From a virus: a DNA stretch of 64,000 bases. Positions within the stretch are counted from its first letter, which is position 1. The number at the start of each line of letters is the position of its first letter. The notes beneath the pieces were generated by a model. That model did not search any database. It was not told where the DNA came from and saw only the letters and a list, made by a program, of their open reading frames with translations. Shown here piece by piece: positions 1 to 64,000 of this stretch. The position numbers and the translations under genes are program-made. The stretch covers positions 64,001-128,000 of IMG/VR virus record IMGVR_UViG_3300045988_166055. One strand, 5' to 3'.

Positions 1-125
1 TCCGAAAGTGGGACATTGATGCCTCAACTGTCAACATGAATCTTTTGAAGAGATTGAATGATAAAGAAAAGTTAGACTACATCAAGAAACATATTCGTTT
101 TGATCAGTTCGACTGGAGTAAGTGA
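1..125 (+). CDS. 3' end of a gene starting upstream of the window; function unknown
   Basis: Frame open from window edge (codons from nt 3: RKWDIDAST...HIRFDQFDWSK), TGA at 123-125. Confidence 0.5.
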   Translation, partial: RKWDIDASTVNMNLLKRLNDKEKLDYIKKHIRFDQFDWSK

Positions 126-166
126 ATACAATATATCACACGGTTCACGACAGGAGGTAAAATTAA

Positions 167-445
167 ATGATCATCAATGCTTCTAAAGCAAAACAACTTT
201 CTAATGACGCTAACAGCTACGAACCTTACTGTGAAATTGCTGATGCTATAAGAGATGCGGCTGAATCCGGAGAATACAGCTGCCGAGTTATATTATCTGA
301 ACAGTGCACAAAGGACGCAAAGAAGAAATATCGTGAAATTCTCGAAGAATTGGGTTACAAGGTAGAAGTAGAAAGGCATCTTGAAACGGATGACTTTGGC
401 CAAGGTTACTACAACATATCTGTTAAGATTAGGTGGGATGAATGA
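167..445 (+). CDS. small hypothetical protein (92 aa), first of a tandem paralogue pair
   Basis: ATG preceded by GACAGGAGG SD; ends ...ISVKIRWDE like next ORF (...VRISISWE). Confidence 0.7.
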   Translation: MIINASKAKQLSNDANSYEPYCEIADAIRDAAESGEYSCRVILSEQCTKDAKKKYREILEELGYKVEVERHLETDDFGQGYYNISVKIRWDE

Positions 446-446
446 T

Positions 447-713
447 ATGGAAAATACTATTTACTCAGCTGAATTTGCAAGGAAACTTTGCGATGATTAT
501 AATTCATTAACGAATACGATCAATCGATACATAAAAGAAGCTGTAAACACTGGAAGATATCAAACAGATTTTGTTGTAACAAAAGCTTGTTCAGATTATG
601 ACAAACTTGTAGAATGCCTTAATCAATTTGAAGACCTAGGTTATTGTATTTCTATTCGAAATGAGAATCTTTTCAACAACGATTCTGTTAGGATTTCAAT
701 TTCGTGGGAATAA
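447..713 (+). CDS. small hypothetical protein (88 aa), paralogue of 167-445
   Basis: ATG 447 lies 9 nt after AGGTGGG SD and just after the upstream TGA; shared pattern I..A...G.Y...C...LGY...IS..W.E. Confidence 0.65.
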   Translation: MENTIYSAEFARKLCDDYNSLTNTINRYIKEAVNTGRYQTDFVVTKACSDYDKLVECLNQFEDLGYCISIRNENLFNNDSVRISISWE

Positions 714-720
714 GAATTAT

Positions 721-750
721 GAGCAGCTATAACTTAGCTGCTCATCATTT
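721..750 (+). terminator. hairpin terminator candidate
   Basis: GAGCAGCT-ATAACTT-AGCTGCTC (8 bp) followed by ATCATTTT. Confidence 0.5.
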
Positions 751-751
751 T

Positions 752-769
752 GAACCTTGTATACAAATG
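752..769 (+). promoter_or_regulatory. class B box (GAACCTTGTAT) upstream of tail operon
   Basis: TGAACCTTGTATACAAATGA; one of six near-identical intergenic boxes. Confidence 0.5.
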
Positions 770-824
770 AAGGTGAGTCATAAAATTCACCATAACCAAA
801 CAAAACTTTTGGAGGTTTTACTTT

Positions 825-1607
825 ATGGCGCTATCTGAAAAGATACAGCTTCTAGGCGCGGGGCTGTATAAAAACATTCCAGATGAACTTACACTTAAGA
901 ACATTCCAACAGCATCTGAATTAGATTATGTAGGGAGTGAAGATTTTGATCAAACAATGATCGACAAAATCCTTCCTTCAGCAATTGAAGAGAAAATCGA
1001 TACAAAAGAACTTCTCGAAATTGATTACCAGTGGATTTGCAGATGCTTAAGACTGCTAAACTACGGACCATATTTCACAACAAATTCTATCTTCTGTGAT
1101 AAATGCGGACAGATGTACGGAGAATACAGAGTAAACTTAACATCTGTAGAATGCAAACCACTTCCAGAAAACTTCAAGAATAAACTTAAGATCAAGGCCG
1201 ATGAATTTCTTGATTTTAACGGTGATGTAGAGCTACATCTGCTGACGATGCAGCAAGCATTAAATTCATATAAAGACAAACAATTTATCAGTCCTACTGG
1301 AAAACCTAACAGAGAGCTTTCAAGAATCTGCTACATGATTACATCAATGGGAGATGAAAAGAACATGACTCCTATTGATGTAAGAGTATCAATTAAGAAT
1401 AAGCTATCGTCCGCTGATTACATTGTCCTAAAGGACAGAGTAGCAGAGCTTACAGACTACGGTCTAAGAGCTGGAGGTAGCTGCAATTGTCCTAGATGCG
1501 GAAGCAATGGGGCAGCATTTTTAGCTCTGGTTGACGAAAGATTTTTTCGCCCAACCTTGGACGATCTACGGCAATGGAAGCACGATAGAAGTAAACGGCC
1601 AGAATAA
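825..1607 (+). CDS. tail assembly chaperone-like protein (G-like), zinc-ribbon containing
   Basis: Sits immediately upstream of the tape measure gene; its 3' end overlaps an extension ORF in another frame; CDKCG...CPRCG cysteine pairs. Confidence 0.6.
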   Translation: MALSEKIQLLGAGLYKNIPDELTLKNIPTASELDYVGSEDFDQTMIDKILPSAIEEKIDTKELLEIDYQWICRCLRLLNYGPYFTTNSIFCDKCGQMYGEYRVNLTSVECKPLPENFKNKLKIKADEFLDFNGDVELHLLTMQQALNSYKDKQFISPTGKPNRELSRICYMITSMGDEKNMTPIDVRVSIKNKLSSADYIVLKDRVAELTDYGLRAGGSCNCPRCGSNGAAFLALVDERFFRPTLDDLRQWKHDRSKRPE

Positions 1608-1809
1608 AACATACATGGAGATTCGTCAACAAATGTATGAAAACATAATTGACGAAACATTATTTATCTCAAGAGCTTCTGAAGGAGCTGTTTCTGCTGA
1701 ATGGCTCATGGATCAACCAATATTCGTGAGAAAGAAATATGTAGAGTCATTTGAAAAAGAGCTTCGAGAAAGAGAAAAGAGACTAAATCAAGGTAAGAAA
1801 CCAAAATAG
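1531..1809 (+). CDS. extension ORF (T-like) of the tail chaperone, reached by frameshift
   Basis: No ATG start or SD of its own (track start is TTG); overlaps the 3' end of 825-1607; classic G/GT position before the tape measure. Confidence 0.5.
   Translation: MTKDFFAQPWTIYGNGSTIEVNGQNKTYMEIRQQMYENIIDETLFISRASEGAVSAEWLMDQPIFVRKKYVESFEKELREREKRLNQGKKPK
1542..1548 (+). promoter_or_regulatory. candidate ribosomal slip site (TTTTTTC)
   Basis: In-frame AGA TTT TTT CGC; a +1 (UUU to UUC) or -2 slip enters the 1531-1809 frame; a -1 slip meets a stop after about 13 codons. Confidence 0.5.
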
Positions 1810-1826
1810 ATATTTTCCTCCAATAA

Positions 1827-1860
1827 GGGACGGGATGTAAAAGTCCCGTCTCTAATTTAA
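1827..1860 (+). terminator. hairpin, weak terminator or attenuator
   Basis: GGGACGGGA-loop-TCCCGTCTC (about 9 bp), weak T tract. Confidence 0.4.
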
Positions 1861-1944
1861 TATCCAGAAATCTTATATAATATCATAAAACAGAAATTCT
1901 GAATATGATAACTAGAAAAGAAGATTGAGAGGTGAAGAAACAAT

Positions 1945-4900
1945 ATGGCTGATAACAACAAGCAAAATAAAACATCAAGATTTGTTTCTGAATCTCAAGG
2001 ATTACAGGATGAAAATCAGCAACAGCAAAATCAGAACAACCAAGGTAATCTAAACTCAGTAAAAGATTATCTTAAGTCTATAGATCAAACAACAAAGCAG
2101 ATCCTTCAGAAAGCAAATGGTTTCTCTCAATCATCTGCTCGTGATCAATTTGGTCAGAAAAAGGGATACTTTGGAGATCAATACGCTCAGAACGCAGGAA
2201 GTAGAAAGTCAGGAAAGAAATCATACGGTAGCTTCAGCGATGGATTTGAAGACGCATTCTGGGAAGGTATTCTAGGAAAAGACTTCAAAGATCAAATGGC
2301 GAGTGTTGTTCAAGGCTTCGCAAAGGACTTTGGAGTAAGCGTACAAGACCTACCCGGTGAGCTTGGAAACCAACTCGGAAAAGTTGGTATGAACGCATTT
2401 AAGAGCACAAAGCTTGGAAAGAAAGTAACCGGTAAGCTCGACAATGCAAAACAGAAGATATTTGAGTCTGCTTCTAATGCTTTTCAACAAGGTGCAGACA
2501 AATACGGCGGTAAATCTGCAGCAGGTGATGCGATAAAAAACTTAGCTGGTAAGTTCAAAGGTCAGTCAGCTGTACAAACAGCTTCTGGAACATCTTCTAT
2601 ATTAGGAAAAGCGGGAAATATAATAAACAGCGTCTTTGGATCAAGCCAAGGAGCTGCCTCAGCTGCCGGAGCTGGAGAGGCTGCTGCAACTGCTGCAGCT
2701 ACAATGGCTGAAGGTGCAGCAACTGCTGGAACAGCTGCTCAAGCAGGTGCAACAGCAATGGCCACAATGACATCTTCTGCTGCTGCAGCAACAAGCGGAA
2801 TTGCTTCAATGGCTGCCGCTGCAGGACCTGCAGGCATTGCTATTGTTGCAGGAATGGTAGCAGTAGAACTATTCTCAGAAGCACTTGGACCTGCAATTGA
2901 AGGTGCAAAGAAATTCGGCAAAGCGCTGAAAGATAGTGCAAAAAGAGATCAAGCTTCTGAAGATAGAAGAGCTGAACTTGCAAAAGACCGTCTTAAGCAA
3001 GATGTAGAAACCATCATAACTCAGCCTTTCAAGATTCTAGAAGAAGCTGCTCAAAAGATTTATGACGCTTGGGACGCAAATCTAAGAACAATAAACCAAA
3101 CACAAGGTTACACAAAATCAGATCTTCAAGATCTGATGGCTTCGTATGCTGAAAGACTTAGACAAGAAGGTCTAGCGAAATACGTAAGCGGTTCTGATAT
3201 AACAACAAACCTAACAAAAGTTCTTGAATCGGGGCTAAGCGGTAAAGTAGCAGAAGAGTTTGCATATCTAGCAACAAAGCTAAATGCTGCAATACCTACA
3301 GAAGATTTCTTCCAGTATTCATCAACATATGCTTCTCTTGCAGCTAATGCAATAAAGAATGGAAAGTCTGAAACAGAAGCAATATCTTATGCAACATCTG
3401 AGCTAGAAAACTTTGCAAGTAATCTACTTTATTCTAGTAGACAGCTTGCAGGAGGATTTAGTACTGGATTAAAGAATGCTTCGTCTCTATTTGAAGAAGC
3501 TGTAAAGATTACAACAGCAGCTAAACAAGGAGACGCAGGTCAGCTGTCATCTGTGCTAACCGCAGTATCTGCTGTAACGGGAGCAATTGCTCCTGACCTT
3601 GCATCTTCAATGACTGATGCAATAGTAAAAGCAGCGACAGGTGGTAATTCTTCTCAAATTGTTGCATTAAGATCGCTTGCGGGAATCAACGCAGGAAATA
3701 CTGAGTTCCTAAAAGCTCTGGTAAATAACCCTCAACAAGTATTCTCAACACTCTTCACTAATTTAGCGAAGATGCAGAATATGTCCAATGACAACTTCAT
3801 GGAAGTTGCAGAAGGACTTTCAGATGTATTCGGAGTATCAATGGATGCTTTCGCAAGAGTTGATTTCAACTATCTTGCAAAAGCAATCACAAACATGAAT
3901 ACATCAAATGCTTCTCTCAATGAGAACATTTCTAATCTACAATCTGGTCAGTCTACAACAAATGCTGATATTCTTAGAAACCAGCAAGTAAACCAATATA
4001 TGATAGAGAACGGTCTATCACTTGTAATGGACAACGAAGCTGCAAGAGCTATTCAGCAGCATATGTGGGATGAACAGAGACTTCAACAGCTTCAAGAAAC
4101 TACTTACGGAGTAGAAATCCAAGGTTCAGCATTAGAGTTCTTAGCTGGTATCAAAAATACTATCAAGAACATAATGAATATCCTCAACCCGGTAAGATGG
4201 TTGATTACTACTGTATCTAATGTAGCACAATCTACTGCCGAAGGAAATGCTCTAAAAGATGATGTTGCAAAAGTTCTTGCACTTGGAAAAGTCGGTCAAG
4301 GAAATGCAAAATCTTTCTACAATCTGACAACAAGAGGAAAAGAGCTTAATTTAACACCTAACCTTGTTCAACTTCTAGGCGGAGAGTCATCATATTACAA
4401 AGCTCAAGCTGTTGGCAGAACTGCATACGCAATAGGTGACCTAACATCTGCGATTCTTTCTCCTGGTGCATACTTGAGTCAGCTTGCAACACAAGGCATA
4501 GCAAGCTTTCTTCTTTCTAGAACAGATAGCAAGAATCCGAACAAATATGGAGTAGGCGGTAAATCTTCGTCATATGGTCCATCAAGCAATTATCAATGGG
4601 GCACAGTAGGAAAGAGTCAAGGTTACGGTCTTAAAGTAAAGAATACAGCAATGTCTGTATCCTCTGGAAGTTCTACTTCTTCTAATGAACAATCCGCAGA
4701 AGAAAGGAACAAGCAGATTCTTCAATCAAACTTCGATAGAATGATGAATACTATCGACAGTTTTGTTGACCAAGGTAAGACATATGATGAGTGGGCAGCA
4801 ACTGCAAGAAACTTCGGAATATCTGACTATCAAAAAGCGCTGAATACTTTAGGATATTCAGAAGCAGACCTTCAAGGCTACTTTGAAGCAAAAGAAGGAG

Positions 4901-5385
4901 TTAAGGGCGGACAAGAACAAGCAAGAAAAGCAAAGAAAGAAGAAACCTTCTGGGATAAAGGTCTAGAATACTTCGATACATTCTCATTGAACTCAGACAG
5001 TCAAATGCAGAGTATGATAGACCTAACCACATCAGGAAACGATCTAATTTCTAAGATACTTGCGAAGAATACAGAGTTCAAACAAGCCTTTGATGATTAC
5101 TTCGTGAATCATATTCTATATAGTAAATCGTATGATCACGCAGCTGTAACAAAAATACAGAACGATGAGAAGTATAAATCTTCTGATGCTATTTATGCAC
5201 TTGCAGATGCACTAACAGCTGCAACAGACCTGACTGATCCTACATTGCAAACAAATGCAATACTGAGCCAGATTCTAATCGTTGTTCAGAGCATAATGCA
5301 GCAGAATAACACATCTGGTAGGCTTACACTTCCCGATGCAATCGCAGCAATGGCAACAGGTACATTTAATTATGAATCCACTTGA
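1945..5385 (+). CDS. tail tape measure protein
   Basis: 1146 aa; follows the chaperone pair; Ala/Gly-rich hydrophobic core (AAAGPAGIAIVAGMVAVELF) flanked by long helical segments. Confidence 0.8.
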   Translation: MADNNKQNKTSRFVSESQGLQDENQQQQNQNNQGNLNSVKDYLKSIDQTTKQILQKANGFSQSSARDQFGQKKGYFGDQYAQNAGSRKSGKKSYGSFSDGFEDAFWEGILGKDFKDQMASVVQGFAKDFGVSVQDLPGELGNQLGKVGMNAFKSTKLGKKVTGKLDNAKQKIFESASNAFQQGADKYGGKSAAGDAIKNLAGKFKGQSAVQTASGTSSILGKAGNIINSVFGSSQGAASAAGAGEAAATAAATMAEGAATAGTAAQAGATAMATMTSSAAAATSGIASMAAAAGPAGIAIVAGMVAVELFSEALGPAIEGAKKFGKALKDSAKRDQASEDRRAELAKDRLKQDVETIITQPFKILEEAAQKIYDAWDANLRTINQTQGYTKSDLQDLMASYAERLRQEGLAKYVSGSDITTNLTKVLESGLSGKVAEEFAYLATKLNAAIPTEDFFQYSSTYASLAANAIKNGKSETEAISYATSELENFASNLLYSSRQLAGGFSTGLKNASSLFEEAVKITTAAKQGDAGQLSSVLTAVSAVTGAIAPDLASSMTDAIVKAATGGNSSQIVALRSLAGINAGNTEFLKALVNNPQQVFSTLFTNLAKMQNMSNDNFMEVAEGLSDVFGVSMDAFARVDFNYLAKAITNMNTSNASLNENISNLQSGQSTTNADILRNQQVNQYMIENGLSLVMDNEAARAIQQHMWDEQRLQQLQETTYGVEIQGSALEFLAGIKNTIKNIMNILNPVRWLITTVSNVAQSTAEGNALKDDVAKVLALGKVGQGNAKSFYNLTTRGKELNLTPNLVQLLGGESSYYKAQAVGRTAYAIGDLTSAILSPGAYLSQLATQGIASFLLSRTDSKNPNKYGVGGKSSSYGPSSNYQWGTVGKSQGYGLKVKNTAMSVSSGSSTSSNEQSAEERNKQILQSNFDRMMNTIDSFVDQGKTYDEWAATARNFGISDYQKALNTLGYSEADLQGYFEAKEGVKGGQEQARKAKKEETFWDKGLEYFDTFSLNSDSQMQSMIDLTTSGNDLISKILAKNTEFKQAFDDYFVNHILYSKSYDHAAVTKIQNDEKYKSSDAIYALADALTAATDLTDPTLQTNAILSQILIVVQSIMQQNNTSGRLTLPDAIAAMATGTFNYEST

Positions 5386-5401
5386 TAGGAGAGTGCGATA
5401 A

Positions 5402-8071
5402 ATGAATTTCATAAGATTCTCAACAGGAACAACAAACATATTCCCATTAGCTAACTCTAAGACAGGCGGTCAGCTAATGACTGAATTCAACCTTCGTTCT
5501 AGAGAAAGTGTTGAAGTAGGCCCTATTCAGAGTAATAAGCGAATCCATTATATGGTTGGTCAGTCTTTTGTTAATTCAGAAGATGATTTTAAGCTGGTTG
5601 GAACTACAACAAGCTCTGGACAGATAGCTTCCGGTGACAGCCAAGTTCTAATGATAACAGAAGGTAGAGCTGTCATCAACGGTCACTACTTTGAATCACT
5701 TGTACCTGTAAAGATTGATATAGGTGAAGCAAATCAGAAGTTAAGAAAGAATTCTATGCAACCACTTCTAGGAGAGCTCTCTGTTGGTCTTCGTGCAATG
5801 TATAGCACAACAGAAACAATGGCCGGAGCCATGATTGCAGAAGAGAAAAACTACTTTGAAGGAGTTCAGGTAGTTATTCTGCCTAAATCAGAATTCAAAC
5901 TTCCTATTGACTGCAAAGATGATCAAGGGCAAGTTACAGCTCACATCAAGCTAGGTGACATCATTTATCAGAATGGTAGAATAACAAACATATCTCAGAA
6001 TTATCCTGATAAGTGTAGATATCTAGATGCTGATAGAATTACAAATATCAGTAAGCTCATGTCTGATAACTATATCAATCGAGATGGATTGAATCCGGGA
6101 TACATATACGGATTCTCTGGTAAGGGTTCATCAACAAAGGACACCTGGTGCAACATAACAGATAGCTTGATTGTATGGGATAAGAGTTACAACAAGGCTA
6201 CAACCGAAAAGCCTTCTGTAACTAATGCAAACTTCGGAACTGACACAAACGGAAATGTAGTTCTAGCTCTTCCTCATAAACAAATTGATGGGATGATGAA
6301 TACAGACGGTAAACAGCTTTACTATCAGCCCAGAATAATGAAGTTACCTAAAGCTGATTACTCATCTGGATCTTCCGGTACTGTTGATCATGCTTACACT
6401 CAGAAGATAAAAGATGCTTTTGAGAAGATCCATACAAAGATTCTAGAAGGAAAACAAAGAGCATACATTGATATTATAACTGATGAAAAACGAAAAGAGC
6501 TGCCCCCTATAAGTTCTAGCTGGAGCATTGGCGATTATGTAGTAGTAGGAACGGATAACTCAGTTGTTGCTTCTTCTGATTCAACCAAATCTCCTTCTAC
6601 ATTGTACATAATCATTGATGGAACTGTTACACAATTTAAGTTCAAAACAAGTAACAAGAATGGAGATGTTCCTTCTGGGCTTGATCTGCAGATAACCAAG
6701 TTTGAATGGTCGTCCGATAAGAATGATCCAATTCCGGAAACAGGTTCTTCTGATGAATCTGTAGAGAAGTACAACAATCAACTTCAAGTAGCTACAAGCA
6801 ACTACAGAGGAGCAATTGGCACATCTTACATCGTAATAAAATATGACCAGGTAGATAAGGATACACAAGCAGTAGATACAACATATTATTTCTACACCGT
6901 TTCAGCAAAGAATGCAGATAAGATGTATTCAGATCCTATTTGGTTAACTGGAGAAATCAATCTAGCAACAGAAGAATCAATTGGAGGGTTCTTAAATGTA
7001 CCTGACACGAAACTAGATGGTGGATATGTTTACAGAGACGAGAATGGTAATCTTAGACTGCTAGATTATGCTCTACTTCGTACAGGCACGCTCGCCTATC
7101 AGCTTGGCGCAGATCAAGAGTTCGGAAATGGGCTTACAACAGAGTCCATTCAAGAACAACTTGATGAATACGTAAACGATCGTGTAGCATTTCCTACTTC
7201 TGATACATTGAACGATAGTAAGTATAACGGTATGATAAATATCACCTTAGAGCTACCTAAAGAAGATGAAGCATCAATAGTTACTATTCGAAACATTGAC
7301 AGCAGATTCGGAACTGGTGTAAATATAAATCTTTCAGGTGAAGCAGATTCAAATACAATTATCAATATAGTAAATTGCGAGAAAATAAAGATAAATTCTA
7401 CATTAGCTCTTAGCAAGGATAAAGGTCCAGCTATAAATTTGTCTAATTGTAGTCTATGGTATGATTCAGAGGTAATTGAGAATCTAACATACATTTATGG
7501 ATTGAAGTTATGGTACAGACAGTTTGATGAATCCGATAACAACTTAACTGTTTCTGGTATGACTGTCATGTCTCTTGATTCAATATCGCAAACAAACGAC
7601 ATAGACTATTGGAATGAAGCGGTAGATAATGACATACATTATCTATACGCTCTTCAAAGTTTAACATTCAATACAGATGGAACTATCTTAGGAGCCGGAA
7701 TTCTATTAAAGAATAGAACTACTGGAAATGTGTCAAATGGTAAATCAATAATTGTTTCAAGTTTCCAATTACCAAACAACTCGTTACTACAGTATCCTAA
7801 GAATAGATTGACAAAGCAATTGAAGATAGATGGCCAATTCATTTCTGCTTATGCGTCGGATGAACCTGAAGGATATATAGTAATAGATACAAAATTCACA
7901 GCTTTATCACAGAAATGGAATACAAATGATGAGGATGTTGAGCCTGGAACAATTTCATTCCTCGCAAATGTCGAGCACATTACAAATGTTGTCGGTGTAA
8001 GCTATGGTACAGAGATTGATGGTTGGGCAACTGAATCCTTCCATCCTTTTGAAGGGAAGATAATCGGATGA
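5402..8071 (+). CDS. large tail-module structural protein, function unknown (889 aa)
   Basis: Long intact ORF, SD GGAGAG, beta-rich composition, position after tape measure. Confidence 0.55.
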   Translation: MNFIRFSTGTTNIFPLANSKTGGQLMTEFNLRSRESVEVGPIQSNKRIHYMVGQSFVNSEDDFKLVGTTTSSGQIASGDSQVLMITEGRAVINGHYFESLVPVKIDIGEANQKLRKNSMQPLLGELSVGLRAMYSTTETMAGAMIAEEKNYFEGVQVVILPKSEFKLPIDCKDDQGQVTAHIKLGDIIYQNGRITNISQNYPDKCRYLDADRITNISKLMSDNYINRDGLNPGYIYGFSGKGSSTKDTWCNITDSLIVWDKSYNKATTEKPSVTNANFGTDTNGNVVLALPHKQIDGMMNTDGKQLYYQPRIMKLPKADYSSGSSGTVDHAYTQKIKDAFEKIHTKILEGKQRAYIDIITDEKRKELPPISSSWSIGDYVVVGTDNSVVASSDSTKSPSTLYIIIDGTVTQFKFKTSNKNGDVPSGLDLQITKFEWSSDKNDPIPETGSSDESVEKYNNQLQVATSNYRGAIGTSYIVIKYDQVDKDTQAVDTTYYFYTVSAKNADKMYSDPIWLTGEINLATEESIGGFLNVPDTKLDGGYVYRDENGNLRLLDYALLRTGTLAYQLGADQEFGNGLTTESIQEQLDEYVNDRVAFPTSDTLNDSKYNGMINITLELPKEDEASIVTIRNIDSRFGTGVNINLSGEADSNTIINIVNCEKIKINSTLALSKDKGPAINLSNCSLWYDSEVIENLTYIYGLKLWYRQFDESDNNLTVSGMTVMSLDSISQTNDIDYWNEAVDNDIHYLYALQSLTFNTDGTILGAGILLKNRTTGNVSNGKSIIVSSFQLPNNSLLQYPKNRLTKQLKIDGQFISAYASDEPEGYIVIDTKFTALSQKWNTNDEDVEPGTISFLANVEHITNVVGVSYGTEIDGWATESFHPFEGKIIG

Positions 8072-8622
8072 GTTTAGTTCACGACTACATCAAGATAAAG
8101 TATACTCGGGAAGGTTATCTTCCCGACTATCCTTATCATATGATATCAGATGATGAAATGATAGAAGCATTCATGAAATCTGATTCCGATGAGGGATTCT
8201 TCTTTGACAACTATTATGTTAAAGACGAATCACTTAAAGAGCAATATGCAACCCTTGTCCGGACAATACGATTTCATATTGACATCTTCAAGAAATCTAA
8301 AGAAGATAAGAAGGTTCTACCAGATTGGGTGTATTCATATATGCTCGGTGTAGTTGTTTCAGAACATTCTTCAGATATTGACAGACACGACCTTTTGGTC
8401 TTGTTAGATTTAGATAATGTAGATGATGACTTCACTGAACAAGCTAAGAAAAAATGCTTGTCTATCAGCAAGCAGTGGATAAAGAAAATAACAGAAGACA
8501 ACAGATATGTTAAAATCCTTAATCCAAACGGAACATATTCTAGATATGACGGAAGACCTGCAACCATGTTCGGAGAACCTCATGTTATAAAGAGTTTGAG
8601 ACTTGAATCCGCAGGTGTTTAA
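8068..8622 (+). CDS. hypothetical protein (184 aa)
   Basis: ATGA start/stop overlap with the upstream gene (translational coupling). Confidence 0.65.
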   Translation: MSLVHDYIKIKYTREGYLPDYPYHMISDDEMIEAFMKSDSDEGFFFDNYYVKDESLKEQYATLVRTIRFHIDIFKKSKEDKKVLPDWVYSYMLGVVVSEHSSDIDRHDLLVLLDLDNVDDDFTEQAKKKCLSISKQWIKKITEDNRYVKILNPNGTYSRYDGRPATMFGEPHVIKSLRLESAGV

Positions 8623-8636
8623 GAAGGTGAAAGTGA

Positions 8637-9644
8637 ATGAAGTATCTACAACTTACCAATGATACAAAGCTAAAAGATGTCGCATCTATTGTTGGAGATT
8701 CAAATGTAGAAAGATTACTAGTTGCAAACGACATTGAACGAACTCCTAATATCGGAAAGTCTTTTATTGCTAAGTGCAATAAGACAGTTTCTGATACATC
8801 TAAGTTAGTAACATGGCAAAGGAAGTCAACAATACTCAATGGCATGACGAGTGATTCTGATGTATTTGAAAAAGCGTCTATTCAGAGTGATGATGATTGG
8901 AAAGTTCTAGACACTTTAGGAACATTCCCCGGAATGCTCAAAATTCCCGATTCGATGGAAGTTCCTACATCTTACAGCATATTGGGAAATAATGAAGGAG
9001 TAAAGAAAACAGTATACAACAAAGCCATGACAATGCTTTCTAACCCTCCGCATTACATTGATCCTTCAATATTTAACGAAGTAAGTAACATACGGAATTC
9101 TAAAATAGTTAGCGGATACAGATCTAACGGTAGCAATACACAGTTCTTCAATTTACCTTGGGGAGATATAACATTGTATTCTTCTCTTGAGCCAACTGGA
9201 ATTGATATTCCGGCGTATCCTGAAGAATATAATGATAGCAGAAAAGCTAACTATACTCAAATGCCTGATATGCTCTATCAATATGAGCCATGGCAGCTAT
9301 ACGAAAGTTCTGGTCCTAGAACAAATCAGTTTGAATTCCAACTTCATAGAGATATGTGGACAACAGACCATAGAGACGGTAAAGCAAATGATCTGATACG
9401 CTATTGTCAATCAAATTGCTATCCTGATTTCAATGGGTCTGCTGTAAATTGTCCAATAGTTTCCTTATATATTATGGGCAAATGTTTAATACGAGGAGTA
9501 ATGACAGATTGCTCTGTTAGCTGGAATGGACCAATTGGATTAGATGGTTGGTATCTTGCTTTTAAGCTTTCCTTCAACATAACAGAAGTTTCTGAAATTG
9601 CTCTAAATCATAGCGTAATTAGAAACAAACCATTGATTGGATAA
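8637..9644 (+). CDS. hypothetical tail/baseplate-module protein (335 aa)
   Basis: ATG after GAAGGTGAAAG SD; sits in the tail module. Confidence 0.6.
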   Translation: MKYLQLTNDTKLKDVASIVGDSNVERLLVANDIERTPNIGKSFIAKCNKTVSDTSKLVTWQRKSTILNGMTSDSDVFEKASIQSDDDWKVLDTLGTFPGMLKIPDSMEVPTSYSILGNNEGVKKTVYNKAMTMLSNPPHYIDPSIFNEVSNIRNSKIVSGYRSNGSNTQFFNLPWGDITLYSSLEPTGIDIPAYPEEYNDSRKANYTQMPDMLYQYEPWQLYESSGPRTNQFEFQLHRDMWTTDHRDGKANDLIRYCQSNCYPDFNGSAVNCPIVSLYIMGKCLIRGVMTDCSVSWNGPIGLDGWYLAFKLSFNITEVSEIALNHSVIRNKPLIG

Positions 9645-9765
9645 TATCAAATCGTATATTTATAATCTTGTTTCGTATAATTATTTGAGAAAGTGTTTTT
9701 CTCGCATATGCGAAACACAAACAAATCCAGAAAATCAATAATATTTATACGAAACAGGTGATTTG

Positions 9766-10188
9766 ATGTACATACAAAATACATTGATACCTTATCAGGT
9801 CATTGAAAAACGAGGAATAGAATACAGTGTATGTAAAGACTACAGTCATGTATCTAGATACAGGGGGCTAAGACAAGTTATTCATCTTCCTACATCAAAC
9901 GATAGAATAACAACTCTTGAAACTCCAAATGCTTTTGTAACTAATTTGAATGTAAAGTACTATGAAGTACCTAATAAGTATGAAAATAGATTAGACCTCA
10001 TTGCAAGAGATACATTAGGGTCAGCTGAATATTCATGGGTCATTTCATACTTCAATAGGATAGAAGATGGGTTTACTGTCAAAGAAGGACAAAAATTGAT
10101 GATACCTACATCATTCTACGACTTGTTCAAAACAGGCGAAATCCTTCAGTCCATTCCAGCAACTTCATTGAATCTAGGACAGGAGTAA
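9766..10188 (+). CDS. LysM-like tail protein (P2 gpX / PBSX XkdP type)
   Basis: C-terminal RLDLIARDTLGSAEYSWVISYFNRIEDGFTVKEGQKLMIP resembles a LysM fold; position before the gpD-like gene. Confidence 0.55.
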   Translation: MYIQNTLIPYQVIEKRGIEYSVCKDYSHVSRYRGLRQVIHLPTSNDRITTLETPNAFVTNLNVKYYEVPNKYENRLDLIARDTLGSAEYSWVISYFNRIEDGFTVKEGQKLMIPTSFYDLFKTGEILQSIPATSLNLGQE

Positions 10189-10194
10189 CTACAC

Positions 10195-10731
10195 ATGAAA
10201 AGATACATCAGAGCATCTTCTAATCTTCGTCAGTCAGAATACAACGAGTATCTTATGAAGCACATAAACGGAGTAAATACAGCGTGGCGTGATATTCTGT
10301 ATCCTGCTATCCTTACCGATAGTGACGAAGATGTTGATCAGATTACAAAGGTAATTGATTTGGTTGCTAATCATGATAAGTCAAAATATCAGAAGGATGA
10401 ATATGATGCGTATCTGAATTACTTTTATCCTGATAGAAACAACAAGAAAGATTCAAACGCATTTGATATGGCTTTACTACTGCATCAAAAGCGAAACCAT
10501 CATCATTGGCAGTATTGGTGCCTTATTAGAGATGAAGGCGAAGTCAAAGCAATGGATATGCCTTTTGAGTATATTTGCGAAATGTTGTGTGACTGGAGTT
10601 CGTTTCAATTTGTATTTGATCCAAAGTCAACTGCAAACAAATGGTATAAAGATAATAAGAATAAGATGATTCTATCTGATAATACTAGAAAGGAAGTTGA
10701 AAGACTTCTTTCAATAGCACCTGAACTGTAA
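10195..10731 (+). CDS. HD-like small protein embedded in the tail module
   Basis: VANHDKSKY plus HQKRNHHHW His-rich motifs. Confidence 0.4.
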   Translation: MKRYIRASSNLRQSEYNEYLMKHINGVNTAWRDILYPAILTDSDEDVDQITKVIDLVANHDKSKYQKDEYDAYLNYFYPDRNNKKDSNAFDMALLLHQKRNHHHWQYWCLIRDEGEVKAMDMPFEYICEMLCDWSSFQFVFDPKSTANKWYKDNKNKMILSDNTRKEVERLLSIAPEL

Positions 10732-10744
10732 GGTGGTGTCATAA

Positions 10745-12205
10745 TTGGCTAAACATTGTTTTTGCAACTTTTTTCTTGCAGGAGTGGCTATTACAGACTT
10801 TGGGCTTGTAATCCCTTCTCCATTTACATCATTATCATTAAGTAACAGCGAGATATCATCAATGACTCAATGGACTCTTGATTGCATTGTTGGAGGAGAT
10901 GACAAAAGAAGAATAAACATTTCAGCTTTTGAAGCTCTTCTATACACATCAGCACAGAATGCAAGCAACTATTCAAATTCATCTGGAATACCTGTTTCAT
11001 TCCTGTTCGGATGGTTAGATGAAAATGGGAGTGTATTAGAATCTCTTTCTTATCAAGGCTTTACATTAACCTTCAAAGTTTCCACATCTGGTAGATACAT
11101 GAAATATTCCATTACGGGTTATGCTTCGCTTGCTATACAAACAAGTTTACCTGTATTAAGAGTTCCAGAGCTTTCTGGGATAGTACAACCATCAGCAGTT
11201 GTTGAGGGGCTAGCAGTAGCAGTGAAAGCTACTAACTACTATGATCTAGATATTGATCATTGCGATCAACCTACACTCGTTAATCACGGAGCAATGACAA
11301 CATCATTCAATAGTTATGTTAGAGGAACCTATTCAGGAAAAGACGATTACGAAACGTTTCCAGGGTTACTTAAACTGTCAAAATCTTACAATGCTTCTAG
11401 AGATTCTGCAGGTCTTGATAGCTACAAAGTTAGAAAACTAAGTCAAGCTATCAACAACAGAAAAGTAAGTCCGCTTTCAAATTTCTTGAAAACAAGTTTT
11501 ACAGATACAAAGCCACAAAGTTCGTCTTTCTCTTATTGGGTAGACGAACCAACTATGACAATCAGAGGTTGTATACATTATAAGAGCAACGCAGGTCTCC
11601 TTGGCACATACACAAAAGATACTCTTGAGTATGGTACAGCTAACACAAATGTTCTTACATTGTCAGGTTCATACAATGGTGTCGCTTATAACATGACTGA
11701 TATGAACTATACACAAGTTGGGTTCAATGTTGATGGCAGCGGTAACACTATTGCTCAAGATTATCAAGTTGTCAATAGCTGGAGTAGTACACTTGCAGAT
11801 GTATTTCAATCTGCTAACATCATAAATGATGTGAATGCAATTGCTTCTCAATTCAGTGGAGACTTTACAGTAACTATTCCTGGTAGCACAAATAAGTACA
11901 ATATTGCTCAGCCTATATCCTTACTTGTAATGTCAGGGAACACAATATCTCCTATAACCGGAGTATACAACATAATTTCTGTATCACATGATATCAGTTC
12001 GACATTCGTTACAACATTAAAGCTCCAAAGACTTGTTATGAGCTCAGCTAATCAGGTTGCAGCTCAGCAAGGAATATTGATAAGAGGAAGTTCATCATAT
12101 CCTAAACTTTCGTACTCAAAAACAAAAAACATAGTATCTACTTCAAAAGTTGATTTCGGAACAATTTATCCTGACTTCACATATATGTCAGGGACATATA
12201 TCTAA
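10745..12205 (+). CDS. baseplate hub / late-control-D-like protein (XkdQ type)
   Basis: TTG start 8 nt after AAGGTGG; position between the LysM protein and the baseplate wedge genes. Confidence 0.45.
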   Translation: MAKHCFCNFFLAGVAITDFGLVIPSPFTSLSLSNSEISSMTQWTLDCIVGGDDKRRINISAFEALLYTSAQNASNYSNSSGIPVSFLFGWLDENGSVLESLSYQGFTLTFKVSTSGRYMKYSITGYASLAIQTSLPVLRVPELSGIVQPSAVVEGLAVAVKATNYYDLDIDHCDQPTLVNHGAMTTSFNSYVRGTYSGKDDYETFPGLLKLSKSYNASRDSAGLDSYKVRKLSQAINNRKVSPLSNFLKTSFTDTKPQSSSFSYWVDEPTMTIRGCIHYKSNAGLLGTYTKDTLEYGTANTNVLTLSGSYNGVAYNMTDMNYTQVGFNVDGSGNTIAQDYQVVNSWSSTLADVFQSANIINDVNAIASQFSGDFTVTIPGSTNKYNIAQPISLLVMSGNTISPITGVYNIISVSHDISSTFVTTLKLQRLVMSSANQVAAQQGILIRGSSSYPKLSYSKTKNIVSTSKVDFGTIYPDFTYMSGTYI

Positions 12206-12765
12206 TGGTGACAAAAATGAAAATACTGAACTGCATTCTTACAAACAATGATATAGAATATCCTGAAGTAGGAACAAAGTATGGATTTGGGAGAACCGAA
12301 GACGATATTCACACAGGAGTAAATATAAAGTGTAAAAATGTTTACTCTATATGCGACGGTGTTGTTATTGATTCGGCAAAGTATAAAAATGGATATCTGG
12401 TTTTGATTCAATATGACAATACAATTTGTTTGTTGTACAGTATGCTTCGAGAGTCGTTTGTTGTTCCTGGGCAACTTATCCGAAAGGGTACAATTTTAGG
12501 AACAACAGACGACTTTGTCCATTTTGAATATTTGAGAACAGATAAAAATCCTCTTAGTTTAACATTTATATATAAATCAATAGCACTACATCCTAACGAA
12601 CCTAAAGAAGTTCTTGACGGCTCATACAATTTCTATTCATCAATAGAGACAAGATACAGCAACTATTCTCTAGAAGGAGATTATTCTACTGAAATTATTA
12701 CAGATTTTAGCAAGCTTCCTCCTTCATTTTTGGCAGAAACTGCAAGCATGGGAGAGGGTGAGTAA
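12205..12765 (+). CDS. M23/LytM-like peptidase domain protein (possibly degenerate)
   Basis: IHTGVNI ... GYLVLIQYDN ... GTILGTTDDFVHFEY resembles the HxxxD ... HxH layout, with substitutions. Confidence 0.5.
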   Translation: MVTKMKILNCILTNNDIEYPEVGTKYGFGRTEDDIHTGVNIKCKNVYSICDGVVIDSAKYKNGYLVLIQYDNTICLLYSMLRESFVVPGQLIRKGTILGTTDDFVHFEYLRTDKNPLSLTFIYKSIALHPNEPKEVLDGSYNFYSSIETRYSNYSLEGDYSTEIITDFSKLPPSFLAETASMGEGE

Positions 12766-12767
12766 GG

Positions 12768-13973
12768 TTGCCTAGTTACTCAAATAGTAGTTTAGCTACA
12801 GTGAAGATACTAACAAAAAATTATGGAAGCAGAACAGATAGCAGATTCAATAATCCATCTGGAGTAATTGATCATATTGTTATTCACCACATGGCAGGTG
12901 TAATGTCTGCAGAAAGTTGTGGTAACTGGTTCAAATATGGTACCGATGGAGCATCCTCAAATTATGGAATAGGAAGAGATGGAGATATTGGACTATATGT
13001 AGAGGAAAAGAATAGGTCATGGGCAACATCGAGTGGAAAGATTGATTGCAGAGCAGTAACAATAGAAGTTTCAAATAGTGTTGCCGGTGGTGAATGGCCT
13101 GTAAGTGATGCGTCATATAAATCGCTGATAAAACTTGTTGCAGATATTTGCAAGAGAAACGGAATAAAACGATTGAACTATACAGGTGACAAATCTGGAA
13201 ACTTACATATGCACAAATGGTATGCTTCTACAGCCTGCCCTGGACCATATTTAGAAGCAAGATTTCCTGATATAGCTAATCAAGTAAATAATATTTTATC
13301 AAATCCTTCATATAATCCTACTAGGTCACCGTCGTCGGTAAACATAAGTATAGATTCAAGTATACCTGCTGATACAACAACTGCTTATGCTTTAGCTGTA
13401 AATGGAGGAATACTTCCATCACCTGAACAAATAGACCCATATGTAATAACAATAAATAGAAAAGTAAAATCAGTAGACTTCAAGAAGATAAAAGAACTTG
13501 GAGTAATAGGGGTAGTTGTTGAATTAGGTTTCCTATTTGATTCAACGCATTCAAAAGTTGAATTTAGAAATCCTAATTTAATAAATCAGATACATATGAT
13601 TCAGGACGAAAATCTTCTATACGGTATGTATTTCAACGGAAGAGCAAGAACATTACAAGAAGCTAAAGAAGAAATGTATGAAGTGTATCTTGCTGTAAAA
13701 TCATTTCATCCTAATTTAGGGTTCTGGGTAGTTCCGTCATTCACATTCAACAAAACAAAAAATGATGAAATACTAAAGTTATACAAAGAGACATTAGAAG
13801 AACTCGGACTTAAGGGTCAGATAGGTCTATACACTAAACGTGAAGAATTAAAGAAGATAGACTGGGAAAAGGATTCGGAAGATTGGTTGCTTTGGATTGA
13901 CGATCATATTGATGCTTTTAACAACATAACTGAACTTCTTACACCTATGTTCTTTGCATACAATAATCAATGA
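12768..13973 (+). CDS. virion-associated N-acetylmuramoyl-L-alanine amidase with GH25-like C-terminal half
   Basis: IVIHHMAG...NYGIGRDG...AVTIEVSN...TACPGPYL; N-terminal half is a paralogue of endolysin 33325-34563; TTG start supported by the shared MP.Y.NSSL N-terminus. Confidence 0.8.
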   Translation: MPSYSNSSLATVKILTKNYGSRTDSRFNNPSGVIDHIVIHHMAGVMSAESCGNWFKYGTDGASSNYGIGRDGDIGLYVEEKNRSWATSSGKIDCRAVTIEVSNSVAGGEWPVSDASYKSLIKLVADICKRNGIKRLNYTGDKSGNLHMHKWYASTACPGPYLEARFPDIANQVNNILSNPSYNPTRSPSSVNISIDSSIPADTTTAYALAVNGGILPSPEQIDPYVITINRKVKSVDFKKIKELGVIGVVVELGFLFDSTHSKVEFRNPNLINQIHMIQDENLLYGMYFNGRARTLQEAKEEMYEVYLAVKSFHPNLGFWVVPSFTFNKTKNDEILKLYKETLEELGLKGQIGLYTKREELKKIDWEKDSEDWLLWIDDHIDAFNNITELLTPMFFAYNNQ

Positions 13974-13984
13974 GGTGATTATTT

Positions 13985-15670
13985 ATGGCCTTCAAGCCTA
14001 GGACAACTGCACCGAATAAAGGGGACTACTATTGGTACGGAGGTAGCCCATTCTATCCTTCATATGGTATGCCAAACTGTACAACATATGCTTGGGGCAG
14101 GTTCTGGGAGATACTAGGAGAAAGACCTAAACTTTGTACAGGTAATGCCGGAACATGGTACAGCTACACTCAGGATGGATACAAAAGAGGAAGTAAACCT
14201 GCATTAGGCGCTGTAGCTTGTTGGGCAAAACCGGGAGCAGCCGGTCATGTAGCAATAGTCGAGAAAATAAACTCAGATGGTTCTATTGTTACTTCTGAAA
14301 GCGGTTGGAAATCGTCTACCTTTTGGTGGACATCCACAAGGTGGCCAAATAATTATGCAAATAACGCATACACATTTCAAGGATTTATATACAATCCGGC
14401 TGTAAGCTCATCATCTAATTCAGAAGATAATGTACTAGCAAAATTCTTACAAGCTGCTAGATCAAAGATAGGTCAAGATGGAACATGGGCATGGTCTACA
14501 TCTGGATTATCAAAACCTCAACCATGGTGTGCAGCATTTGTTGTAGCTTGTGCAAAAGCTGTAGGAGTATTAGGAAAAATAATTCCTACTGACTATGGTG
14601 CTGGAAGTTTATGTAGAACAGGCGTAGCAAACGGCTGGGGAAAGTTCTATACAGGTCCTTGGCATGGAACAAATTTCAAACCTCAGCCCGGTGACATGAT
14701 TGTATATAGATGGGACAGTAGGTCATCCTATTCAGGGCATGACAAATACTATTCAGATCATATAGGTATTGTAGAGTCATTTGACGGATCGGTTGTTCAT
14801 ACAATAGAAGGAAACTCGGGTCCTGGAGGAAGCAATGAAAAAAGAAAAGTTGTTACGCATAATTATGATTATACATATAGTTGTATAAACGGATACTACA
14901 GACCTGATTGGGAGAAAGTAGGAGGATTTGTTGGCGGGCTAGGCAGTGGATCATCAGGGTACATTGGTCCTCTATATGATTACCAAAACACAAAGCAAGA
15001 TTCAATAATAAGAGAGATAGGATACTTGAATTCCTCATCAGAACCTTCTATAAAAACATCTGATATTAAATTATCTGTAGTTAACTATACATCATTGTTC
15101 ACTGCAATGTATAATTCTGCTGCTTCTAGTGTTTTAGGTTCGTCAAGATACATTGTTTCTTCAGATTTAGATCTAAGCAATGTTGAATCTGTTGCAAGAG
15201 AGATAGTTAAGTTCTGTATGACGAAGGGTCTCCCATCTTCATCTGGCGTAGGAATTGTAGCTAATATATACGCGGAATGCTCATTGAATATATCGTTAGG
15301 GCCAATAATGGACAGTAACGGTCAGTATTCTGGTGGTATGTGTATGTGGAATGGAGATAACTGGAGAGCTTTCTTACAATTTGTTGGAAGTGATTGGAAG
15401 ACAGATTTATCAGGACAATGTGAATTTTTATTTCATTACATTGATCAAAACTATTCTTGGTACAAGAGTCTTGTAAAGCGGTACTACGGATCAAATCTTG
15501 GATTAGTTGAATATCTTTCTCAGCTTCCAAATACAGAAGAAGGCGCTAAGAAAGCTGCAGATGTCTTTGTAAGATGCTATGAAAGACCTGCAAACATGGA
15601 TTATCAATCTTCTAAGCGTCAAGGCTTTGCATCAGACTTCTGGAAGAAACTGACACCAATATTGAGGTAG
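13985..15670 (+). CDS. tail lysin: two CHAP/NlpC-P60-type domains plus a tail-lysozyme-like C-terminal domain
   Basis: NCTTYAWGR...GHVAIVE; WCAAFV...DHIGIVE...TIEGNSG; C-terminal GIVANIYAECS...GGMCMWNG...YERPA. Confidence 0.8.
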   Translation: MAFKPRTTAPNKGDYYWYGGSPFYPSYGMPNCTTYAWGRFWEILGERPKLCTGNAGTWYSYTQDGYKRGSKPALGAVACWAKPGAAGHVAIVEKINSDGSIVTSESGWKSSTFWWTSTRWPNNYANNAYTFQGFIYNPAVSSSSNSEDNVLAKFLQAARSKIGQDGTWAWSTSGLSKPQPWCAAFVVACAKAVGVLGKIIPTDYGAGSLCRTGVANGWGKFYTGPWHGTNFKPQPGDMIVYRWDSRSSYSGHDKYYSDHIGIVESFDGSVVHTIEGNSGPGGSNEKRKVVTHNYDYTYSCINGYYRPDWEKVGGFVGGLGSGSSGYIGPLYDYQNTKQDSIIREIGYLNSSSEPSIKTSDIKLSVVNYTSLFTAMYNSAASSVLGSSRYIVSSDLDLSNVESVAREIVKFCMTKGLPSSSGVGIVANIYAECSLNISLGPIMDSNGQYSGGMCMWNGDNWRAFLQFVGSDWKTDLSGQCEFLFHYIDQNYSWYKSLVKRYYGSNLGLVEYLSQLPNTEEGAKKAADVFVRCYERPANMDYQSSKRQGFASDFWKKLTPILR

Positions 15671-15677
15671 ATGAATT

Positions 15678-15977
15678 ATGATAGTATACGGATACGCAAT
15701 GAACTATCAATATACAAACGAGGGAACAATGCTCATTCAAGTAAGGATTCCTGCTATACATGGTCCTATGAATAAGAAGGAATACAAGGGTGCTAACATA
15801 CGAAATTACGTTAATGAGGAAAACCTCCCTTGGTATCAATCATTGTTATTGCCTAACAATCCATTAAGAGGTCAAGTAGTTGCATTATCATCACTAAATG
15901 ATACTCCAAATGATTTTCTTGTTCTAGGATTAACTGGTGGGCAGTATTCACCTGCAGGATTGAATACTATTGATTGA
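15678..15977 (+). CDS. small baseplate protein (XkdR/gpV-like position)
   Basis: 99 aa, directly upstream of the gp25/W-like gene. Confidence 0.4.
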   Translation: MIVYGYAMNYQYTNEGTMLIQVRIPAIHGPMNKKEYKGANIRNYVNEENLPWYQSLLLPNNPLRGQVVALSSLNDTPNDFLVLGLTGGQYSPAGLNTID

Positions 15978-15988
15978 GGTGAATTAAG

Positions 15989-16426
15989 ATGTATACAAAT
16001 TCATTAGCTTGGCCGTCAATGTTTGATGTTGCTAGAAACAAAGTTTCTGTTATAGAAGATAATCAATCAGTTGTAAATAGGTCAAAGCTCTTAATATTAA
16101 CTGATCCAACTGAGTTATATATGAATCCAAATTTTGGAGTAGGATTGAAAAAGTACTTATGGCAGTACAACACAGCCAATCAGAAAGAAAGAATAAAAGA
16201 CGATATAGTTTCTCAACTTAGATTACATGAACCGTGTTCAATTCCTGAAGAAACTCAGATTTCAGAAGGCCTCTTGTTTACAGGAACATCTGATGTAGAA
16301 ACAACAAAAGATACTCAGCAGTCACTGAAGATGACTTTAGCAATAAAAACAACATATGGATCTACACTAAATATTGATACAGCTGATTTGCAATCAATAG
16401 TAGATTATTTCAATTCGTTGACATGA
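15989..16426 (+). CDS. baseplate wedge protein, gp25/gpW-like
   Basis: LILTDPTELYMNPNFGVGLKKYLWQ matches the gp25-type motif; gene order. Confidence 0.65.
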   Translation: MYTNSLAWPSMFDVARNKVSVIEDNQSVVNRSKLLILTDPTELYMNPNFGVGLKKYLWQYNTANQKERIKDDIVSQLRLHEPCSIPEETQISEGLLFTGTSDVETTKDTQQSLKMTLAIKTTYGSTLNIDTADLQSIVDYFNSLT

Positions 16427-16444
16427 CGAAGGAGGATACATCAA

Positions 16445-18328
16445 ATGGCGGAAAATGGGCTCATAAGTTACACATCAAGAGATTATAATTCTCTTGTAAA
16501 TGAATTTTGGTCTTTGGTTCCAAAACTAACAGAACTTTGGAAACCCGAAGCTGATGCGGATCCAGGTGTTGTGCTTGGAAAGTATCTCGCTTCTGTTGCT
16601 GATATGCTTGGTGTCAATCTAGACTTTATGGCGAATGAAGTATTTGCTCCTTCAGTTTCTCAACGAAAAAACGCTGAGAAACTTTTCAGTTTGATTGGAT
16701 ATGAATTAGGATTCTATACAGCTGCAAGAACAGAAGTAACTTTCACAAATACTTCTAATGAAACAATGACAATTGATTTTGGATTCAACGGAAGTAACTT
16801 CTGCACTCTTAACGCTTATACAGATATTACAAATCAATCTAGAGTAATAACATACAATATTCTCCCTCTTACAAATAAGTATGGTACAAAGGAAACAAGA
16901 AGTCAGCGAACTGTACTTACTGAAAATATAAATGTGTTTGTTGATTCAGATATTGTTCATCTTGATCCAGGCGAAAGCTGCACAAGAGTAGCAATAGAGG
17001 GAGAGCTTCGTAGTTATAGTGTTTCGGTAGAAAAAATAAAGTCAAGTAACTACATAATAAAGCTTCCGTCGCAGCACATTGATACAACAGCTATTTGGGT
17101 GAAAGCAAAGACAAGCCAAAATGCAGATGATTTCTTGTCTACTCAGTGGATTCAATGCAACAGCCCTGCAGAATTTATTCAGCCTGAACCTAGATTCTCA
17201 GTAACATATGATAATTATTCAAATGCACAGATTCAATTCTCAAACTATCTTAACCAGCTTGAGAACTATGATAAAAACTGGATAACTATTTATTGGATTG
17301 ACTGCTCAGGTGTAATTGGATGCGTAGGTGAAAATGTTTTACAAGATTTCATGCCTGCAAAATCTGGGCAATATATTGATAGCGACTCAGGTGAATTTTC
17401 TATATCAAACTTATCAAATACTGTTGAGCTGCCTCATAGCTATACAGTAACAGGTAAGAGCCCTGAGACAGCTCGTGAAGCGTATTTCAACAGCAGAAAC
17501 TATATCAATACCTTTGACAGCTTAGTAACACTTCCCGACTTCAACAGATTTCTTAATAGAGAACCTGGAGTAGACTGCGGAGTTGTAATTGACTGTCAGA
17601 AAGCGCTTGAAATAAATCTTGCTATATACAATGATAAGAATCTAACAGATTCACAGAAGTCTAAGATGTATCTAACAAAGTATGATTTCCCTGAAGGAGA
17701 TCCAACACTTGATTGGAATTCAGTACTTGGGCTTGGGTTTGATCCATCTGATCCAAACAAGTTTGTATTTGCAACAAACTTCAAGAGGTACACAGCAATG
17801 TGCTTTGCAATACATAATGATTTCTTATCGAGTAATTACGGTTCAGGGCAGATGAATAACTCTCAGATAAAGAGGAAGACAAACTTCATTCAGTATAAAC
17901 CGCCTATTCAGTTCATTGATAATGTTGTAAGAGATTACAAACCGCTGCAAGCAATGACAGTTGATCTTCAGTTTGGCTGGTTAAGAATATTTAACTTCTA
18001 TATTGTTGGAACAATAACACCTAAGAAGTCTCTTGACAAGGATACAGCAGCTGTTATCATCAACAAGGTCAAAGAGAACCTTGCAATTTACTTCTCTCCA
18101 GCAAATAGAAATATCGGAGTCAAACCTACACTAATGGAAATTATAGATGTAGTTGAAAATAGCGATTCTAGAATAAGACATTTTGATCCAGGCAGTGCAA
18201 AGACATTGGGCATTGTTTGGTCTGATTGTGACATTGAATATTTTAACTACATCAGCTTTGCTAGATATACACCAGATGTAGCATCAGCAATGGCAATAAG
18301 GATAAATCCTGAGTATCTAAGTAATTAA
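16445..18328 (+). CDS. baseplate J-like protein
   Basis: N-terminal YTSRDYNSLVNEF...DADPGVVLGKYLASVADMLGVNLDF typical of the J family; size; order after the W-like gene. Confidence 0.7.
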   Translation: MAENGLISYTSRDYNSLVNEFWSLVPKLTELWKPEADADPGVVLGKYLASVADMLGVNLDFMANEVFAPSVSQRKNAEKLFSLIGYELGFYTAARTEVTFTNTSNETMTIDFGFNGSNFCTLNAYTDITNQSRVITYNILPLTNKYGTKETRSQRTVLTENINVFVDSDIVHLDPGESCTRVAIEGELRSYSVSVEKIKSSNYIIKLPSQHIDTTAIWVKAKTSQNADDFLSTQWIQCNSPAEFIQPEPRFSVTYDNYSNAQIQFSNYLNQLENYDKNWITIYWIDCSGVIGCVGENVLQDFMPAKSGQYIDSDSGEFSISNLSNTVELPHSYTVTGKSPETAREAYFNSRNYINTFDSLVTLPDFNRFLNREPGVDCGVVIDCQKALEINLAIYNDKNLTDSQKSKMYLTKYDFPEGDPTLDWNSVLGLGFDPSDPNKFVFATNFKRYTAMCFAIHNDFLSSNYGSGQMNNSQIKRKTNFIQYKPPIQFIDNVVRDYKPLQAMTVDLQFGWLRIFNFYIVGTITPKKSLDKDTAAVIINKVKENLAIYFSPANRNIGVKPTLMEIIDVVENSDSRIRHFDPGSAKTLGIVWSDCDIEYFNYISFARYTPDVASAMAIRINPEYLSN

Positions 18329-18342
18329 GGAGGAATTGATCT

Positions 18343-19461
18343 ATGGACATGAAAAATGTTTCTGTCCCCGAAGTTTATAAGTCCAGTCAGGACTTCAGAT
18401 TCTTCCTAGATTGGTTTGAAAAAGCACTAGGTCAGATAAAGTATGACACAGAAAATCTAATTGACTGCTTTGATCCACTAAGATGCAAAGAGGATCTCTT
18501 GTGGTTACTTGGTGACACCATAGGATTCAAATATGATGATAGATTATCAGCAGCATATAACCGTCTTGTTATGCTCTATTTCATGTCTATGATAAAGAAC
18601 AAGGGATCTAAAGATGGAGTAACATTAGCTGCGGAAGTCAATCTTGCACAATTTAGTGTAATAAATTACGGGAAAGAAAAGGACATTCTTCAAAACAGAC
18701 TGGAAGATACTTCTATTCCTGTAAATGCTGTTTATGTATCTAGCGATGTAGAAAATGGGTTCATTGATATAGTTTATTTTACATCAAACGATGTTCCAAT
18801 TGACGCTTGTATAGAGTATGTAAGGCCATTAGGTATGTACTGCTTCCAGCATTCAGGTGTTAGGTTCGACGGAAGAACAAAAATATCAATTGATGCAAGA
18901 CTTACAAATGAGAATGAGAAAAGTAAACTTTCTAACTTTGTTACTCATGTAGGACATTACAGTAGAAATGATTATGCAAGAATGCAGAAGATGAAAAACG
19001 AATATCTTCACGAAGTTAACAAAGACGATAAAAGAAGGTACGCATGGTACCGAAATTCTGATGTTGAAGATAGACCAGATGAAGAAATTGATCCAGGGTA
19101 CAGATCTCTTTATTCGCTTCAGATGGCCAACAACGAACACATAGTTAAGTCACTGCTTGAACCTATATTTGGTCTAGGTAAGGAACCGCTCAAGGTAGAA
19201 ACTACTGTACCTGATAATTATGTTATAAGTAATGATGAGCCTCCTTACAATCTAAGATATGATAAAGATAAAGAAGAATCAGTTTCAAAGGATATTTATA
19301 CAATTGATCAAGATCGATCTGAAAATATCCTCAATCCTCGTCCTGCTGTAAGCCCTATAATGTCCGAGCTAGGTTCAGCAGTTTTCTTAGACGATGGAAA
19401 GACATATCTTGTTAGGGATGAAAATGGAAACATAATTAAGAAAACACTTCCAGAAGAATGA
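18343..19461 (+). CDS. baseplate/tail protein, gpI/XkdU-like position
   Basis: Follows the J-like gene; 372 aa. Confidence 0.45.
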   Translation: MDMKNVSVPEVYKSSQDFRFFLDWFEKALGQIKYDTENLIDCFDPLRCKEDLLWLLGDTIGFKYDDRLSAAYNRLVMLYFMSMIKNKGSKDGVTLAAEVNLAQFSVINYGKEKDILQNRLEDTSIPVNAVYVSSDVENGFIDIVYFTSNDVPIDACIEYVRPLGMYCFQHSGVRFDGRTKISIDARLTNENEKSKLSNFVTHVGHYSRNDYARMQKMKNEYLHEVNKDDKRRYAWYRNSDVEDRPDEEIDPGYRSLYSLQMANNEHIVKSLLEPIFGLGKEPLKVETTVPDNYVISNDEPPYNLRYDKDKEESVSKDIYTIDQDRSENILNPRPAVSPIMSELGSAVFLDDGKTYLVRDENGNIIKKTLPEE

Positions 19462-19462
19462 T

Positions 19463-19483
19463 GAGAACCTTGTATCTTTATGA
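19463..19483 (+). promoter_or_regulatory. class B box
   Basis: GAGAACCTTGTATCTTTATGA; 15-nt identity (ATGAGAACCTTGTAT) with the box at 42231-42245. Confidence 0.5.
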
Positions 19484-19495
19484 ATCTTAAAGGAT

Positions 19496-19750
19496 GTGAT
19501 TTCATTGGCTGAAGATATCAAACGGATGGGAAATGGTCCGTGGAAGGAAGCTTCAGATGAAGATGTAGCTAAAGACGAAAAAGGATTTACAATGCCAAAT
19601 CTTCACAGAAGATTAGATCCTCAACAGCCTACGTCTTTATATGAAGTAGCTCCCAGAGAATATCAAATAGGTGTATACGAAAAAGATTCATACAGAACAA
19701 CAACAATAAATACTCATGATGAAGAATCTGAGTATGATGAGATTCCATAA
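19496..19750 (+). CDS. hypothetical protein (84 aa)
   Basis: GTG start after AAAGGA; start uncertain. Confidence 0.4.
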   Translation: MISLAEDIKRMGNGPWKEASDEDVAKDEKGFTMPNLHRRLDPQQPTSLYEVAPREYQIGVYEKDSYRTTTINTHDEESEYDEIP

Positions 19751-19762
19751 GGAGATGATTAC

Positions 19763-20965
19763 TTGGATCAGCTTAAGAAAGTTGCAAAACAAATACCTAT
19801 AAGACACAATGTATCTATCCGAGTAATTGATCCTACTTCCGGAAATGTTGTATCCGAGCATACAGGTCACAATGCTGCAACTAATTCATTAGTTACCGGA
19901 ATTGCTCACTACTTAAAGGGCGACGGTGTCCTTAACCAAGGGTATCATATGCTAAGTTCGTATGTCCCAATGTACATATCATTAGGTACAATGGGATTGA
20001 TAAATCAAGAATCAGATTCTGAAGGGCTTCCGTCAGGTCTAGGAGTTATAAGCTATAAAGATAAGTATCCAAATGATCCAGATCTAGAGGAAGCAAACAG
20101 ATTTGTTGATTATCTAACACAGACTCCTGGATACGGTGCAGACGGATACGACCCAAATGAAAATAATGGTCGAGAATATCTAGGTCTAGGTCCTGTGTTC
20201 GAAAAAAGAGTGCATAAAGAAATAAAACAAGAAATCCTACAGATTGGTGATATAAACTTTGATGGTAAAGTAGACTATCAAGATGTTATGCTACTAGTTG
20301 ATTACAATTGCGGTGTTAAACAGCTTTCTGAAAAGCAACTTTTCGTTGCTCAAGCAGACGAAAACGGATCTGTATCTTGTGAAACTGTTCAGAAGGTAAA
20401 AGATTGTGCAGAAGGAAAGATACTTCCATCCGAACTAGGTACAGCTATTTATCAGCCTAAGAGTGCTCCAACAGTAAATTGCGAGCTTATATCTGAATCA
20501 TTTCCAAGAGCTAAAATTGCATTCAGAGATATTGTACCTGAAACGGAAGCAGAATTTCCTCAAACAGTTGATGTTGTGTATAGTGCAATGATATCTACAG
20601 GAGCACTTTCGCAATTTAGAGAAACAGATAAGGATTATATCTACATTACAGAGGCTGGTCTTTGGTCTAAGCCTGATTGGTCAGACGGAGGCGACAACGG
20701 ATTGCTTGCCGGTTACAGAATATCTCCTCCTAACTCTAACAATTGGAAGATGGCTGAATGGGATACACAGAGACATGTTTATTTTGATTCACCAGAATGC
20801 AAAGAAAACAGACGAATTCTAAAACAAAATATAATCAAAGTTAAACGAAATCAAATAGTACAAGTTGTGTGGAAGATACAGATAGGCGGAATGGATCAGC
20901 TTGGAGGAATAATGAGCCTGTACCCGCACTACTCACCGACTCTTAAATGGATAAATTGGGAATAA
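19763..20965 (+). CDS. tail fibre / receptor-binding candidate with an internal dockerin-like module
   Basis: TTG start 8 nt after AAGGAG; last large gene of the baseplate module; GDINFDGKVDYQDVMLLVDY matches a dockerin Ca-binding repeat. Confidence 0.55.
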   Translation: MDQLKKVAKQIPIRHNVSIRVIDPTSGNVVSEHTGHNAATNSLVTGIAHYLKGDGVLNQGYHMLSSYVPMYISLGTMGLINQESDSEGLPSGLGVISYKDKYPNDPDLEEANRFVDYLTQTPGYGADGYDPNENNGREYLGLGPVFEKRVHKEIKQEILQIGDINFDGKVDYQDVMLLVDYNCGVKQLSEKQLFVAQADENGSVSCETVQKVKDCAEGKILPSELGTAIYQPKSAPTVNCELISESFPRAKIAFRDIVPETEAEFPQTVDVVYSAMISTGALSQFRETDKDYIYITEAGLWSKPDWSDGGDNGLLAGYRISPPNSNNWKMAEWDTQRHVYFDSPECKENRRILKQNIIKVKRNQIVQVVWKIQIGGMDQLGGIMSLYPHYSPTLKWINWE

Positions 20966-20977
20966 GGAGTGATAGAT

Positions 20978-21355
20978 TTGAAGAAGGTAATACATGCTGC
21001 TGAAGAAGAATACAGTCAGATTCTATTTACTCCTTCATCTCTAGTTGATTTCTTAACTCAAGTAGACGAGCTTAAAGATGTCAACATAGGCGTAAATGAT
21101 GACGGAGAAAATGTTTCAATCTCTATCGGGGATTCAACATATCAAATAAATCCTAAGTCAGTTACAAATATTGATGTATCTGATGATGATCTAGATCAAG
21201 CTTGTCAAGCGAACGAAAGTAATTATGACGAGCTTGAAGAGTCAGGTTCAATTGAAGTGAATGATTCAGTTGAATCGGGAATCATAAAACAGCTATTAAA
21301 GACCTTAGCAATAGGCGGAATAGTACGTTTAGCTGCTAAGGAATTGAAAAATTGA
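20978..21355 (+). CDS. acidic hypothetical protein
   Basis: TAAGGAG SD; TTG 20978 has better spacing than GTG 20969; acidic, with an amphipathic C-terminus. Confidence 0.5.
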   Translation: MKKVIHAAEEEYSQILFTPSSLVDFLTQVDELKDVNIGVNDDGENVSISIGDSTYQINPKSVTNIDVSDDDLDQACQANESNYDELEESGSIEVNDSVESGIIKQLLKTLAIGGIVRLAAKELKN

Positions 21356-21366
21356 GGTATTGGAAT

Positions 21367-22752
21367 ATGAAAGATACTAGAAAGAAGATTGTATCTGATA
21401 TAGAATCAGAAAAGCCCAAGAACCCTGTCATTGGAATATTTGAAGGTGAGTGTGCTGATTCAAACATAACAAATGAGAATGGACTAGATATAACTAGACC
21501 TGTATGGGAAAACATATTTAGTTCTGAATCGTATCAGCAAGCTATTGAACTTGGATGGTACATAGGATTCCTAGGACATCCCGATGATCCTGGATGTATG
21601 GACTTCCGAAATGCTTGTATTGTAATGACAGAAGGACATATAGATGATAACGGAAAAGTATATGGTAAATTTAATCTGATTGATACTCCTGTTGGTAGGA
21701 CAGTTAAAACATTCATAGACGCAGGTGTAACATTCGGAATTTCTGTAAGAGGCGCAGGGGACATTGTAAACAATTCTGTTGATCCTGATACATTTGTATT
21801 TAGAGGATTTGACCTTGTATCGTTTCCTGCGTTTCCTGAAAGCATCCCTACTTTTACATCGATTGCAGCTTCTAGCGATGTAGAGTCCCAGAAGAAGTAT
21901 AAAGCAATTTGTGCAGCAGTTAAAGAGAATCTACCTAACATTGATAGCTGCGAAGCTATTGATATTCTACAGTGTCAGTTTGCTGAACAGTCTGATGAAT
22001 ATAAAGCTTTAGAAGACAGAAAGAAAGAAATAAAAGGATGTAATTTAACTGACGATGATTTAAGTGAATGCGATGATGTAGACATTACAAAAGATAAAGT
22101 AGAGTCAATGACAAAACTTTATCTAGAACAGGTAGAAGCAAACAATCATCTGAAGAAAGAAAATCAAATTCTTTCAAGTAAATTAGCTTCAAACGAAATT
22201 GAAGCAAGACGAAAGATTTCTTCTATTAGTAGAATAACAGCAGATCAGATAAAATGTGCAACAGATGCAAAGGATGCTGCAGAGAAAAGATGCAAGCAAT
22301 TAGTTGCAGCGTCAATCAGAATGAAAGAGACGATTTCGCAAGAAAGATCAAACAACCTTAAATATCTACAGAAGATAAGCGAAAGCAAGAATATTGTTGA
22401 TTCTAAGGATTCTTTAATTTCTTCTCTAAAAACCAGACTCAATGAAACCGTCAATGCTTCTGCTAATGTAGAGAGAAGAACTTCAAACCTTGACGAACAG
22501 TTAAAGCGATCCAAGGCTGAAATAGTAGCTTGCAAAAAGATGCTTAAAGATTATCAGGATGCTTATGCAGAACTGTATTCGCAAGCAGTTGGAGCTGATC
22601 TTCAGAAGGTTAAAGTAACTGAATCAACAAGTGTAGCTTCACTTCGTTCTGCTATTACAAGCTCAATAAGTAGAAAACCATCCTCTATTAGAGAGCCTGA
22701 AGAAATTGATGTAGATGATTGTTACTTTGACGATGACATGGTAACTATTTAA
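21367..22752 (+). CDS. prohead protease / scaffold-like protein
   Basis: Sits directly upstream of the capsid gene; globular N-terminus (FLGHPDDP...GISVRGAGD), long coiled-coil C-terminal half. Confidence 0.45.
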   Translation: MKDTRKKIVSDIESEKPKNPVIGIFEGECADSNITNENGLDITRPVWENIFSSESYQQAIELGWYIGFLGHPDDPGCMDFRNACIVMTEGHIDDNGKVYGKFNLIDTPVGRTVKTFIDAGVTFGISVRGAGDIVNNSVDPDTFVFRGFDLVSFPAFPESIPTFTSIAASSDVESQKKYKAICAAVKENLPNIDSCEAIDILQCQFAEQSDEYKALEDRKKEIKGCNLTDDDLSECDDVDITKDKVESMTKLYLEQVEANNHLKKENQILSSKLASNEIEARRKISSISRITADQIKCATDAKDAAEKRCKQLVAASIRMKETISQERSNNLKYLQKISESKNIVDSKDSLISSLKTRLNETVNASANVERRTSNLDEQLKRSKAEIVACKKMLKDYQDAYAELYSQAVGADLQKVKVTESTSVASLRSAITSSISRKPSSIREPEEIDVDDCYFDDDMVTI

Positions 22753-22783
22753 TTACAAATTTTATATAGGAGAGTGTTTCAAT

Positions 22784-24151
22784 ATGATCACTAAGCGTTC
22801 CACTGCTCCTGCCCGCAGACCTGTCACTGCCGGTCAGAGCATTACTTCTGGCGTTCGTAATCGTAACGCTTCCGCTATTAAGTCCTCAGTAAATCTTACT
22901 CCGTCACAGAGAATGTTCGCTAATCAGATCGCTCGTAACTGTAGAAAGCCTGGCGCTATCATGGCAGCTACAAATACATCAAACATCATGGCTCGTCCCG
23001 ACTTCCTGGACCTGCTGCCTGTGTTTGTTCAGAAGCTGATTGTAACTGACATCTTCGGTTCCGTTGCGATGCGTTCTCGTCAGCAGCTGGTTCCTTACTT
23101 CAAGTTCATTGCTGAGAACACTAAGGGAGAGACCAAGTCTGGTACCGTTATGTCTTCTCCGTTTGCTAACCGCCAGGGCGTTGATCCTAACTTTACTGGT
23201 CGGGTAGTAAAGAACGAAGAGGTTGACGGTCAGCTGATGTATACTCCTGTTCTGCCTGGCACTGTTACCATTAAGAGCGCTCAGGGAGTATTCGTTGATA
23301 AGGGTGACGGCAAGCTGTACAAAGCCGATACTCAGGAAGAATCAGGAACCATTGATTATGCTACCGGCGAGATTGGCACCCTGACAGGTGACATGACTGC
23401 TACCTACCAGTACGACAATGAGACTGTTGGTCCTGACACCAATGGCCAGTACGGTGCTAAGATGGGTAAGGGTTACCTGCAGCTTGATGAGTTCAATCTG
23501 GTCGCTGAGGCCAAGGAGCTCGCTTGCTACTGGAGTATCTATTCTGCATTTGCTGCTCAGCAAGAATATGGTTCCAACATCGCTGACATGGCCAAGGAGG
23601 CCGCTGTTGGTGAGATCACTGCTGAAATCAACACCTCTTGCCTGGATATGCTGATGCAAGCAGCTTCTTACAAGCCTGCTTTCAACTGGGATGCTTCTCC
23701 TGTTCTGTCTGGTGCAGTTGTTCCTTCTGATTACCTGAACATGTTCAAGCTGAAGCTGGGTCAGGCTGCTGCTTCTATCTACCAGCAGACTCGCATGACT
23801 CGCCCGAACCGTCTAGTGGTAGGTACTACCGCAGCTGAGTACATCGGCATGATCAACGGCTTCAAGGGTGACAACATCGATGACACTGTTGGTCCTTACA
23901 AGTTCGGTACTCTTGACCAGTTCGAGATATATGTCAATCCTTCTTACGATCCTGATTCTTGGGTCATGTGCTGCAAGAGTAACGACATTAGAAAGAACAC
24001 GGCTCTGTTCGGCGAGTATATGCCTATCACCAACACTGATGTGGTTGGTCTGGCTAACATGTCCGCGCAGCAAGGCTATGCCACAATGTACGCAAGCAAG
24101 GTCGTCAACCCTGCCACTTGCGTGAAGGGCAAGATCCTAGGCACTTTCTAA
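22784..24151 (+). CDS. major capsid protein (candidate)
   Basis: 455 aa; strong SD TAGGAGAG; marked shift to CTG/AAG/GGT/CGT codons (high-expression style); strong terminator downstream; follows the scaffold-like gene. Confidence 0.65.
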   Translation: MITKRSTAPARRPVTAGQSITSGVRNRNASAIKSSVNLTPSQRMFANQIARNCRKPGAIMAATNTSNIMARPDFLDLLPVFVQKLIVTDIFGSVAMRSRQQLVPYFKFIAENTKGETKSGTVMSSPFANRQGVDPNFTGRVVKNEEVDGQLMYTPVLPGTVTIKSAQGVFVDKGDGKLYKADTQEESGTIDYATGEIGTLTGDMTATYQYDNETVGPDTNGQYGAKMGKGYLQLDEFNLVAEAKELACYWSIYSAFAAQQEYGSNIADMAKEAAVGEITAEINTSCLDMLMQAASYKPAFNWDASPVLSGAVVPSDYLNMFKLKLGQAAASIYQQTRMTRPNRLVVGTTAAEYIGMINGFKGDNIDDTVGPYKFGTLDQFEIYVNPSYDPDSWVMCCKSNDIRKNTALFGEYMPITNTDVVGLANMSAQQGYATMYASKVVNPATCVKGKILGTF

Positions 24152-24187
24152 TCCTTTTAAGGATACTAACTTCATCATTTATCACAG

Positions 24188-24219
24188 CCCGGTCTCGAAA
24201 GAGACCGGGTTTATTTTTG
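24188..24219 (+). terminator. rho-independent terminator
   Basis: CCCGGTCTC-GAAA-GAGACCGGG then TTTATTTTT. Confidence 0.85.
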
Positions 24220-24245
24220 TATTATTCTATATCATTTCTTTTTCA

Positions 24246-24262
24246 GAATCGTTATTGTAATT
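24246..24262 (+). promoter_or_regulatory. class A box (GAATCGTTAT)
   Basis: GAATCGTTATTGTAATT, 16 nt upstream of ATG 24278. Confidence 0.55.
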
Positions 24263-24277
24263 AAGAGGTGATACTAT

Positions 24278-26092
24278 ATGGGTGGACACATAAAGGTGCC
24301 GGATAATGTGTTTAGAAAATGCGAAATTTGCGGAGATACATTTCATCCTAATACATATAGACAAAGAACATGTGGAAAGCCAAAGACAAAAACTTGTCCC
24401 GTTTGCGGAAAACAATTTGAATATTCATGCAAACCCGATTATATTAAAACCACTTGTTCAAGGAAATGCGCGGATATACTTGCTAAGAAAGTTAGAAACG
24501 ACAATTCGGAAAAGCTAACTAGAAAATGTGCATATTGTGGAAAAGAATTTACGCCTAAGACAAAAAAAGATATTTATTGTAGTGGCCCACACTACAAGAA
24601 TTGTGAAGTATGCGGAAAAGAATTCGAGTTTGATGTAAGAGGATATTCTAACATAAAGACTTGTTCTAAAGAATGTAGATATAAATTATCATCTAGAAAC
24701 AAAGACATTGAATCTATGATTCGGAATCATAAGAAAACAATGACTGAAAAGTACGGTGTTGATCAACCTATGCACATTCCTGGAGTAATAGAAAAGATCA
24801 AGGAAACAAATCGAGAAAGGTACGGATCAGATTGGTATACGCAAACTTCGGAATACAAGAAATCAGTTGAAGAAACTTCATTATCCAGATATGGAGTAAA
24901 ACATTTTCTTTCAAGCGAAGATGTTAAGAATAAAAGAAGAGATACATGTAAAGAAAAATATGGATTCAGCAACTATGCTTTTCTTATGGTTGATCACCCT
25001 GAAAAACTTGAAAAATGGATTGAATTCAGAAAAGACGGAAAGAAGTACATATCAGAGAACTATTCAGAAAAGCCTACTAGAAATCAGCTATCAGAAGATT
25101 TAGGAGTATCATATTCTACTATTTCTCAAGAAATACGACTGAAGGGCTTAGATGATTATGTAATGTGTAATGTATCTTACATGGAAGACGAAATAGTAGA
25201 CGAGCTGAGGAAACTGATTCCTGATGTTCAAATCATTCGAAGATGTAAGAATTTAATAACACCGTATGAATTAGATATTTATCTACCTGAATATGAAGTT
25301 GCAATAGAATGCAATCCAACTTATACGCATAATTCGTCTACAAGTAGTTTCACAAATAAACCAAAGCCTATTAGATACCATCAAATGAAAACAGAAATGT
25401 GCGAAAGAAAAGGTGTATTTCTTTTTCATGTATTTGGTTATGAATGGTACAGCAGAAAAGAAATCCTACTTAGTATGATAGGTAATCTTTTAAGATGTAA
25501 TAGAAATAGGGTATATGCTCGAAAATGCAAACTAATTGATGTTTCGTCTAATGAATCTAGATCATTCCTAGAATGTAATCATAGACAAGGAGAAGCGTCA
25601 GCATCAATTAAGCTAGGACTAACTTACAATGACGAGTTAGTTAGTTTGATGACATTTGGAAAGCTAAGAGGAACAATTGGCACAGATAAATCGGATACAT
25701 CTAATTGCTGGGAATTAGTACGGTTTTGTTCTAAGTTAGGCACAAATGTTGTTGGTGGCGCAAGCAAGCTATTCAAATACTTTGTTGATAATTACAATCC
25801 AGAAGAAATAAGATCATTTTCAGATAGGGCTCATACAAAGGGAAATTTGTACTATAAATTAGGATTCCATGAATTGCGAAGATCTGACCCCGGGTATGTT
25901 TGGGTTGAACTTGCTACAGATAATCCTGTTAATAGAGTAACTGTACAGAAATCAAATATAAAATCCTTTCTTCATGATGATTCAATTGACCTTTCTCTTA
26001 GTGAATCGGAAATAATGATTCAACACGGTTTCGTAAAGGTATTTGATTCAGGCACAATAACATGGCAGTTGAATAAACAAAAATCGTTATAA
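24278..26092 (+). CDS. multi-zinc-ribbon protein with HTH and PD-(D/E)XK-like nuclease region; homing-endonuclease-like selfish gene candidate
   Basis: Four CxxCGKxF...C(S)xxC units; HTH (LSEDLGVSYSTISQEI); DIYLPEYEVAIECNP nuclease-like motif; free-standing between a terminator and the next operon. Confidence 0.45.
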   Translation: MGGHIKVPDNVFRKCEICGDTFHPNTYRQRTCGKPKTKTCPVCGKQFEYSCKPDYIKTTCSRKCADILAKKVRNDNSEKLTRKCAYCGKEFTPKTKKDIYCSGPHYKNCEVCGKEFEFDVRGYSNIKTCSKECRYKLSSRNKDIESMIRNHKKTMTEKYGVDQPMHIPGVIEKIKETNRERYGSDWYTQTSEYKKSVEETSLSRYGVKHFLSSEDVKNKRRDTCKEKYGFSNYAFLMVDHPEKLEKWIEFRKDGKKYISENYSEKPTRNQLSEDLGVSYSTISQEIRLKGLDDYVMCNVSYMEDEIVDELRKLIPDVQIIRRCKNLITPYELDIYLPEYEVAIECNPTYTHNSSTSSFTNKPKPIRYHQMKTEMCERKGVFLFHVFGYEWYSRKEILLSMIGNLLRCNRNRVYARKCKLIDVSSNESRSFLECNHRQGEASASIKLGLTYNDELVSLMTFGKLRGTIGTDKSDTSNCWELVRFCSKLGTNVVGGASKLFKYFVDNYNPEEIRSFSDRAHTKGNLYYKLGFHELRRSDPGYVWVELATDNPVNRVTVQKSNIKSFLHDDSIDLSLSESEIMIQHGFVKVFDSGTITWQLNKQKSL

Positions 26093-26144
26093 TAATTGTA
26101 GATAGAAATGACTTATCAAAATTTATCGAAAGGAACAAAGTTTT

Positions 26145-27032
26145 ATGACAAGAGAAGAACAACTTTCTACTATTAAGCAGCTTCGTGATCTTACAGCAGA
26201 TCTTGAATGGCAGCAGGATACACTTGATGAACTTGAATGGAGCAGCTACGATCCTCCTGTAAAGCCTGTTTTGAAAACATATACCAAGCCTGCATACCCT
26301 GAGCCAGAGTCTTCCATGAGGTTCAACTGGAAGGTTTTCAACTACTTTTGGGCTATTACAGCTCTTATTTTTCTTGGCATCTGTAAGCTGTTTGATACAC
26401 CTATTTTTCTGCTTCTTCACGTAGCTATTACCATTGGATACGTCATGAAGTATCGTGAAATGAAAAAGGCTGATGTTGAGAAAGTTAGAAACTCTGCTGA
26501 ATTCAAAGCTAAGTTGAAGCAAATTGATGATGACTACGACAGTCTGGTTTATGCAGCTAAAGCGAAATACGAAAAGGATATGGATGAATGGAAGAATGAT
26601 TTGATGCCTAGATACGAGATCGACAAGGTCAAGTACGAAGCAAAGAAACGTGAAGATATTGCTAACTGCAAAGCCGCTATCACTCATGACAAGCGAGAAA
26701 TTTCTCGTATTTATGGTGAGACTAAAATCCTTCCTACTGCTTACAGGTCTCTTCCTATTCTAGAATACATTGAAGAATTCATGGCTTCTTCTAACTTCGA
26801 TGTAAATCGAGCAATTGAGAACTACGACAGAGAACAGCAGAGATGCATTGATGAAAAGAGGTTCCAGCAGGAGGTTTATTACAATCAGCTTCAGGAGCAA
26901 ATGGTTGATGCTCAGGAAAGAGCAAACAGCATTGCAGATAGAGCTAGACGCGATGCTAACAGAGCAGATTTTGTTGCAGCTGTTCAGCGTCATAACACTA
27001 ATAAGCATTTGAAGAGGATGGCTGAGAAGTAA
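26145..27032 (+). CDS. membrane-anchored coiled-coil protein
   Basis: Hydrophobic span FNYFWAITALIFLGICKLF...LLLHVAITIGYV, then a charged helical region. Confidence 0.55.
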   Translation: MTREEQLSTIKQLRDLTADLEWQQDTLDELEWSSYDPPVKPVLKTYTKPAYPEPESSMRFNWKVFNYFWAITALIFLGICKLFDTPIFLLLHVAITIGYVMKYREMKKADVEKVRNSAEFKAKLKQIDDDYDSLVYAAKAKYEKDMDEWKNDLMPRYEIDKVKYEAKKREDIANCKAAITHDKREISRIYGETKILPTAYRSLPILEYIEEFMASSNFDVNRAIENYDREQQRCIDEKRFQQEVYYNQLQEQMVDAQERANSIADRARRDANRADFVAAVQRHNTNKHLKRMAEK

Positions 27033-27033
27033 T

Positions 27034-27426
27034 ATGAAGAGAGAGAAAGGTGTAAGACATTATTGGGAGATTACTCTTGGCACAGAGACATTTCAAGAAA
27101 AATACAAAGGTGGAGTTTTATGGTACTTGAAACACGATTTTAGGGTACCTCCTCTGCATCCTACACTTCATAACTCATCTTTGGAATCATGGCTGAATGA
27201 CATCAAAGATGGAAATGCAGAAAATGTACCAGATTGGCTTATAGAAAATGTCAAATTCGTAGAAAGTAAATCGTTCAAATGCGATGATTGTGGGAAGATT
27301 GTTTATGAACCAAATCAAGCAATCATCATTCCGGGATACACATTACATTTCTGCTCATATAAGTGTGCTTGCGATTATGGCTTAGGTTGTTACAGACTTT
27401 CTGTTCAAGATGCACTTGATCTTTGA
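27034..27426 (+). CDS. small protein with C-terminal FCS/TRASH-type zinc finger
   Basis: CDDCGKIV...HFCSYKCACDYG. Confidence 0.55.
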   Translation: MKREKGVRHYWEITLGTETFQEKYKGGVLWYLKHDFRVPPLHPTLHNSSLESWLNDIKDGNAENVPDWLIENVKFVESKSFKCDDCGKIVYEPNQAIIIPGYTLHFCSYKCACDYGLGCYRLSVQDALDL

Positions 27427-27429
27427 TAA

Positions 27430-27448
27430 GAATCGTTATATTAAGTAT
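27430..27448 (+). promoter_or_regulatory. class A box
   Basis: GAATCGTTATATTAAGTAT. Confidence 0.5.
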
Positions 27449-27485
27449 CTAACATATCAAAACTTGAATACTAGAGGCTACTAAC

Positions 27486-28052
27486 ATGACAATTGCTTAC
27501 TTTGAAGGAAAGAAATACACTACCTGCAAAGATTTAAGAAAAGCTGTATTTGAATGGTGTATTGAAAAAGACATTATTCTTCCTAGCGGATCCTCTATAG
27601 TAAATCTTTGGAAACACTGGAAGATAACAAACAAATATATAGATGTTTTGTCTAGAATTGATATTGTAGATGATAGAGGTGAATTTAGACCCGATAGAAT
27701 TAGATATGTCATTGATGACAAATTCTTTGACAACACAAGCTCGCTGTATCGATATATTGATTTCTATCACAGAAGAGACATTGAGCGTGTTCGAGAAGAG
27801 AACATCAATATGTATCTTTTCAATTCTAGATTTGATACAAGCAAAATGAATTTGAAGAACAAGGTTAAAGTAGTATTTCTTCCTAAAATTTATTGCCCTA
27901 AATGTCATAGAAAGATTTTCCTTGGTGAAAATGTATTTCACACAGATAAAATGTCTAACTATTGTTCGTATGACTGTTTACCTGAAGGTGAAAGATATAT
28001 TCAGAGAATATTAAGAATGGAGGATTTGCTCTATGCCCCAGCGGTCGTATGA
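27486..28052 (+). CDS. small protein with C-terminal FCS/TRASH-type zinc finger
   Basis: CPKCHRKI...NYCSYDCLPEG. Confidence 0.55.
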   Translation: MTIAYFEGKKYTTCKDLRKAVFEWCIEKDIILPSGSSIVNLWKHWKITNKYIDVLSRIDIVDDRGEFRPDRIRYVIDDKFFDNTSSLYRYIDFYHRRDIERVREENINMYLFNSRFDTSKMNLKNKVKVVFLPKIYCPKCHRKIFLGENVFHTDKMSNYCSYDCLPEGERYIQRILRMEDLLYAPAVV

Positions 28053-28218
28053 ATATAAAGGTGTAACAATCTATCTTTATTACTATGGGTGTTTTCTTTT
28101 CTACGCTGAAAAGAATAAATATGGGCTAAAGCACGGACGGTGGAAATGGATTAGTTTTTGCAATACAGATGAAGCGGAACAATTCATAGACAAGCATATA
28201 GATACTTTCTGTTGGTGA
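28033..28218 (+). CDS. hypothetical protein (61 aa)
   Basis: ATG after GGAGG SD; overlaps the upstream 3' end. Confidence 0.5.
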   Translation: MPQRSYEYKGVTIYLYYYGCFLFYAEKNKYGLKHGRWKWISFCNTDEAEQFIDKHIDTFCW

Positions 28219-28237
28219 ACCTTATATTTTTATGTGA
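28215..28237 (+). promoter_or_regulatory. class B box
   Basis: GTGAACCTTATATTTTTATGTGA. Confidence 0.5.
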
Positions 28238-28321
28238 TAGGCGGGAGATACTATATCTTTCGTTGTATGATGAAGTTAATAAAAAACAAAGATCACATAA
28301 ATCATTTTGGAGGTTATCTAA

Positions 28322-28726
28322 ATGAGTTACAAGATTACTATTAAGTTCACCAAGCCTGTTAAGGTTGAAGCATCTATTCCTACTTATCCAATTGCCCCTG
28401 AATTTGTTCTGGGTCAGTCTTATGTGGATGAGAAGGCTTTCCGTGACCAGGCAGGCGATACCGCTTATTCCAAGAACATTTGGGAGAAGGGTGAGTTCCT
28501 GATGGCTCAGGACCTGTCTGAGTTCCTAGGTGAAGTTTCTGTCCATCCTGGTGTTGTTCTTGCTTGCAAGTCCGCTATTCTGGCTGCTGAGGCTGCCGAA
28601 GCTTCTTCTGGTGAGAATGCTGGTTATGAGTTCATAACTGATGACTACAAAGACAAGATGCTGTACGAAGAGATCGGTCGTGCTCTTGCCGGTCAGGGAT
28701 TCGAGGTAACTGTCGACCCTACGTAA
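28322..28726 (+). CDS. abundant small virion protein candidate (134 aa)
   Basis: SD GGAGG; same G+C-rich, CTG/AAG-type codon usage as the capsid gene. Confidence 0.65.
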   Translation: MSYKITIKFTKPVKVEASIPTYPIAPEFVLGQSYVDEKAFRDQAGDTAYSKNIWEKGEFLMAQDLSEFLGEVSVHPGVVLACKSAILAAEAAEASSGENAGYEFITDDYKDKMLYEEIGRALAGQGFEVTVDPT

Positions 28727-29403
28727 AGGGTCAGGTTGATATTTCAGCTTCTGACGGAGAGGATGCTATCCAGAAAGCCATTTCAGCTAATCCGTCAGGA
28801 GCTTATATCAAGCTGGCCCAGAATGTCTACCAAGGTGGCATTCAGGCAGAAGCTGGATCAAACATCACTATTGATCTAAATGGACATGAGCTAAAATGCG
28901 TGCCTCCATTTGTCGGATCTGATAGTAGCTATTCAAACGGATTGAGATTCATGAAGGGTTCAAAAGTTCTAATTAAGAACGGAACTGTCAAAACATCTTC
29001 TCCGGAGTTAGCTATTCTTATTCAGAACTTCGCAGACGAGTTGATTCTAGATAATGTAACATTGTCTGGAAAGCTTTCTACTCAGTACATTCTATCAAAT
29101 AACTTCGGAAATGTTGTTATGAAGAATGGAACTACTGTAAAAGCATCTGGTGGTCATGTAGCATTTGATGCTCATTACGGCTTATCTCCTGAATATGACG
29201 ATGGTGTTACAGTAAATATTGCGGATGACACTGTTAAGATAATTGGACTTGTAGAATATACTAAGCAGGAAGGAAAGTCAGATGAAGATTTCCTATCAAG
29301 GACACATATCTACATACCTGTTGGATATGACCTTACTGCTCCAGAGGGATACAAGTTCCAGTTAACAGAAGATAAAACAAGACAAGAACTAGTTAAAGCG
29401 TGA
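28720..29403 (+). CDS. beta-helix-like domain ORF in the -1 frame with no usable start; candidate frameshift extension of 28322-28726
   Basis: Frame open from 28645; no ATG/GTG/TTG before GTG 28900, which has no SD; the region upstream of 28900 reads as good protein (DGEDAIQKAISANPSGAYIKLAQNVYQGG...). Confidence 0.5.
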   Translation, partial: YVKGQVDISASDGEDAIQKAISANPSGAYIKLAQNVYQGGIQAEAGSNITIDLNGHELKCVPPFVGSDSSYSNGLRFMKGSKVLIKNGTVKTSSPELAILIQNFADELILDNVTLSGKLSTQYILSNNFGNVVMKNGTTVKASGGHVAFDAHYGLSPEYDDGVTVNIADDTVKIIGLVEYTKQEGKSDEDFLSRTHIYIPVGYDLTAPEGYKFQLTEDKTRQELVKA

Positions 29404-29425
29404 TAGAGAGGAGGCCTAGTAAGAT

Positions 29426-30136
29426 ATGACTATGGATGAAGTAACTGCTCAAGTTGGATTCTTACTAGGCTTTCCTACTAACGAGAATGTAGAAGAGGTT
29501 GATCTAAGGCAAGCAGTATTGATTGCATTTAGAGAACTAAAAAGATACATTCGTCAGTCAGTGGAAAAGACTGTCCCGTTTCAAACTAGAATAGACTTGC
29601 TCAAGCAAGATATCCATACAAACAAAGTTCTCAATGTTCAAGCTGCCTATCCTAGAATAGGCCTTACAATGAGTAACATAGACAGTGGTAATGTTTTCCA
29701 GGTTGCTGCCGCTGTAAACGCCTATAGTACGATAGGCAACACAAGTTCAATCAACATAGATCCTATAATGTCTGAACTTGCAATGGCTCAAGTCCGTAAC
29801 ACAATTTCTACTGATTTTCAATGGAAATATGATCCGTATAATCAAGTAGTTTATGTTACGCACAGAGATCCATTACCTGCAATGGTAACTATACGATATG
29901 TTCCAGATTTGCAGGATGTATCAGAGATTCAAGGAACAACCTGGATTGACTACTTAGTCCGGATGAGCCTAGCATTCGCAAAAATATCGTTAGGCAGATC
30001 TCGGTCAAAATATACAATTGAGGGCTCTAATGTAACACTTGACGGTGATACACTTCTTCAAGAAGCTAACGCAGAGTTAGAAGCTATAAGAGGTGAACTT
30101 GAGCCTAAGAAAAGTAGACTTGTTGTTTTGAACTAA
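29426..30136 (+). CDS. hypothetical virion-module protein (236 aa)
   Basis: SD GAGAGGAGG; context among structural genes. Confidence 0.6.
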   Translation: MTMDEVTAQVGFLLGFPTNENVEEVDLRQAVLIAFRELKRYIRQSVEKTVPFQTRIDLLKQDIHTNKVLNVQAAYPRIGLTMSNIDSGNVFQVAAAVNAYSTIGNTSSINIDPIMSELAMAQVRNTISTDFQWKYDPYNQVVYVTHRDPLPAMVTIRYVPDLQDVSEIQGTTWIDYLVRMSLAFAKISLGRSRSKYTIEGSNVTLDGDTLLQEANAELEAIRGELEPKKSRLVVLN

Positions 30137-30161
30137 AATTTTATGAAAAGGAGTCTCTTAC

Positions 30162-30563
30162 ATGTTTGTTTCTAAGAAAAACACTAAGAAGGTAACTGCT
30201 AGCGACGATCTGGATACCGAAGTGATTGAGCCCGAAATGGATGAAGATGTTGTCGATGACACTCCTGATGCTGATGAAGATGTAAATGTTGCCCCTGAGG
30301 CAACTGATCTTCTATTTGAAGCAGAGGATGTAGCGCAGCTGGTTGCAGAAGTGACTGGTCAGCCTGTCGATGTTGACACAGCTGAAGATGGTAATTCTGT
30401 TGAATTCACTGTCGGTGAAGATGTTTTCACTGTTACTGCTGAAGGTGACGAGGAAGTTCTGGAAGCTGTTCGAAAGCCACTGAAGAAAAAGAAGCCTGTG
30501 TCTGCTTCTACTAATAGAAAGCCTGCTGGTAAGACCGTTCGCAAGCTGCCTAGCAAGAAGTAA
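30162..30563 (+). CDS. bipolar protein: very acidic N-terminal part, basic C-terminal tail
   Basis: DDLDTEVIEPEMDEDVVDD... then KKKKPVSASTNRKPAGKTVRKLPSKK; G+C-rich codon style. Confidence 0.6.
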   Translation: MFVSKKNTKKVTASDDLDTEVIEPEMDEDVVDDTPDADEDVNVAPEATDLLFEAEDVAQLVAEVTGQPVDVDTAEDGNSVEFTVGEDVFTVTAEGDEEVLEAVRKPLKKKKPVSASTNRKPAGKTVRKLPSKK

Positions 30564-30579
30564 GATAAATACTATGAAA

Positions 30580-30625
30580 AAAGAGCTGGTCGTGTCTTAT
30601 CAACATTGATCAGCTCTTTGATTTG
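30580..30625 (+). terminator. long-loop hairpin, terminator candidate
   Basis: AAAGAGCTG ... CAGCTCTTT (9 bp, 22-nt loop) then GATTTG. Confidence 0.35.
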
Positions 30626-30643
30626 TATGAAAGGATTGTTTGT

Positions 30644-31702
30644 ATGGAAAATGTAGAAGCTGGAATCATTGCTAAGCTACTTAAATCACTGCCCAAGTAC
30701 TTAGGCAACGGAATCAATGAGGTAGTTAAGAGAGGAATCAAAGTAGAAGAGTCCAAGCCAGTTGATGGAAAGAATTATGACAGTGGTATCATCTTCGTAG
30801 CTACAAGCGGAAAGGGCACTGTAATTAAGTGTAAGGTTGTACCCGTTCCTGAGAGAAAAGGTAGATTCAACATGTACATCAAGTCCAAGGATGGGAAGAA
30901 AGCATCGTATCCTTCTATAAGTCAAGATCAGATGGATGATAAGATCACTGAATTCTTTGATAAGTTTTATGGTGAAGCTTTTGAAGATGCAGATAACAAT
31001 GAAGATGATTTCAACATGGAAGAGTTCAATGAGGATGAAGACGCAAAGAATCAGTCAGCTGATAACGATGACGCAAGTTCTTCTTCAAAGTTATTCATGA
31101 AGCTGTCTAAAGTTACATCGGGAACAGATTTTCATGTCAATCTAGAGTCTGTTATGGCGAACTATAACACAGTTTCAGCTCTTGCAGATATGACTGCAGT
31201 TGTTAACAACGATGACTTTGTTTCTCTTCTAAGCGAAACTCCTAAATGTTATGAAGTTACAACAGTTGATGGACAACTAGATGTAGCTGATAGTGAAGAT
31301 ATGCCACAATTCAATCCATTTGCTGAACTGCTGAAGGGATATTATGTAGCTACGCTGAATCTAGATTATCTTTCAACGAACTACTCTGGTAGCTCTATGA
31401 ATAGATTAGATCCATATTACATGTCAAGCGACATAAGATATTGGATTCACAATATTGTAACTATAGCAAAGGTGTCAGGTTGCTGCACACCTAATCCCAT
31501 TGACCTTCTTCAAGGGCAAGTAGGAATTGTTTGCGATCAAAACCAGCAAGGATCTTGCTGTATGAAATCTGTTCTAGAAACATTGCTTGCAACAATTGAG
31601 CTATATTATGCAAATTTTTCTCATGACATACAATCTATTCTAGATGATAACATAATCCAGATTAAGACATATATCATGAATATAGGAGTTGCTCAATGTT
31701 AA
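30644..31702 (+). CDS. hypothetical protein (353 aa from ATG 30644)
   Basis: ATG 8 nt after AAAGGA; N-terminal VEAGIIAKLLKSL motif is shared with the C-terminus of 20978-21355. Confidence 0.55.
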   Translation: MENVEAGIIAKLLKSLPKYLGNGINEVVKRGIKVEESKPVDGKNYDSGIIFVATSGKGTVIKCKVVPVPERKGRFNMYIKSKDGKKASYPSISQDQMDDKITEFFDKFYGEAFEDADNNEDDFNMEEFNEDEDAKNQSADNDDASSSSKLFMKLSKVTSGTDFHVNLESVMANYNTVSALADMTAVVNNDDFVSLLSETPKCYEVTTVDGQLDVADSEDMPQFNPFAELLKGYYVATLNLDYLSTNYSGSSMNRLDPYYMSSDIRYWIHNIVTIAKVSGCCTPNPIDLLQGQVGIVCDQNQQGSCCMKSVLETLLATIELYYANFSHDIQSILDDNIIQIKTYIMNIGVAQC

Positions 31703-31741
31703 GATAGTAATTCGTTTATTGCATAAAAGTATTTGAAAATT

Positions 31742-31790
31742 ACCTCCTTGAATCGTTATTGTATTTGATATACAATACCTTCAAGGAGGT
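31742..31790 (+). promoter_or_regulatory. anti-SD / class A box / SD arrangement
   Basis: ACCTCCTTGAA (31742-31752) is the exact complement of TTCAAGGAGGT (31780-31790, the SD of ATG 31797); box GAATCGTTATTGTATTT lies in the loop. Confidence 0.55.
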
Positions 31791-31796
31791 TAAAAT

Positions 31797-32279
31797 ATGA
31801 AAACAGGAAATAGAACATATGGAAAACAATTTAGAACATATCAAGATTCTTCATGCGAAATCACAGATACTTCTATTCTTCACGAATACATAAATAATGG
31901 TTGTGGAGTAGTTACTCTTGAAAATCCTGAAACTAAAAAGTACAGAACATATGCTTTTAATCTTCCTAGATATGATAAGTTCAATGAACCTACCATCTTT
32001 GTTTATGCAAGGATGCGAGACGATTGTTGGCTCTATGTAGGGATGATGAGAAAAGATGTATTCAGAGAAACTAGAAACTCTAACTTCGGTGTAGGCAATC
32101 CTGTATACGAAGGTGCATTATACATTGTTCAAGTAGCGAATAATAGAAGAAAAAATACAAGAATGAAAATTTATCATTGCGGTGTTTGCTCTGTATGCGG
32201 AAGAAAACTTATTCAGCCTAAATCAATCAAATACGGTGTAGGCCCTAAATGCAGAAATAAGTTGAAGAATGAACAATGA
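31797..32279 (+). CDS. hypothetical protein with C-terminal zinc-ribbon
   Basis: HCGVCSVCGRKLIQPKSIKYGVGPKCRNKL. Confidence 0.6.
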   Translation: MKTGNRTYGKQFRTYQDSSCEITDTSILHEYINNGCGVVTLENPETKKYRTYAFNLPRYDKFNEPTIFVYARMRDDCWLYVGMMRKDVFRETRNSNFGVGNPVYEGALYIVQVANNRRKNTRMKIYHCGVCSVCGRKLIQPKSIKYGVGPKCRNKLKNEQ

Positions 32280-32713
32280 GTTTCTATGAAGATAGTAAAA
32301 ATTTCAAAGTATGGGTTGATAGATACAACGGAAATGTTTATAGAGCTGTGTATGAATTAGGCCAAGCTGCTGCAAAAAGAGTAAAAGACTGTAACAACAA
32401 AATATCTAATGCAGAAGGAATTTCATGGGTACTAAATGGTCATAAACCTGATTATGAACATAGACGAGCATACTGGGATACAAAGAAAGCTATAATTGAA
32501 GAATATATTGCTACAAATTTGGAGCTCATTGATGACAAAAAAATTTGTAAATGTGTAAGGTCATCAGTTTGGAATAGCTTGAACCATAGATACCTTTTAT
32601 ATGATTACAAAGGTGTTGACGACGAATCACGTAGGGCAAGAATAAGAATTCTTACCAAGTTAATTTGGTATGAAATAAAACCAAACTATAGAGAGGATGC
32701 TAATGATGCCTGA
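32276..32713 (+). CDS. hypothetical protein (145 aa)
   Basis: ATGA overlap with the upstream stop. Confidence 0.6.
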   Translation: MSFYEDSKNFKVWVDRYNGNVYRAVYELGQAAAKRVKDCNNKISNAEGISWVLNGHKPDYEHRRAYWDTKKAIIEEYIATNLELIDDKKICKCVRSSVWNSLNHRYLLYDYKGVDDESRRARIRILTKLIWYEIKPNYREDANDA

Positions 32714-33161
32714 AATAGAAAATCAAGCTACTGAAGTCAAGGAAAGAAAGAAACCGGGACCTAAACCGAAATCTAAAATCGAACCAATTGATCTATTTGA
32801 AACAAAGACCAATCCTGTAATCAATGAGAATTTAGAAGATAATGTTGAAGTAACTAACGAGATTGATTCCACTCCTGTTATTTCAGAACCTATCAAGGCT
32901 GAAGATACATTGAAACCTATAGAAACCCCTCCTATCTACGAGAGACCTGTTGAACCGATTAGATACGAAATTATGTCTACATCTGGTAAAACAGTAATGG
33001 TCTATAGAAACAAGAATTTCAAAGGAGTTGCTATTAGGTACAAAGGTGTCCTAAAGGTCATGAATGAAGTAGAAGGCGGTTACAAAGTTAACTACATGAA
33101 TTCAGGATTTGGTTATTGTATAGGTTATGTCAAAGCGTCAGCCATCAACGCAATTAGATAA
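32703..33161 (+). CDS. hypothetical protein (about 152 aa)
   Basis: Three in-frame ATGs at 32697, 32703 and 32706; SD AGAGAGG favours the later ones. Confidence 0.55.
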   Translation: MMPEIENQATEVKERKKPGPKPKSKIEPIDLFETKTNPVINENLEDNVEVTNEIDSTPVISEPIKAEDTLKPIETPPIYERPVEPIRYEIMSTSGKTVMVYRNKNFKGVAIRYKGVLKVMNEVEGGYKVNYMNSGFGYCIGYVKASAINAIR

Positions 33162-33194
33162 TCTAGTTGCGAATAATATATGGAGGTATTAAAT

Positions 33195-33323
33195 ATGGAC
33201 GAAAAGATTATTGATCAAATCAATCCAGAAACAACTGCTCCTGTGATTGAGAATGTTGATGACCTTCCCGAAAGTGCTGCTCAAGAGTTCACTGGAGGTA
33301 AGGGAGAAGAGGAGGCTGAGTAA
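33195..33323 (+). CDS. small acidic ORF (42 aa) immediately upstream of the endolysin
   Basis: ATG after TGGAGGT SD; its TAA ends 1 nt before the endolysin ATG; below the track size cutoff. Confidence 0.4.
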   Translation: MDEKIIDQINPETTAPVIENVDDLPESAAQEFTGGKGEEEAE

Positions 33324-33324
33324 T

Positions 33325-34563
33325 ATGCCTAATTACACAAATAGCTCATTAGTTAACTACACTAAAATCAGCCCTATGCAGAGTGGAAGCAGAGTAAATT
33401 CCAGATACAATCCTTCTGGTAAGATTACTGTTATCACTATTCATCATATGGCTGGTAACCTTTCTGTAGAAACTTGTGGAAATGTATTTCAGACAAGAGA
33501 AGCATCCGCGAACTACGGTATTGGTTCTGATGGTCGTGTAGGAATGTATGTAGAAGAAAAGGATAGAGCTTGGACTTCTTCCAGTCCTTCAAACGATTAT
33601 AAGGCAGTTACAATCGAGGTAGCTAACTGTGCATATGGTGATCCTTGGCCTGTTTCTTCTGCTGCATATGAGAAGCTGATCCTCCTTTGCGCAGATATTT
33701 GCAAACGTAATGGAATTGATAAGCTGAACTACACTGGAGACACAACAGGTAACCTTACAATGCACTGCTGGTTTGCTGCTACTGCATGCCCTGGTCCTTA
33801 TCTAAAGGCAAGATTCAGCGATATCGCAAATAGAGTAAATGCTATCTTAGATGCTTCAAAGCCTGATCCGACTCCTGTACCGTCAGGTAATCTAGCTGTT
33901 GGAGATGTAGTTACCTTCGTAGGTGGTTCCCATTATTACAGCTCAGATGCGGCTTCTCCTGCATCTACAGATCTAAAGCCTGGTAAGGCTAAAGTTACAG
34001 CTATTTACAAGAGCGGAAAGCATCCATATCACCTTATTCACACAGATAGCTCAACTTCTGTATATGGTTGGGTAGATGCATCAGCAATTAAGGAGCTGGA
34101 AGAGAAGCCGTCTACTCCGTCAACCGGTTCTTATGATGTTGGAGATGTTGTAAATTTCAAGGGTGGTAATCACTATTCAAGCGCAAATGCTTCTTCTCCT
34201 GCATCTACCGGCCTAAAGGCAGGTCCTGCAAAGATCACGTATAAGGCTAACGGAGCACATCCTTATCACCTTGTTCATACAGATAATCAAACAAGCGTAT
34301 ATGGTTGGGTTGATGCTTCTCAGATCGAAGGCGCTTCTTCAGCACCTTCTGCCCCTTCTGTTGAAACATTCAATAAGGGAGATAAAGTAAAGATCAAGTT
34401 GTCTACAACCAGATGGGTTGGCGGTGCGTCAATTCCTTCTTGGGTTAAGAATAGTCAGCTTTACATTTGTGGATTCAGAGATAGTGATCCTTGCGTCACA
34501 ATCAATTCTGATCTATCAGGTGTAACAGGTGTTCTTAAGACTTCCGATCTTTATCACAACTAA
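33325..34563 (+). CDS. endolysin: N-acetylmuramoyl-L-alanine amidase plus repeated SH3-like wall-binding modules
   Basis: ATG after GAGGAGG; ITIHHMAG...NYGIGSDG...AVTIEVAN...TACPGPYL; two repeats of about 69 aa plus a third related module. Confidence 0.85.
   Translation: MPNYTNSSLVNYTKISPMQSGSRVNSRYNPSGKITVITIHHMAGNLSVETCGNVFQTREASANYGIGSDGRVGMYVEEKDRAWTSSSPSNDYKAVTIEVANCAYGDPWPVSSAAYEKLILLCADICKRNGIDKLNYTGDTTGNLTMHCWFAATACPGPYLKARFSDIANRVNAILDASKPDPTPVPSGNLAVGDVVTFVGGSHYYSSDAASPASTDLKPGKAKVTAIYKSGKHPYHLIHTDSSTSVYGWVDASAIKELEEKPSTPSTGSYDVGDVVNFKGGNHYSSANASSPASTGLKAGPAKITYKANGAHPYHLVHTDNQTSVYGWVDASQIEGASSAPSAPSVETFNKGDKVKIKLSTTRWVGGASIPSWVKNSQLYICGFRDSDPCVTINSDLSGVTGVLKTSDLYHN
33886..34332 (+). 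repeat. tandem coding repeat (two wall-binding modules)
   Basis: 33886-34095 and 34126-34332 encode G..VGDVV.F.GG.HY.S..ASSPAST.LK.G.AK.T......HPYHL.HTD..TSVYGWVDAS.I. Confidence 0.8.
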
Positions 34564-34587
34564 TTAAGAACATCTGATGATATAAAG

Positions 34588-34620
34588 GCAGGGCATCGAA
34601 AGATGCCCTGCTAATTTGTT
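34588..34620 (+). terminator. rho-independent terminator
   Basis: GCAGGGCATC-GAAA-GATGCCCTGC then TAATTTGTT. Confidence 0.75.
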
Positions 34621-34622
34621 AT

Positions 34623-34643
34623 GAACCGTTATTATAATTGTAG
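34623..34643 (+). promoter_or_regulatory. class A box variant (GAACCGTTAT)
   Basis: GAACCGTTATTATAATTGTAG. Confidence 0.45.
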
Positions 34644-34687
34644 TAATTATTACTTACTGTATTTCAATAAATTAGGAGACAAATGAT

Positions 34688-35326
34688 ATGAAGAAAATGA
34701 GAATTTCAGCGTTTGTTGTATTTATCATTGGAATGGTCGCTATTATTATTCATATGCTTACTTTGAACACATCTTCTAAGATGGAACCTAAAGATGTAAC
34801 AGCTCCAAAAGAAGATAAGTTATCTACTGAAATAACTAATACTCCTGATAATGATTATCCGGTTGCGCAACTTGTAAATAATGAAAGTAATTTTAATTAT
34901 TCAGTAAATAAATCGAAGTCTGAGTCAGAAATTGATGATATCATTGAACCATTTATCTTACTTACCGAAGAAGAAAAGCGAGACTTTTCTGCACTAGTTT
35001 ATCTAGAAGCTGGAGGGGAGTCTTATGAATGCATGAAAACTGTTGCAAGCGTTATTGTTAACAGAATGATAAACAATGATCTTTCTCTTTACGATGTTAT
35101 ATATGCTACTAATCAGTTTGAGCCTGCTGAAAATATTCCGTACACTGATCCTTCTGAAGAAGCAATACAAGCAGTGAACGAAATTGTTCAGAATGGTCCG
35201 TGCGTTCCTAAAAATGTAACTTTCTTCAGAGCAAGCTACTACCATAATTGGAGCGATCTTATTCAGCCTTACACCGTTATTGATAATACATATTTCTCTT
35301 ACGATGTTAGAATTGAGGTGGATTGA
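34688..35326 (+). CDS. membrane-anchored SleB/CwlJ-family cell-wall hydrolase
   Basis: N-terminal TM (ISAFVVFIIGMVAIIIHML); LVYLEAGGESYECMKTVASVIVNRM...TNQFEP matches the SleB-type hydrolase motif. Confidence 0.7.
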   Translation: MKKMRISAFVVFIIGMVAIIIHMLTLNTSSKMEPKDVTAPKEDKLSTEITNTPDNDYPVAQLVNNESNFNYSVNKSKSESEIDDIIEPFILLTEEEKRDFSALVYLEAGGESYECMKTVASVIVNRMINNDLSLYDVIYATNQFEPAENIPYTDPSEEAIQAVNEIVQNGPCVPKNVTFFRASYYHNWSDLIQPYTVIDNTYFSYDVRIEVD

Positions 35327-35682
35327 GATTGTTGTTCACTGTAATTGGTCCGGATGGGAATCCTAAGATGGTAACAGAATATCGTGAATGTATATACGAT
35401 ATAGAACAACTTGAGAGTATGGCTTCAGCAGGATGTAAATTCAAGTTGAATGATAAGCTAGTTTCTTTAAGTAATTTGAAGAAAGAGTTGGAATCTTCTT
35501 CTGATAGTATTGAAAAGATTTCTACTAGTAGATCAATTATTCTTTGCTTGGAAACTGGAGATAAGTTCAATAAGCAATCAGAAGCTGCAAAAGCATTAGG
35601 AATTGATCCAGCATCAGTATCAGATAGTTTGAAAACAGGGCGGAAAAGAGCAGGATATACATTCACTCGTGTTGAGGTGTAA
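35323..35682 (+). CDS. small DNA-binding protein (NUMOD1-like HTH at the C-terminus)
   Basis: ILCLETGDKFNKQSEAAKALGIDPASVSDSLKTGRKRAGYTFTRV; TTG start. Confidence 0.45.
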   Translation: MRLLFTVIGPDGNPKMVTEYRECIYDIEQLESMASAGCKFKLNDKLVSLSNLKKELESSSDSIEKISTSRSIILCLETGDKFNKQSEAAKALGIDPASVSDSLKTGRKRAGYTFTRVEV

Positions 35683-35683
35683 T

Positions 35684-37519
35684 ATGATCAGCATTACTCA
35701 AGTAGGAAATCTCTACAACATTTCATTCAAATATGACCCAGAATTAGTAGATATGATCAAGAAGGTTCCGGGCAAGTCTTGGAACCCTGTTGAGAAATAT
35801 TGGACAATTGAAAAAAGCAAACTTGGGTTCTTCATGAATCAGATAAAGGGTACTAGATTTGAAAATCAAGTGAACCTTCAAAGTAATGAAGACATTGGAA
35901 AGAATGACACTTTAGATAAAACTTCACATATTCCCAATATTGATATTTCAAATGTCCCATTCTATGTTAAGAATGGGTCAAAACCTTATCAGCATCAGCT
36001 TGACTTCATGAAATACGCTATTGATAGACAGCAGAGAGGATACAGAAGCGGATTTCTTTGTGCGGATGAGCCTGGACTAGGAAAAACAATAGAGAGCATT
36101 AACCTCGCTATGTTCAATAGAAATTATAATAATTTCAATCATTGCCTTATCATATGCAACATAAACACATCTAAATATAACTGGGAACAGGAAGTATCTG
36201 AGCACACAAACGGAAAAATGTTTGGATATCTCCTCGGGTCTAGAATGAAGAAGAAAAGAGGAACAAAAAAGAAAAGAAGGGTTGTATGCGGTACAAAAGA
36301 GAAGTATGAAGACCTGATGACTTTGCACATATATAGTGACGATAACGAACCTGAACTTCCGTATTTCATCATAATGAATGTAGAAACTCTTAGAATGAAA
36401 GAAGGGAAACGCTATCCTATTACAGAGAGACTGATTGAAATGATCAATTCAGGATTTATAAATATGATAGTTATTGACGAAATACATAAGAACATGTCAC
36501 CTACTTCTATTCAAGGAAAGCAGATTCTTAAAATAAAAGATAAAACAGGTTCTAGATGTATTTGGTTGCCGCTTACAGGTACACCTATTGTTAACAAGCC
36601 TACTGATGTCTTCTTACCAATGAAGCTTATAGACGCTCATAATTTTTCAAGCTACTACAAATGGTGTCAAGAGTTTTGCGTTTACGGTGGATATGGTGAT
36701 GTTGAAATAGTAGCTTACAAGAATATTCCAAGAATGAAGATCATGCTTCAGCAAAATATGATCAGGCGCTTGAAGAAAGATGTACTAGACCTTCCGGATA
36801 AGATTCATTTTGATATATTTGTAGAGAATACAAAATATCAAGAAAAGCTTGCTGACGAAGTAACTGCTGAGCTATATGCACACGCAGGAGAAATTTCTAA
36901 TTCAATGAACCCAATGGTGAAATTTTTGAAACTTCGTCAGGTGAATGGATCACCAGAATTAGTTGACCAGTCTTTGAAGGTGAACAGTCAGTATATCAAA
37001 TATAATGCTAAGCTTCAGAAGCTATTTGAATTGTTAGAAGAGATTCATGACCGCGGTGAAAAGGTAGTTATTTTTTCTAATTGGGTTGAACCTTTAAGGA
37101 CCTTGTATAGATTCGTATCAACTAAATATAAAGTTTGTTGCTTTACAGGTACTATGTCTGAAGTAGAGAGGCAGAAACATAAGAGGGTTTTCTTAACAAA
37201 CCCCGAGTACACTGTAATGGTTGGAACTATCGGTGCATTAGGAACAACCCATACTTTAACTTCTGCAAACAACGTTATATTCTATGATGAGCCTTGGACC
37301 TACACAGACAAGCTTCAAGCAGAAGATAGATGCCACAGAGTAGGAACAAACTCATCTGTAAACATATATACATTGCTTTCAAAAGATACAGTAGATGAAA
37401 GAGTTCATGATATTGTATACGGAAAGAAAGATGTTGCAGGATACATTGTAGACAACAAACTTGATTTTAGAAACAATCCAGACCTTGTTTACAAATTACT
37501 TGGAAAAGATAAGGAGTAG
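35684..37519 (+). CDS. SNF2-family helicase/ATPase
   Basis: LCADEPGLGKT (I), VIDEIHKN (II), LTGTPIVN (III), QAEDRCHRVGT (VI); ATG after GAGGTG. Confidence 0.85.
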   Translation: MISITQVGNLYNISFKYDPELVDMIKKVPGKSWNPVEKYWTIEKSKLGFFMNQIKGTRFENQVNLQSNEDIGKNDTLDKTSHIPNIDISNVPFYVKNGSKPYQHQLDFMKYAIDRQQRGYRSGFLCADEPGLGKTIESINLAMFNRNYNNFNHCLIICNINTSKYNWEQEVSEHTNGKMFGYLLGSRMKKKRGTKKKRRVVCGTKEKYEDLMTLHIYSDDNEPELPYFIIMNVETLRMKEGKRYPITERLIEMINSGFINMIVIDEIHKNMSPTSIQGKQILKIKDKTGSRCIWLPLTGTPIVNKPTDVFLPMKLIDAHNFSSYYKWCQEFCVYGGYGDVEIVAYKNIPRMKIMLQQNMIRRLKKDVLDLPDKIHFDIFVENTKYQEKLADEVTAELYAHAGEISNSMNPMVKFLKLRQVNGSPELVDQSLKVNSQYIKYNAKLQKLFELLEEIHDRGEKVVIFSNWVEPLRTLYRFVSTKYKVCCFTGTMSEVERQKHKRVFLTNPEYTVMVGTIGALGTTHTLTSANNVIFYDEPWTYTDKLQAEDRCHRVGTNSSVNIYTLLSKDTVDERVHDIVYGKKDVAGYIVDNKLDFRNNPDLVYKLLGKDKE

Positions 37520-37525
37520 TGAATA

Positions 37526-38329
37526 ATGAAAATTACATCGGCAAAAAGAGATGATATTCTAAAGCGTAAATCTGAATACGACGCAGATAGAGCCAGCAGG
37601 CAGGCTAAGTATGACAAGCAGTATGAATCTTTCAGAGACGAAGATTGGAGTCGTCAGTCTAAGATAGTTGCTGACATTCGTGGAGCTATTGGAGATACAT
37701 CTCTAAATATTGATATTGATGTAAGAAGCACATTTTCCGATAACTACGAAGTAGTTGTATCCGACGAAGATGATAAGTTCAACCCAGATAAATCACTTTC
37801 ATGGAATTGGCGAGTTACTCTTGATAAAAATGGTGAGGTAAAGAAAGAGTCTTCTTCTTGGTCAGGACTGAAAGCAGTTACTGCTAAGAATCTGTCTAAC
37901 CTTAAAGAGATTGTTAGAATTCTAGAAATTCTAAACAAGATTGACTTCAAGATGCTTCTTGAAGAAGTCACACCTCCTAACTATCAAGACTACATAACCG
38001 AGAAGAATCCTAAGTACGAAACAGCTCCCGATTTTGATAGAGAGCTTATGGAAGCTGATATTGAAGATTCTATTGGAGATCGAAAAGGTATTTTAGGAAC
38101 AGGAAGTAAATTCTACCGTGGTAATGTTTATCATTTTATTATGAAGGAAACACCGTCCAGCTATACAATGTGGGACATTCCTGCATACTATGTAGAAACC
38201 AACGACGGATCTCTATCTGATCTCTTTGAAAAGTATTCTGGAAAACGCAATGAATATAAGTATACTATGAGAAAAGATAAATTCTTTGAAACAATTGAAC
38301 AACCTATTAAGATTGTAGATTTTAATTGA
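37526..38329 (+). CDS. hypothetical protein (267 aa)
   Basis: Intact ORF, SD AAGGAG. Confidence 0.6.
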   Translation: MKITSAKRDDILKRKSEYDADRASRQAKYDKQYESFRDEDWSRQSKIVADIRGAIGDTSLNIDIDVRSTFSDNYEVVVSDEDDKFNPDKSLSWNWRVTLDKNGEVKKESSSWSGLKAVTAKNLSNLKEIVRILEILNKIDFKMLLEEVTPPNYQDYITEKNPKYETAPDFDRELMEADIEDSIGDRKGILGTGSKFYRGNVYHFIMKETPSSYTMWDIPAYYVETNDGSLSDLFEKYSGKRNEYKYTMRKDKFFETIEQPIKIVDFN

Positions 38330-38337
38330 GGTGAATT

Positions 38338-38565
38338 ATGAAGAAGCTAAGAAGAATTACAGCTGCTTCTGAGGATAAGATGTCAGAAGAATTAGACAAT
38401 CAGATTGACTCACTAAAAGACGATTTTGATTATGCTATTGATGGCTTGAGTAAGCTAGGAAGAATGGGTGTCAACGCGTCAAATGATGCAATGGCGATTG
38501 CTGAAAACTTTCACAATTCTCTTCAAACTATTATAAACGATATTGCTAATAAGGTGGTTGAGTAA
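38338..38565 (+). CDS. hypothetical protein (75 aa)
   Basis: SD GAGGTG. Confidence 0.55.
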   Translation: MKKLRRITAASEDKMSEELDNQIDSLKDDFDYAIDGLSKLGRMGVNASNDAMAIAENFHNSLQTIINDIANKVVE

Positions 38566-38566
38566 T

Positions 38567-39847
38567 ATGGCTAAAAGAACACACGGCACTCCAGAGCAAT
38601 TCTTAAACGCTCTTGAAAACAAGATAAACGAACTTGGTGGATACGATGTAGACAGCGCAACTAACATATCTAACATTCCTTCAAAGCCAGAAATGAAGAA
38701 TGTAAAGTCATCTGAAATGAACATTGACAAAGAGAGATATCTTCATAATCTGATCGGCGATCTAGAACTAGATCTTGAAGATTTAGTACAAGGATTTACT
38801 GCTGACTACGAAGACGATAACCTGTATGTTACTGTTGAAACATTCGACGGAAATACTAGAGAGTACAAAGTCCCGTTTTCTGATCTTAACTGGGATTTCA
38901 GATCAATGGATACAGATGTTGCATATATTTCTGATCACATTGCAGAAGACTTAGATCTCGACCCTACTTCTGACTTAGATTATGACGAGGACGAAGATGT
39001 ATATGCTGAAGGATCTACTTGGGATGAGTTCATAAAAAATCTGGAAGAGAATAATGAAGTTAAAGTAGATGCAGCTTATCGGTATAAGTATACAGGAGAC
39101 AAAATCATCTTTTACAGAAATAACCAAGCATTTGAAGGCGAAGTAACTGAATATTTTAACGGAGACTATGAGCTCATGAAGTATAATGTTCACAAGATTA
39201 GATCTATAAAGAACTCTACTTCTGTAAATTCATCAAAAGAAGCTAAAGCTGAATATAAAGATAGAAGAGGGTATAAGTATACTGAGAAAGAACTTCGAAG
39301 AATTCTTGAAGATCAGCGTGACTTGTATCCAGGTGTTTCATACGAAAACTGGATAAAGACTAACATAGACGAGGGACAGTTGTTCCCAATAAAAGAAGCT
39401 ATTAGCTTTGAAGAAAATGATGATGAAGTTATGTCTTCTAAAGATTACTTCATTAAACGAAATAATGATTACGAAAGAATTGAAGACAAAGTAGAGGCAG
39501 AGGTAATAAAGAAGCTGGAATCTCAAGGAGTAGACACAGATTCAACTGAAGCAGGATTCTTCCTAGATCGTGCTGTTGATCTGATAATGCAGCAGGATAA
39601 TCCAGATGTTGAGTATTGGTGGAAGAAATTGATGAAGGAGTATAAGGAAGACGTTGACGAACTTCCTCATAGAAACAATAAGAAGAATTCCACTAATTAT
39701 AATGATAGAAAATATTTAGATCAAGATGGCGAAGAATATACAATGTCTGAGTTGAAAGAAATTTTCAAAAATGAGTATCATCCCGATATTTCATTTGATG
39801 AATGGATGAGTGAATCACTCGAAAATGGATATCTTTTCGAGTCTTAA
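38567..39847 (+). CDS. hypothetical acidic protein (426 aa)
   Basis: ATG 38567 lies 1 nt after the upstream TAA. Confidence 0.6.
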   Translation: MAKRTHGTPEQFLNALENKINELGGYDVDSATNISNIPSKPEMKNVKSSEMNIDKERYLHNLIGDLELDLEDLVQGFTADYEDDNLYVTVETFDGNTREYKVPFSDLNWDFRSMDTDVAYISDHIAEDLDLDPTSDLDYDEDEDVYAEGSTWDEFIKNLEENNEVKVDAAYRYKYTGDKIIFYRNNQAFEGEVTEYFNGDYELMKYNVHKIRSIKNSTSVNSSKEAKAEYKDRRGYKYTEKELRRILEDQRDLYPGVSYENWIKTNIDEGQLFPIKEAISFEENDDEVMSSKDYFIKRNNDYERIEDKVEAEVIKKLESQGVDTDSTEAGFFLDRAVDLIMQQDNPDVEYWWKKLMKEYKEDVDELPHRNNKKNSTNYNDRKYLDQDGEEYTMSELKEIFKNEYHPDISFDEWMSESLENGYLFES

Positions 39848-39850
39848 CTG

Positions 39851-40327
39851 ATGGGAAACGACGGCCTTGGAAAGAAAGCTGAACAAAAGCTTCGTGTTTG
39901 GTTAGATAGACCTGAAGATGGGTTCAGCTTTGAGAGACTTCCAGATCAGTTATCAGGGTTCTATGGAAGTAAAAATAAATGCGATTTCATAGTTTTCAAA
40001 TCTCCATATATGATTTATCTAGAAAGCAAAAGTACTTGGGAAGATAGATTTGATTTTTCAATGATATCTGATTATCAGTATGAAAGCCTTTTAGATAGAT
40101 CGAAAATAGAAAATGTTTTTGGATATGTAGCAATCTTATTTGCTACATACAAGAGATGCTTTCTTATTGATGTTAATCAAATAGCTAAACTAAAAAGCGA
40201 AGGAAAAAAATCTATCAACATAAATAAGATAGATAAGTGGAATTTCAAATATTCTGAGATTCCTACATTACCAAGCAAAAAGCAGCTACTTGATTATGTG
40301 GGAAACATAGTAGATTTAATCAATTGA
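39851..40327 (+). CDS. RecU-like / PD-(D/E)XK Holliday-junction resolvase candidate
   Basis: FERLPDQ...CDFIVFKSPYMIYLESKST...ISDYQYESL fits the D...E.K RecU layout. Confidence 0.5.
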   Translation: MGNDGLGKKAEQKLRVWLDRPEDGFSFERLPDQLSGFYGSKNKCDFIVFKSPYMIYLESKSTWEDRFDFSMISDYQYESLLDRSKIENVFGYVAILFATYKRCFLIDVNQIAKLKSEGKKSININKIDKWNFKYSEIPTLPSKKQLLDYVGNIVDLIN

Positions 40328-40345
40328 ACCTTATATCGTATTACA
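40325..40345 (+). promoter_or_regulatory. class B box
   Basis: TGAACCTTATATCGTATTACA, 27 nt before ATG 40372. Confidence 0.5.
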
Positions 40346-40371
40346 AATAAGTATGTAAGGAGACGATTCAA

Positions 40372-40638
40372 ATGGGTTTTGAATTTGCAACATTCGCAGC
40401 AATTACAGTTCTTGCTTATCTTGTTGGTATCGCCGTAAAGGCTTCTTCACTCGACAGCAAGTGGATTCCTGTAATTGTAGGTGCTTTCGGACTTATCGTT
40501 GGTGTAGCTGCTTTCTACATTGGAACTCCTGAGTTCCCTGCAAACGATCCTATTACTGCTGCTGCAGTTGGCGTCGCTTCTGGGCTTGCTGCAACTGGTA
40601 TCAACCAGGCGGTTAAGCAGCTATCAAGCAAGGAATAA
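40372..40638 (+). CDS. holin-like small membrane protein
   Basis: 88 aa, two or three hydrophobic spans, charged C-terminus (NQAVKQLSSKE). Confidence 0.5.
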   Translation: MGFEFATFAAITVLAYLVGIAVKASSLDSKWIPVIVGAFGLIVGVAAFYIGTPEFPANDPITAAAVGVASGLAATGINQAVKQLSSKE

Positions 40639-40694
40639 GCTGATACCATAGCGCCCAGTGGTGTCAGCCAGGCGTGTTCATGGTTTTCATAAAG

Positions 40695-40788
40695 TACCTC
40701 CTTTCTTTAGGGTAGGCAGGATCTCACGGTCCTGCCTATTCCTATGTTTACTTAAGAATCGTTATTGTAATCATAAGAAAAGGAGGTA
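40695..40788 (+). promoter_or_regulatory. anti-SD / terminator / class A box / SD arrangement
   Basis: TACCTCCTTT (40695-40704) is complementary to AAAGGAGGTA (40779-40788, the SD of ATG 40795); box GAATCGTTATTGTAATC at 40756-40772. Confidence 0.5.
40713..40750 (+). terminator. hairpin terminator candidate
   Basis: TAGGCAGGA-TCTCACGG-TCCTGCCTA (9 bp) then TTCCTATGTTT. Confidence 0.5.
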
Positions 40789-40794
40789 TTCACT

Positions 40795-41691
40795 ATGGCA
40801 GCAACTTATAAGCCGTTTTCTGAATTCAAATATTGGTTCATAAGAGATAATGAAGAAAATGTCAGTGTTTTCAGATCTTCTGATAAGAAGAAGATTGGAT
40901 TCATGACAATTGATCCATCCGATGTAGATGTTTCAATGACAAAAGATAACAAATGGTTTCTTCCTTATCACGAAGCAGTAGTATCTGATGACATCTCAGA
41001 AAATGAAGTTGTTTGTTCCTACAATGACTGGATCAATCGTCCTGAGTACTTTGTAGGCTGTTATAATCAGCCTATCATTGACGGAATGAGCAACTATTCT
41101 AGACGAGAGGTATACATCAATATCCTAAGAGGGTGCTGCTACATTAGAGTTTACAACAATGGAAGAGATCCGGACACATGTCAGGATGCTGTAGATAGAA
41201 TTGTAGCTTGGCTTGACGAAACAGATTTCTTTACAGCACCCGCATCTACTCGATTCCACGAATCGTTTGAAGGTGGTCTTCTTTATCACACTTTGAAAGT
41301 ATACAATCAAATTGTTGATCTTATGAAAGTAACCAAGTTCAGCAAAGTTGGTGTTGCAAGTGCTGCTCTTGTAGCTCTTGTTCACGACTGGTGTAAGATC
41401 AACCTTTACTCTCCATATAAGAAGAATGTAAAGAATCAAGAAAACGGTCAGTGGGAACAGGTAGATGCATATAATAGAGGAAGTTACGAATTTCCTCATG
41501 GTCAGCAGTCTCTTGAAGTAGCAAGATGCTTCTTCAAATTCACCCAGGAGGAAAAGCTTGCAATTACTCATCATATGGGACACTGGTATTGTCATCCTTC
41601 AGAAGAGAGTTGCTTGCAAACATCAAATGAAAGATATCCGCTTGTTCATATGTTGCAGTTTGCTGATCAGCTAGCAATTACCTCTTACTAA
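40795..41691 (+). CDS. HD-domain phosphohydrolase
   Basis: RFHESFEGGLLYHTLKV ... ALVHDWCKI (H...HD signature). Confidence 0.7.
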   Translation: MAATYKPFSEFKYWFIRDNEENVSVFRSSDKKKIGFMTIDPSDVDVSMTKDNKWFLPYHEAVVSDDISENEVVCSYNDWINRPEYFVGCYNQPIIDGMSNYSRREVYINILRGCCYIRVYNNGRDPDTCQDAVDRIVAWLDETDFFTAPASTRFHESFEGGLLYHTLKVYNQIVDLMKVTKFSKVGVASAALVALVHDWCKINLYSPYKKNVKNQENGQWEQVDAYNRGSYEFPHGQQSLEVARCFFKFTQEEKLAITHHMGHWYCHPSEESCLQTSNERYPLVHMLQFADQLAITSY

Positions 41692-41703
41692 AGGATGATA
41701 TAG

Positions 41704-42231
41704 ATGACAGACGCCCAGGAGAAGCTAATAGTTGATAATTATCAACTTGTACATGGATTTGTTCATAAGTATGGCCAATCATTTGGTCATGAATATGATG
41801 AATCTGTACAGATAGCTTCTCTTGGGCTTTGTTATGCAGCTCTAAAGTATGATGAAACAAAATCAAAGTTTTCAACTTATGCTTATCAATGTATGATGAG
41901 AGAATTCTTGAAACTAGAAAGATTGAAGAAAGCAAAGCGGAGAGACTTCTCAACTATTTCAATTCAAACTCCTATTCAAAATGTAAAAGGTGAAGAGTCT
42001 GGTTGTCTTGAGGACATTATTTCATATGATGAATTAGGATTCCAAGAAATAGAAATAAAGGATCAAATCGAATACGCACTGTCTAGATTCAGTGGAAAAC
42101 AATTAGAAATAGTTAAATATTTCATAGAAAACGGAAAATGTAATCAAAAGACTGTAGCTAAATTATTTGGAGTATCTCAATCATACATATCTAGAATACT
42201 TAGAAGGTTCAAAAATCTAATAGAATATTAA
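41704..42231 (+). CDS. phage-encoded sigma-70-family sigma factor
   Basis: Region 2 (DESVQIASLGLCYAALKYDE..FSTYAYQCMMREF) and region 4 HTH (KTVAKLFGVSQSYISRILRR). Confidence 0.85.
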   Translation: MTDAQEKLIVDNYQLVHGFVHKYGQSFGHEYDESVQIASLGLCYAALKYDETKSKFSTYAYQCMMREFLKLERLKKAKRRDFSTISIQTPIQNVKGEESGCLEDIISYDELGFQEIEIKDQIEYALSRFSGKQLEIVKYFIENGKCNQKTVAKLFGVSQSYISRILRRFKNLIEY

Positions 42232-42232
42232 T

Positions 42233-42253
42233 GAGAACCTTGTATACTCATGA
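42233..42253 (+). promoter_or_regulatory. class B box
   Basis: GAGAACCTTGTATACTCATGA immediately after the sigma gene stop. Confidence 0.5.
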
Positions 42254-42283
42254 GTTAAGCTCTTGAAATAAGGAGGTATATTT

Positions 42284-42967
42284 ATGACCCTTTCTGAGGA
42301 CATGAAGAAAATAGCCCAAGACGATATAGAAGAAATCATTGATTGGCTTGAAGATGATGGATACAAAGCCAGTTTAGTTTCAATGGAACTTGATCCTGAT
42401 GAAATTGAAATGGATTTGATTCAAAATGTAAAAGCTGTTTTCAGTGTAAACGGAAAAGAAATCCCGCTTAATTTTTATTATTCAATTAAGACGGAAGCAA
42501 AAGAAATCTACATAAATAGGTCGGATGACGAACTTGCAAACGCTTTGAAGGCAGCATCAGTAAATGTATCTGAATCTAAAAAAATTAAATCAAAAAATAT
42601 TACTGCTGCTAAGATAACAGCTGCAGATGAAGATTTTGAAAGCGATGAATTTGACGAGTCTTTTGACGAGTCTACTTCTGAAGAAGATTCAGACAGCTTA
42701 GCTGATAGTATTGACAGCATTTCTGACAAGGTTGACGATATGCAGGATACTATTGATGATGCTGAAGTCGAAGATGATATTGACATAGATATAGAAAATA
42801 ATATCGACAATCATTATATCGCTGAATGCGAAAGATGTCATGGTATATTTATTTCTTCCGTTGTTGAATCAGATCAGCAGCTTGAAAAAATTCATGGAAC
42901 CTGTCCTCTTTGCGATAGAGATACCGATCAGTATCTAAAATGGACTGTCAAGAAGGTAGAAAAATGA
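42284..42967 (+). CDS. acidic protein with C-terminal zinc ribbon
   Basis: SD AAGGAGG; CERCHG...CPLCDRD. Confidence 0.6.
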   Translation: MTLSEDMKKIAQDDIEEIIDWLEDDGYKASLVSMELDPDEIEMDLIQNVKAVFSVNGKEIPLNFYYSIKTEAKEIYINRSDDELANALKAASVNVSESKKIKSKNITAAKITAADEDFESDEFDESFDESTSEEDSDSLADSIDSISDKVDDMQDTIDDAEVEDDIDIDIENNIDNHYIAECERCHGIFISSVVESDQQLEKIHGTCPLCDRDTDQYLKWTVKKVEK

Positions 42968-43143
42968 AGAGTAAAAAGAAAGGATTTTTAACTTGTGATA
43001 TATGCGGAAAAGACTTCATAAAGGTTTATGATAGCATATATCAGTTTCCTTTCAAAGGTAAAATGTGTCACTTCTGTTCATATACATGTTATAGAGTTGG
43101 GCAAGCGACAAAGGAGAGATTGAAAAATGAAAAAGATGGTTAG
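42964..43143 (+). CDS. small FCS/TRASH-type zinc-finger protein (59 aa)
   Basis: CDICGKDF...CHFCSYTCY; ATGA overlap with the upstream stop. Confidence 0.5.
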   Translation: MKSKKKGFLTCDICGKDFIKVYDSIYQFPFKGKMCHFCSYTCYRVGQATKERLKNEKDG

Positions 43144-43531
43144 CTCATTCCGAAGTGCAATCAAAGCTGATTCAATGAATACAAAGATAACCCAAACTAA
43201 TAAAATTAGAATAGGCGGAAATAATTTCAGAGTGCATACAACAGAATACAATGATGCACCCGATGCCGATGTTATTCAATTATACAATGATTTCTGCGCA
43301 TCCATTTCCATGATTGCACCTTACGATGATGCAGATTACTTCTGGGCAACAATTACAAGAGGAACAATCAAGTATATTCGAGGCGGAAAAGTAAAAGAAA
43401 TTGATTACTACATGAACGCTGATGATATGGACATTGAAAACAATGAATGGGCAAACGAAATAATTGAACAGGTTTGTGTTAGACTGAATCAGTTAAATAA
43501 AAACATTGAACCTAGAATTATTCACAATTGA
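43127..43531 (+). CDS. hypothetical protein (134 aa)
   Basis: SD AAGGAGAG. Confidence 0.6.
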   Translation: MKKMVSSFRSAIKADSMNTKITQTNKIRIGGNNFRVHTTEYNDAPDADVIQLYNDFCASISMIAPYDDADYFWATITRGTIKYIRGGKVKEIDYYMNADDMDIENNEWANEIIEQVCVRLNQLNKNIEPRIIHN

Positions 43532-43541
43532 GGTGAAATTT

Positions 43542-44234
43542 ATGAAGATAATCAAAAAGAGAATATTCTGCTCATTTAACGGTGAGCCTGATCCTACAGG
43601 TCTTTCTGAAGGGTCATTGCGAGATGCACAGAAAGCAAAAACATGGCAAGAAGTTTACAAATTATTTGATAAAATTGTAGACAAATATATGCCTGATGCT
43701 GAAAAGATTGAAAAAGAAGTTTACAATCTTTATGAAAAGAATAAAGGCTTGAAACAGTATCAAGAAGCATATGATCATTGGATTGATGAAGCTGATTTAT
43801 CTATCGAAAACAATGAAGAATACGAAATAGAGAGCTCTGTAGATATTGATGAAGAAACAGAAGATCCTAAATGGATATGTCTTGATATTAAGCATGTAAG
43901 AGATAGCGACGGAATGCTGACTGATTACGCTCTTTACACAACCAAAGACGAAGATAAATATATCTGCATGTTTGGAGATGCAGATGTATATGCTCCAGAT
44001 GAGATGTATGCAGATGCTGAATTTGATACTGAAGATGAAGCGCTTGAATGGTTTGAAAATTATGTTGGGCCTGGAGATGAAGATGATGAAGATGATATAT
44101 ACTCTTCAGAGGAAACTGATGGTGACGAAGATAATGATGATCTAGATCATCCTGATCAAGAGTTTGATTCCGCAGATACTTCAATAAATTCTTCTAAACT
44201 CCCAGCTGTGGGAGATGACATCATATTTATTTGA
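43542..44234 (+). CDS. acidic hypothetical protein; its C-terminus duplicates the N-terminus of 45268-46674
   Basis: ATG after GAGGTG; ends ...LDHPDQEFDSADTSINSSKLPAVGDDIIFI. Confidence 0.6.
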   Translation: MKIIKKRIFCSFNGEPDPTGLSEGSLRDAQKAKTWQEVYKLFDKIVDKYMPDAEKIEKEVYNLYEKNKGLKQYQEAYDHWIDEADLSIENNEEYEIESSVDIDEETEDPKWICLDIKHVRDSDGMLTDYALYTTKDEDKYICMFGDADVYAPDEMYADAEFDTEDEALEWFENYVGPGDEDDEDDIYSSEETDGDEDNDDLDHPDQEFDSADTSINSSKLPAVGDDIIFI

Positions 44235-44254
44235 GTGGGTAGTATGATAACGCC

Positions 44255-44272
44255 TTAACCTTATATCTTATT
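44255..44272 (+). promoter_or_regulatory. class B-like box inside a hairpin
   Basis: TTAACCTTATATCTTATT; flanked by CCTTAACC / GGTTAAGG inverted repeat. Confidence 0.35.
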
Positions 44273-44291
44273 GGTTAAGGGGGAGATAATA

Positions 44292-45293
44292 TTGGTAGGT
44301 ATATATAAAATACAAAACAAAATCAACGGAAAAATTTATATAGGACAATCGGTAGATATAAATAGTAGATTGCAGGATCATAGAAAAAACAGCAGTAATA
44401 CATATTTAAGAAATTCAATTAAAAAATATGGATTATCAAATTTTTCATTTGAAGTAGAAGAAATCTGTGATGAATCAGAATTAGATGAAAGAGAAAAATT
44501 CTATATAGAATATTATGATGCTACAAATCCTGACAAAGGTTATAATGTACAGCTAGGTGGAAAGATATCGGAAGCTGCTAGCGGAGAACATTATAGAAAC
44601 TGGTTAAGTCAATTAGCTAAGAATAGAGCTTCATCGCCAGATTATAAGAATCCTGCAGAAGGTACAACTCTAATAAGTAAAGGCGACATTACTTCTAGAT
44701 GTAAAGTATGCGATTTAGATAAATATCTATCAGAAGGTTGGATCATTGGACCTTCAAACATATGGAGGGAATCGCACAGACATTCGTCTAACATAGAATA
44801 TTTTTCAAATCATAAATTTGTAGGGCCTAAAAACGGATTCTACGGTAAACACCATACAGAAGCTACAAAAGAAAAGATACGTAGAAATATGCCAGATACT
44901 GGTAAAGCTAACAGAGGAAAAAAATTATCTGAGGAGCAGAAGGCTAAGCTTAGAGGACCCAGACCTTCTATATCAGGAGACAAGAATCCTAACTATGGTA
45001 AGCGAGGAGAAAATTCTATAATGCATGGTCGAAGAGTAATAAACAACGGAGTATCTGAAAAACGAATAAATTCAAATGAATTAGATAAATACTTATCTAA
45101 AGGATGGAGTTTAGGCCGTAAACCTTCTGTAAAAGATAACTTAAAACAAGTTGCTTCGAAGGCTAGTAACAATAAGAAGCTACTAAATAATGGGAAAATA
45201 TGCAAATACTTCTATACCGATGAGGTAGAAAATAAAATTAAAGACGGTTGGAAAGTAGGTAGGTTAAATGAAAATATTGAAAATAACTGCTAG
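44292..45293 (+). CDS. GIY-YIG homing endonuclease with NUMOD3-type repeats
   Basis: VGIYKIQNKINGKIYIGQS...R...H; repeated KNPNYGK / GFYGKHH motifs; TTG 44292 lies 6 nt after AAGGGGGAG (the track start 44271 is further upstream). Confidence 0.85.
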   Translation: MVGIYKIQNKINGKIYIGQSVDINSRLQDHRKNSSNTYLRNSIKKYGLSNFSFEVEEICDESELDEREKFYIEYYDATNPDKGYNVQLGGKISEAASGEHYRNWLSQLAKNRASSPDYKNPAEGTTLISKGDITSRCKVCDLDKYLSEGWIIGPSNIWRESHRHSSNIEYFSNHKFVGPKNGFYGKHHTEATKEKIRRNMPDTGKANRGKKLSEEQKAKLRGPRPSISGDKNPNYGKRGENSIMHGRRVINNGVSEKRINSNELDKYLSKGWSLGRKPSVKDNLKQVASKASNNKKLLNNGKICKYFYTDEVENKIKDGWKVGRLNENIENNC

Positions 45294-46674
45294 TGTTGAT
45301 GAAAATGATGTCGAATTAGATAATCCTGAACAAGAATTTACATCAGAAAATACATCAATAAATAAGAATAAGCTTCCAGCAGTTTATCGCTTAATAAATA
45401 TACCCAAATGGTCTGTAGGAATTGATTTTGGTGGTGGAAAATGGGACACCGCAGTAGAGCATATCCGAGATTTAGGTGCAACACTCTGTGTATACGATCC
45501 GTATAACAGAACTGCTCAGCACAACAGAGAAATGCTTAAAACGCTAAAAGCAAACGGCGGAGCTGATTGGGCTGTAAATTCAAATGTTCTGAATGTTATC
45601 AAGGAGCAGGAAGCAAGACAAAGTGTTTTAAGAAACATTTCTAAGATAACTAAATCTGGAGCCCCTATTTATATTACAGTCTACGAAGGTAGAGGAGACG
45701 CAAAGGAAGGTCCAACAAAATCTGGTTACCAGCTTAACAGAAAGACTCAAGATTATCTAGAAGAAATTCAAGAAGTCTTCCCAGATGCAAAGAGAAAAGG
45801 TAAGCTGATCATTGCACATAATGTTCAGTCAGCAAGCTCTTCTACAAATGTTAATTCGTCCGAAAAAGTTCGCCCTATAGATGAATTAAATGAGGTAACA
45901 GATCAAATTAGAGACGACCTGATTCAGAAACTAGTTGATGTTATGTCAGGTACAACTTTTGGATTCTCTAGAAATGAAGCTATTGATTATTCAAGAGTAG
46001 ATATTAGATTTGACGACGATGAAAACAGGATTGAAGTTGAAGTTGGTGCAGAAGTTAGCTACGACGGTCTAATGCGAATTGCTCAAGAGCTTGATCCTAT
46101 AATTCAATCGTATGATCAAGATGCTTACTTTGATGCTGAAGATGCAGGATTGCTTGTCGCAGTTATTCCATACGAGTCATTGAGAAAGCACATGAATGTT
46201 AATTCAGCTGTTGACGTTCCCGAACCTTCATTAGATCCTCCTGAATACGATGATCCTGAGGAAGGTGAAGAAACAGTTGAAGTTGAATGTGACATCAATC
46301 AACTTGAAATAACAGTTGACGAAGACGGATCATGGGAATATCAAAGAGATGATTTCCTTGACGAAATTCTTACTTCCGAGGATGAGCTTACTTCTGAAGA
46401 ATATGATGTATACATTCAGGACAGAAACGGCTTGATTGAAGACTTTGACTCAATTGTAGAGCCTAGCATCCCAGGAGTACCTGGAACTTATTTAATTTCT
46501 TGCCATGTCAAAATGGTTTATGACGTAACAGGCGTAGAGATTGTACGTGAATATCAAGGTAAAGACGAAGACGGTGATCCTATAATTGATGAGGATTACT
46601 ACACCGGAAATGCTGATGTAGAGTTCAACAGAAATGAAAGCTACATAACAAACTTCTATTCAGAAGAAATCTAA
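45268..46674 (+). CDS. class I methyltransferase-like N-terminal domain plus long acidic C-terminal region
   Basis: VGIDFGGGKWD ... CVYDPYN ... NSNVLNVI ... PIYITVYEG resemble SAM-MTase motifs I, II and IV; its start overlaps the endonuclease 3' end. Confidence 0.45.
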   Translation: MKILKITASVDENDVELDNPEQEFTSENTSINKNKLPAVYRLINIPKWSVGIDFGGGKWDTAVEHIRDLGATLCVYDPYNRTAQHNREMLKTLKANGGADWAVNSNVLNVIKEQEARQSVLRNISKITKSGAPIYITVYEGRGDAKEGPTKSGYQLNRKTQDYLEEIQEVFPDAKRKGKLIIAHNVQSASSSTNVNSSEKVRPIDELNEVTDQIRDDLIQKLVDVMSGTTFGFSRNEAIDYSRVDIRFDDDENRIEVEVGAEVSYDGLMRIAQELDPIIQSYDQDAYFDAEDAGLLVAVIPYESLRKHMNVNSAVDVPEPSLDPPEYDDPEEGEETVEVECDINQLEITVDEDGSWEYQRDDFLDEILTSEDELTSEEYDVYIQDRNGLIEDFDSIVEPSIPGVPGTYLISCHVKMVYDVTGVEIVREYQGKDEDGDPIIDEDYYTGNADVEFNRNESYITNFYSEEI

Positions 46675-46682
46675 ATAGATAA

Positions 46683-46729
46683 GAATCGTTATAATCAGTG
46701 AAGGAGAAATTCTTCACTGATTATTTTTT
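46683..46729 (+). promoter_or_regulatory. class A box overlapping a terminator hairpin
   Basis: GAATCGTTATAAT; the stem ATCAGTGAAG / CTTCACTGAT (46694-46721) begins inside the TATAAT; followed by TATTTTTT. Confidence 0.5.
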
Positions 46730-46746
46730 ACGGAGGACACATCAAA

Positions 46747-47127
46747 ATGAAAAAATTCAGATCCGTACTTTCTGTAATCTTTGGAGTTATCTGTGCATTC
46801 AGTTTCTTTATCTGCATCAGCATAGATGCAGATCATCCTGATTGGTTCAAGTATCTCATGATTGGATTCATCACCTTTGTAGTGTCTTACTTCCTTGCAA
46901 GTTTCTTCTATAATCCTCATAAGTACATTCGTCATTTTTATGCTGCTTTCATGACAATTGCAATTAAAATTCAAATTCGTCGTAGACCTAATAGCAAACT
47001 TGCTTTAGGTGTGAAGGAAAAATTTTCCTTTAGGCATGGCGGTCATTATAATAAGAAAATCAACTACAAGAAGTTCTATCGTTATGCTCTTAGCTACTAT
47101 GATAGAGATCATTTTCAGGAGGTATAA
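46747..47127 (+). CDS. small membrane protein (two TM)
   Basis: SD ACGGAGG; hydrophobic spans VLSVIFGVICAFSFFICI and LMIGFITFVVSYFLASFF. Confidence 0.6.
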   Translation: MKKFRSVLSVIFGVICAFSFFICISIDADHPDWFKYLMIGFITFVVSYFLASFFYNPHKYIRHFYAAFMTIAIKIQIRRRPNSKLALGVKEKFSFRHGGHYNKKINYKKFYRYALSYYDRDHFQEV

Positions 47128-47132
47128 ATACA

Positions 47133-48737
47133 TTGAATCTTAATGAAGAGCAGAAGCTAGCAGTTGAATGCGATGATGATCTAATTTTATGCATGGCTGG
47201 AGCAGGGTCTGGCAAAACAACTGTTCTCATTGAAAGAATAAGCAGACTTTGTGAAAAAGAAGATCCAAAGAGTATTCTTGCTCTTACATTTACAAATGCC
47301 GCAGCATTTGAAATGAAGGACAGATATATAAGACGAAATCCTGGAAAGCTTGTACCAGAATTTAGAACATTCCACAGTTTCTGCTATTCTGTTCTTTGCA
47401 CAGATTATGAAATCCGAAATAAGCTTGGATATCATTCTGTTCCGAGCATATGCGACGAAGCAAAGATGAAGCGTATTCAGAATACTGTTTATCTTGAATT
47501 AGGTCTACATCTTTCTAAAGATGAATTAAATGGAAAAGTTAAACTTAGTCCAAAGAAAGAGCAAGAATATGCTCTTTATAAAAAGAGAATCAAAAAAGTA
47601 ATGAAAGACGAAAACATAATCACTTTCGATGAATTGTCTTCGTCTATTTGTGATTTGTTCTTCAACGAAGACCAATTGACCAATAAATACAAAGATCGAT
47701 TCAAGTATCTTCTTATTGATGAATTTCAAGATACAAGTCCGGAACAGTGGAAGTTTGCAACTTCGTTCAAACATTCTAAAATTTTTCTTGTCGGAGATGA
47801 GAAACAGGCAATCTATTCCTTCAGAGGCGCTGACAGCTCTATCATAAAGATGCTTTCTGAACTTGATAATTGGACTCATATCTATCTTCCTAGAAATTAT
47901 AGATCAACAACGCAAATATGCAGTTTCGCAAATAAAATTGTTCGTCAGTCTGGTAGCAAACTGAAGATAGAACTGATTTCTGATAGGTCAGGACCTAGTG
48001 TTACTGTTCTTCCTTCTACATCAAACAGATATTCTGAACCTATTGGAATAGATGATTTTGCTACTTTCTGCGAAATGAATAGAGAGCTTGAAGGAACAAC
48101 AGCAATTCTATGTAGATCAAACTCAGAAGTAGCAGAAGTTTGCAGAATGCTTGATGGTGCAGGACTAAACTATCTTACAGGTAAGAAGAACACAGACTAC
48201 AAGTATATTATTAAATCTGTAAAGGATAACGAATATCTAGCAGACTGGCTTGCTTCTTACTTGAATGCAGATAAATACGCTGATTTTATTCGTATTCAGT
48301 CAATTGAAAATATGAGCAGAATTGATGTAATTGTAAATTACTTTTCAAATGTAAAGAAGATTCAAGATAGACTTAGAAAAGTGGTAACTATTAGAAAAGC
48401 GTTGAAAAACCCTTCTAGGTCAAGGATGTCTATGGCCGTCGATGTATTGACTATTTGTGGATTCAATCCCTTAGATAATCAAATTGAAGTAGACGAAAAT
48501 TGTTCGTCTGACGAACTTTTTGAAGCAATTACAGCAGTGATTGAAGAGAAGATTGTATCAGATCTATATGTAGGAACAATTCACAGCTCTAAGGGGCTTG
48601 AATATGACAATGTATTTCTTTTCAATGTGAACGACTATTCATTCAAATTGAACAAAGAGGATCAGTGGAATCTTTATTATGTAGGTGTTACAAGGGCAAA
48701 GACTAATCTTGTTATATTCAAAGGAGACGCATACTGA
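47133..48737 (+). CDS. UvrD/PcrA-family (SF1) DNA helicase
   Basis: MAGAGSGKT (I), LLIDEFQDTS (II), VGDEKQAIYSFRGA (III), RNYRST (IV), TIHSSKGLEYD (V), YVGVTRAK (VI); TTG start after AGGAGG. Confidence 0.85.
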   Translation: MNLNEEQKLAVECDDDLILCMAGAGSGKTTVLIERISRLCEKEDPKSILALTFTNAAAFEMKDRYIRRNPGKLVPEFRTFHSFCYSVLCTDYEIRNKLGYHSVPSICDEAKMKRIQNTVYLELGLHLSKDELNGKVKLSPKKEQEYALYKKRIKKVMKDENIITFDELSSSICDLFFNEDQLTNKYKDRFKYLLIDEFQDTSPEQWKFATSFKHSKIFLVGDEKQAIYSFRGADSSIIKMLSELDNWTHIYLPRNYRSTTQICSFANKIVRQSGSKLKIELISDRSGPSVTVLPSTSNRYSEPIGIDDFATFCEMNRELEGTTAILCRSNSEVAEVCRMLDGAGLNYLTGKKNTDYKYIIKSVKDNEYLADWLASYLNADKYADFIRIQSIENMSRIDVIVNYFSNVKKIQDRLRKVVTIRKALKNPSRSRMSMAVDVLTICGFNPLDNQIEVDENCSSDELFEAITAVIEEKIVSDLYVGTIHSSKGLEYDNVFLFNVNDYSFKLNKEDQWNLYYVGVTRAKTNLVIFKGDAY

Positions 48738-49066
48738 TGAATAACCCAACCGAAGATTTCTTGACAACAATATCAAAGAGATTATCATCTAGATCAGATT
48801 GTAAGAATGTTATGTATGTTGTTAGAATCAAAAGTAACACAGTGACAATGTTTCCAGATATATATGTATACAGAAGTAAGCACAACAGAAAGCCTGAAGA
48901 TAAAATGAACATACTATGTTATGTTCAGAATGTAGTTAAAGGACTTCATGTAAATTTAGAAGTAGACGGTGGAATCGTTATTGATGATGTAAATTTACAG
49001 GATGGTGAGTACATATATCAATCTTCTTTTGATAACAAAAGAAGAAAGTGGAGAAGACTTGTCTGA
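48737..49066 (+). CDS. hypothetical protein (109 aa)
   Basis: ATGA overlap with the helicase stop. Confidence 0.55.
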   Translation: MNNPTEDFLTTISKRLSSRSDCKNVMYVVRIKSNTVTMFPDIYVYRSKHNRKPEDKMNILCYVQNVVKGLHVNLEVDGGIVIDDVNLQDGEYIYQSSFDNKRRKWRRLV

Positions 49067-49083
49067 CACCTTAGGAGGAAAAT

Positions 49084-50868
49084 ATGAAAATTAAATCAGT
49101 TGAGATCTGGGGAATGCACAATGTGTTGCACAAGAAGTATGACTTCAGTAGTGTAAACTATTTCTTCGGAAAGAATGGTTCCGGAAAAACAACTGTGCTG
49201 CAGGCTGTGCAGCTGGCGCTTCTCGGATACATTCCTGGAACAAATAAGAAGGCACAGGATATCTTTACACATAGCTGCGCGCCAGAGATGAAAGTTTCTC
49301 TGGTATTTGACAATGGATACAATATCACTCGAAGCTACAAGAAAAACAAGCAGTCAGTAAAATCTGAAACAACTTGTATTCCTGATGGATTTGACCCTTC
49401 TGATATTCTAAAAGATATAGAATTGCCTGTTTTTAACTTTAGTTCCTTCCTCACAATGTCTCCAAATGCTATGAAGAATTGGTTCATTAAATTCTTGCCG
49501 TCTTCTGAAAATGAAGTAAACTGGAAAGATATTCTAGATGGATCAGAAGTAAGCTATGTAAATGACTCTCTTTATAGAGATGTTCTAAATTATGCGTCCG
49601 AGCTGCCTCCTGATATTGAAGGTGTTATTAAACTAAATGAATATATGAAAGCCTTACTTTCATTCAAACAAGCAGAGCAGAAGCGATATCAGTCTACTTT
49701 CTCTTCATTGGTTTACTATCAAGATTATGATGGACCAAACAATGAAAACGAAATTACTGATAAGATTGCGTCACTTCGTCTTACTAAGCAGAAGTATTTG
49801 AATGATGTCTCTGCTTATAATTCTCAGCAGTATACTGAACGATGTCTTTCTGAATATTCAGACTTAAGCGATGAAATAAATAATGATGACGATTTTATTT
49901 CCTGCCAGTCTTCTGTACATGATCTTGAAAATAAACTAAGAGAAATCGATTCAAAAAAGTTTGAAATTGAGAGAGAGATCAATTCAAAGCGTCATGAATA
50001 CGACGAAGTAAACAAAGTTGCATCAACCGGAGGAATTTGTTCTTACACAAATGAAGTTTGCTCTTCTATTCAGCCAATGATAAACGGAATGAAAGAGCGT
50101 TCAGTAAGGTTGAAAGAAAGCATTTCTAATCTAAAAATTCAGCTAGAATCTATTTCTTATTCTAGAGTGTCTGTATGTAAAACTTTGAATGAAACAAAAC
50201 AGAAAGTTGCGGCCATCATCAAGCGTTATGATGAAAGAGATACTATTCTTAAAAGCTACAATCCTGTAAGTAAGCCCGAAGATTTGGATATTTCTTTCAT
50301 TGATAATGAAATTGCAAGACTTGAGGAATGTATTGTTCAGTTGCGAGCAAACCTTCAATATGATAGAATTTCCGAAAATGTTAGCAGAGAAAAGATGGTC
50401 ATGGAGCAAGACATTGACACACTAAAGAATTGGATCAATGCTACCGGGCCTAATGGAATTCAGGCAAGCTTGTCTGAAAAGCCATTCCACGATATGGAAA
50501 TCATTCTAAATGATTTCCTCCATACAATGTATGATCCAAACATCTCCTTCAAGTTTATTCTTGACAGCAAGAACAATAGTTTCGGATTTGGAATCATTCG
50601 TGATAAACGATTCATCAAATTTGATACGCTATCAAGTGGTGAGAAATGCATTGTATCTATTGTACTTGCTACTGGGTTGATTAGCTGCAACAAATCTCAA
50701 ATTCATCTAATGCTTGTTGATGATGCGCTTGATCATCTAGATGACGAAAAAGCAGATATGTTCTTCAGCACACTCGCAAAACTTGGAGACACTCAGTTCA
50801 TTCTTGCAGGTGTTAAAAAATGTAATGTTAATACCAGTGATAACTTCAAAATCACTGAAATAATTTAA
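49084..50868 (+). CDS. Rad50/SbcC-like ABC-type ATPase with coiled-coil insert
   Basis: Walker A GKNGSGKTT; long helical middle; signature LSSGEK; Walker B LMLVDDALDHLD. Confidence 0.7.
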   Translation: MKIKSVEIWGMHNVLHKKYDFSSVNYFFGKNGSGKTTVLQAVQLALLGYIPGTNKKAQDIFTHSCAPEMKVSLVFDNGYNITRSYKKNKQSVKSETTCIPDGFDPSDILKDIELPVFNFSSFLTMSPNAMKNWFIKFLPSSENEVNWKDILDGSEVSYVNDSLYRDVLNYASELPPDIEGVIKLNEYMKALLSFKQAEQKRYQSTFSSLVYYQDYDGPNNENEITDKIASLRLTKQKYLNDVSAYNSQQYTERCLSEYSDLSDEINNDDDFISCQSSVHDLENKLREIDSKKFEIEREINSKRHEYDEVNKVASTGGICSYTNEVCSSIQPMINGMKERSVRLKESISNLKIQLESISYSRVSVCKTLNETKQKVAAIIKRYDERDTILKSYNPVSKPEDLDISFIDNEIARLEECIVQLRANLQYDRISENVSREKMVMEQDIDTLKNWINATGPNGIQASLSEKPFHDMEIILNDFLHTMYDPNISFKFILDSKNNSFGFGIIRDKRFIKFDTLSSGEKCIVSIVLATGLISCNKSQIHLMLVDDALDHLDDEKADMFFSTLAKLGDTQFILAGVKKCNVNTSDNFKITEII

Positions 50869-50885
50869 CAAGGAGAATATAATAA

Positions 50886-51341
50886 ATGGGTCTAGAAATT
50901 GGTAAATTTGTTGATGTAGAAGTAATTCGTATCATTGACAAGGGAGCAGTTGTTCGCCTAGAGGATGGACATACAGAGCTCATTCATCTATCTAAAGTTT
51001 CTAACAAATTTGTTAGAGACGTAAACGACTATCTTGCTGTAGGAGATAGACTGAAAGCAGAAGTAGTCAAAGGAACATACAAGGAAACTGAACTGTCAAT
51101 CAAGTATCTAGATCTGTCTCCTAAAAAGAAGGAAGAAAAAACTAACCAAAAGCCCGTTGAAAATGCTAAGCCTCAGAAATCATATAATCAAGCTAAAAAG
51201 GAGTCATTTCCTCAGATGAGCCTCGATGACATGATAAAGCAAAGCAACAAGCAGTTCGACGATAAGTTCAGAGGTAAGCGAGAGTTCACAAAGAAGAACA
51301 AGAACTATCGAAAGAAAAAAAGACCTTACGAAGATGATTGA
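50886..51341 (+). CDS. S1-domain RNA-binding protein with a basic tail
   Basis: GKFVDVEVIRIIDKGAVVRLEDGHTELIHLSKVSNKFVRDVNDYLAVGDRLKAEVV. Confidence 0.7.
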   Translation: MGLEIGKFVDVEVIRIIDKGAVVRLEDGHTELIHLSKVSNKFVRDVNDYLAVGDRLKAEVVKGTYKETELSIKYLDLSPKKKEEKTNQKPVENAKPQKSYNQAKKESFPQMSLDDMIKQSNKQFDDKFRGKREFTKKNKNYRKKKRPYEDD

Positions 51342-51528
51342 GACCATATTTCTTCCTGACGGAAGCATAAGGTATACAAATAGCTGTTCAAATAAATTGT
51401 ACACAAGTTATGCTGATGCTAAAGTAAATGAGGAAGAAATGAAGCAAATAGATAATAGGCTGAGGAGAAAATCCTCAGCCAATATCTATATAAATAAAAC
51501 GTTTGTAAAGAAAACAAGAGGTGTATGA
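51334..51528 (+). CDS. hypothetical protein (64 aa)
   Basis: Overlapping starts and stops on both sides. Confidence 0.45.
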   Translation: MIETIFLPDGSIRYTNSCSNKLYTSYADAKVNEEEMKQIDNRLRRKSSANIYINKTFVKKTRGV

Positions 51529-52772
51529 TGTTTAATAAGTATCCTGAATTACGAATTGCATATGAAAAAGAATGCAGACGACAGGAACAAAACATAGAGT
51601 TCATTGCTTCAGAAAATTTTGTAAGTATTGATATATTATCAGCCCTAGGAAGTGTATTTACAAACAAATATAGCGAAGGGTATCCAAAGTACAGAACTGA
51701 AGATAAGGGAAACAAAGGAAGATACTACGGAGGGTGTCAATACATTGACGAAGTAGAAGATTTCTGTATTGAGCAATGGAAGAAAGTATTTCATTTAGAT
51801 CATAAGATATCTGGATTGAATAAAACAAGTTATCATGTCAATGTTCAGCCTCATTCTGGTTCGCAAGCTAATATGGCTTCGTACATGAGTGTACTTAATC
51901 CTGGTGACACTATTCTGTCAATGAACCTAAACAACGGAGGGCATCTTACACACGGATCCTCTGTTAATTTCTCTGGAAAACTTTATAATGTTGTTTTCTA
52001 TGATGTAGATGAAAGAGGATACATTGATTATCTTGACATTGAAAAGAAGATAAAAGAGTTCAAACCTAAACTTGTTTTAGCAGGAGCAAGTGCCTATTCT
52101 AGAACAATTGATTTTGAAAGGATATATAACATAATAAATATATGTTCGACTCATGATTACAGGCCGTATTTCATGGTAGATATGAGTCATATAGCAGGAT
52201 TAGTTGCTACAGGTAACCATCCTTCTCCCTTTGGTTATGCAGATATTATAACTACCACAACACACAAGACATTAAGAGGGCCTAGAGGTGGTATAATATT
52301 TTGTGTAAATGACCTTGCAAAGAAAGTAGATAGTTCAGTATTTCCTGGTTGTCAAGGTGGTCCACTTCAGAATGTAATTCTTGCAAAGGCAGTATGCGCT
52401 TGTGAAGATTGCCAACCGGAATATTACAAATACATTGATAAAGTTGTTAGGAACGCAAATGCAATGGCCACCAGGTTCAAACAGCTTGGTTACGAAATAG
52501 TAACAGGTGGAACCGATAATCACATGTTCTTGATTGACTTGTCTAAAACTCATCCTAATTTATCCGGTAGAAATGTTCAGGAATATTTAGACAAATTTAA
52601 TATAACCGTTAATAAGAATTGTGTACCAAATGAAAAACGAGGTCCTCAGCAAGCTTCAGGAATACGGATTGGTACACCTGCAATGACAACTAAGGGCTGG
52701 TCAGAAACGGATTTCATAATTTGCGCTGAGAAGATTGACGAGCTAATTAAACAGCTAAATAAGAATCGTTAA
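51525..52772 (+). CDS. glyA: serine hydroxymethyltransferase
   Basis: IASENFVS, SEGYP..RYYGGC, VQPHSGSQAN, TTTTHKTLRGPRGG (PLP lysine motif). Confidence 0.9.
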   Translation: MMFNKYPELRIAYEKECRRQEQNIEFIASENFVSIDILSALGSVFTNKYSEGYPKYRTEDKGNKGRYYGGCQYIDEVEDFCIEQWKKVFHLDHKISGLNKTSYHVNVQPHSGSQANMASYMSVLNPGDTILSMNLNNGGHLTHGSSVNFSGKLYNVVFYDVDERGYIDYLDIEKKIKEFKPKLVLAGASAYSRTIDFERIYNIINICSTHDYRPYFMVDMSHIAGLVATGNHPSPFGYADIITTTTHKTLRGPRGGIIFCVNDLAKKVDSSVFPGCQGGPLQNVILAKAVCACEDCQPEYYKYIDKVVRNANAMATRFKQLGYEIVTGGTDNHMFLIDLSKTHPNLSGRNVQEYLDKFNITVNKNCVPNEKRGPQQASGIRIGTPAMTTKGWSETDFIICAEKIDELIKQLNKNR

Positions 52773-52784
52773 TAAGTATGTAGG
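52763..52784 (+). promoter_or_regulatory. class A box (overlaps the glyA stop)
   Basis: GAATCGTTAATAAGTATGTAGG. Confidence 0.5.
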
Positions 52785-52969
52785 CAGACAACATCTGCTT
52801 ACAACCAGAAGAGAAGGGTCGCTACCTTCGGGAAGTGCTATTTTTGGGACGAGCACTCAGGCAAGTTGGTGGGTAGCCTTGCCAGTTAAAACTCATTTGT
52901 ATCAAATCAGAAATGATTGTATTTTGACTTATCTAAAAGCTAAAGTTTTACGAACTAGAAAGAAGTTTG

Positions 52970-53179
52970 ATGATATTGAAGTCTGAGTCAAATAAATACT
53001 ACGATCAGATTGATAAAGCTATCAAGTCATATGAACAGTTTAGACCTTGTCATCCTATGGGTCCTGATAAAATATGTGACAAGATTGATTGGTGCTGGAA
53101 ATGGAGAAAAATTTCTGAAAATCAAATGCACAACCTGGTCGATAGAATAGTTTATCTTATGGACAATAACTTAGTTTGA
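52970..53179 (+). CDS. hypothetical protein (69 aa)
   Basis: ATG 52970; weak SD; Trp/Cys-rich (DWCWKWRK). Confidence 0.45.
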   Translation: MILKSESNKYYDQIDKAIKSYEQFRPCHPMGPDKICDKIDWCWKWRKISENQMHNLVDRIVYLMDNNLV

Positions 53180-53193
53180 TCTTATTTTAATAT

Positions 53194-53268
53194 TGGGGCG
53201 TAGCCAAGCGGAAAGGCAGTAGACTTTGACTCTATTATTCGCTGGTTCGAATCCAGCCGTCCCAGCCA
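53194..53268 (+). tRNA. tRNA-Gln (anticodon UUG)
   Basis: Acceptor TGGGGCG/CGTCCCA, loop CT-TTG-AC, T arm GCTGG-TTCGAAT-CCAGC, encoded G-CCA. Confidence 0.85.
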
Positions 53269-53469
53269 GTGGTCAATTAGCTATTGACTGATGTCAGAGT
53301 AATCAGCTAACCTGACAAAGAATGAAAATGATCGCTGAAAACTGCTACTAAAGGATTCGTCCTCATTATTCACCTTAAGATAGTGGCTAGTTATTTGTGG
53401 ATTACTAGTTGATGATGATTAGCGTGACAATCTAAGCGGTAAGCTGATGAATAGTTAGGAGGAACATAA

Positions 53470-53853
53470 ATGAAAATTCTTCGTCATCAAAACATAGAAG
53501 GAATGGCGAGAGTTGGATTTACTTCAGATAGCTACGAAGTATACGTCAATACAGACGATGGTGGAAAAATTCCTCACTTTCATTACAGACTGAAAAATGA
53601 TTGGAATAAGTTTCACACATGTATAAAAATTGAAAGTCCTGAATATTTTCATCATACAGGTAAAGAAAGCGTGTTGAATTCTAAACAAATTAGATCGCTC
53701 ATTCGATTTCTTAAGTCATCTGTATCTCTATCACAATATAGTGAAAAATTTTCTAACAACTTTGAATTGATTATTTTTCTATGGAACATAAACAATTCGG
53801 ATGTTATAGTTGATCCTGAAACAAAAATTCCTGATTACTATCAACTAAATTAA
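53470..53853 (+). CDS. hypothetical protein (127 aa)
   Basis: SD TAGGAGG; GGKIPHFHYRL motif. Confidence 0.6.
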   Translation: MKILRHQNIEGMARVGFTSDSYEVYVNTDDGGKIPHFHYRLKNDWNKFHTCIKIESPEYFHHTGKESVLNSKQIRSLIRFLKSSVSLSQYSEKFSNNFELIIFLWNINNSDVIVDPETKIPDYYQLN

Positions 53854-53855
53854 AT

Positions 53856-53877
53856 CCAATCGTTATTAAGTATGTAG
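53856..53877 (+). promoter_or_regulatory. class A box
   Basis: CCAATCGTTATTAAGTATGTAG. Confidence 0.5.
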
Positions 53878-54040
53878 CAGCTAGTAAGCTGTAACATAAG
53901 GAGCTCACAATCCTGCCGAAATATCTTCTAGAATATTTCCGCACAATATAGAAAAGAGTGGGTGGCAAGGAATATGCCAGGAATGATTCTAAGCTTGACA
54001 TGCAAGTACAACCGGGTGAGAAACTAGTCCCGGTAAATAT

Positions 54041-54115
54041 TGTCAATTAGTTTATGAGGTAAAACATTGTAGCTTAAGATACAATAAGTTGGTTCAATTC
54101 CAACATTGACAGCCA
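54041..54115 (+). tRNA. aberrant tRNA-like gene with an 8-nt anticodon loop (UAA or UUA)
   Basis: Perfect acceptor TGTCAAT/ATTGACA + G-CCA; D arm GTTT-ATGAGGTA-AAAC; T arm GTTGG-TTCAATT-CCAAC; anticodon stem TTGTA/TACAA closing GCTTAAGA; 3-nt variable region. Confidence 0.55.
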
Positions 54116-54234
54116 TCGGTCATTGTTGACTGACGCCCACCGAATCTGCTATCTTAGATCATCAGTAGCAGATGCAGTTTTCTAGTTCTCTTTTCTGTTC
54201 ATCGAACGTGTTGAAAATAAAGAGAATAATATAT

Positions 54235-54326
54235 GGCGCGATACCGAAGTGGTCATAACGGAGCGGTCTTGAAAACCGTAGGCGGTGATGAGCCGTCCGT
54301 GGGTTCGAATCCCACTCGCGCCGCCA
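54235..54326 (+). tRNA. tRNA-Ser (anticodon UGA), class II
   Basis: Acceptor GGCGCGA/TCGCGCC, loop CT-TGA-AA, long variable arm, T arm GTGGG-TTCGAAT-CCCAC, G-CCA. Confidence 0.85.
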
Positions 54327-54549
54327 TGCCTTTTCATTCAGCTGACATTAGATTGTCAAATTGATGAAAGTGAAACCAACTATGCTGGCAGGTTGTCGAC
54401 GGGTTGAAGAGCCGTAGAGTCTAAACTATTCTCCTCTATTCTAGAAAGAGTCGGAAAGCTAGGCCCCGTAGTAGCAGCCGAAAAGTATCCTAAAACGATA
54501 GGCGTTAAAAAATGTTTTATAGGTGACAGCCCGGAAAGACGGGCATTCT

Positions 54550-54645
54550 CATCTGCTAGAACAATGGTAGTTCAGATAAGTTTATGCTTATTCCGTGTCT
54601 GTTGGTCAATCAGACATTATCTCGGTTCGAATCCGAGGCAGGTGA
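54550..54645 (+). tRNA. atypical class-II-like tRNA look-alike 1 (UAU-type loop, no encoded CCA)
   Basis: Acceptor CATCTGC/GCAGGTG; D arm GAAC-AATGGTA-GTTC; hairpin ATAAG-TTTATG-CTTAT (6-nt loop); extra arm GTCTG-TTGGTCAAT-CAGAC; T arm CTCGG-TTCGAAT-CCGAG. Confidence 0.4.
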
Positions 54646-54649
54646 CAAA

Positions 54650-54977
54650 TGTCTACTGGTCACCATCTACATACGACAATCAAAACTGCATAGGAGATGG
54701 AATTGGCAACGGCAGCCATGATAAGTGAAGCGATGTTCGAGTCATCAACCTGATCCTGTTCGACTCAGGCAGGGCATGGTGCAAAACTTATCAAGAGGAA
54801 CTAAGTACCTGCCTCGCTTCGGATAGCAAAGAAGGCGTTAGTAGTAATCGAAAAACTACTCGCGGTTACAGGGAGGGAGCGGCGTTATAGGTAAACCTCC
54901 TGGGTGTTCTGCTATCGTGCACCTTAGAAAGGCGAAGCTTTTCAGTTAGGACTAATCCGGCCAGATAGCAAAAATAT
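54650..54977 (+). ncRNA. ORF-free, G+C-rich structured spacer (candidate stable RNA)
   Basis: No ORF in the track; several local hairpins; lies between the tRNA look-alike and tRNA-Gly. Confidence 0.3.
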
Positions 54978-55051
54978 GCGGATATAGTGTAACGGTAACA
55001 TGCGACTCTTCCAAAGTCGTGTTGCGGGTTCGAGTCCCGTTATCCGCTCCA
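54978..55051 (+). tRNA. tRNA-Gly (anticodon UCC)
   Basis: Acceptor GCGGATA/TATCCGC, loop CT-TCC-AA, T arm GCGGG-TTCGAGT-CCCGT, T-CCA. Confidence 0.85.
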
Positions 55052-55069
55052 TAGAAGGAGGTGACAAAT

Positions 55070-55405
55070 ATGTCTGTTTATAAATGCCCAGTTTGCGGAG
55101 GAAGAGGATTTGTTACTTGCGGATTCTATTCAAGTCAAACATACGATGGAAGCTCGGTAACTAATTACAATTCAACTGAAGTTTGTAGAAGCTGTAATGG
55201 TAGAGGAATTATATTTGATGAATTCTTAGGATCAACTTCAAATAGTATTCATAGATATTGCAGTAATTGTGAAATGAACGATGGTATGGTGTATCCATCG
55301 TATCCTCCTAAATACAGATGTACTTTATCAGGTAATTTCAATGAAGGAACGCATACATGTAATCTAGATGATATTTTGTCAAAGGAAAATAACCAATCTG
55401 AATAA
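55070..55405 (+). CDS. DnaJ-type CxxCxGxG zinc-finger protein
   Basis: ATG 55070 after GAAGGAGG (3 nt after the tRNA-Gly CCA); CPVCGGRG ... CRSCNGRG. Confidence 0.6.
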   Translation: MSVYKCPVCGGRGFVTCGFYSSQTYDGSSVTNYNSTEVCRSCNGRGIIFDEFLGSTSNSIHRYCSNCEMNDGMVYPSYPPKYRCTLSGNFNEGTHTCNLDDILSKENNQSE

Positions 55406-55449
55406 GTTGATAATCGGTAGGGCGCTGCGGTGTGCTTGACCGTGTTCTC

Positions 55450-55483
55450 CCGTCCGGGTGTTGGCGCATCCGGACGGCTTTTT
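55450..55483 (+). terminator. rho-independent terminator
   Basis: CCGTCCGG-12 nt-CCGGACGG then CTTTTT. Confidence 0.75.
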
Positions 55484-55518
55484 CTATCTAGTAAATTATT
55501 AACGAATGATTAAGACTA

Positions 55519-55553
55519 TTGACTTTTCATAAGAATCGTTATATAATATGTAC
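55519..55553 (+). promoter_or_regulatory. class A box with a canonical -35
   Basis: TTGACT (55519-55524), 17 nt spacer containing AAGAATCGTTA, then TATAAT (55542-55547). Confidence 0.65.
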
Positions 55554-55600
55554 ATAAGTCAGCCAACACATCAAAAAGCTTCAAAGCTAAGGAGGAAAAA

Positions 55601-55915
55601 ATGAACGGATACATTATCAAAGCTACATACCTCACAGGTCCGCATAAAGGAGCATCTTATTTCCTTCAAAAAGGCGGATATGTAACATCCGATCCCGATG
55701 ACCAGTGGTCAGATAACTGCTACAAGACAGAAAACATCTGCAAGTCAATTTGCATGAAGCTTGAAAGAAGCAACATGGCTGAAAACGTAGTAGAGAAAAG
55801 AACAAGAGAGTATAGATCTCAAAAAGGGTACAATGTATCCGATTTCATGATCTACGAATTGATGAAATATGAACCGTATTTTGTCAAAACTGTTCACAAT
55901 TCGGATGTTTTCTAA
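55601..55915 (+). CDS. hypothetical protein (104 aa)
   Basis: SD AAGGAGG. Confidence 0.6.
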   Translation: MNGYIIKATYLTGPHKGASYFLQKGGYVTSDPDDQWSDNCYKTENICKSICMKLERSNMAENVVEKRTREYRSQKGYNVSDFMIYELMKYEPYFVKTVHNSDVF

Positions 55916-55928
55916 GGAGGTATTCACA

Positions 55929-56201
55929 ATGATCATCAATTCTCGTTTAGAAGCAAGGAAGTCTGTTAAGGATAACTTCGAGCTCGCTTGTAAATTTCAA
56001 ATGACAGTCATCAATGTCTTTCATAAGGACTTGATTACAGGTGAAATTGTTCTCACTGATATGTTCAGCCACGATAGTATTCAAGCCGTTACATGGAGAG
56101 ACGATTACCTTGAATCGTTAAAGAAGCTAGAGGTACCTTACATTTGCTATGTGGGAGATCATTTCACAGAATCATCTGGCTACTTAGACTTTGAGGAGTG
56201 A
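55929..56201 (+). CDS. hypothetical protein (90 aa)
   Basis: ATG 55929 after AAGGAGG; the track start at 55869 is less likely. Confidence 0.55.
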   Translation: MIINSRLEARKSVKDNFELACKFQMTVINVFHKDLITGEIVLTDMFSHDSIQAVTWRDDYLESLKKLEVPYICYVGDHFTESSGYLDFEE

Positions 56202-56206
56202 CAATC

Positions 56207-56491
56207 ATGGATAGAAAAGTTTTTGAAGCTTTATCTTCTGCAAATAAATTGATCAACCATCAACTTGATTGTCAAAAGGCCGCTATTCCTGATATACAAA
56301 AAGCTATTGAAGAAACAGCGAAAGCTTTCAATATCACTTACAAACAAGGCCGCAGTGAAGGATTTGAATCCGAAACTATTGATGATATAGCAGAAATTTA
56401 CGGATATCTAATCGGAGCTAAAGGTGCAATTGAAGCGGTCATATCTAAGTTAGAAGGAGCAAAGAATATGATGTCTAATTTTGATAAATGA
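56207..56491 (+). CDS. hypothetical protein (94 aa)
   Basis: ATG 56207 after GAGGAG. Confidence 0.55.
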   Translation: MDRKVFEALSSANKLINHQLDCQKAAIPDIQKAIEETAKAFNITYKQGRSEGFESETIDDIAEIYGYLIGAKGAIEAVISKLEGAKNMMSNFDK

Positions 56492-56613
56492 ATGAATACA
56501 TGAAACGAATAATCAAGAAATCGGCTGTAATCGGGATGGCTAAAGAACCGTCAAGAGGTGTTTTTAGATCGTTGATGGAGAAGTCCTGTCATTTCCTTTT
56601 TACAATGACATAA
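56488..56613 (+). CDS. 41-aa ORF, probably the 5' part of a frameshifted gene
   Basis: ATGA coupling to the upstream stop; overlaps the open frame that continues into 56640-56894. Confidence 0.35.
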   Translation: MNEYMKRIIKKSAVIGMAKEPSRGVFRSLMEKSCHFLFTMT

Positions 56614-56894
56614 CTTCTCCCGGCGTTGCTAAATCCGGATTGACTTACAACCACAAAAATTTGTGGCCTGATGTTAAACCTAAAGGATGCAATAAACCGT
56701 ATAATTACTACCCTCGTGGACGAGTAGAGCTAGGAAAGAAAAATTCTATCATATATGTAAATCCTAACTTCGATAAATATGATTTAGCAGAAGTTAGAAA
56801 GGATTTTGGACTTATCAATGAGCCTAAAGTAGTATTTGATAATTCAGATCATTACAAATGTTATCTAGATGACGGATGGAAGCCAGATAAATAA
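56601..56894 (+). CDS. 3' part of the same gene (frame open from 56568; no SD or ATG of its own)
   Basis: The only in-frame start is TTG 56640, with no SD; a -1 shift on the T5 run 56597-56601 joins it to 56488-56613. Confidence 0.45.
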   Translation, partial: YNDITSPGVAKSGLTYNHKNLWPDVKPKGCNKPYNYYPRGRVELGKKNSIIYVNPNFDKYDLAEVRKDFGLINEPKVVFDNSDHYKCYLDDGWKPDK

Positions 56895-56915
56895 CAATCG
56901 TTATATAAAATGTAG
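56894..56915 (+). promoter_or_regulatory. class A box upstream of tRNA-Leu
   Basis: ACAATCGTTATATAAAATGTAG. Confidence 0.5.
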
Positions 56916-56926
56916 TAATCAAATTT

Positions 56927-57014
56927 GCTGGTGTGGTGGAACTGGTAAGACACTTTAGACTTAAAATCTAACGCATTAAGTTGTGTACGGGTTCGAATCC
57001 CGTCACCAGCACCA
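56927..57014 (+). tRNA. tRNA-Leu (anticodon UAA), class II
   Basis: Acceptor GCTGGTG/CACCAGC, stem TTAGA/TCTAA, loop CT-TAA-AA, long variable arm, T arm ACGGG-TTCGAAT-CCCGT, A-CCA. Confidence 0.85.
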
Positions 57015-58043
57015 TTGTCACAGTCATCTTGATTGTGTGGATTGAAATAAGGGCATACGGAGAAAGTGGTCGTATAAACGTTGTGGTGATCAAGCAATGC
57101 CTGAAGTATCAACGTGACAGATCGGAGAGACGATCAAAAGCGAGGTTCGATTCAGGAAGGTTACAAAATGTATTCCATTTAGAACCGGGTTACGCTGTCT
57201 AAGTGGTTGCCCCTGATGGTCCGGTACGATTCCGGAGGGAATGATTGCTAGAATCATTCCTAACGCTTAGACCTATCTTTTCTATATAGCTGGCCACTAT
57301 TCTGCCAATCGACGGATTGGATGAGGTTTCGACCATCAGATAAACGGCTGAAAATGTATAGGCGTTTACTGCTTAACGAAATGAAGCGGGCTGTTGTTCA
57401 TCTCAGGATAAAAAGATGGCGTGCCAGCCGACATTGTTAGCCTATTTCGGTAGGTATTCGGTTAGAATAAGGAATGCTACTTATTCGGGAGCTAAATTGA
57501 ATGTGCATCCTTCTGAAGTTGGAGTCTCGAAGATAACGGTTCTGAGAGATAGATGTTAAGTTAGTACTTAGCATTGAGGTTAAACTTGTCAGCTCCTAAA
57601 AGTTAATATCGAGCAAACTCACCATAAAGTGTTCTAGCTGCTAATCTAAAAGAGAATGAGATGATTAGAAGGATTGAGCGAATCTAGATGCTCGTTATTA
57701 TATTTGCCATCTGCTGGTCCTACACAGCAGTGAGGATGGTAGGACATCCAATAACCAAGCAATCGGTGGAGATAGCGCCGGACACCTCGCCTGTTGAGGA
57801 GGGAATTTGAACAAAAAGGTAAGATATGTTCACACCAGAACATAAGGGCATATGGAATGGTGAAAATACTTACTAAACCAATCTGCTAGGTTATCTGAGA
57901 GAATGTCAGGATTTGAGGCAGATAAGTGATAGAATGCAGTACTCTCATTTGACTTTGAGAAGAACCTTTCATATTATCACTTAATGAGTTCTATGCGTTG
58001 CAAACACTTCTCTCATTCGGGATAGAAAAGAAGGGTTAGACAT
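57015..58043 (+). ncRNA. large (about 1 kb) ORF-free, highly structured RNA candidate
   Basis: Abuts tRNA-Leu and tRNA-Glu; nested helices (57213-57221 with 57331-57339) around hairpins 57238-57260 and 57305-57320; H-type pseudoknot at 57711-57745. Confidence 0.4.
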
Positions 58044-58118
58044 GGCGCCTTGGTCAAGTGGTTAAGACACGGCCCTTTCACGGCTGTAACATGGGTTCGA
58101 GTCCCGTAGGCGTCACCA
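58044..58118 (+). tRNA. tRNA-Glu (anticodon UUC)
   Basis: Acceptor GGCGCCT/AGGCGTC, loop CT-TTC-AC, T arm ATGGG-TTCGAGT-CCCGT, A-CCA. Confidence 0.85.
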
Positions 58119-58209
58119 TCACATCCTATAGGATGTGTTAAGTGTGATATATGGTAACAGATTCCGACCTAAGCGCACGGGTCTTCTAGAGGCCTTCGGA
58201 ATCGAATAT

Positions 58210-58285
58210 CCGGGTGTAGCTCAGATGGTAGAGCGCGTGGTTTGGGACCACGATGCCGCTGGTTCGAATCCAGTCACTCGGACCA
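58210..58285 (+). tRNA. tRNA-Pro (anticodon UGG)
   Basis: Acceptor CCGGGTG/CACTCGG, stem CGTGG/CCACG, loop TT-TGG-GA, A-CCA. Confidence 0.85.
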
Positions 58286-58304
58286 TTTTTTCATTCAATT
58301 TTTA

Positions 58305-58326
58305 TTCATCGTTATATAACATGTAG
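58305..58326 (+). promoter_or_regulatory. class A box
   Basis: TTCATCGTTATATAACATGTAG. Confidence 0.45.
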
Positions 58327-58426
58327 GAGGCATCCATCTCGGATACAATACTACAACGTAGATAGAGAAAACATTTTCTCTGTAATGAGAGGTAAGATAC
58401 TCTTGAAGTCGCCTAAAAAAATAAAT

Positions 58427-58449
58427 TAGCATCGTTATATATCATGTAG
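58427..58449 (+). promoter_or_regulatory. class A box upstream of tRNA-Thr
   Basis: TAGCATCGTTATATATCATGTAG. Confidence 0.45.
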
Positions 58450-58459
58450 CATAAAATAT

Positions 58460-58535
58460 GCTGGATTAGCTCAGTTGGCAGAGCGCGTGATTTGTAATCT
58501 CGAGGTCAAGGGTTCGAGTCCCTTATCCAGCTCCA
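58460..58535 (+). tRNA. tRNA-Thr (anticodon UGU)
   Basis: Acceptor GCTGGAT/ATCCAGC, loop TT-TGT-AA, T arm AAGGG-TTCGAGT-CCCTT, T-CCA. Confidence 0.85.
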
Positions 58536-58627
58536 TTGCCACAATTTATTAGATTGTGTGGATTGAAACCATCTCATCTCCTTCCTGATCCAGTTTCTGG
58601 TCTGGATAAACAAAACCGGGTAAATAT

Positions 58628-58722
58628 CCTGCCTTAGCATAACGGTAGTGCAACCGGCCTATACCCGGCATAAGGCTCTAGATTGGGGCAAGATCTCGGT
58701 TCGAATCCGAGGGGCAGGACCA
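58628..58722 (+). tRNA. atypical class-II-like tRNA look-alike 2 (UAU-type loop)
   Basis: Acceptor CCTGCCT/GGGCAGG + A-CCA; D arm GCAT-AACGGTA-GTGC; hairpin CCGG-CCTATAC-CCGG; extra arm GCTC-TAGATTG-GGGC; T arm identical to look-alike 1. Confidence 0.45.
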
Positions 58723-58916
58723 TTAGCGCCCATACAAGCTTAAAAGTATGGTGAGGAATCAAGTTACTCAAGTTAGGTCAGCTTGACATCCAACAGTAAG
58801 GACCTACGACAGGTGAGAATGACGGATTAGTCCTTTCTTGAATAAACAGAACCTGACCCATTGGCGCCGAGGGTGAACGCTGCTTGAAGGTAAAGAAAGG
58901 CAATAAAACTTTACAT

Positions 58917-58993
58917 GGGAGCATAGCTCAGTTGGTTAGAGCGCATGACTGTTAATCATGATGTCGAAGGTTCAAGTCCTTCTGTTCCCGCCA
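58917..58993 (+). tRNA. tRNA-Asn (anticodon GUU)
   Basis: Acceptor GGGAGCA/TGTTCCC, stem CATGA/TCATG, loop CT-GTT-AA, G-CCA. Confidence 0.85.
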
Positions 58994-59540
58994 GCGCCTA
59001 TATCAGTCTAGGTCTTGAAAGGATATAGAGACCAATGAATTATCTTTTTAGAAAGGTGATTTATCTGATGAAAAGAGATCATCAACTCTCGGCGAATTAG
59101 AACTTGACGAATTTGTCTTTTGACAAAAAGAAGCAGCAGGTTCGTCTCTGCGCTTAATCTACTGAACTGCAATGTTGATGTAAGCGGTAATTAGGTTCCC
59201 AAACCAATTCAGGGAGATTAAGAAAAAGTTTGCTTATTTAGTAGAAAGAGGGTTGGAGGGGCACAGCAAGTAGAATAAAAGGACCTATCCAGAATGCCAG
59301 GATTGACACCATAAAATGCTGTCAATGAGAGCATCAGTATTAGACCACGGTGAAGCGATGTGATGATGATAGGAATTGGGACTATCTAATCTCATCTAAT
59401 GCCGATATACATCTGGTTGTGTAGGTAGGCAACAAATTTGAAAGCTATAACAGGATGTGCTAAGGAGTAGAAGTAATAACCTCTGTCTACTGTGTATTTC
59501 TGCTAAATAAGTTCAACTTTTTTATTAAGGGGTTTGAAAA
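58994..59540 (+). ncRNA. ORF-free structured spacer of about 550 nt (candidate stable RNA)
   Basis: No ORF in the track on either strand; starts at the tRNA-Asn 3' end. Confidence 0.3.
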
Positions 59541-59756
59541 ATGAAAACAATCACTTTTATCTGTTATGATAAATATCCAAAAACAACAAAAAGGTCTCAC
59601 ATTTTTAAGAAGCGTTTTTCTTCGTTAGCAGATGTTGCTAAATTCTTGAAAGTTTCAAATAAAATCTATTTGCAAAATCCGATGAACGAATTTTCAAAAG
59701 ACGAACTAAGAATTCTTTCAATGAAAGTTCGATCGTTAAATAAAATGAAGGTGTAG
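59541..59756 (+). CDS. doubtful small basic ORF (71 aa) running into tRNA-Lys
   Basis: SD-like AAGGGG; its last 10 nt overlap the tRNA-Lys 5' end. Confidence 0.3.
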   Translation: MKTITFICYDKYPKTTKRSHIFKKRFSSLADVAKFLKVSNKIYLQNPMNEFSKDELRILSMKVRSLNKMKV

Positions 59757-59822
59757 CTCAGTCGGTAGAGCACCTGCCTTTTAAGCAGGGTGTCGGGAGT
59801 TCGAATCTCCTCACCTTCACCA
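59747..59822 (+). tRNA. tRNA-Lys (anticodon UUU)
   Basis: Acceptor GAAGGTG/CACCTTC, stem CCTGC/GCAGG, loop CT-TTT-AA, A-CCA. Confidence 0.85.
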
Positions 59823-59828
59823 AAATAT

Positions 59829-59913
59829 GCACCTGTGGTGGAACTGGCAGACACGCTTGACTTAGGATCAAGTGCCTTCAGGTTTAAGGGTTCGAGTCCC
59901 TTCAGGTGCACCA
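59829..59913 (+). tRNA. tRNA-Leu (anticodon UAG), class II
   Basis: Acceptor GCACCTG/CAGGTGC, stem CTTGA/TCAAG, loop CT-TAG-GA, long variable arm, A-CCA. Confidence 0.85.
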
Positions 59914-59918
59914 TATAT

Positions 59919-59995
59919 GGAGGATTAGCTCAGCTGGTTAGAGCGCTTGCTTTACACGCAAGAAGTCGCAAGTTCGAATCTTGCATTCTCCACCA
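59919..59995 (+). tRNA. tRNA-Val (anticodon UAC)
   Basis: Acceptor GGAGGAT/ATTCTCC, stem CTTGC/GCAAG, loop TT-TAC-AC, A-CCA. Confidence 0.85.
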
Positions 59996-60001
59996 TTATT
60001 T

Positions 60002-60078
60002 GGCCAAGTAGTTCAGTTGGTTAGAACGCCAGCCTGTCACGCTGGAGGTCACGGGTTCGAACCCCGTCTTGGTCGCCA
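60002..60078 (+). tRNA. tRNA-Asp (anticodon GUC)
   Basis: Acceptor GGCCAAG/CTTGGTC, stem CCAGC/GCTGG, loop CT-GTC-AC, G-CCA. Confidence 0.85.
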
Positions 60079-60244
60079 TTGTTGGTTTTACTATTTTATC
60101 AATGTCAGAACGGGGCGAGTCCGTTCAAGTCGCTCAAATCGGGTTGGCCACCAGGAGAGTCAGATTAAAATGGGTTGAGGCGGAGAGTTGGAAAGCCTAG
60201 TAGCTACATTAGGCATGCATAGTGTAGCTACCTCAAAAAAATAA

Positions 60245-60319
60245 GGGTCCGTATTTCAATGGGAGAAAGCTTCCTTTGCACGGAAGAAGTTGCGTGTTCG
60301 AGTCACGTCGGATCCACCA
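60245..60319 (+). tRNA. tRNA-Ala (anticodon UGC)
   Basis: Acceptor GGGTCCG/CGGATCC with a G3:U70 pair, loop TT-TGC-AC, A-CCA. Confidence 0.85.
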
Positions 60320-60440
60320 TTTGAGACTTCAGACAAGTTGGTTAGAATGTCTGATTAAACGACATACAATGAGACGATACCAAGACTTTAGTTCGTTACA
60401 GAGCGGTGACTGAATGTCAAATCCCTTATGTCATTTATCT

Positions 60441-60517
60441 GGGCCTTTAGCTCAGTTGGTTAGAGCATCCGGCTCATAACCGGATCGTCCCGGGTTCGAA
60501 TCCCCGAAGGCCCACCA
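60441..60517 (+). tRNA. tRNA with CAU anticodon (elongator Met or Ile2)
   Basis: Acceptor GGGCCTT/AAGGCCC (G1:C72, so not an initiator), loop CT-CAT-AA, one T-stem mismatch, A-CCA. Confidence 0.75.
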
Positions 60518-60672
60518 TAATTGGTACAACACGACTGTAACGGCTCCCGCGGTTTAGAGTTGTATCCCGTTTCTTAGTTGAAGCGTGTAGTGTCAAGAGA
60601 GCCTACCAGACGAGCCATATGGGCACCACCTAGCGGTGAAAAGATATGTGGGACGATCGTCAATTATTATAT

Positions 60673-60749
60673 GCCTCAGTAGCTCAGTTGGATAGAGCAA
60701 CTTCCTTCTAAGCAGTAGGCCACAGGTTCAAGTCCTGTTTGAGGTGCCA
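60673..60749 (+). tRNA. tRNA-Arg (anticodon UCU)
   Basis: Acceptor GCCTCAG/TTGAGGT (two G:U pairs), loop CT-TCT-AA, T arm ACAGG-TTCAAGT-CCTGT, G-CCA. Confidence 0.75.
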
Positions 60750-60823
60750 GAAAGCACATTAAATAACGTGGAATAAAACTGGAGGTTGTGATGGGACGTT
60801 GAGCCTCCTTTACAAAACAATAA

Positions 60824-60892
60824 GATGCTTTACGCCAGTTGGTAGACGACTCTTGTACAGAGAAGACGCTGGTTCGAATACAGCAAGCATCA
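60824..60892 (+). pseudogene. degenerate tRNA-like element (GUA-type loop)
   Basis: Perfect acceptor GATGCTT/AAGCATC but a 3-bp anticodon stem (CTC-TTGTACA-GAG), mismatches in the D and T stems, no CCA. Confidence 0.35.
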
Positions 60893-61098
60893 AAAGCTGC
60901 TCTGATTGGGTCCGTGCTTGATACTAAGTTGCAGGAACATAAAGGCCTGCACGCTAATCTTCATCACCCAAAGAAGAAAAAGGACAGCAGTAAAAAATCT
61001 GTCAAAGATCAGATAAGACAGAAACTGCATCGAGCAAGTAGAGATAGCGCTGTCTTGAAAGCTCAAAAATATCCTATCTGCAGTAGGATATTAAATCT

Positions 61099-61124
61099 AG
61101 CCCTCCGTGACAACACGGAGGGCT
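61099..61124 (+). terminator. strong hairpin (terminator candidate, no U tract)
   Basis: AGCCCTCCGTG-ACAA-CACGGAGGGCT (11 bp). Confidence 0.5.
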
Positions 61125-61130
61125 TCACTA

Positions 61131-61150
61131 TGAATCGTTATAGTACATAT
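61131..61150 (+). promoter_or_regulatory. class A box
   Basis: TGAATCGTTATAGTACATAT. Confidence 0.5.
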
Positions 61151-61173
61151 ATCGATACAGGAGTGATATCAAT

Positions 61174-61353
61174 ATGGATCAAAAGGAATCAACTATTCAG
61201 AATAACATAAGGACACAATCAAAACTCATACAAGACTACATAGAAAAAGTAAGACAGCAAAAGAAAGAAATTGAAATGCTTCAATCCGAAATAGATAGGC
61301 TTACCTTTATCATTCAAGACTATCAATGTATGATGATTGTTAATAAGAGGTGA
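61174..61353 (+). CDS. small coiled-coil protein (59 aa; below the track cutoff)
   Basis: ATG after CAGGAG; MDQKESTIQNN...EIEMLQSEIDRLTFIIQDYQCMMIVNKR; TGA lies 5 nt before the ligase ATG. Confidence 0.5.
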   Translation: MDQKESTIQNNIRTQSKLIQDYIEKVRQQKKEIEMLQSEIDRLTFIIQDYQCMMIVNKR

Positions 61354-61358
61354 AATAA

Positions 61359-63275
61359 ATGAGTTTCAATGCACTTGAAAAGAAAATAAAGGAGAATGCG
61401 CAGAAATACTATACAGATGGGTCTCAGTCAATGACAGACTCAGAATTTGATTCTGCAGTAAGCGAACTTAAAAAGTCAAAACCCAATTCAGAATTATTTA
61501 CAACAGGTTGGGGATATGATCCAAATGAAAACAATTCCGGAAAGAAGTTCAAACATAGATACGGACTAGTTGGATCATTAGATAAAGTTCATAATTGGGA
61601 CGAACTGCAGAAAGATCTTAGAGACAGAGAAATAATTGCATCATTGAAGCTTGATGGACTAAGCGTAGTTCTATATTATGTTGACGGCAAACTTGATCAA
61701 GCTCTTACTCGCGGCGACGGAAAAATTGGAATTGACATCACTGACAAGGTCTTGTTCATCAATTCTAGACTGAAGCAAATTGATAAGACATTTACAGGAG
61801 GCGTTAGAGGAGAAATCTTGATGTCCTTCCCCGCGTTTGAAAACTATGCTAAAGATCATGAAGACGCGAAGAATCCTAGAAATACTACTGCGGGTCTTAT
61901 AAATGCAAAAGAAATTTCAACAGATCTAAGACTTCTAGACATTGTTTTCTACAAAGTAGTTGGATGTAATGAAGACAGATTCGATGACTATGTTGATATG
62001 CTGAACTACATTGAATCTCAGTTCTATCCTTATGTTGTAGATTATGAGAATGTTTCTCTAATGGAGAACGCAATCATGTACAGAATGAATGATCTAAGAT
62101 CAGTATGGTATGGCCACTACCCTGCAGATGGAATTGTGCTTGCAAGAAATGATCTAGGTAGACTTACTACAAATGAAACTGGAAATATGAATAGCGATGA
62201 AACAAACGAAACAATCTATACATTTGTTTCACAAGCATTCAAATTTCCTGCTGAAACAAAGGAAGCAAAAGTAGAATGTGTTGAATGGTCTTTGAGTAAA
62301 ACAAAATACCTCATTCCAAAAGTGAAGATTGAACCTACTCAGCTTTCAGGAACAACTGTTCAGTATACGGCAGGATTCAATGCTGATTACATTATGAATA
62401 GCAAGATAGGTCCAGGAGCGGTAGTTGAAATATGCAAGTCAGGAGAAATAATCCCTGATATTCAAAGTGTTGTCAAAACTTCCGATGAAGTTAAGATGCC
62501 TACAATTTGCCCTTTCTGCGGAGAATATCTTGAATGGAAAGGTGTACACCTATTCTGCCCTAACAATGATTGCAGACATTTTAAGATGACTGATTTGCTT
62601 ATTTGGTGTTCAAAACTTGTTCCAATTGATGGACTTGGAGATAAAATAAGAGAAAAATTCTTCACAGAAATTTATGGAGAAGAATACTGCACTGTCGATC
62701 AAATAATGAAATATCCTGTATTGACCCGTGCAAAGGTACCTGACATTGACAAAGGAAAGCAATATCAACTATTTAGAGATTCTATACTAGCGCTTTTCAG
62801 AAATAAATTTAACATCGTTACTGTTCTTGAAGCTCTTAATATTCCAAGACTTGGACATGAAACAGCAAAGAAACTGTCTAAGTATCCAGATTTTATCAAG
62901 AAACTTGCAAACAATGATGAAAATACCTTCATAAACCTTCATTCATTCATTGGAAATGCAAACGCAGATTCTATCAATGAGCATAGAGAAAAGTTCATGC
63001 GTATCAATTTCCTGTTAGATAGAGATGGAATTGATTGGAATGTGACAGAATCTTCTAATATAAGAGTTGCAATAACAGGTAAACTATCATGTAAGCGAGC
63101 GGATTTTGAGAAAGAGCTTGAATCAATTGGAATCTCAGTTGGTTCAATAAATAATGAAACAAAATACTTGATTACTGATGACCCTAATAGTTCTTCAGAA
63201 AAGAATAGAAAGGCAGACAAATTAGGAATTAAAAAGATAACAGAGGCAGAATTTAGAAAAATTTTCAGAATTTAA
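61359..63275 (+). CDS. ligA: NAD-dependent DNA ligase
   Basis: Adenylation motif SLKLDGLS, Zn finger CPFCG...CPNNDC, HhH region, C-terminal BRCT-like domain. Confidence 0.9.
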   Translation: MSFNALEKKIKENAQKYYTDGSQSMTDSEFDSAVSELKKSKPNSELFTTGWGYDPNENNSGKKFKHRYGLVGSLDKVHNWDELQKDLRDREIIASLKLDGLSVVLYYVDGKLDQALTRGDGKIGIDITDKVLFINSRLKQIDKTFTGGVRGEILMSFPAFENYAKDHEDAKNPRNTTAGLINAKEISTDLRLLDIVFYKVVGCNEDRFDDYVDMLNYIESQFYPYVVDYENVSLMENAIMYRMNDLRSVWYGHYPADGIVLARNDLGRLTTNETGNMNSDETNETIYTFVSQAFKFPAETKEAKVECVEWSLSKTKYLIPKVKIEPTQLSGTTVQYTAGFNADYIMNSKIGPGAVVEICKSGEIIPDIQSVVKTSDEVKMPTICPFCGEYLEWKGVHLFCPNNDCRHFKMTDLLIWCSKLVPIDGLGDKIREKFFTEIYGEEYCTVDQIMKYPVLTRAKVPDIDKGKQYQLFRDSILALFRNKFNIVTVLEALNIPRLGHETAKKLSKYPDFIKKLANNDENTFINLHSFIGNANADSINEHREKFMRINFLLDRDGIDWNVTESSNIRVAITGKLSCKRADFEKELESIGISVGSINNETKYLITDDPNSSSEKNRKADKLGIKKITEAEFRKIFRI

Positions 63276-63289
63276 GGAGGATTATTTAA

Positions 63290-64000
63290 TGGAACTTATT
63301 GAGCCTAATGTAGAAATGATTACGGAAAGAGATATCTACAAACGAATTGAACTTGCGGGGAGAACCTGCTATAAGTCAGAAGACAAAATTAAAGAAGACT
63401 CAGCAAAAAAGTTTGTTAAAGCTATGATTAAGAGTAATCATACTGCTATGCTGGAGCATGCGTCACTGGTATTTCAAGTAGATTCATATTTTGTTTGGGA
63501 AAAAATTAAGAGATGTAATAGAAGATATCTGAATCTAACTGAATGCTACGTTCCTACAGGATACAACAACCAAGAAAGACGGCTTCTTGTTTCAGGTAAC
63601 ATTCGAGCTATCAACGAATCCGAAAATCCTTTTCTGCTTAAAGCTATGGTAAATGCAGGATACGGTGACGCAGTATATGGTGACCCTACAGTAGAAAAGG
63701 ATAGGGAATACGATGTAGATGCTAGAGTTGTCAATCTCATTGATCTTGAAAATATTCAGAGAGAAGAGATCTTGAATCACTACTATCCTTCTTTCAGATT
63801 AATTACAGATAGGGCAGTAACTCATGAGATGGTTCGTCATCGTCCCGCAAGTTTTGCTCAAGAATCTCAGAGATATGTAAACTATGAAAAGAAAGGTGGA
63901 GTTCAGTTCATTAAACCTTATTGGTTTGATTCAGCATCTGCTACTGAAAAGATTTCGTTCAAATTTTCTTTGCAGAATTCTGAAGGAATTTACAAGGAGC
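63290..64000 (+). CDS. thyX: FAD-dependent thymidylate synthase ThyX (partial; runs off the window)
   Basis: ATG after TAAGGAGG; no stop through nt 64000; ThyX signature TDRAVTHEMVRHRPASFAQESQRY. Confidence 0.85.

What the first reader, a model, noticed from the sequence alone, without database searches (positions are those of the whole stretch)
54550..54645. tRNA look-alike with a giant extra arm and a 6-nt UAU-type anticodon loop (copy 1 of 2)
The acceptor stem (CATCTGC/GCAGGTG), D arm and T arm are good. However, the anticodon hairpin is ATAAG-TTTATG-CTTAT, two nucleotides separate it from the D stem, and a 29-nt extra arm carries a 5-bp stem (GTCTG/CAGAC). The 3' end reads ACAA rather than N-CCA. 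Its T arm (CTCGG-TTCGAAT-CCGAG) is identical to that of the second look-alike at 58628-58722. Both expose UAU, which would read AUA, a very common codon here. Yet both have class II architecture, which normal bacterial tRNA-Ile never has. Possibilities include an unusual AUA decoder, a serine- or leucine-type identity carrying an Ile anticodon (recoding or mistranslation), or a decoy for host anticodon nucleases.
Basis: partly seen in the sequence, partly recalled or inferred. Interest (0 to 1): 0.7.

Follow-up and report, generated by a model that had tools for sequence, protein, structure and literature searches.

The report
Disarmed tRNA look-alike in phage array
This is a real tRNA-shaped gene in a phage tRNA cluster, related to a widespread phage isoleucine tRNA with an extra hairpin, but its closed anticodon hairpin and missing CCA end suggest it probably no longer decodes codons.

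Summary
Window 54550-54644 folds on its own into a cloverleaf plus an extra hairpin (z = -3.97). The acceptor, D and T arms are perfect. The anticodon arm is 6 bp with a 6-nt loop (or 5 bp with 8 nt), the extra arm is 7 bp with a 9-nt loop, and the 3' end reads ACAA. ARAGORN at default settings and Rfam's tRNA model both miss it.

It lies in a tRNA "slot" of an 18-gene phage array. Sister genomes have an ordinary-length tRNA(CAU) in that slot, with identical flanks.

The second look-alike (58628-58722) belongs to a widespread family of tRNA-Ile(UAU). I found no paper describing this family. Its extra hairpin covaries and its loop is conserved as YAGAUWR. It occurs in many viral contigs, in mobile tRNA arrays of bacterial genomes, and in cultured Lactobacillus phages.

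Copy 1 shares the five-helix architecture and the T arm but is not a clear member (56 bits against at least 80). It occurs only in seven near-identical genomes. It lacks CCA, whereas all 17 ARAGORN-called tRNAs in the array have it, and its discriminator base varies.

All its stems are compensated and its body varies less than the flanks. The best reading is a folded tRNA-like RNA that is not aminoacylated. A young pseudogene and an odd decoder remain possible.

The parts
54550..54556 (+). acceptor stem, 5' strand (CATCTGC)
   Evidence: Pairs with 54638-54644 in the unconstrained MFE fold and in the family-model alignment.
54559..54573 (+). D arm GAAC-AATGGTA-GTTC (U8, A14, A15, G18, G19 all present)
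   Evidence: It has the same TAG..C-AAYGGTA-G..C pattern as the extra-arm tRNA-Ile(UAU) family.
54575..54592 (+). anticodon-position hairpin: 6-bp stem GAUAAG/CUUAUU with 6-nt loop UUUAUG (or 5 bp with the 8-nt loop GUUUAUGC)
   Evidence: The arm is 18 nt instead of the canonical 17, and the family model aligns it with one inserted G. The only substitution in the body among 7 genomes (54590 A>G) keeps the pair as U.G.
54595..54617 (+). extra arm: 7-bp stem GUGUCUG/CAGACAU with 9-nt loop UUGGUCAAU
   Evidence: MFE fold. This loop next to a T loop occurs only in this clade.
54621..54637 (+). T arm CTCGG-TTCGAAT-CCGAG
   Evidence: Identical to the T arm of 58628-58722.
54638..54644 (+). acceptor stem, 3' strand (GCAGGTG)
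54645..54648 (+). discriminator and trailer: ACAA here, GCAA or GTAA in relatives; no CCA
   Evidence: Three of the 10 positions from 54645 vary among 7 genomes, against 1 of 95 in the body.
54522..54544 (+). 5' flank of the slot: GGUGAC half of a leader-trailer stem, plus hairpin GCCCG-GAAAGA-CGGGC
   Evidence: Predicted around both occupants of the slot. The hairpin shows a compensatory C-G to U-A change at 54531/54542.
54659..54664 (+). 3' flank of the slot: GUCACC half of the leader-trailer stem
58628..58722 (+). second look-alike: a bona fide extra-arm tRNA-Ile(UAU), A73-CCA, extra hairpin GCUC-UAGAUUG-GGGC
   Evidence: ARAGORN tRNA-Ile(tat); Rfam 44.7 bits; family model 99.7 bits; the family covaries in all five helices.

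Best explanation
54550-54644 is a lineage-specific, tRNA-derived gene with the same five-helix plan as the phage extra-arm tRNA-Ile(UAU) family: acceptor, D, anticodon-position hairpin, second hairpin, T.

Proposed mechanism:
- It is co-transcribed with the neighbouring tRNAs, from Gln to Gly.
- It folds into a tRNA-like L-shape and is cut out by the tRNA-processing enzymes. The acceptor/T-arm/D-arm module that RNase P needs is intact.
- It is not an ordinary adaptor. The anticodon-position hairpin is closed (6-7 bp with a 4-6-nt loop), no CCA is encoded, and the discriminator is free to vary.

I therefore read it as a stable, uncharged tRNA-shaped RNA kept in a tRNA slot. It could serve as processing punctuation between two structured spacer RNAs, as a decoy for a host factor that binds tRNAs, or both.

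Shown here: the fold, the context, the relatedness, the missing CCA and the conservation pattern. Inferred: transcription, processing, lack of charging, and the role.
For: - **Fold.** The unconstrained MFE is the cloverleaf plus extra arm, z = -3.97. All roughly 29 base pairs are standard.
- **Compensation.** Every stem differs from the second look-alike and from all family members yet stays paired. The RNA therefore evolved under selection for structure and is not an old wreck.
- **Conservation.** Among 7 genomes the body has 1 segregating site in 95, and that change preserves a pair. The flanking spacers have 28 in 546, and the 10 nt starting at the discriminator have 3. My binomial estimate is p about 0.03.
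- **Missing CCA.** All 17 ARAGORN-called tRNAs of the array end in CCA. This one ends ACAA, GCAA or GTAA.
- **Anticodon arm.** It is 18 nt, with one inserted G relative to the family model. No register gives a 7-nt loop.
- **Slot.** L004 and L005 have a 77-nt tRNA(CAU)-CCA between identical flanks, and a conserved leader-trailer stem encloses either occupant.
- **Spacers.** They are structured, with three compensatory pairs.
- **Precedent.** T4 rnaC, the "species 1" stable RNA in the T4 tRNA cluster, has a canonical T arm and no CCA.
Against: - No expression, processing or charging data exist.
- The conservation argument is weak. It rests on seven very close genomes, and neighbouring real tRNAs vary from 0 to 6.6%.
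- No diverged homologue was found, so covariation within copy 1 itself cannot be tested.
- Lack of an encoded CCA does not prevent function, because CCA-adding enzymes exist. Other phage arrays encode only N73-C74, and the LpeD family member also lacks CCA.
- An 8-nt loop reading G32-U33-[UUAU]-G37-C38 has the layout of a quadruplet decoder.
- A neighbouring tRNA (54041-54115) has the same "5-bp stem + G + 7 nt" layout, carries CCA and covaries.
- No partner for a decoy role is known.
Confidence: 0.45

Rival explanations
1. Young pseudogene. An extra-arm tRNA was disabled by two small lesions: a 1-nt insertion at the 5' side of the anticodon loop, and CCA changed to CAA (or CCA lost at a recombination joint). 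It has not yet decayed.
For: - The two defects are minimal: one inserted G and ACCA-like changed to ACAA or GCAA.
- The only other CCA-less element of the array (60824-60895) shows signs of decay in the window: a T-stem G.A mismatch, an anticodon change, and 5-6 differences in about 72 nt from relatives.
- More distant relatives carry a CCA-less Asp-like copy with a 9-nt loop.
- In a cyanobacterial tRNA operon, 3 of 26 array tRNAs were undetectable and called pseudogenes (PMC8421152).
- It is restricted to seven near-identical genomes.
- The 3' boundary (GCAA|TTGTC) resembles the end of the sister tRNA(CAU) minus its CCA (my reading).
Against: - There is no mismatch in any of five helices, and the D- and T-loop consensus is perfect.
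- The body has 1 of 95 variable sites, against about 5% in the flanks and 30% in the trailer.
- The single change preserves a pair.
Confidence: 0.3
2. Functional decoder. After 3' trimming and CCA addition it is charged and reads AUA. Alternatively, with the G-C pair open (8-nt loop G-U-[UUAU]-G-C), it reads the quadruplet AUAA and causes +1 frameshifting.
For: - The loop core UUUAUGC is identical to the anticodon loops of family members L022 and L041.
- AUA makes up 35% of Ile codons.
- The sister genomes fill the slot with a tRNA(CAU).
- tRNA 54041-54115 shares the extra-G loop layout, has CCA and covaries.
- 8-nt-loop tRNAs recur in phage arrays, for example CT[TTGT]AA in L041 and tttg in LpeD.
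Against: - G and C close the loop to 6 nt, or to a UUAU tetraloop, in the MFE and centroid folds.
- There is no CCA, although all 17 ARAGORN-called tRNAs of the array encode it.
- The discriminator, an identity element, is A in one genome and G in six.
- The genome already has an AUA-type tRNA-Ile(UAU) at 58628 and a tRNA(CAU) with C4-G69/C5-G68 at 60441.
- I did not look for AUAA frameshift sites.
Confidence: 0.2
3. A Ser- or Leu-identity class II tRNA carrying an Ile anticodon, giving missense recoding of AUA as in nematode nev-tRNAs.
For: - The extra arm is long.
- It has A15/U48, and A73 in the window copy. By my recollection these are among E. coli LeuRS determinants. This is background knowledge and was not tested.
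- nev-tRNA-Ile(UAU) is leucylated in vitro (PMC3333845, PMC4300185).
Against: - The D arm is class-I type: a 4-bp stem and a 7-nt loop, not the 3-bp stem and long loop of bacterial Ser/Leu/Tyr tRNAs.
- The extra hairpin has 2-5-nt linkers on both sides.
- The discriminator is G in six of seven genomes and A in one.
- There is no CCA and no canonical anticodon loop.
Confidence: 0.03

Closest known systems
Extra-arm tRNA-Ile(UAU) family, defined here. The window's 58628-58722 is a member. It is called tRNA-Ile(tat) by ARAGORN, is unannotated in Lactobacillus phage LpeD, and matching regions in Levilactobacillus phages ENFP1 and 3-521 are annotated tRNA-Ile.
   Same: - Five-helix plan.
- Class-I D arm: TAG..C-AAYGGTA-G..C, with A15/U48.
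- 7/5 acceptor/T.
- T arm identical to the window's member.
- UUUAU core in the first hairpin.
- A second hairpin set off by short linkers.
- Located in phage tRNA arrays.
   Different: - Members have a 7-nt anticodon loop (C/U-U/C-UAU-A/G-N), an extra-hairpin loop YAGAUWR, and A73. Most encode CCA; LpeD and some MAG copies do not.
- Members score at least 80 bits with model R1.
- Copy 1 has a 6/8-nt loop, an unrelated 9-nt extra loop (UUGGUCAAU), no CCA and a variable discriminator. It scores 56.2 bits.
Phage T4 species 1 RNA (rnaC), a small stable RNA of unknown function in the T4 tRNA gene cluster.
   Same: - Encoded inside a phage tRNA cluster.
- Carries a canonical T arm (CCGGG-UUCGAAU-CCCGG).
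- The T arm is followed by a strand that partly pairs with the 5' end.
- No CCA.
- Extra hairpins in between.
   Different: - It is 139 nt.
- I did not look for a D arm, and the MFE fold shows no cloverleaf.
- There is no sequence homology beyond the T loop.
- Membership is not claimed; this is an analogy only.
allo-tRNA(UAU) (Mukai et al. 2017, PMC5389517).
   Same: - A long extra arm with a UAU anticodon.
- Five-stem-junction variants.
- A 6-bp anticodon stem.
- Many appear inactive in translation and sit on mobile or toxin-antitoxin loci.
   Different: - allo-tRNAs have an 8/4 or 9/3 acceptor/T branch, a Sec-like long D stem with a tetraloop, and G73 or U73.
- Here the branch is 7/5 with a canonical D arm.
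Nematode nev-tRNA-Ile(UAU) (PMC3333845, PMC4300185).
   Same: A variable-arm-containing tRNA whose anticodon (UAU) is not Ser, Leu or Tyr.
   Different: - It is eukaryotic and a true class II body derived from tRNA-Leu.
- It is leucylated in vitro.
- It has a canonical 7-nt loop.
Phage tRNAs with altered anticodon loops that escape tRNA-targeting defences (PMC10264068; the PARIS/T5 tRNA-Lys case, PMC11464382).
   Same: Phage array tRNAs whose anticodon loops depart from the host consensus. This array also has C33 in the tRNA-Ile(UAU) and an extra G in 54041-54115.
   Different: Those are functional, chargeable tRNAs with 7-nt loops. A decoy role for an uncharged look-alike has not been shown.
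tRNAs with 8-nt anticodon loops: frameshift suppressors and quadruplet decoders (PMC8481270), and yeast mitochondrial tRNA-Thr1 (PMC4756836).
   Same: If its G-C pair opens, the loop reads N-U-NNNN-R-N.
   Different: In those tRNAs positions 32 and 38 do not form a Watson-Crick pair, and they carry or receive CCA.

Membership tests
Canonical bacterial/phage tRNA (Rfam RF00005; ARAGORN) | 7-bp acceptor stem, D arm with G18G19, T arm with GTTCRANYC | tested here: met
Canonical bacterial/phage tRNA (Rfam RF00005; ARAGORN) | 5-bp anticodon stem with a 7-nt loop (U33, purine 37) | tested here: not met
   The arm is 18 nt: 6 bp + 6 nt, or 5 bp + 8 nt. No register gives 7 nt.
Canonical bacterial/phage tRNA (Rfam RF00005; ARAGORN) | Score above the family threshold, or a default detector call | tested here: not met
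   No RF00005 hit at E<=10 in 9.5-kb and 200-nt searches. ARAGORN default is silent.
Canonical bacterial/phage tRNA (Rfam RF00005; ARAGORN) | 3' CCA (encoded by every other ARAGORN-called tRNA of this array) and aminoacylation | tested here: not met
   The end is ACAA, GCAA or GTAA. Seventeen of 17 called tRNAs end in CCA. Charging itself cannot be tested with these tools.
   Full-length alignment to R1 with all helices; MFE fold.
   The loop is UUGGUCAAU.
   It scores 56.2 bits. Ordinary tRNAs reach 53-57 bits.
Class II tRNA (Ser/Leu/Tyr type) | Long variable arm | tested here: met
   There are 28 nt between the anticodon-position stem and the T stem.
Class II tRNA (Ser/Leu/Tyr type) | Class II D arm (3-bp stem, enlarged loop) and a Ser/Leu/Tyr anticodon | tested here: not met
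   The D stem is 4 bp and the loop 7 nt. The loop core is UAU.
allo-tRNA (PMC5389517) | 8/4 or 9/3 acceptor/T branch; Sec-like D stem with a tetraloop; G73 or U73 | tested here: not met
   The branch is 7/5 with U8/A9 and a canonical D arm. Position 73 is A or G.
Theta (HDV-like) ribozyme-processed CCA-less phage tRNA (PMC10879173) | HDV-like ribozyme whose cleavage site abuts the tRNA 3' end | tested here: inconclusive
   No ribozyme family appears at E<=10 in the array. By eye, no P1 complement lies downstream. The trailer is hypervariable. No dedicated pseudoknot descriptor search was run.
Y RNA-like YrlA (RF02553) / tmRNA | Match to the family model | tested here: not met
   There is no YrlA hit on this region. 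ARAGORN reports no tmRNA.

The most novel reading that the evidence does not exclude
Copy 1 is a deliberately disarmed "two-headed" tRNA mimic.

In the extra-arm tRNA-Ile(UAU) family, the second hairpin presents a look-alike of the other Ile anticodon loop: CAGAUUA or CAGAUAA, against CUGAUAA of tRNA-Ile(GAU), with U33 replaced. This would recruit or distract a universally conserved tRNA-binding protein, either IleRS or an anticodon nuclease.

Copy 1 would be an uncharged derivative (no CCA, closed first hairpin) whose second hairpin shows a GUC-type loop (U-G-GUC-A-A). It would act as a decoy or sponge during infection.
Probability: 0.1. Interest if true: 0.8.

Novelty: new variant of a known kind. 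Interest (0 to 1): 0.45.

Why it matters
On its own, copy 1 is a narrow-lineage oddity: a tRNA-shaped gene that most likely does not decode. Its value is as a pointer in three directions.

- **An unstudied tRNA family.** It led to a large covarying family of tRNA-Ile(UAU) with an extra hairpin whose loop is almost invariant across phages of very different hosts and across mobile tRNA arrays. I found no paper describing it. The family is experimentally tractable in cultured Lactobacillus phages (LpeD, Lpa804). It bears on how AUA decoders that bypass lysidine get charged and stay accurate.
- **Cassette evolution of tRNA arrays.** Phage tRNA arrays appear to evolve by swapping cassettes within conserved, structured spacers. 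Disabled or repurposed tRNA bodies persist in the slots.
- **Stable tRNA-like RNAs.** It adds a second type of example, beside the T4 species 1 RNA, of tRNA-like RNAs inside phage tRNA clusters. Their function has been open for decades.

Tried and rejected
- **Short intron.** ARAGORN -i removes "cttatt" to give tRNA-Ile(tat). Rejected: bacteria and phages have no known mechanism for splicing a 6-nt insert, and the result still has a mismatched stem.
- **Membership in the extra-arm tRNA-Ile(UAU) family.** Tested with a covariance model and not met.
- **Diverged homologues for covariation.** I ran two viral pattern scans and one metagenome pattern scan. They returned only identical or one-mismatch copies in 7 genomes.
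- **allo-tRNA, class II Ser/Leu/Tyr, YrlA, tmRNA, known ribozymes.** Defining features are absent (PMC5389517).
- **Theta/HDV-like ribozyme after the CCA-less 3' end.** No Rfam hit, no visible P1, and a hypervariable trailer. No formal descriptor search was run.
- **A GGUCA-type motif shared with other tRNA trailers.** TGGTCAA is not enriched: 7 found, 8.9 expected.
- **Kissing interaction between the extra loops of copies 1 and 2.** Six complementary bases by eye, but co-folding gives no gain over the separate hairpins.
- **Local promoter or terminator.** Nothing beyond chance next to it. The unit appears to end at the strong terminator at 55450-55477.
- **Spacer homologues outside the clade.** None among the loci held at that point, L001-L163.
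- **Protein-coding reading.** The 54-aa ORF 54564-54728 overlaps the element. I did not pursue it, because the RNA fold and array context explain the region.

Full report
**1. The observation**

The parts are:
- acceptor CATCTGC/GCAGGTG;
- U8-A9;
- D arm GAAC-AATGGTA-GTTC;
- a hairpin in the anticodon position;
- a second hairpin;
- T arm CTCGG-TTCGAAT-CCGAG;
- 3' end A-CAA.

Two refinements apply. The first hairpin extends by a G.U pair to GAUAAG/CUUAUU (6 bp, loop UUUAUG), so only the canonical A26 follows the D stem. The second hairpin extends to 7 bp (GUGUCUG/CAGACAU, loop UUGGUCAAU).

Folded alone and without constraints, the 99 nt give exactly this five-helix structure. The energy is -32.0 kcal/mol against -19.9 +/- 3.0 for shuffles, z = -3.97, and 0 of 200 shuffles do as well.

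Standard detectors miss it. ARAGORN default and Rfam at gathering threshold report 17 and 18 tRNAs in the window but not this one. Rfam gives nothing for it even at E<=10. ARAGORN calls it only at a lowered threshold or by inventing a 6-nt intron.

**2. Context**

The window is about 36% G+C, and nearly all its long ORFs lie on the + strand. It encodes head, baseplate, endolysin, helicase and ligase genes, so it is a tailed phage.

The element lies in a tRNA array at 53.2-60.9 kb, between tRNA-Ser(UGA) and tRNA-Gly(UCC). No convincing promoter or terminator lies beside it. The first strong terminator is at 55450-55477, so co-transcription with its neighbours is likely. This is an inference.

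I found relatives through the adjacent methyltransferase gene. The element is identical in L001-L003 and has one mismatch in L006. Two metagenome contigs add identical copies.

The equally close L004 and L005 show about 95% identical flanks. There the same slot holds a completely different 77-nt tRNA(CAU) with CCA. The tRNA-Ser cassette is also swapped between these genomes.

A 6-bp leader-trailer stem (GGUGAC/GUCACC) and an upstream hairpin enclose the slot whichever occupant is present. The hairpin and two other spacer helices show compensatory double changes among the seven genomes.

**3. The second look-alike and its family**

58628-58722 is a good tRNA: ARAGORN Ile(tat), Rfam 44.7 bits, A73-CCA. 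Pattern scans recovered dozens of relatives in viral contigs from many samples.

I aligned 21 diverse members. All five helices covary:
- 95.8% of cells are paired;
- 20 of 25 pairs have changes on both sides;
- the covariation score is 0.713 against 0.207 for shuffles (0 of 500 reach it);
- slid controls pair at 47% or less;
- the extra-arm helix has 3 of 4 pairs with double changes.

The body is class-I-like: a 4-bp D stem, a 7-8-nt D loop, A15/U48, and a 7/5 acceptor/T branch. The anticodon loop is canonical in most members (CUUAUAA or CUUAUAC).

The inserted hairpin is a 3-5-bp stem with a 7-nt loop YAGAUWR. The first three bases of its AGAU core are invariant in all 67 long members and the U is kept in 65. 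That set is biased, because the genome hits were selected with CAGATTA.

The same tRNA occurs in 35 bacterial genome or MAG loci. Most of these lie inside 10-26-gene tRNA arrays, and one lies beside mobilisation genes. It also occurs in cultured Lactobacillus phages LpeD and Lpa804, where it is unannotated.

Five full-text searches and several papers gave no description of this family. allo-tRNA(UAU) differs in having an 8/4 or 9/3 branch, a Sec-like D arm and G73/U73 (PMC5389517).

The loop resembles the anticodon loop of tRNA-Ile(GAU): CUGAUAA against CAGAUUA or CAGAUAA. This resemblance is a lead, not a result.

**4. Is copy 1 a member of that family?**

A covariance model of the family (R1) scores copy 2 at 99.7 bits and copy 1 at 56.2 bits. 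The copy 1 alignment is full-length, with all helices, one inserted G before the loop, and an unalignable extra loop.

Real members, including two not used for training, score 80-103 bits. The best ordinary tRNAs score 53-57 bits.

Copy 1 therefore shares the architecture, the D-arm pattern, the UUUAUGC loop core (identical to L022 and L041) and a 20-nt identical T arm with the window's member. It fails the family's defining features: a 7-nt UAU loop, the YAGAUWR extra loop, and a score in the members' range.

Its extra-loop signature occurs nowhere else in the viral or metagenome collections.

**5. Functional status**

Against decoding:
- The anticodon-position arm has 18 nt, and no register gives a 7-nt loop.
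- MFE and centroid folds close it to a 6-7-bp stem.
- All 17 ARAGORN-called tRNAs of the array encode CCA, but this element ends ACAA, GCAA or GTAA.
- The discriminator is A in the window and G in the other six genomes.

Against simple decay:
- Every stem differs from those of copy 2 and of all family members, yet all roughly 29 pairs are standard.
- The D- and T-loop consensus is intact.
- Among seven genomes the 95-nt body has one segregating site (54590 A>G, turning U-A into U.G). The spacers have 28 in 546, and the 10 nt from the discriminator onward have 3. My binomial estimate is p about 0.03, which is modest.

Internal comparisons cut both ways:
- The only other CCA-less element (60824-60895) looks decayed in the window.
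- Distant relatives carry a CCA-less Asp-like copy with a 9-nt loop.
- tRNA 54041-54115 has the same "5-bp stem + G + 7 nt" layout, yet it has CCA and compensatory changes.

**6. Explanation**

My preferred reading (0.45) is a folded tRNA-shaped RNA that is processed like its neighbours but is neither charged nor used on the ribosome. It would be kept either as punctuation between two structured spacer RNAs, or as a decoy for a tRNA-binding host factor.

The rivals are:
- a young pseudogene (0.30);
- a CCA-repaired decoder of AUA or of the quadruplet AUAA (0.20);
- a Ser/Leu-identity missense tRNA (0.03).

The shown and inferred steps are listed under the best explanation.

**7. Comparison with known systems**

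The nearest relative is the extra-arm tRNA-Ile(UAU) family, but membership is not met.

The nearest functional analogy is the T4 species 1 RNA (rnaC). It is a stable RNA in the T4 tRNA cluster whose sequence shows a canonical T arm and no CCA. Its function is unknown, which is background knowledge.

allo-tRNA(UAU) and nematode nev-tRNA(UAU) are convergent cases of extra-arm tRNAs with the same anticodon. Phage tRNAs with altered anticodon loops that evade nucleases (PMC10264068) give a plausible selective setting. Theta ribozymes process CCA-less phage tRNAs (PMC10879173), but I saw none here.

**8. Verdict**

The finding is real, and it is a tRNA derivative. It is a new variant of a known kind: tRNA-like or disabled tRNA genes in phage arrays. 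Copy 1 itself is of moderate interest. The family that copy 2 belongs to is the more valuable lead.

Noticed in passing
window 58628-58722, and loci L021-L155, L219-L328, L329:1499-1590: Widespread extra-arm tRNA-Ile(UAU) family. All five helices covary, and the extra-hairpin loop YAGAUWR is nearly invariant, resembling a tRNA-Ile(GAU) anticodon loop with U33 replaced. It is present in many viral contigs, in mobile tRNA arrays of bacterial MAGs (many of them Pyrinomonadaceae), and in cultured Lactobacillus phages LpeD and Lpa804 (unannotated there). I found no paper describing it.
   Followed up: partly
window 54041-54115: The ARAGORN "tRNA-???" has a 5-bp anticodon stem plus an invariant G-CUUAAG-A. 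That is an 8-nt loop, or a 6-nt loop closed by G.A. It has G73-CCA. The anticodon and T stems show compensatory changes among close relatives, so it looks functional. It could read UUA/UUG from a class-I body or be something else.
   Followed up: partly
window 60824-60895 (L004:19716-19784): A tRNA found only by Rfam (35 bits), with no CCA. The anticodon is GUA in the window and GCA in L004. The window copy has a G53.A61 mismatch in the T stem and 5-6 differences in about 72 nt from relatives. It is probably decaying.
   Followed up: partly
window 54235-54326 and 54550-54645, against L004:12741-12828 and 13055-13131: tRNA cassettes are exchanged wholesale between about 95% identical spacers. 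tRNA-Ser(UGA) has an unrelated sequence in the two lineages, and the next slot holds either the look-alike or a tRNA(CAU). This suggests recombination or homing within conserved spacers.
   Followed up: partly
window 54327-54549 and 54655-54977: The spacers flanking the look-alike are G+C-richer than the genome and structured. Three compensatory pairs occur among seven genomes (54531/54542, 54707/54715, 54861/54884). Two T-loop-like hairpins (54732-54746, 54755-54769) sit within a stem, CCAUG/CAUGG, that I read by eye; it was not tested. No homologue was found outside the clade and there is no Rfam match.
   Followed up: partly
window 57217-57390: A sub-threshold but non-trivial match to RAGATH-36 RNA (44.7 bits, E about 1e-6, gathering score 70) lies inside the tRNA array.
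   Followed up: no
L007, L014, L016: 8818-8894: In more distant relatives, a copy whose body closely resembles the window's tRNA-Asp has a 9-nt loop GAAUUUUAA and GCUA instead of GCCA. It lies right after a normal tRNA-Asp. This is a second case of a CCA-less tRNA copy with an abnormal loop.
   Followed up: partly
many viral loci (e.g. L004:17656-17740, L027, L036, L047, L071, L098, L119, L136): Phage arrays contain many long-variable-arm tRNAs with Thr, Lys, Met, Asn, Glu, Val, Pro, Trp, Cys or Arg anticodons. They also contain several tRNAs with 8-nt anticodon loops, for example CT[TTGT]AA in L041 and tttg in phage LpeD. These are ARAGORN calls and were not validated.
   Followed up: no
L283:4692-4785: In the isolate genome "Alpha proteobacterium AAP81b", a solitary extra-arm tRNA-Ile(UAU) lies beside MobC/NikA, a Toprim-DUF3991 protein and an ADP-ribosylglycohydrolase. 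This is a mobilisable element rather than a phage array.
   Followed up: partly
L113 and L119 (viral contigs): Most tRNAs of these arrays end in N73-C and then diverge, as if only the first C of CCA were encoded.
   Followed up: no
window 58659-58665, and family members: The window's tRNA-Ile(UAU) has C33 (loop CCUAUAC) instead of the near-universal U33, as do four other family sequences. Array tRNA-Ile(GAU) genes in MAG loci also show C33 (UCGAUAA, CCGAUUA).
   Followed up: no

What the first reader, a model, noticed from the sequence alone, without database searches (positions are those of the whole stretch)
57015..58043. About 1 kb of ORF-free, densely structured RNA between tRNA-Leu and tRNA-Glu: a candidate giant phage ncRNA
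This stretch starts at the nucleotide after the tRNA-Leu CCA and ends at the 5' end of tRNA-Glu. It has no credible ORF on either strand. It is visibly richer in G+C than the flanking genes, and TAA, TAG and TGA are scattered through it. It folds by eye into nested elements. CTGATGGTC (57213-57221) pairs with GACCATCAG (57331-57339). That helix encloses a 9-bp hairpin (57238-57260), a 6-bp hairpin (57305-57320) and a CCGG/CCGG hairpin. Further on there is a clean H-type pseudoknot: stem CTGCTG/CAGCAG (57711-57716 with 57725-57730), whose loop GTCCTAC (57717-57723) pairs with GTAGGAC (57739-57745). Very large ornate RNAs such as GOLLD and ROOL are known to occur in phages and prophages next to tRNA genes, so this is the right context for a member or a new class. 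A CGTTAT box at 57692-57697 could also split the region into two transcripts.
Basis: partly seen in the sequence, partly recalled or inferred. Interest (0 to 1): 0.85.

Follow-up and report, generated by a model that had tools for sequence, protein, structure and literature searches.

The report
Two structured phage RNAs between tRNAs
The ORF-free kilobase between tRNA-Leu and tRNA-Glu is not one new giant RNA: it holds an unusually large member of a known but uncharacterised phage RNA family (Rfam RAGATH-36, shown here to be much larger than its Rfam model), a short invariant linker, and a second, rare structured RNA module.

Summary
The observation largely holds. Window 57015-58043 has no credible ORF, even with one stop codon read through. 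It is richer in G+C than the coding flanks, and most of the named hairpins are real. It is, however, composite.

- 57015-57137 is a poorly conserved spacer.
- 57138-57597 (U1) is a full-length, expanded member of a widespread gut/rumen phage RNA family. The middle of that family is Rfam RAGATH-36. The window scores 44.7 bits, below the gathering score of 70. Two covariance models built only from distant members (seven loci checked reached Rfam's gathering score) each hit the window once (49.7 and 32.3 bits).
- The family is typically about 315 nt (209-485) with about 17 helices and strong covariation. Its 3'-terminal helix often ends exactly at the first base of a tRNA.
- 57598-57694 (U2) is a linker that is invariant in the clade.
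- 57695-58041 (U3) is a separate module. It occurs alone in a different phage (L139). Five of its helices show compensatory changes. Two adjacent hairpins carry perfectly complementary 7-nt loops, so this is a kissing-loop arrangement and not an H-type pseudoknot.

There is no match to GOLLD, ROOL, introns, RNase P, tmRNA or 6S. The function is unknown. The best-supported model is stable ncRNAs co-transcribed with the tRNAs and cut out by tRNA-processing enzymes.

The parts
56898..56915 (+). Phage promoter-like motif TCGTTATATAAaATGTAG, 29 nt before tRNA-Leu. It is the likely start of the transcription unit tRNA-Leu / U1-U2-U3 / tRNA-Glu / tRNA-Pro.
   Evidence: Three exact copies of TCGTTATATAA lie at 55536, 56898 and 58309, with near copies at 58432 and 59733. 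All are on the + strand and are followed by nATGTA. Promoter function is inferred.
56927..57014 (+). tRNA-Leu (anticodon taa), the upstream boundary of the region.
   Evidence: ARAGORN; Rfam tRNA 59.5 bits.
57015..57137 (+). Spacer that is poorly conserved. It is not part of the RNA family.
   Evidence: BLAST finds it only in L140 (97% identity). Other clade members have a different spacer here. Folding z-score -1.7.
57138..57597 (+). U1: a full-length, expanded member of the RAGATH-36 RNA family (about 460 nt).
   Evidence: Rfam RF03104 matches 57217-57390 at 44.7 bits, E 1.5e-7. Model R2 (5' domain, built from distant members) matches 57138-57289 at 49.7 bits, E 9e-10, over model positions 1-128. 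Model R1 (3' domain) matches 57462-57597 at 32.3 bits, E 3.8e-6, over model positions 1-132. Each gives a single significant hit in 64 kb, on the + strand only.
57138..57151 (+). 5' element AAGCGAGGTTCGAT. AAGCG pairs with CGCTT at 57264-57268 (helix Pa). GGTTCGA is T-loop-like.
   Evidence: GCGAGGTT lies within 140 nt upstream of the core in 77 of 99 distinct loci, although the retrieval pattern did not require it. Pa is 100% paired in A4.
57152..57216 (+). Helix P0 (TCAGG...CCTGA), with a 58-nt insertion where most family members have a tetraloop.
   Evidence: R2 alignment. P0 has 3 of 3 pairs with changes on both sides in A4.
57217..57236 (+). Invariant UGG followed by helix P1: a 5-bp stem with the 7-nt loop UACGAUU, the same dimensions as a tRNA T-arm.
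   Evidence: P1 has 3 of 5 pairs with changes on both sides and is 100% paired. The loop sequence was part of the retrieval pattern, so its invariance is circular.
57238..57268 (+).
   Evidence: A G-C to A-U compensatory change occurs in L021.
57305..57320 (+). Hairpin CCAATC-GACG-GATTGG, lying inside the clade-specific expansion of P3.
   Evidence: A-U to U-A exchange between the two clade haplotypes (columns 105/114).
57465..57486 (+). Helix P6 (GAAUAAG / CUUAUUC) with the conserved loop GAAUGCUA.
   Evidence: R1 alignment. Across 53 distinct family sequences, 7 of 7 pairs have changes on both sides and 98% of cells are paired.
57487..57492 (+). 5' strand of the terminal helix Pc (GGGAGC). 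It pairs with GCUCCU at 57592-57597.
   Evidence: Family-wide, 4 of 4 pairs have changes on both sides and 100% of cells are paired. Observed pairings include UGGG/CCCA, CGGG/CCCG, GGAG/CUCC, CGAU/AUCG, UGUG/CACA and GACG/CGUC.
57503..57520 (+). Conserved block GTGCATCCTT and the 5' strand of P8 (CUGAAGUU). P8 pairs with AACUUGUCAG at 57583-57592.
   Evidence: GTGCAYCC is present in 72 of 108 distinct loci. In A4, P8 has 4 pairs with changes on both sides.
57578..57597 (+). 3' block GAGGTTAAAC, the 3' strand of P8, and the Pc tail GCUCCU. This is the 3' end of the family RNA.
   Evidence: In 15 of 53 distinct family members a same-strand tRNA starts -1 to +2 nt after this point.
57598..57694 (+). 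U2: a linker that is invariant in the clade. It contains a weak terminator-like hairpin and a promoter-like TTGAGC-16-TATTAT.
   Evidence: 100% identical in 15 loci and 97-99% in 3 more; absent from all other loci. Consensus scans are at chance frequency, so its role is not established.
57695..58041 (+). U3: a second structured RNA module of about 347 nt, separable from U1.
   Evidence: It is present alone in L139:3451-3792 at about 97% identity, with sharp boundaries, in a different tRNA order and not abutting a tRNA. In 12 distinct sequences, 8 pairs have changes on both sides, against 0-1 in slid controls.
57708..57733 (+). U3 hairpin H1. The stem includes CUGCUG/CAGCAG. The loop carries GUCCUAC (57717-57723).
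   Evidence: U-A to A-U and G-C to A-U double changes occur in 5 of 12 sequences. The MFE of this segment is the two-hairpin fold, at -18.3 kcal/mol.
57734..57749 (+). U3 hairpin H2 (GGAU/AUCC). Its loop carries GUAGGAC (57739-57745), complementary to the H1 loop.
   Evidence: A-U to U-A exchange in 5 of 12 sequences. The loop-loop pairs are invariant apart from one U-A to U-G change. The loop duplex is -9.4 kcal/mol.
57754..57767 (+). U3 hairpin H3 (ACC...GGU).
   Evidence: All 3 pairs have changes on both sides: ACC/GGU, GUC/GAC and ACU/AGU.
57942..57962 (+). U3 hairpin CUCUC...GAGAG.
   Evidence: C-G to A-U compensatory change in L034.
58044..58118 (+). tRNA-Glu (anticodon ttc). Its 5' end (the RNase P site) lies 2 nt after the end of U3.
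   Evidence: The junction is identical in all clade members.

Best explanation
The 1029-nt gap is a composite non-coding segment of one phage tRNA transcription unit. That unit runs from a promoter-like motif at 56898 through tRNA-Leu, the gap, tRNA-Glu and tRNA-Pro.

The gap has four parts:
- a dispensable spacer (57015-57137);
- U1 (57138-57597), the largest member recovered here of the RAGATH-36 RNA family;
- U2 (57598-57694), a clade-specific invariant linker;
- U3 (57695-58041), an independent structured RNA module.

**U1 and its family.** The family RNA is a multi-helix fold, typically about 315 nt (209-485). A 5' four-way junction (Pa, P0, P1, P2) carries a hairpin with T-arm dimensions and a second T-loop-like pentamer. 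A 3' domain (P6, P8-P10) is closed by a terminal helix, Pc. In 28% of distinct members Pc ends one nucleotide before position +1 of a tRNA.

**How it most likely works.** The steps below are inferred; the anatomy above is shown.
- The RNAs are made by read-through of the tRNA operon.
- They are released as stable, folded species by the host tRNA-processing enzymes. RNase P defines the 3' end.
- They then act in trans as ncRNAs during infection.

The tRNA-like elbow elements of U1 make tRNA-binding machinery, or tRNAs themselves, the most plausible partners. The two complementary hairpin loops of U3 are too closely tethered (3-nt linker) to kiss within one molecule.
For: **Non-coding.** (stop codons in all frames); the 40-aa ORF differs at 10 of 40 residues between haplotypes, and the changes are those that preserve helices.

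**U1 membership.**
- Rfam hit.
- Models R2 and R1 were built only from distant loci. Seven of these loci were scanned and are bona fide RAGATH-36 at 73-135 bits.
- The models hit 57138-57289 and 57462-57597 end to end.

**Family structure.**
- 74 pairs in 17 helices; 93.9% of cells paired against 41-49% in slid controls.
- 30 pairs with changes on both sides against 4-16 in slid controls; 0 of 500 shuffles reach this.
- 3' domain over 53 distinct sequences: 94.6% paired against 42-59%, and Pc has 4 of 4 pairs with changes on both sides.
- The 3' domain is found in 71 of 100 metagenome loci retrieved by the 5' core alone.

**tRNA linkage.** Every tRNA lying near a family core is on the same strand as the RNA. 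In 15 of 53 distinct members a tRNA starts within -1 to +2 nt of the RNA's 3' end.

**Modularity.**
- U1 homology in distant loci stops at 57597.
- U3 occurs alone in L139.
- The spacer is not conserved.

**U3 structure.**

**Transcription unit.** Promoter-like motifs are. One search found only one weak terminator-like hairpin inside the gap (57675-57694), at chance frequency.
Against: - There are no expression data, so the ends, stability and processing are all inferred.
- The window copy fails Rfam's gathering score (44.7 against 70).
- U3 and U2 are known from about 12 near-identical sequences (93% mean column identity). Most predicted U3 helices never vary, so only five helices are actually tested.
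- Mosaic haplotypes show recombination, so many 'cells' are not independent events.
- Alignment A8 was fitted to the model, which biases the pair counts towards the structure.
- The core motifs are invariant by construction of the search pattern.
- U1, U2 and U3 are always contiguous in this clade with no clear processing site between them. They could therefore function as one RNA.
- The proposed tRNA-elbow mimicry and U3 multimerisation rest on sequence resemblance and steric reasoning only.
Confidence: 0.6

Rival explanations
1. This is one giant RNA, essentially the first reader's view. U1, U2 and U3 (57138-58041, about 0.9 kb) are a single functional ornate RNA in this phage clade. It would have been built by fusing a RAGATH-36-type domain to a second domain, be released only at the flanking tRNAs, and possibly multimerise through the U3 loops.
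For: - The three parts are contiguous and collinear in all 12 or more clade contigs, and always end 2 nt before tRNA-Glu.
- U2 is invariant.
- No convincing terminator or tRNA-like processing signal lies between the parts.
- RNAalifold proposes long-range U1-U3 pairing, GUCCGGU with GCCGGAC.
Against: - U1 ends at the same structural point (the Pc tail) as in more than 50 relatives, where a tRNA or an ORF follows directly.
- U3 occurs without U1 or U2 in L139, with sharp boundaries.
- The proposed U1-U3 helix would destroy P1, which covaries family-wide. Its U3 strand is conserved in L139, where no partner exists.
Confidence: 0.2
2. Only U1 is an RNA gene. U2 and U3 would be transcribed spacer or regulatory DNA, for example a promoter or leader for tRNA-Glu, or a remnant of a mobile insertion. 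Their conservation would reflect recent horizontal spread rather than selection on RNA structure.
For: - Distribution is very narrow: 10 IMG/VR contigs from one sample, 3 metagenome contigs, and only 2 protein clusters for the spurious reverse ORF.
- Identity is 93-100%, so most helices are untested.
- Promoter-like sites lie at 57674-57701 and 57949-57977.
- A discrete unit with sharp ends found in two unrelated contexts suggests mobility.
Against: - The few substitutions cluster in helices as double compensatory changes: 8 pairs against 0-1 in slid controls, and 32 cells against a shuffle mean of 12.
- In L139 a 5-nt deletion removes only a hairpin tip.
- In L139, U3 is not next to a tRNA, so it is not simply a tRNA-Glu leader.
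- No terminal repeats or target duplications were seen at its ends.
- Promoter-like hits are at chance frequency: 24 found, 23.6 expected.
Confidence: 0.15
3. The region encodes one or more small proteins. One candidate is the 40-aa ORF at 57688-57810, which has a hydrophobic N-terminus. Another possibility is a gene read with a reassigned stop codon.
For: The 40-aa ORF stays open in all haplotypes and in L139. A non-canonical tRNA (54041-54115) exists in the array.
Against: - All three stop codons occur 4-10 times in every frame. Read-through of any single stop gives at most 138 codons.
- 10 of 40 residues differ between haplotypes with almost no synonymous change, and the differences are the helix-compensating ones.
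- The ATG and its upstream sequence are not conserved in L139.
- AGGA lies about 15 nt upstream of the ATG, which is poor spacing for a ribosome-binding site.
- ORFs downstream of family members in other loci have no similarity to this region.
Confidence: 0.03

Closest known systems
RAGATH-36 RNA (Rfam RF03104; a candidate structured RNA from comparative genomics by the Weinberg/Breaker groups, with no assigned function; the origin is from my own knowledge, as the paper's supplement was not readable)
   Same: - The blocks UGG, P1 (GGUACGAUUCC), P2 and UAACGCUUAG match.
- P3 and the GNRA-capped hairpin match at 57217-57390.
- The context is phage, on contigs that also carry RAGATH-4, RAGATH-16 and Pistol.
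- Homology to bona fide members is shown by two independent covariance models.
   Different: - The window scores below the gathering threshold (44.7 against 70 bits) because of large insertions: 55 nt where the model has 20, plus a 58-nt expansion of P0.
- The natural RNA is much larger than the 128-position Rfam model. It has a 5' extension of about 32 nt (AAGCGAGGUUCGA plus P0, forming helix Pa) and a 3' domain of about 130-190 nt (P5-P10, Pc).
- That 3' domain is present in 71 of 100 loci.
ROOL and GOLLD large ornate RNAs (Rfam RF03087, RF01998)
   Same: They are large, multi-helix, function-unknown RNAs found in phages and prophages, often next to tRNA genes (PMC5737381). They form homo-oligomers (PMC12286853, abstract). 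The complementary loops of U3 could in principle mediate intermolecular contacts as well.
   Different: There is no sequence or structure match, even at E<=10. U1 (460 nt) and U3 (347 nt) are separate modules and are smaller. Oligomerisation here is only a steric inference.
   Same: Two loops within one RNA are complementary to each other but positioned so that pairing is intermolecular, which drives ring or dimer formation.
   Different: There is no homology and no link to the packaging motor. The loops here are 7 nt rather than 4. Nothing was tested experimentally.
tRNA T-arm and T-loop motifs, including the double T-loop modules of RNase P, T-box leaders and the ribosomal L1 stalk that dock the tRNA elbow (from my own knowledge)
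   Same: - P1 has a 5-bp stem and a 7-nt loop UACGAUU closed by G-C, matching T-arm dimensions and U54/C56/R57/A58.
- A second UUCGA pentamer lies in the 5' junction.
- An invariant UGG precedes P1.
- The location is inside tRNA arrays.
   Different: ARAGORN and the Rfam tRNA model do not call it. The order of arms differs from that of a tRNA. No 3D evidence exists. There is no Rfam match to RNase P, T-box or tmRNA.

Membership tests
RAGATH-36 (RF03104) | Score at or above the Rfam gathering threshold (70 bits). | tested here: not met
   44.7 bits, E 1.5e-7, over model positions 1-128 at 57217-57390. It is absent from the gathering-threshold scan.
RAGATH-36 (RF03104) | Conserved core: UGG, hairpin with loop UACGAUU, second hairpin, UAACGCUUAG. 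| tested here: met
   57217-57270 match every conserved consensus position. The same core was used to retrieve 127 loci.
RAGATH-36 (RF03104) | Homology to bona fide members beyond the core, in both flanking domains. | tested here: met
   Models built from distant loci only; the seven of these loci scanned score 73-135 bits with Rfam. They hit the window once each: R2 49.7 bits, E 9e-10, and R1 32.3 bits, E 3.8e-6.
RAGATH-36 (RF03104) | Helices maintained by covariation. | tested here: met
   Family alignments A4 and A8. Within the window clade, compensatory changes occur in P2, P3 sub-helices, the GAAA-capped hairpin, P6 and others (22 covarying pairs).
GOLLD (RF01998) / ROOL (RF03087) | Match to the family covariance model. 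| tested here: not met
   No hit at gathering threshold or at E<=10 on 57000-58060 or 52500-61500.
GOLLD / ROOL | A single conserved RNA of about 600-800 nt inherited as a unit. | tested here: not met
   U1 and U3 occur independently of each other, and the spacer is not conserved.
GOLLD / ROOL | Homo-oligomeric assembly. | not testable with these tools
   Only the complementary U3 loops hint at intermolecular pairing.
Group I/II introns, RNase P RNA, tmRNA, 6S RNA | Match to the Rfam models; for tmRNA, an ARAGORN call. | tested here: not met
   No hits at E<=10. ARAGORN finds no tmRNA.
   The partner GUAGGAC is the loop of a second hairpin, whose stem shows a compensatory A-U to U-A exchange. 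The two-hairpin fold is the MFE, at -18.3 kcal/mol against -9.4 for the long-hairpin alternative.
tRNA / tRNA-like structure | Cloverleaf recognised by tRNA detectors. | tested here: not met
   ARAGORN and Rfam tRNA give no call in 57015-58043. Only a T-arm-sized hairpin and a four-way junction are present.

The most novel reading that the evidence does not exclude
U1-U2-U3 is processed only at the flanking tRNAs and acts as one composite RNA of about 0.9 kb. Its RAGATH-36-type domain uses a double T-loop, tRNA-elbow-like module to engage tRNAs or tRNA-handling machinery, for example by shielding or titrating factors that target the phage's tRNA supply. This would be a new ornate, self-assembling phage RNA built by fusing modules.
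Probability: 0.1. Interest if true: 0.8.

Novelty: new variant of a known kind. Interest (0 to 1): 0.5.

Why it matters
RAGATH-36 sits in Rfam as a 128-nt motif of unknown function. This locus, together with the roughly 130 related loci gathered here, shows three things:

- The natural RNA is a multi-helix molecule, mostly about 300-460 nt (209-485 recovered).
- It is common in gut and rumen phages, probably of Firmicutes.
- It is embedded in tRNA arrays, and in 28% of distinct members its 3' terminal helix ends precisely at a tRNA 5' end.

These points give concrete, testable handles on a widespread orphan phage RNA: RNase P-defined ends, a T-arm-like hairpin, and a strongly covarying closing helix. 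They also suggest the Rfam model should be extended.

The window also carries a second, rare structured module with self-complementary loops. That module is a candidate for RNA-RNA assembly. Neither finding amounts to a new giant RNA class, and the function remains open.

Tried and rejected
- **Rfam.** Gathering-threshold and E<=10 scans gave only the sub-threshold RAGATH-36 hit. There was no GOLLD, ROOL, intron, RNase P, tmRNA or 6S.
- **GenBank phages.** blastn in 'distant' mode with the whole region matched only the flanking tRNAs.
- **Stop-codon reassignment.** Rejected.
- **Decayed copy of a downstream ORF.** Some family members have an ORF of about 200 aa downstream. tblastn found no similarity to the 3' part of the region, and those ORFs are heterogeneous.
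- **Consistent upstream gene partner for the family.** Not found; the upstream genes are diverse.
- **More U3 homologues.** Two exact-pattern scans of IMG/VR found the same 10 contigs. nhmmer over all 141 loci and a protein-space search with the spurious reverse ORF (2 clusters) showed that U3 is confined to this clade plus L139.
- **Structure used in R1.** R1's RNAalifold structure contains a small hairpin (CUUUG/UAGAG) that competes with helix P8. P8 has the better covariation, so I prefer it.
- **Long-range U1-U3 helix.** This RNAalifold prediction was rejected because it destroys P1.
- **Literature.** No paper in the held library names RAGATH-36. The supplement of the 2017 motif paper was not available. 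A 2023 catalogue of 10,006 viral candidate RNAs could contain U3 or the U1 3' domain, but its sequences could not be compared here.
Full report
**Setting**

The window is part of an uncultured tailed phage. All large ORFs are on the + strand. PHROG hits include baseplate, endolysin, helicases, SbcC-like nuclease, methyltransferase and NAD-ligase. The helicase's nearest GenBank relatives are Clostridium, Bacillus and Streptococcus phages at 33-37% identity.

Positions 53194-60892 form an array of 17-18 tRNA genes, all on the + strand. The finding is the gap between tRNA-Leu(taa) 56927-57014 and tRNA-Glu(ttc) 58044-58118.

**Checking the observation**

- The gap is ORF-free. Every frame on both strands holds 17-24 stop codons of all three kinds. 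Reading through any one stop type opens at most 138 codons.
- G+C is 0.40-0.45, against 0.33-0.38 in coding flanks.
The CGTTAT box is at 57693-57698, one base off.
- Single-sequence folding is only modestly better than shuffles: U1 z -2.1, U3 z -2.0, spacer z -1.7. The case for structure therefore rests on comparison with related sequences.

**Known families**

At gathering thresholds Rfam finds only tRNAs. At E<=10 the only other match in the gap is RAGATH-36 (RF03104) at 57217-57390. It scores 44.7 bits (gathering 70), E 1.5e-7, over model positions 1-128. The conserved blocks UGG, CGGUACGAUUCCG and CCUAACGCUUAG match perfectly, and there is a 55-nt insertion where the model has 20. GOLLD, ROOL, group I/II introns, RNase P, tmRNA and 6S do not match.

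**Relatives**

I scanned public collections with a pattern made of the two core blocks. It returned 15 IMG/VR loci, 104 metagenome loci including human-gut assemblies, and 8 MAG contigs. The MAGs include Oscillospiraceae, Clostridiales, Herbinix, Acutalibacteraceae and Saccharibacteria.

A close clade of about 12 distinct contigs aligns with window 57214-58043 at 84-97% identity. In every one the alignment ends at tRNA-Glu. Variation within this clade is mosaic: two haplotypes per block, recombined between blocks.

All other loci share only the 5' part of the region. nhmmer and alignment show that homology stops at the block GAGGTTAAAC plus a short tail, which is window 57597.

**The family is larger than the Rfam model**

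- *5' extension.* Upstream of the Rfam start, 77 of 99 distinct loci carry AAGCGAGGTTCGA followed by a hairpin (P0). This element was not part of the search pattern. AAGCG pairs with the CGCTT of UAACGCUUAG (helix Pa), which closes a four-way junction of Pa, P0, P1 and P2.
- *3' domain.* Downstream of the Rfam end lies a further domain. It comprises P5; P6 with loop GAAAUGCUG; GUGGG; a variable hairpin; AAAGUGCAUCCUU; P8-P10; GAGGUUAAAC; and the tail CCCAY.
- *Length.* The 64 distinct full-length sequences recovered span 209-485 nt, typically about 315. The window copy and its twin in L140 are the longest.
- *Covariation in a 16-sequence alignment (A4).* None of these sequences is from the window clade, and seven of the loci scanned are Rfam-bona-fide at 73-135 bits. 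A 74-pair, 17-helix structure is 93.9% paired, against 41-49% when partners are slid. It has 30 pairs with changes on both sides against 4-16 in slid controls, and 0 of 500 shuffles reach this.

**Testing the window against the family**

- Model R1 covers the 3' domain and was built from those distant sequences. It hits the window exactly once, at 57462-57597, with 32.3 bits, E 3.8e-6, end to end.
- Model R2 covers the 5' domain, including the new 5' extension. It hits 57138-57289 with 49.7 bits, E 9e-10, end to end, with a 58-nt insertion in P0.
- R1 also finds the 3' domain in 71 of 100 metagenome loci that had been retrieved by the 5' core alone.
- On those 53 distinct 3' domains, P6 has 7 of 7 pairs with changes on both sides. 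The terminal helix Pc has 4 of 4, with 100% of cells paired. Observed Pc pairings are UGGG/CCCA, CGGG/CCCG, GGAG/CUCC, CGAU/AUCG, UGUG/CACA, AGGG/CCCU and GACG/CGUC. One caveat applies: this alignment was fitted to the model.

U1 is therefore 57138-57597, and it is an expanded member of this family.

**Link to tRNAs**

Every tRNA lying near a family core is on the same strand as the RNA. The distance from the RNA's 3' end to the next tRNA is bimodal. In 15 of 53 distinct members the tRNA (Glu, Gln, Met, Lys or Ser) starts -1 to +2 nt after the model's last position. In the remainder it is more than 100 nt away or absent.

In those 15 members the RNase P site of the tRNA is the 3' end of the RNA, one nucleotide after helix Pc. 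Several relatives have the arrangement family RNA followed directly by tRNA-Glu (L048, L060, L064, L116). The window clade has U2 and U3 inserted between the two.

**U2 and U3**

U2 (57598-57694) is 97-100% identical in all clade members and is absent elsewhere. Its helices never vary, so they cannot be tested.

U3 (57695-58041) is a separable unit. Two exact-pattern scans found a contig from a different phage, L139, which has 23 tRNAs in another order. L139 carries only U3 (L139:3451-3792, about 97% identity). Homology starts at ATTATATTTGCC and stops at GGGTTAGAC. The flanks are unrelated, and the nearest downstream tRNA is 278 nt away.

In 12 distinct U3 sequences, 8 pairs have changes on both sides, against 0-1 in slid controls. 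These fall in five helices:
- H1: CUGCUG/CAGCAG changing to CUGCAA/UUGCAG.
- H2: GGAU/AUCC changing to GGUU/AACC.
- H3: ACC/GGU, GUC/GAC and ACU/AGU.
- One pair of an internal hairpin.
- CUCUC/GAGAG changing to CUCUA/UAGAG in L034.

The remaining roughly 90 predicted pairs are invariant and say nothing for or against the structure.

The loops of H1 and H2 (GUCCUAC and GUAGGAC) are perfectly complementary. They are invariant apart from one U-A to U-G change. The two-hairpin fold is the MFE at -18.3 kcal/mol, against -9.4 for the alternative long hairpin. With only a 3-nt linker, a coaxial kissing complex within one molecule is sterically implausible. This last point is my inference from helix geometry. 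Intermolecular pairing or a conformational switch is more likely.

**Coding alternatives**

A 40-aa ORF (57688-57810) stays open in every haplotype. However, it differs at 10 of 40 residues between haplotypes, through exactly the helix-compensating substitutions. Its start codon is not conserved in L139.

**Transcription**

An 18-nt motif, TCGTTATATAAnATGTAg, occurs at 55536, 56898 (29 nt before tRNA-Leu), 58309 and 58432 (28 nt before tRNA-Thr). All copies are on the + strand. It is probably the phage's promoter. The gap would then lie inside the unit tRNA-Leu ... tRNA-Glu-tRNA-Pro.

The sequence at the U2/U3 boundary (TCGTTATTATA) resembles only the first half of this motif. Generic sigma-70 and terminator scans are at chance level. 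An internal U3 promoter is therefore possible but not shown.

**Verdict**

The one-giant-RNA and GOLLD/ROOL readings are not supported. Roughly half of the region is an expanded member of an Rfam motif family. That family's true size, 5' and 3' domains and tRNA-abutting 3' end are described here. A third of the region is a rare second module. The remainder is spacer and linker.

The function of all the parts is unknown. The proposed mechanism is co-transcription with the tRNAs, release by tRNA-processing enzymes, trans-acting folded RNAs with tRNA-like elbow elements, and possible U3 self-association. All of this is inference.

Noticed in passing
window 54728-54865 (within the ORF-free spacer 54327-54977 between tRNA-Ser and tRNA-Gly): My 5'-domain model R2 gives a weak second hit here (13.1 bits, E 0.27). 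The sequence reads AAGCGATGTTCG ... CCTG-TTCGACT-CAGG (a T-arm-sized hairpin) ... CGCTT. The hairpin shows a CCTG/CAGG to CTTG/CAAG compensatory change in L139. The 650-nt spacer has 45% G+C and is 87-97% conserved in the clade. It may be a divergent paralogue of the RAGATH-36-type 5' domain.
   Followed up: partly
window 54560-54650: A T-arm (CTCGGTTCGAATCCGAG) with an acceptor-like 3' strand lies where relatives (L021, L023) have a tRNA-Met(cat). ARAGORN and Rfam call nothing here in the window. It is either a decayed tRNA or a non-canonical one.
   Followed up: partly
window 54041-54115: ARAGORN reports 'tRNA-?(Stop|Leu)(ta)': 75 nt with an odd anticodon loop (GCTTAAGA). Rfam tRNA scores 44.2 bits. 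It is conserved in all clade members and in L139. Its decoding identity is unclear.
   Followed up: partly
window 55536, 56898, 58309, 58432 (variants at 59733, 61135, 27433): An 18-nt + strand motif, TCGTTATATAAnATGTAg, recurs. It lies 28-29 nt upstream of tRNA-Leu and tRNA-Thr and ahead of a small-ORF block. It is probably a phage-specific promoter.
   Followed up: partly
window 58994-59746: Another ORF-poor 750-nt spacer lies between tRNA-Asn and tRNA-Lys. It is 90-95% conserved across the clade and L139. No Rfam match.
   Followed up: no
L003:10265-10310 (-), L013:2330-2379 (+), and equivalent positions in other clade-B contigs: The spacer between the upstream tRNA and U1 holds a miniature copy of the family's 3' block (GAAAGTGCATCCTTACGGTGGAGG..GGTTAACCGT). 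This suggests past tandem copies or recombination between copies. L002, L094 and L132 carry two cores within 0.4-1 kb.
   Followed up: no
L005:4350-4483, L048:4809-4880, L002:3230-3300, L064:173-243, L012:5521-5590: Contigs carrying the family RNA also carry RAGATH-4, RAGATH-16 and a Pistol ribozyme, all above Rfam gathering scores.
   Followed up: no
window 60824-60892: Rfam calls a tRNA here (35 bits) that ARAGORN misses. Relatives have tRNA-Tyr or tRNA-Cys at the equivalent position.
   Followed up: no
L005, L007, L015, L025 and others (family loci): In one subfamily an upstream ORF ending ...GFGGVYLIIGxxWFTLKRGSMP* reads about 20 nt into the RNA's 5' element and stops in the P0 tetraloop. 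Only 8-10 nt after the RNA's 3' tail, a Shine-Dalgarno sequence and a small ORF of about 190 aa follow. The RNA is tightly packed between genes there.
   Followed up: partly

Follow-up and report, generated by a model that had tools for sequence, protein, structure and literature searches.

A conserved five-arm tRNA gene with anticodon UAU and a GAU-containing extra loop in phage tRNA clusters

The gene at positions 58,628 to 58,722 of the window (the whole 64,000-nucleotide stretch of viral DNA analysed here) is a real, conserved and covarying tRNA gene under structural constraint. Its product has the anticodon UAU and carries a fifth arm whose loop contains GAU. A diverged five-arm paralog lies in the same tRNA island; we call the paralog copy 1 and the gene under study copy 2. 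Copy 2 is probably a functional phage tRNA which would be charged with isoleucine and decode AUA independently of TilS. Judged from its sequence, the best reading is that it works like the bacterial tRNA-Ile(UAU) decoders of AUA, with one arm added. The original prediction had called it a tRNA look-alike. This label does not suit a covarying tRNA gene with an invariant UAU in a tRNA cluster, and three GenBank records of the family say tRNA-Ile.

All the elements that had been listed for copy 2, namely the acceptor stem, the A-CCA end, the D arm, the anticodon hairpin and the extra arm, are present in their places (Table 1). Divided into its parts, the gene reads CCTGCCT-TA-GCAT-AACGGTA-GTGC-A-A-CCGG-CCTATAC-CCGG-C-ATAAG-GCTC-TAGATTG-GGGC-AAGAT-CTCGG-TTCGAAT-CCGAG-GGGCAGG-A-CCA. 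ARAGORN reports a tRNA-Ile with anticodon tat and exactly the same boundaries. The Rfam tRNA model (RF00005) gives 44.7 bits, which is above its gathering score of 29, and the family model (R1) gives 113.3 bits. A15 of the D loop pairs with U48 (58694). The anticodon is flanked by C32 and C33 on its 5′ side and by A37 and C38 on its 3′ side. As to identity elements, A73 and C29:G41 are present. The pair 4:69 is G:C in copy 2 and C:G in most family members, while 12:23 is A:U in copy 2 and U:A in four family members. A scan for promoters and terminators gave signals no better than chance.

Table 1. Positions of copy 2, its parts and related features in the window
Feature	Position	Strand	Description
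tRNA island containing copy 2	53194-60895	+	17 ARAGORN tRNAs, one strand, nearly all U34
Copy 1, diverged five-arm paralog	54550-54648	+	without CCA; closed anticodon hairpin
Copy 2, five-arm tRNA(UAU)	58628-58722	+	95 nt, encoded CCA included
Acceptor stem CCTGCCT / GGGCAGG	58628-58634 / 58712-58718	+	7 bp; U7.G66 wobble
D arm GCAT-AACGGTA-GTGC	58637-58651	+	type-I style: 4-bp stem, 7-nt loop
Anticodon arm	58653-58669	+	A27.C43 mismatch and 4-bp stem CCGG/CCGG
Anticodon hairpin CCGG-CCTATAC-CCGG	58654-58668	+	C at position 33
Anticodon TAT (UAU)	58660-58662	+	in 7-nt loop CCTATAC (58658-58664)
Variable region	58670-58694	+	25 nt
Extra (variable) arm GCTC-TAGATTG-GGGC	58675-58689	+	loop 58679-58685; GAT 58681-58683
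T arm CTCGG-TTCGAAT-CCGAG	58695-58711	+	5-bp stem
A73 and CCA end	58719 and 58720-58722	+	both encoded
tRNA(CAU), tRNA-Ile2-like, called Met	60441-60517	+	C4:G69, C5:G68, loop CUCAUAA

The structural constraint is seen in two alignments. With 17 sequences, 100% of the cells are paired and changes on both sides occur in 14 of the 25 pairs, which is matched by none of 500 shuffles. With 29 distinct homologs, 99.3% of the cells are paired and 19 of the 25 pairs change on both sides, again matched by 0 of 500 shuffles; this larger alignment was fitted to the structure model and is biased toward the structure, and the 17-sequence MAFFT alignment agrees with it. Among the 29 sequences, both-side changes are found in all seven pairs of the acceptor stem, four of five in the T stem and two of four in each of the D and anticodon stems. 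The extra arm of about 25 nt with its GCTC/GGGC stem, as originally described, is real, and three of its four stem pairs covary. As a control, shifting the 3′ partners by one to three columns lets the pairing fall to 28-44%. The Levitt pair A15:U48 is replaced by G15:C48 in two lineages (L007 and L053/L061), which argues for a normal L-shaped core. Compensatory changes in the anticodon stem are A28:U42 in contig L079 and CUUGG/CCAAG in L085, and in many members the anticodon stem has all 5 bp. The open 27:43 position of copy 2 is not alarming; 4-bp anticodon stems open at the top are common among bacterial tRNAs (PMC13092985). All family members have a 7-bp acceptor stem and a 5-bp T stem, and A73 is invariant.

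For the anticodon we used a pattern in which all seven loop bases were unconstrained, giving 23 viral and 27 metagenome matches. UAU is present in every family member found this way, that is in the 23 viral and in 26 of the 27 metagenome sequences. The anticodon loops of the family are UUUAUAC (the commonest), CUUAUAC, CCUAUAC (the window) and UUUAUGC, and most members have U33. Because the loops vary in this way, C33 is a derived state in some lineages and not a family hallmark. The C at position 33 that had been pointed out in copy 2 is real; as a defining oddity, however, it amounts to a lineage variant. It is maintained, since the window sequence recurs identically in three other contigs from independent samples (L014, L054 and L064), and L079, which also has C33, shows the compensatory replacement of C28:G42 by A28:U42. 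Elongator tRNAs seldom have C33, which could make copy 2 perform less well on the ribosome. We also considered whether the extra hairpin is the true anticodon arm and rejected it. The UAU hairpin keeps the canonical five-position stem and 7-nt loop, mostly with U33, whereas the stem of the extra hairpin varies from 3 to 7 bp and the second position of its loop is mostly A. Therefore UAU is taken as the decoding anticodon.

The loop of the fifth arm is itself under selection. A search for a stem-NNGAUNN-stem element was made in 51 distinct sequences, which had been found without constraining the extra loop, and in shuffled controls. GAU stands at loop positions 3-5 in 48 of the 51. In 42, NNGAUNN is enclosed by a stem of 3 bp or more, while shuffled extra-arm regions pass in 1.5%; in six further sequences GAU holds the same positions in a loop of 8-9 nt, and the remaining three have GAA or GAC instead. 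The loop is CAGAUUA in 20 sequences, CAGAUAA in 12 and UAGAUUG, the form of the window, in four. UUGAUAA, CUGAUUA and UCGAUUG occur once each, and three sequences have other loops containing GAU. The stem around the loop turns over freely in sequence, as the loop does not: GCUC/GGGC, UCAG/CUGA, GCAC/GUGC, UCCC/GGGA, CCUC/GAGG and CCAA/UUGG are all found. Anticodon loops of tRNA-Ile(GAU) at the same loci are CUGAUAA (L071) and UUGAUAA (L005 and others), and the extra loop has the form pyrimidine, N, G, A, U, A/U, purine, with mostly A instead of U33 at the second position. By this comparison it is thus a look-alike of the Ile(GAU) anticodon loop, which suggests that the conserved GAU loop may be an anticodon-arm mimic, possibly for IleRS. 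Pairing between the extra loop and the T loop was also considered; T-loop variants show no covariation with the extra loop, and this idea was dropped. We found no description in the literature of a fifth arm in a phage tRNA-Ile(UAU), and a fifth arm copying an ordinary Ile anticodon loop seems to be undescribed.

The five-arm tRNA(UAU) family was found at over 100 loci from viruses or metagenomes and is also present in cultured phages of Lactobacillaceae. Pattern scans with the D arm and the anticodon stem find it in 22-23 IMG/VR contigs, and 26 of 27 metagenome pattern matches are family members. Identical or near-identical copies lie on large human-gut contigs in metagenomes. By blastn, homologs are found in the Lactobacillus phages LpeD and Lpa804, where the genes are unannotated. 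The Lpa804 copy as query leads on to the L. plantarum phages Semele, Bacchae, Bromius, Iacchus and Dionysus, the L. brevis phages ENFP1 and 3-521 and the temperate L. sakei phage TMW 1.1393 P1. In GenBank the members of Semele, ENFP1 and 3-521 are annotated as tRNA-Ile, each of 91 nt. Looser patterns with only the anticodon-loop context fixed (n = 2) yield many more and far more divergent members, of 90-95 nt, and ARAGORN calls all those examined tRNA-Ile(tat). At 85% identity, the 64 distinct sequences collected fall into 30 clusters. Among 185,579 species-representative genomes the strict core pattern matched only six times, never in a tRNA-like sequence; this does not mean absence from bacteria, because the member in the temperate L. 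sakei phage has different stems. An origin from tRNA-Gln was considered and rejected: the sole non-family match of one pattern is a tRNA-Gln(CUG) whose resemblance comes from the pattern itself, and the tRNA-Gln of the window does not resemble copy 2.

Four-arm relatives exist as well. Among viral loci with the same anticodon-loop pattern, 72 (at least 22 clusters) have five-arm genes and 30 (about four lineages) have four-arm genes. Bromius has an ordinary 75-nt type-I tRNA-Ile(UAU) whose acceptor stem, ACUCGUA, is the same as that of the five-arm gene of Lpa804, and therefore the four-arm and five-arm forms appear interchangeable. The case for copy 2 had been said to fail if relatives carry an ordinary tRNA at this position and copy 2 is merely its decayed version. 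Such an ordinary tRNA is indeed found, but the five-arm form is not its decayed version, because all helices are kept by compensatory changes.

ATA specifies isoleucine in the window phage. In 30 long ORFs it accounts for 327 of 13,615 codons, which is 35% of the Ile codons; host bacteria typically use AUA rarely. For SHMT the comparison covered 15 ATA codons and 10 homologs from viral contigs, leaving out homolog positions that are themselves encoded by ATA. The ATA codons of the window align to I in 65%, V in 18% and L in 10%, its ATT and ATC codons to I in 61%, and its Leu codons to L in 70% and I in 4%. Where ATA differs in six close relatives, it is replaced by ATC (39), ATT (27), GTN (19) and CTA or TTA (8), so that 66 of 99 changes are to ATC or ATT; these counts are of cells and are not independent events. 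CTA swaps almost solely with other Leu codons among the close relatives. The genes of the phage are thus written for Ile at AUA. The DNA ligase has about 25% identity to PDB sequences and is too divergent for such a codon test. ATA makes up 1 of 24 Ile codons in the major head gene (22784-24151), 0 of 19 in an unannotated ORF (26145-27032) and 0 of 20 in an endolysin gene (33247-34563). Avoidance of ATA in highly expressed genes, such as the major head gene, suggests that AUA decoding remains limiting.

Copy 1 differs from copy 2 in several respects. It is the top non-self match of the family model in the window (50.9 bits). Its minimum-energy fold (z = -3.97) gives the anticodon arm a 7-bp stem without mismatches, capped by a UUAU tetraloop; the anticodon-loop region reads G-UUUAUG-C and the extra loop is without GAU. 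The T arm is common to both copies, as had been noticed, with 17 identical nucleotides, and the CCUAUAC loop and encoded CCA noted for copy 2 are there and absent from copy 1. The stems of copy 1 are fully complementary and yet entirely unlike the copy 2 stems in their sequences, a hint that shape is under selection, as opposed to simple decay. Copy 1 had no blastn match in phages, and its homologs were recovered by synteny only. It is confined to the nearest relatives (L033, L034, L035 and L038). The sister phages keep copy 2 alone and have an unrelated initiator-like tRNA(CAU) in the slot of copy 1, so the co-occurrence of both copies in related phages, which had been suggested as a check, does not extend to them. 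From its sequence, copy 1 is a lineage-restricted paralog predicted to be unable to decode. The presence of two copies had been taken as an argument against a random pseudogene: copy 2 is indeed no pseudogene by its covariation, but the two-copy argument is weak, copy 1 being limited to one lineage, without CCA and closed in its anticodon hairpin. Degenerate five-arm paralogs adjoining the functional gene are also seen in Semele (L081 3010-3101, tRNA-Tyr in GenBank) and Bromius (L082 3007-3097, unannotated). Their anticodon loop has shrunk to 5 nt and their extra loop is without GAU; the tRNA-Tyr label is probably an artefact.

We infer that copy 2 is expressed, charged by IleRS and served by its extra arm as follows. 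It would be cotranscribed with adjoining island tRNAs and then trimmed to the encoded CCA. It would fold into the normal L-shape with one added hairpin between the anticodon and T arms, and would most likely be charged with isoleucine by the host IleRS. Charged copy 2 could then supply AUA, over a third (35%) of the phage's Ile codons. Bacteria normally need the essential TilS for AUA, since IleRS relies on the wobble base to distinguish tRNA-Ile from tRNA-Met and copes badly with U34; AT-rich phages use AUA heavily. With a UAU anticodon of the unmodified type, the host lysidine enzyme TilS would not be needed. The extra arm would be a protein-recognition element, most plausibly aiding the Ile charging of a U34 tRNA. 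The tRNA-Ile2-like CAU tRNA of the island is the ordinary tRNA of the window closest to copy 2, with the same CCGG/CCGG anticodon stem. The phage may thus have two AUA decoders, one dependent on TilS and one not, so copy 2 may be redundant as AUA decoder here. The tRNA-Ile(UAU) of L. plantarum is reportedly expressed and not charged with Ile, in work of Tomikawa et al. from 2018 (J Biochem), so it is not certain that UAU tRNAs become charged in these hosts. The IleRS of E. coli is 360-fold worse on a UAU tRNA than on the lysidine tRNA (PMC3575796). The typical bacterial IleRS reads the wobble base, and some Firmicute enzymes carry an Arg that may accept U34/UAU (PMC3575796). This makes Ile charging by a Firmicute host plausible.

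How the fifth arm might contribute can be given only tentatively. As a possible though rather doubtful reading, it would imitate, within the tRNA itself, the anticodon arm of tRNA-Ile(GAU). The host IleRS, or some other protein or RNA that reads Ile anticodons, would be shown GAU, and Ile charging would succeed although UAU makes a poor IleRS substrate. Two Ile anticodon motifs linked on one molecule speak for it, and so does the 35-kb temperate phage, where no candidate partner gene is seen beside the tRNA, so that whatever reads the extra loop would have to come from the host. Against it, class I synthetases approach the tRNA from the side opposite to the variable region, four-arm phage tRNA(UAU) genes exist, and the window has its tRNA-Ile2-like CAU tRNA.

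Other explanations of copy 2 have to be weighed against an Ile-charged AUA decoder. A73 together with a long arm would also fit a tRNA of Leu identity, and copy 2 might be a mis-acylating class-II tRNA, a substrate of LeuRS (or SerRS or TyrRS) that would insert Leu or a different residue at AUA. LeuRS and SerRS ignore the anticodon, and the long extra arm and the invariant A73 would suit them. This is quite improbable in view of the type-I D arm with its 4-bp stem and 7-nt loop, unlike the Leu, Ser and Tyr tRNAs of the same clusters, and of the long unpaired linkers of the extra arm, unlike those of class-II tRNAs. Bromius, moreover, has a type-I tRNA-Ile(UAU) with the acceptor stem of the Lpa804 five-arm form. 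ATA is found where Ile is conserved and is swapped for ATT and ATC, and therefore a Leu-charged decoder would mistranslate 2.4% of the phage codons. There is a precedent in C. elegans, whose class-II UAU tRNAs are charged only with Leu (PMC3333845).

Alternatively, copy 2 could be a tRNA-shaped RNA that does not decode, either a decoy for a tRNA-targeting defence (an anticodon nuclease or a tRNA-Ile toxin) or an IleRS-binding regulator, with its two Ile-like loops as bait. UAU and GAU loops of Ile type on one molecule, C33 in some lineages and the repeated non-decoding paralogs (copy 1, the Semele "tRNA-Tyr" and Bromius L082 3007-3097) would agree with this, and most allo-tRNA(UAU) species have been suggested to be unused in translation (PMC5389517). 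We regard it as unlikely, as the family keeps the 7-nt anticodon loop with UAU and A37 (G37 in a few) and an intact acceptor and CCA end, the AUA position of nearly complete phage tRNA sets is taken by it, ATA is a much-used codon of the phage, and no defence or toxin partner gene is seen adjoining it. That copy 2 is a decayed or chance tRNA-like sequence is scarcely credible and is refuted by the covariation data. Its Rfam score of 44.7 bits compared with 56-75 bits for the neighbours, C33 and the A27.C43 mismatch could be cited for decay; they stand against compensatory substitutions in all helices, one of them in the anticodon stem of the C33 lineage itself (L079), a sequence identical across independent samples, and the frequency of 4-bp anticodon stems open at the top in bacterial tRNAs (PMC13092985).

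The closest known system is the bacterial tRNA-Ile2 with UAU, found in Mycoplasma mobile and as genes in Lactobacillus casei and L. plantarum, which shares with copy 2 the UAU for AUA, A37, A73 and the independence of TilS and lysidine that is predicted for copy 2, and which depends on an IleRS tolerating U34 (PMC3575796). It is a four-arm type-I tRNA, whereas copy 2 is phage-borne, has a fifth arm with a GAU loop, and has C32 and C33. Nematode nev-tRNA-Ile(UAU) combines a long extra arm with UAU as copy 2 does (PMC3333845), but it is eukaryotic, derived from tRNA-Leu and charged with Leu, whereas copy 2 has a type-I D arm, an Ile-mimic extra loop and no particular similarity to the Leu tRNAs of the island. 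Because ATA means Ile in the phage, copy 2 would be unlike nev-tRNA in behaviour. The allo-tRNA(UAU) species of Mukai et al. 2017, also mined from metagenomes, likewise have a long variable arm and UAU (PMC5389517). They have 8/4 or 9/3 acceptor/T stems, Sec-like D arms and Ser identity, and occur in Acidobacteria, Clostridia and Proteobacteria, often linked to toxin-antitoxin genes; the five-arm family lies in phage tRNA clusters and has 7/5 stems, and for this reason copy 2 is not an allo-tRNA. The tRNA-Ile2(CAU) with TilS lysidine serves the same codon AUA, and copy 2 differs from this type-I tRNA, which is TilS-dependent and has C34. Copy 2 does have the long paired variable arm of a class-II tRNA, with a 4-bp stem and 7-nt loop. 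It lacks the class-II D arm (3-bp stem, enlarged loop) and has a type-I D arm and a non-Leu/Ser/Tyr anticodon, and so is no standard class-II tRNA.

Anticodon-arm mimics that bind a synthetase are known from the thrS mRNA operator of E. coli and from viral tRNA-like structures. Like the fifth arm, they present a cognate anticodon-like loop outside the normal anticodon position; they lie in mRNAs or at viral genome ends and serve regulation or replication, whereas the putative mimic of copy 2 lies inside a tRNA with its own, different anticodon. If the mimic reading is true, copy 2 would be a portable, TilS-independent AUA decoder in which the identity signal is split from the decoding triplet. 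The family would then point to a previously unnoticed mode of building tRNA identity. This would bear on synthetase-tRNA recognition, on the escape of phages from host codon bias and tRNA-modification control, and on the engineering of orthogonal AUA decoders. Cultured phage-host pairs with the gene are L. plantarum with LpeD or Lpa804, L. brevis with ENFP1 or 3-521, and L. sakei with TMW 1.1393 P1. Annotation pipelines treat the family unevenly, leaving some genes unannotated, calling others tRNA-Ile and naming the degenerate Semele paralog tRNA-Tyr.

The window genome resembles that of a large tailed phage with about 37% G+C, and its genes include those for a baseplate wedge, a major head protein, a head protease, endolysins, helicases, an NAD ligase and SHMT. 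No close cultured relative was found, helicase identity being at most 30%. The U34 tRNAs of the island match the phage's preference for A-ending codons. In other phages the five-arm gene also lies in tRNA clusters, with the exception of the 35-kb temperate phage, where it stands alone between the RinA activator gene and the terminase genes. In L071, a 150-kb contig with a cluster of about 31 tRNAs, the five-arm tRNA has the only anticodon that reads AUA as encoded; a CAU tRNA is also in the cluster. The same contig has a tRNA with a CUA anticodon of the amber-suppressor type (1001-1077, minus strand), and that phage might recode a stop codon.

Further features lie on the plus strand near copy 2. 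Directly upstream of the island, 50886-52772 encodes an S1-domain RNA-binding protein and a full-length SHMT (Pfam, 458 bits). The tRNA-like gene at 54041-54115 has an 8-nt anticodon loop, GCUUAAGA, which ARAGORN reports as "???" with a 2-base anticodon; it scores 44.2 bits with the Rfam tRNA model and holds the same position in all close relatives (L033-L038). Between tRNA genes, 57217-57390 matches RAGATH-36 of Rfam over its full length (44.7 bits, E about 6e-8, short of the gathering score of 70), with the conserved single-stranded motifs present. The gene at 60824-60895 combines a short tRNA body of Cys type with the Tyr anticodon GUA, a T-stem mismatch and no CCA. Its homologs have GCA (Cys) in L036 and GUA in L054 and L077, which looks like an anticodon switch under way, or decay. 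A long extra arm on a tRNA other than Leu, Ser or Tyr is seen a second time in sister phages (L036 17656-17740, L077 3887-3971 and L071 4439-4524), where an 85-86-nt tRNA of class-II shape has the Thr anticodon UGU and U73; its counterpart in the window is a normal 76-nt tRNA-Thr.
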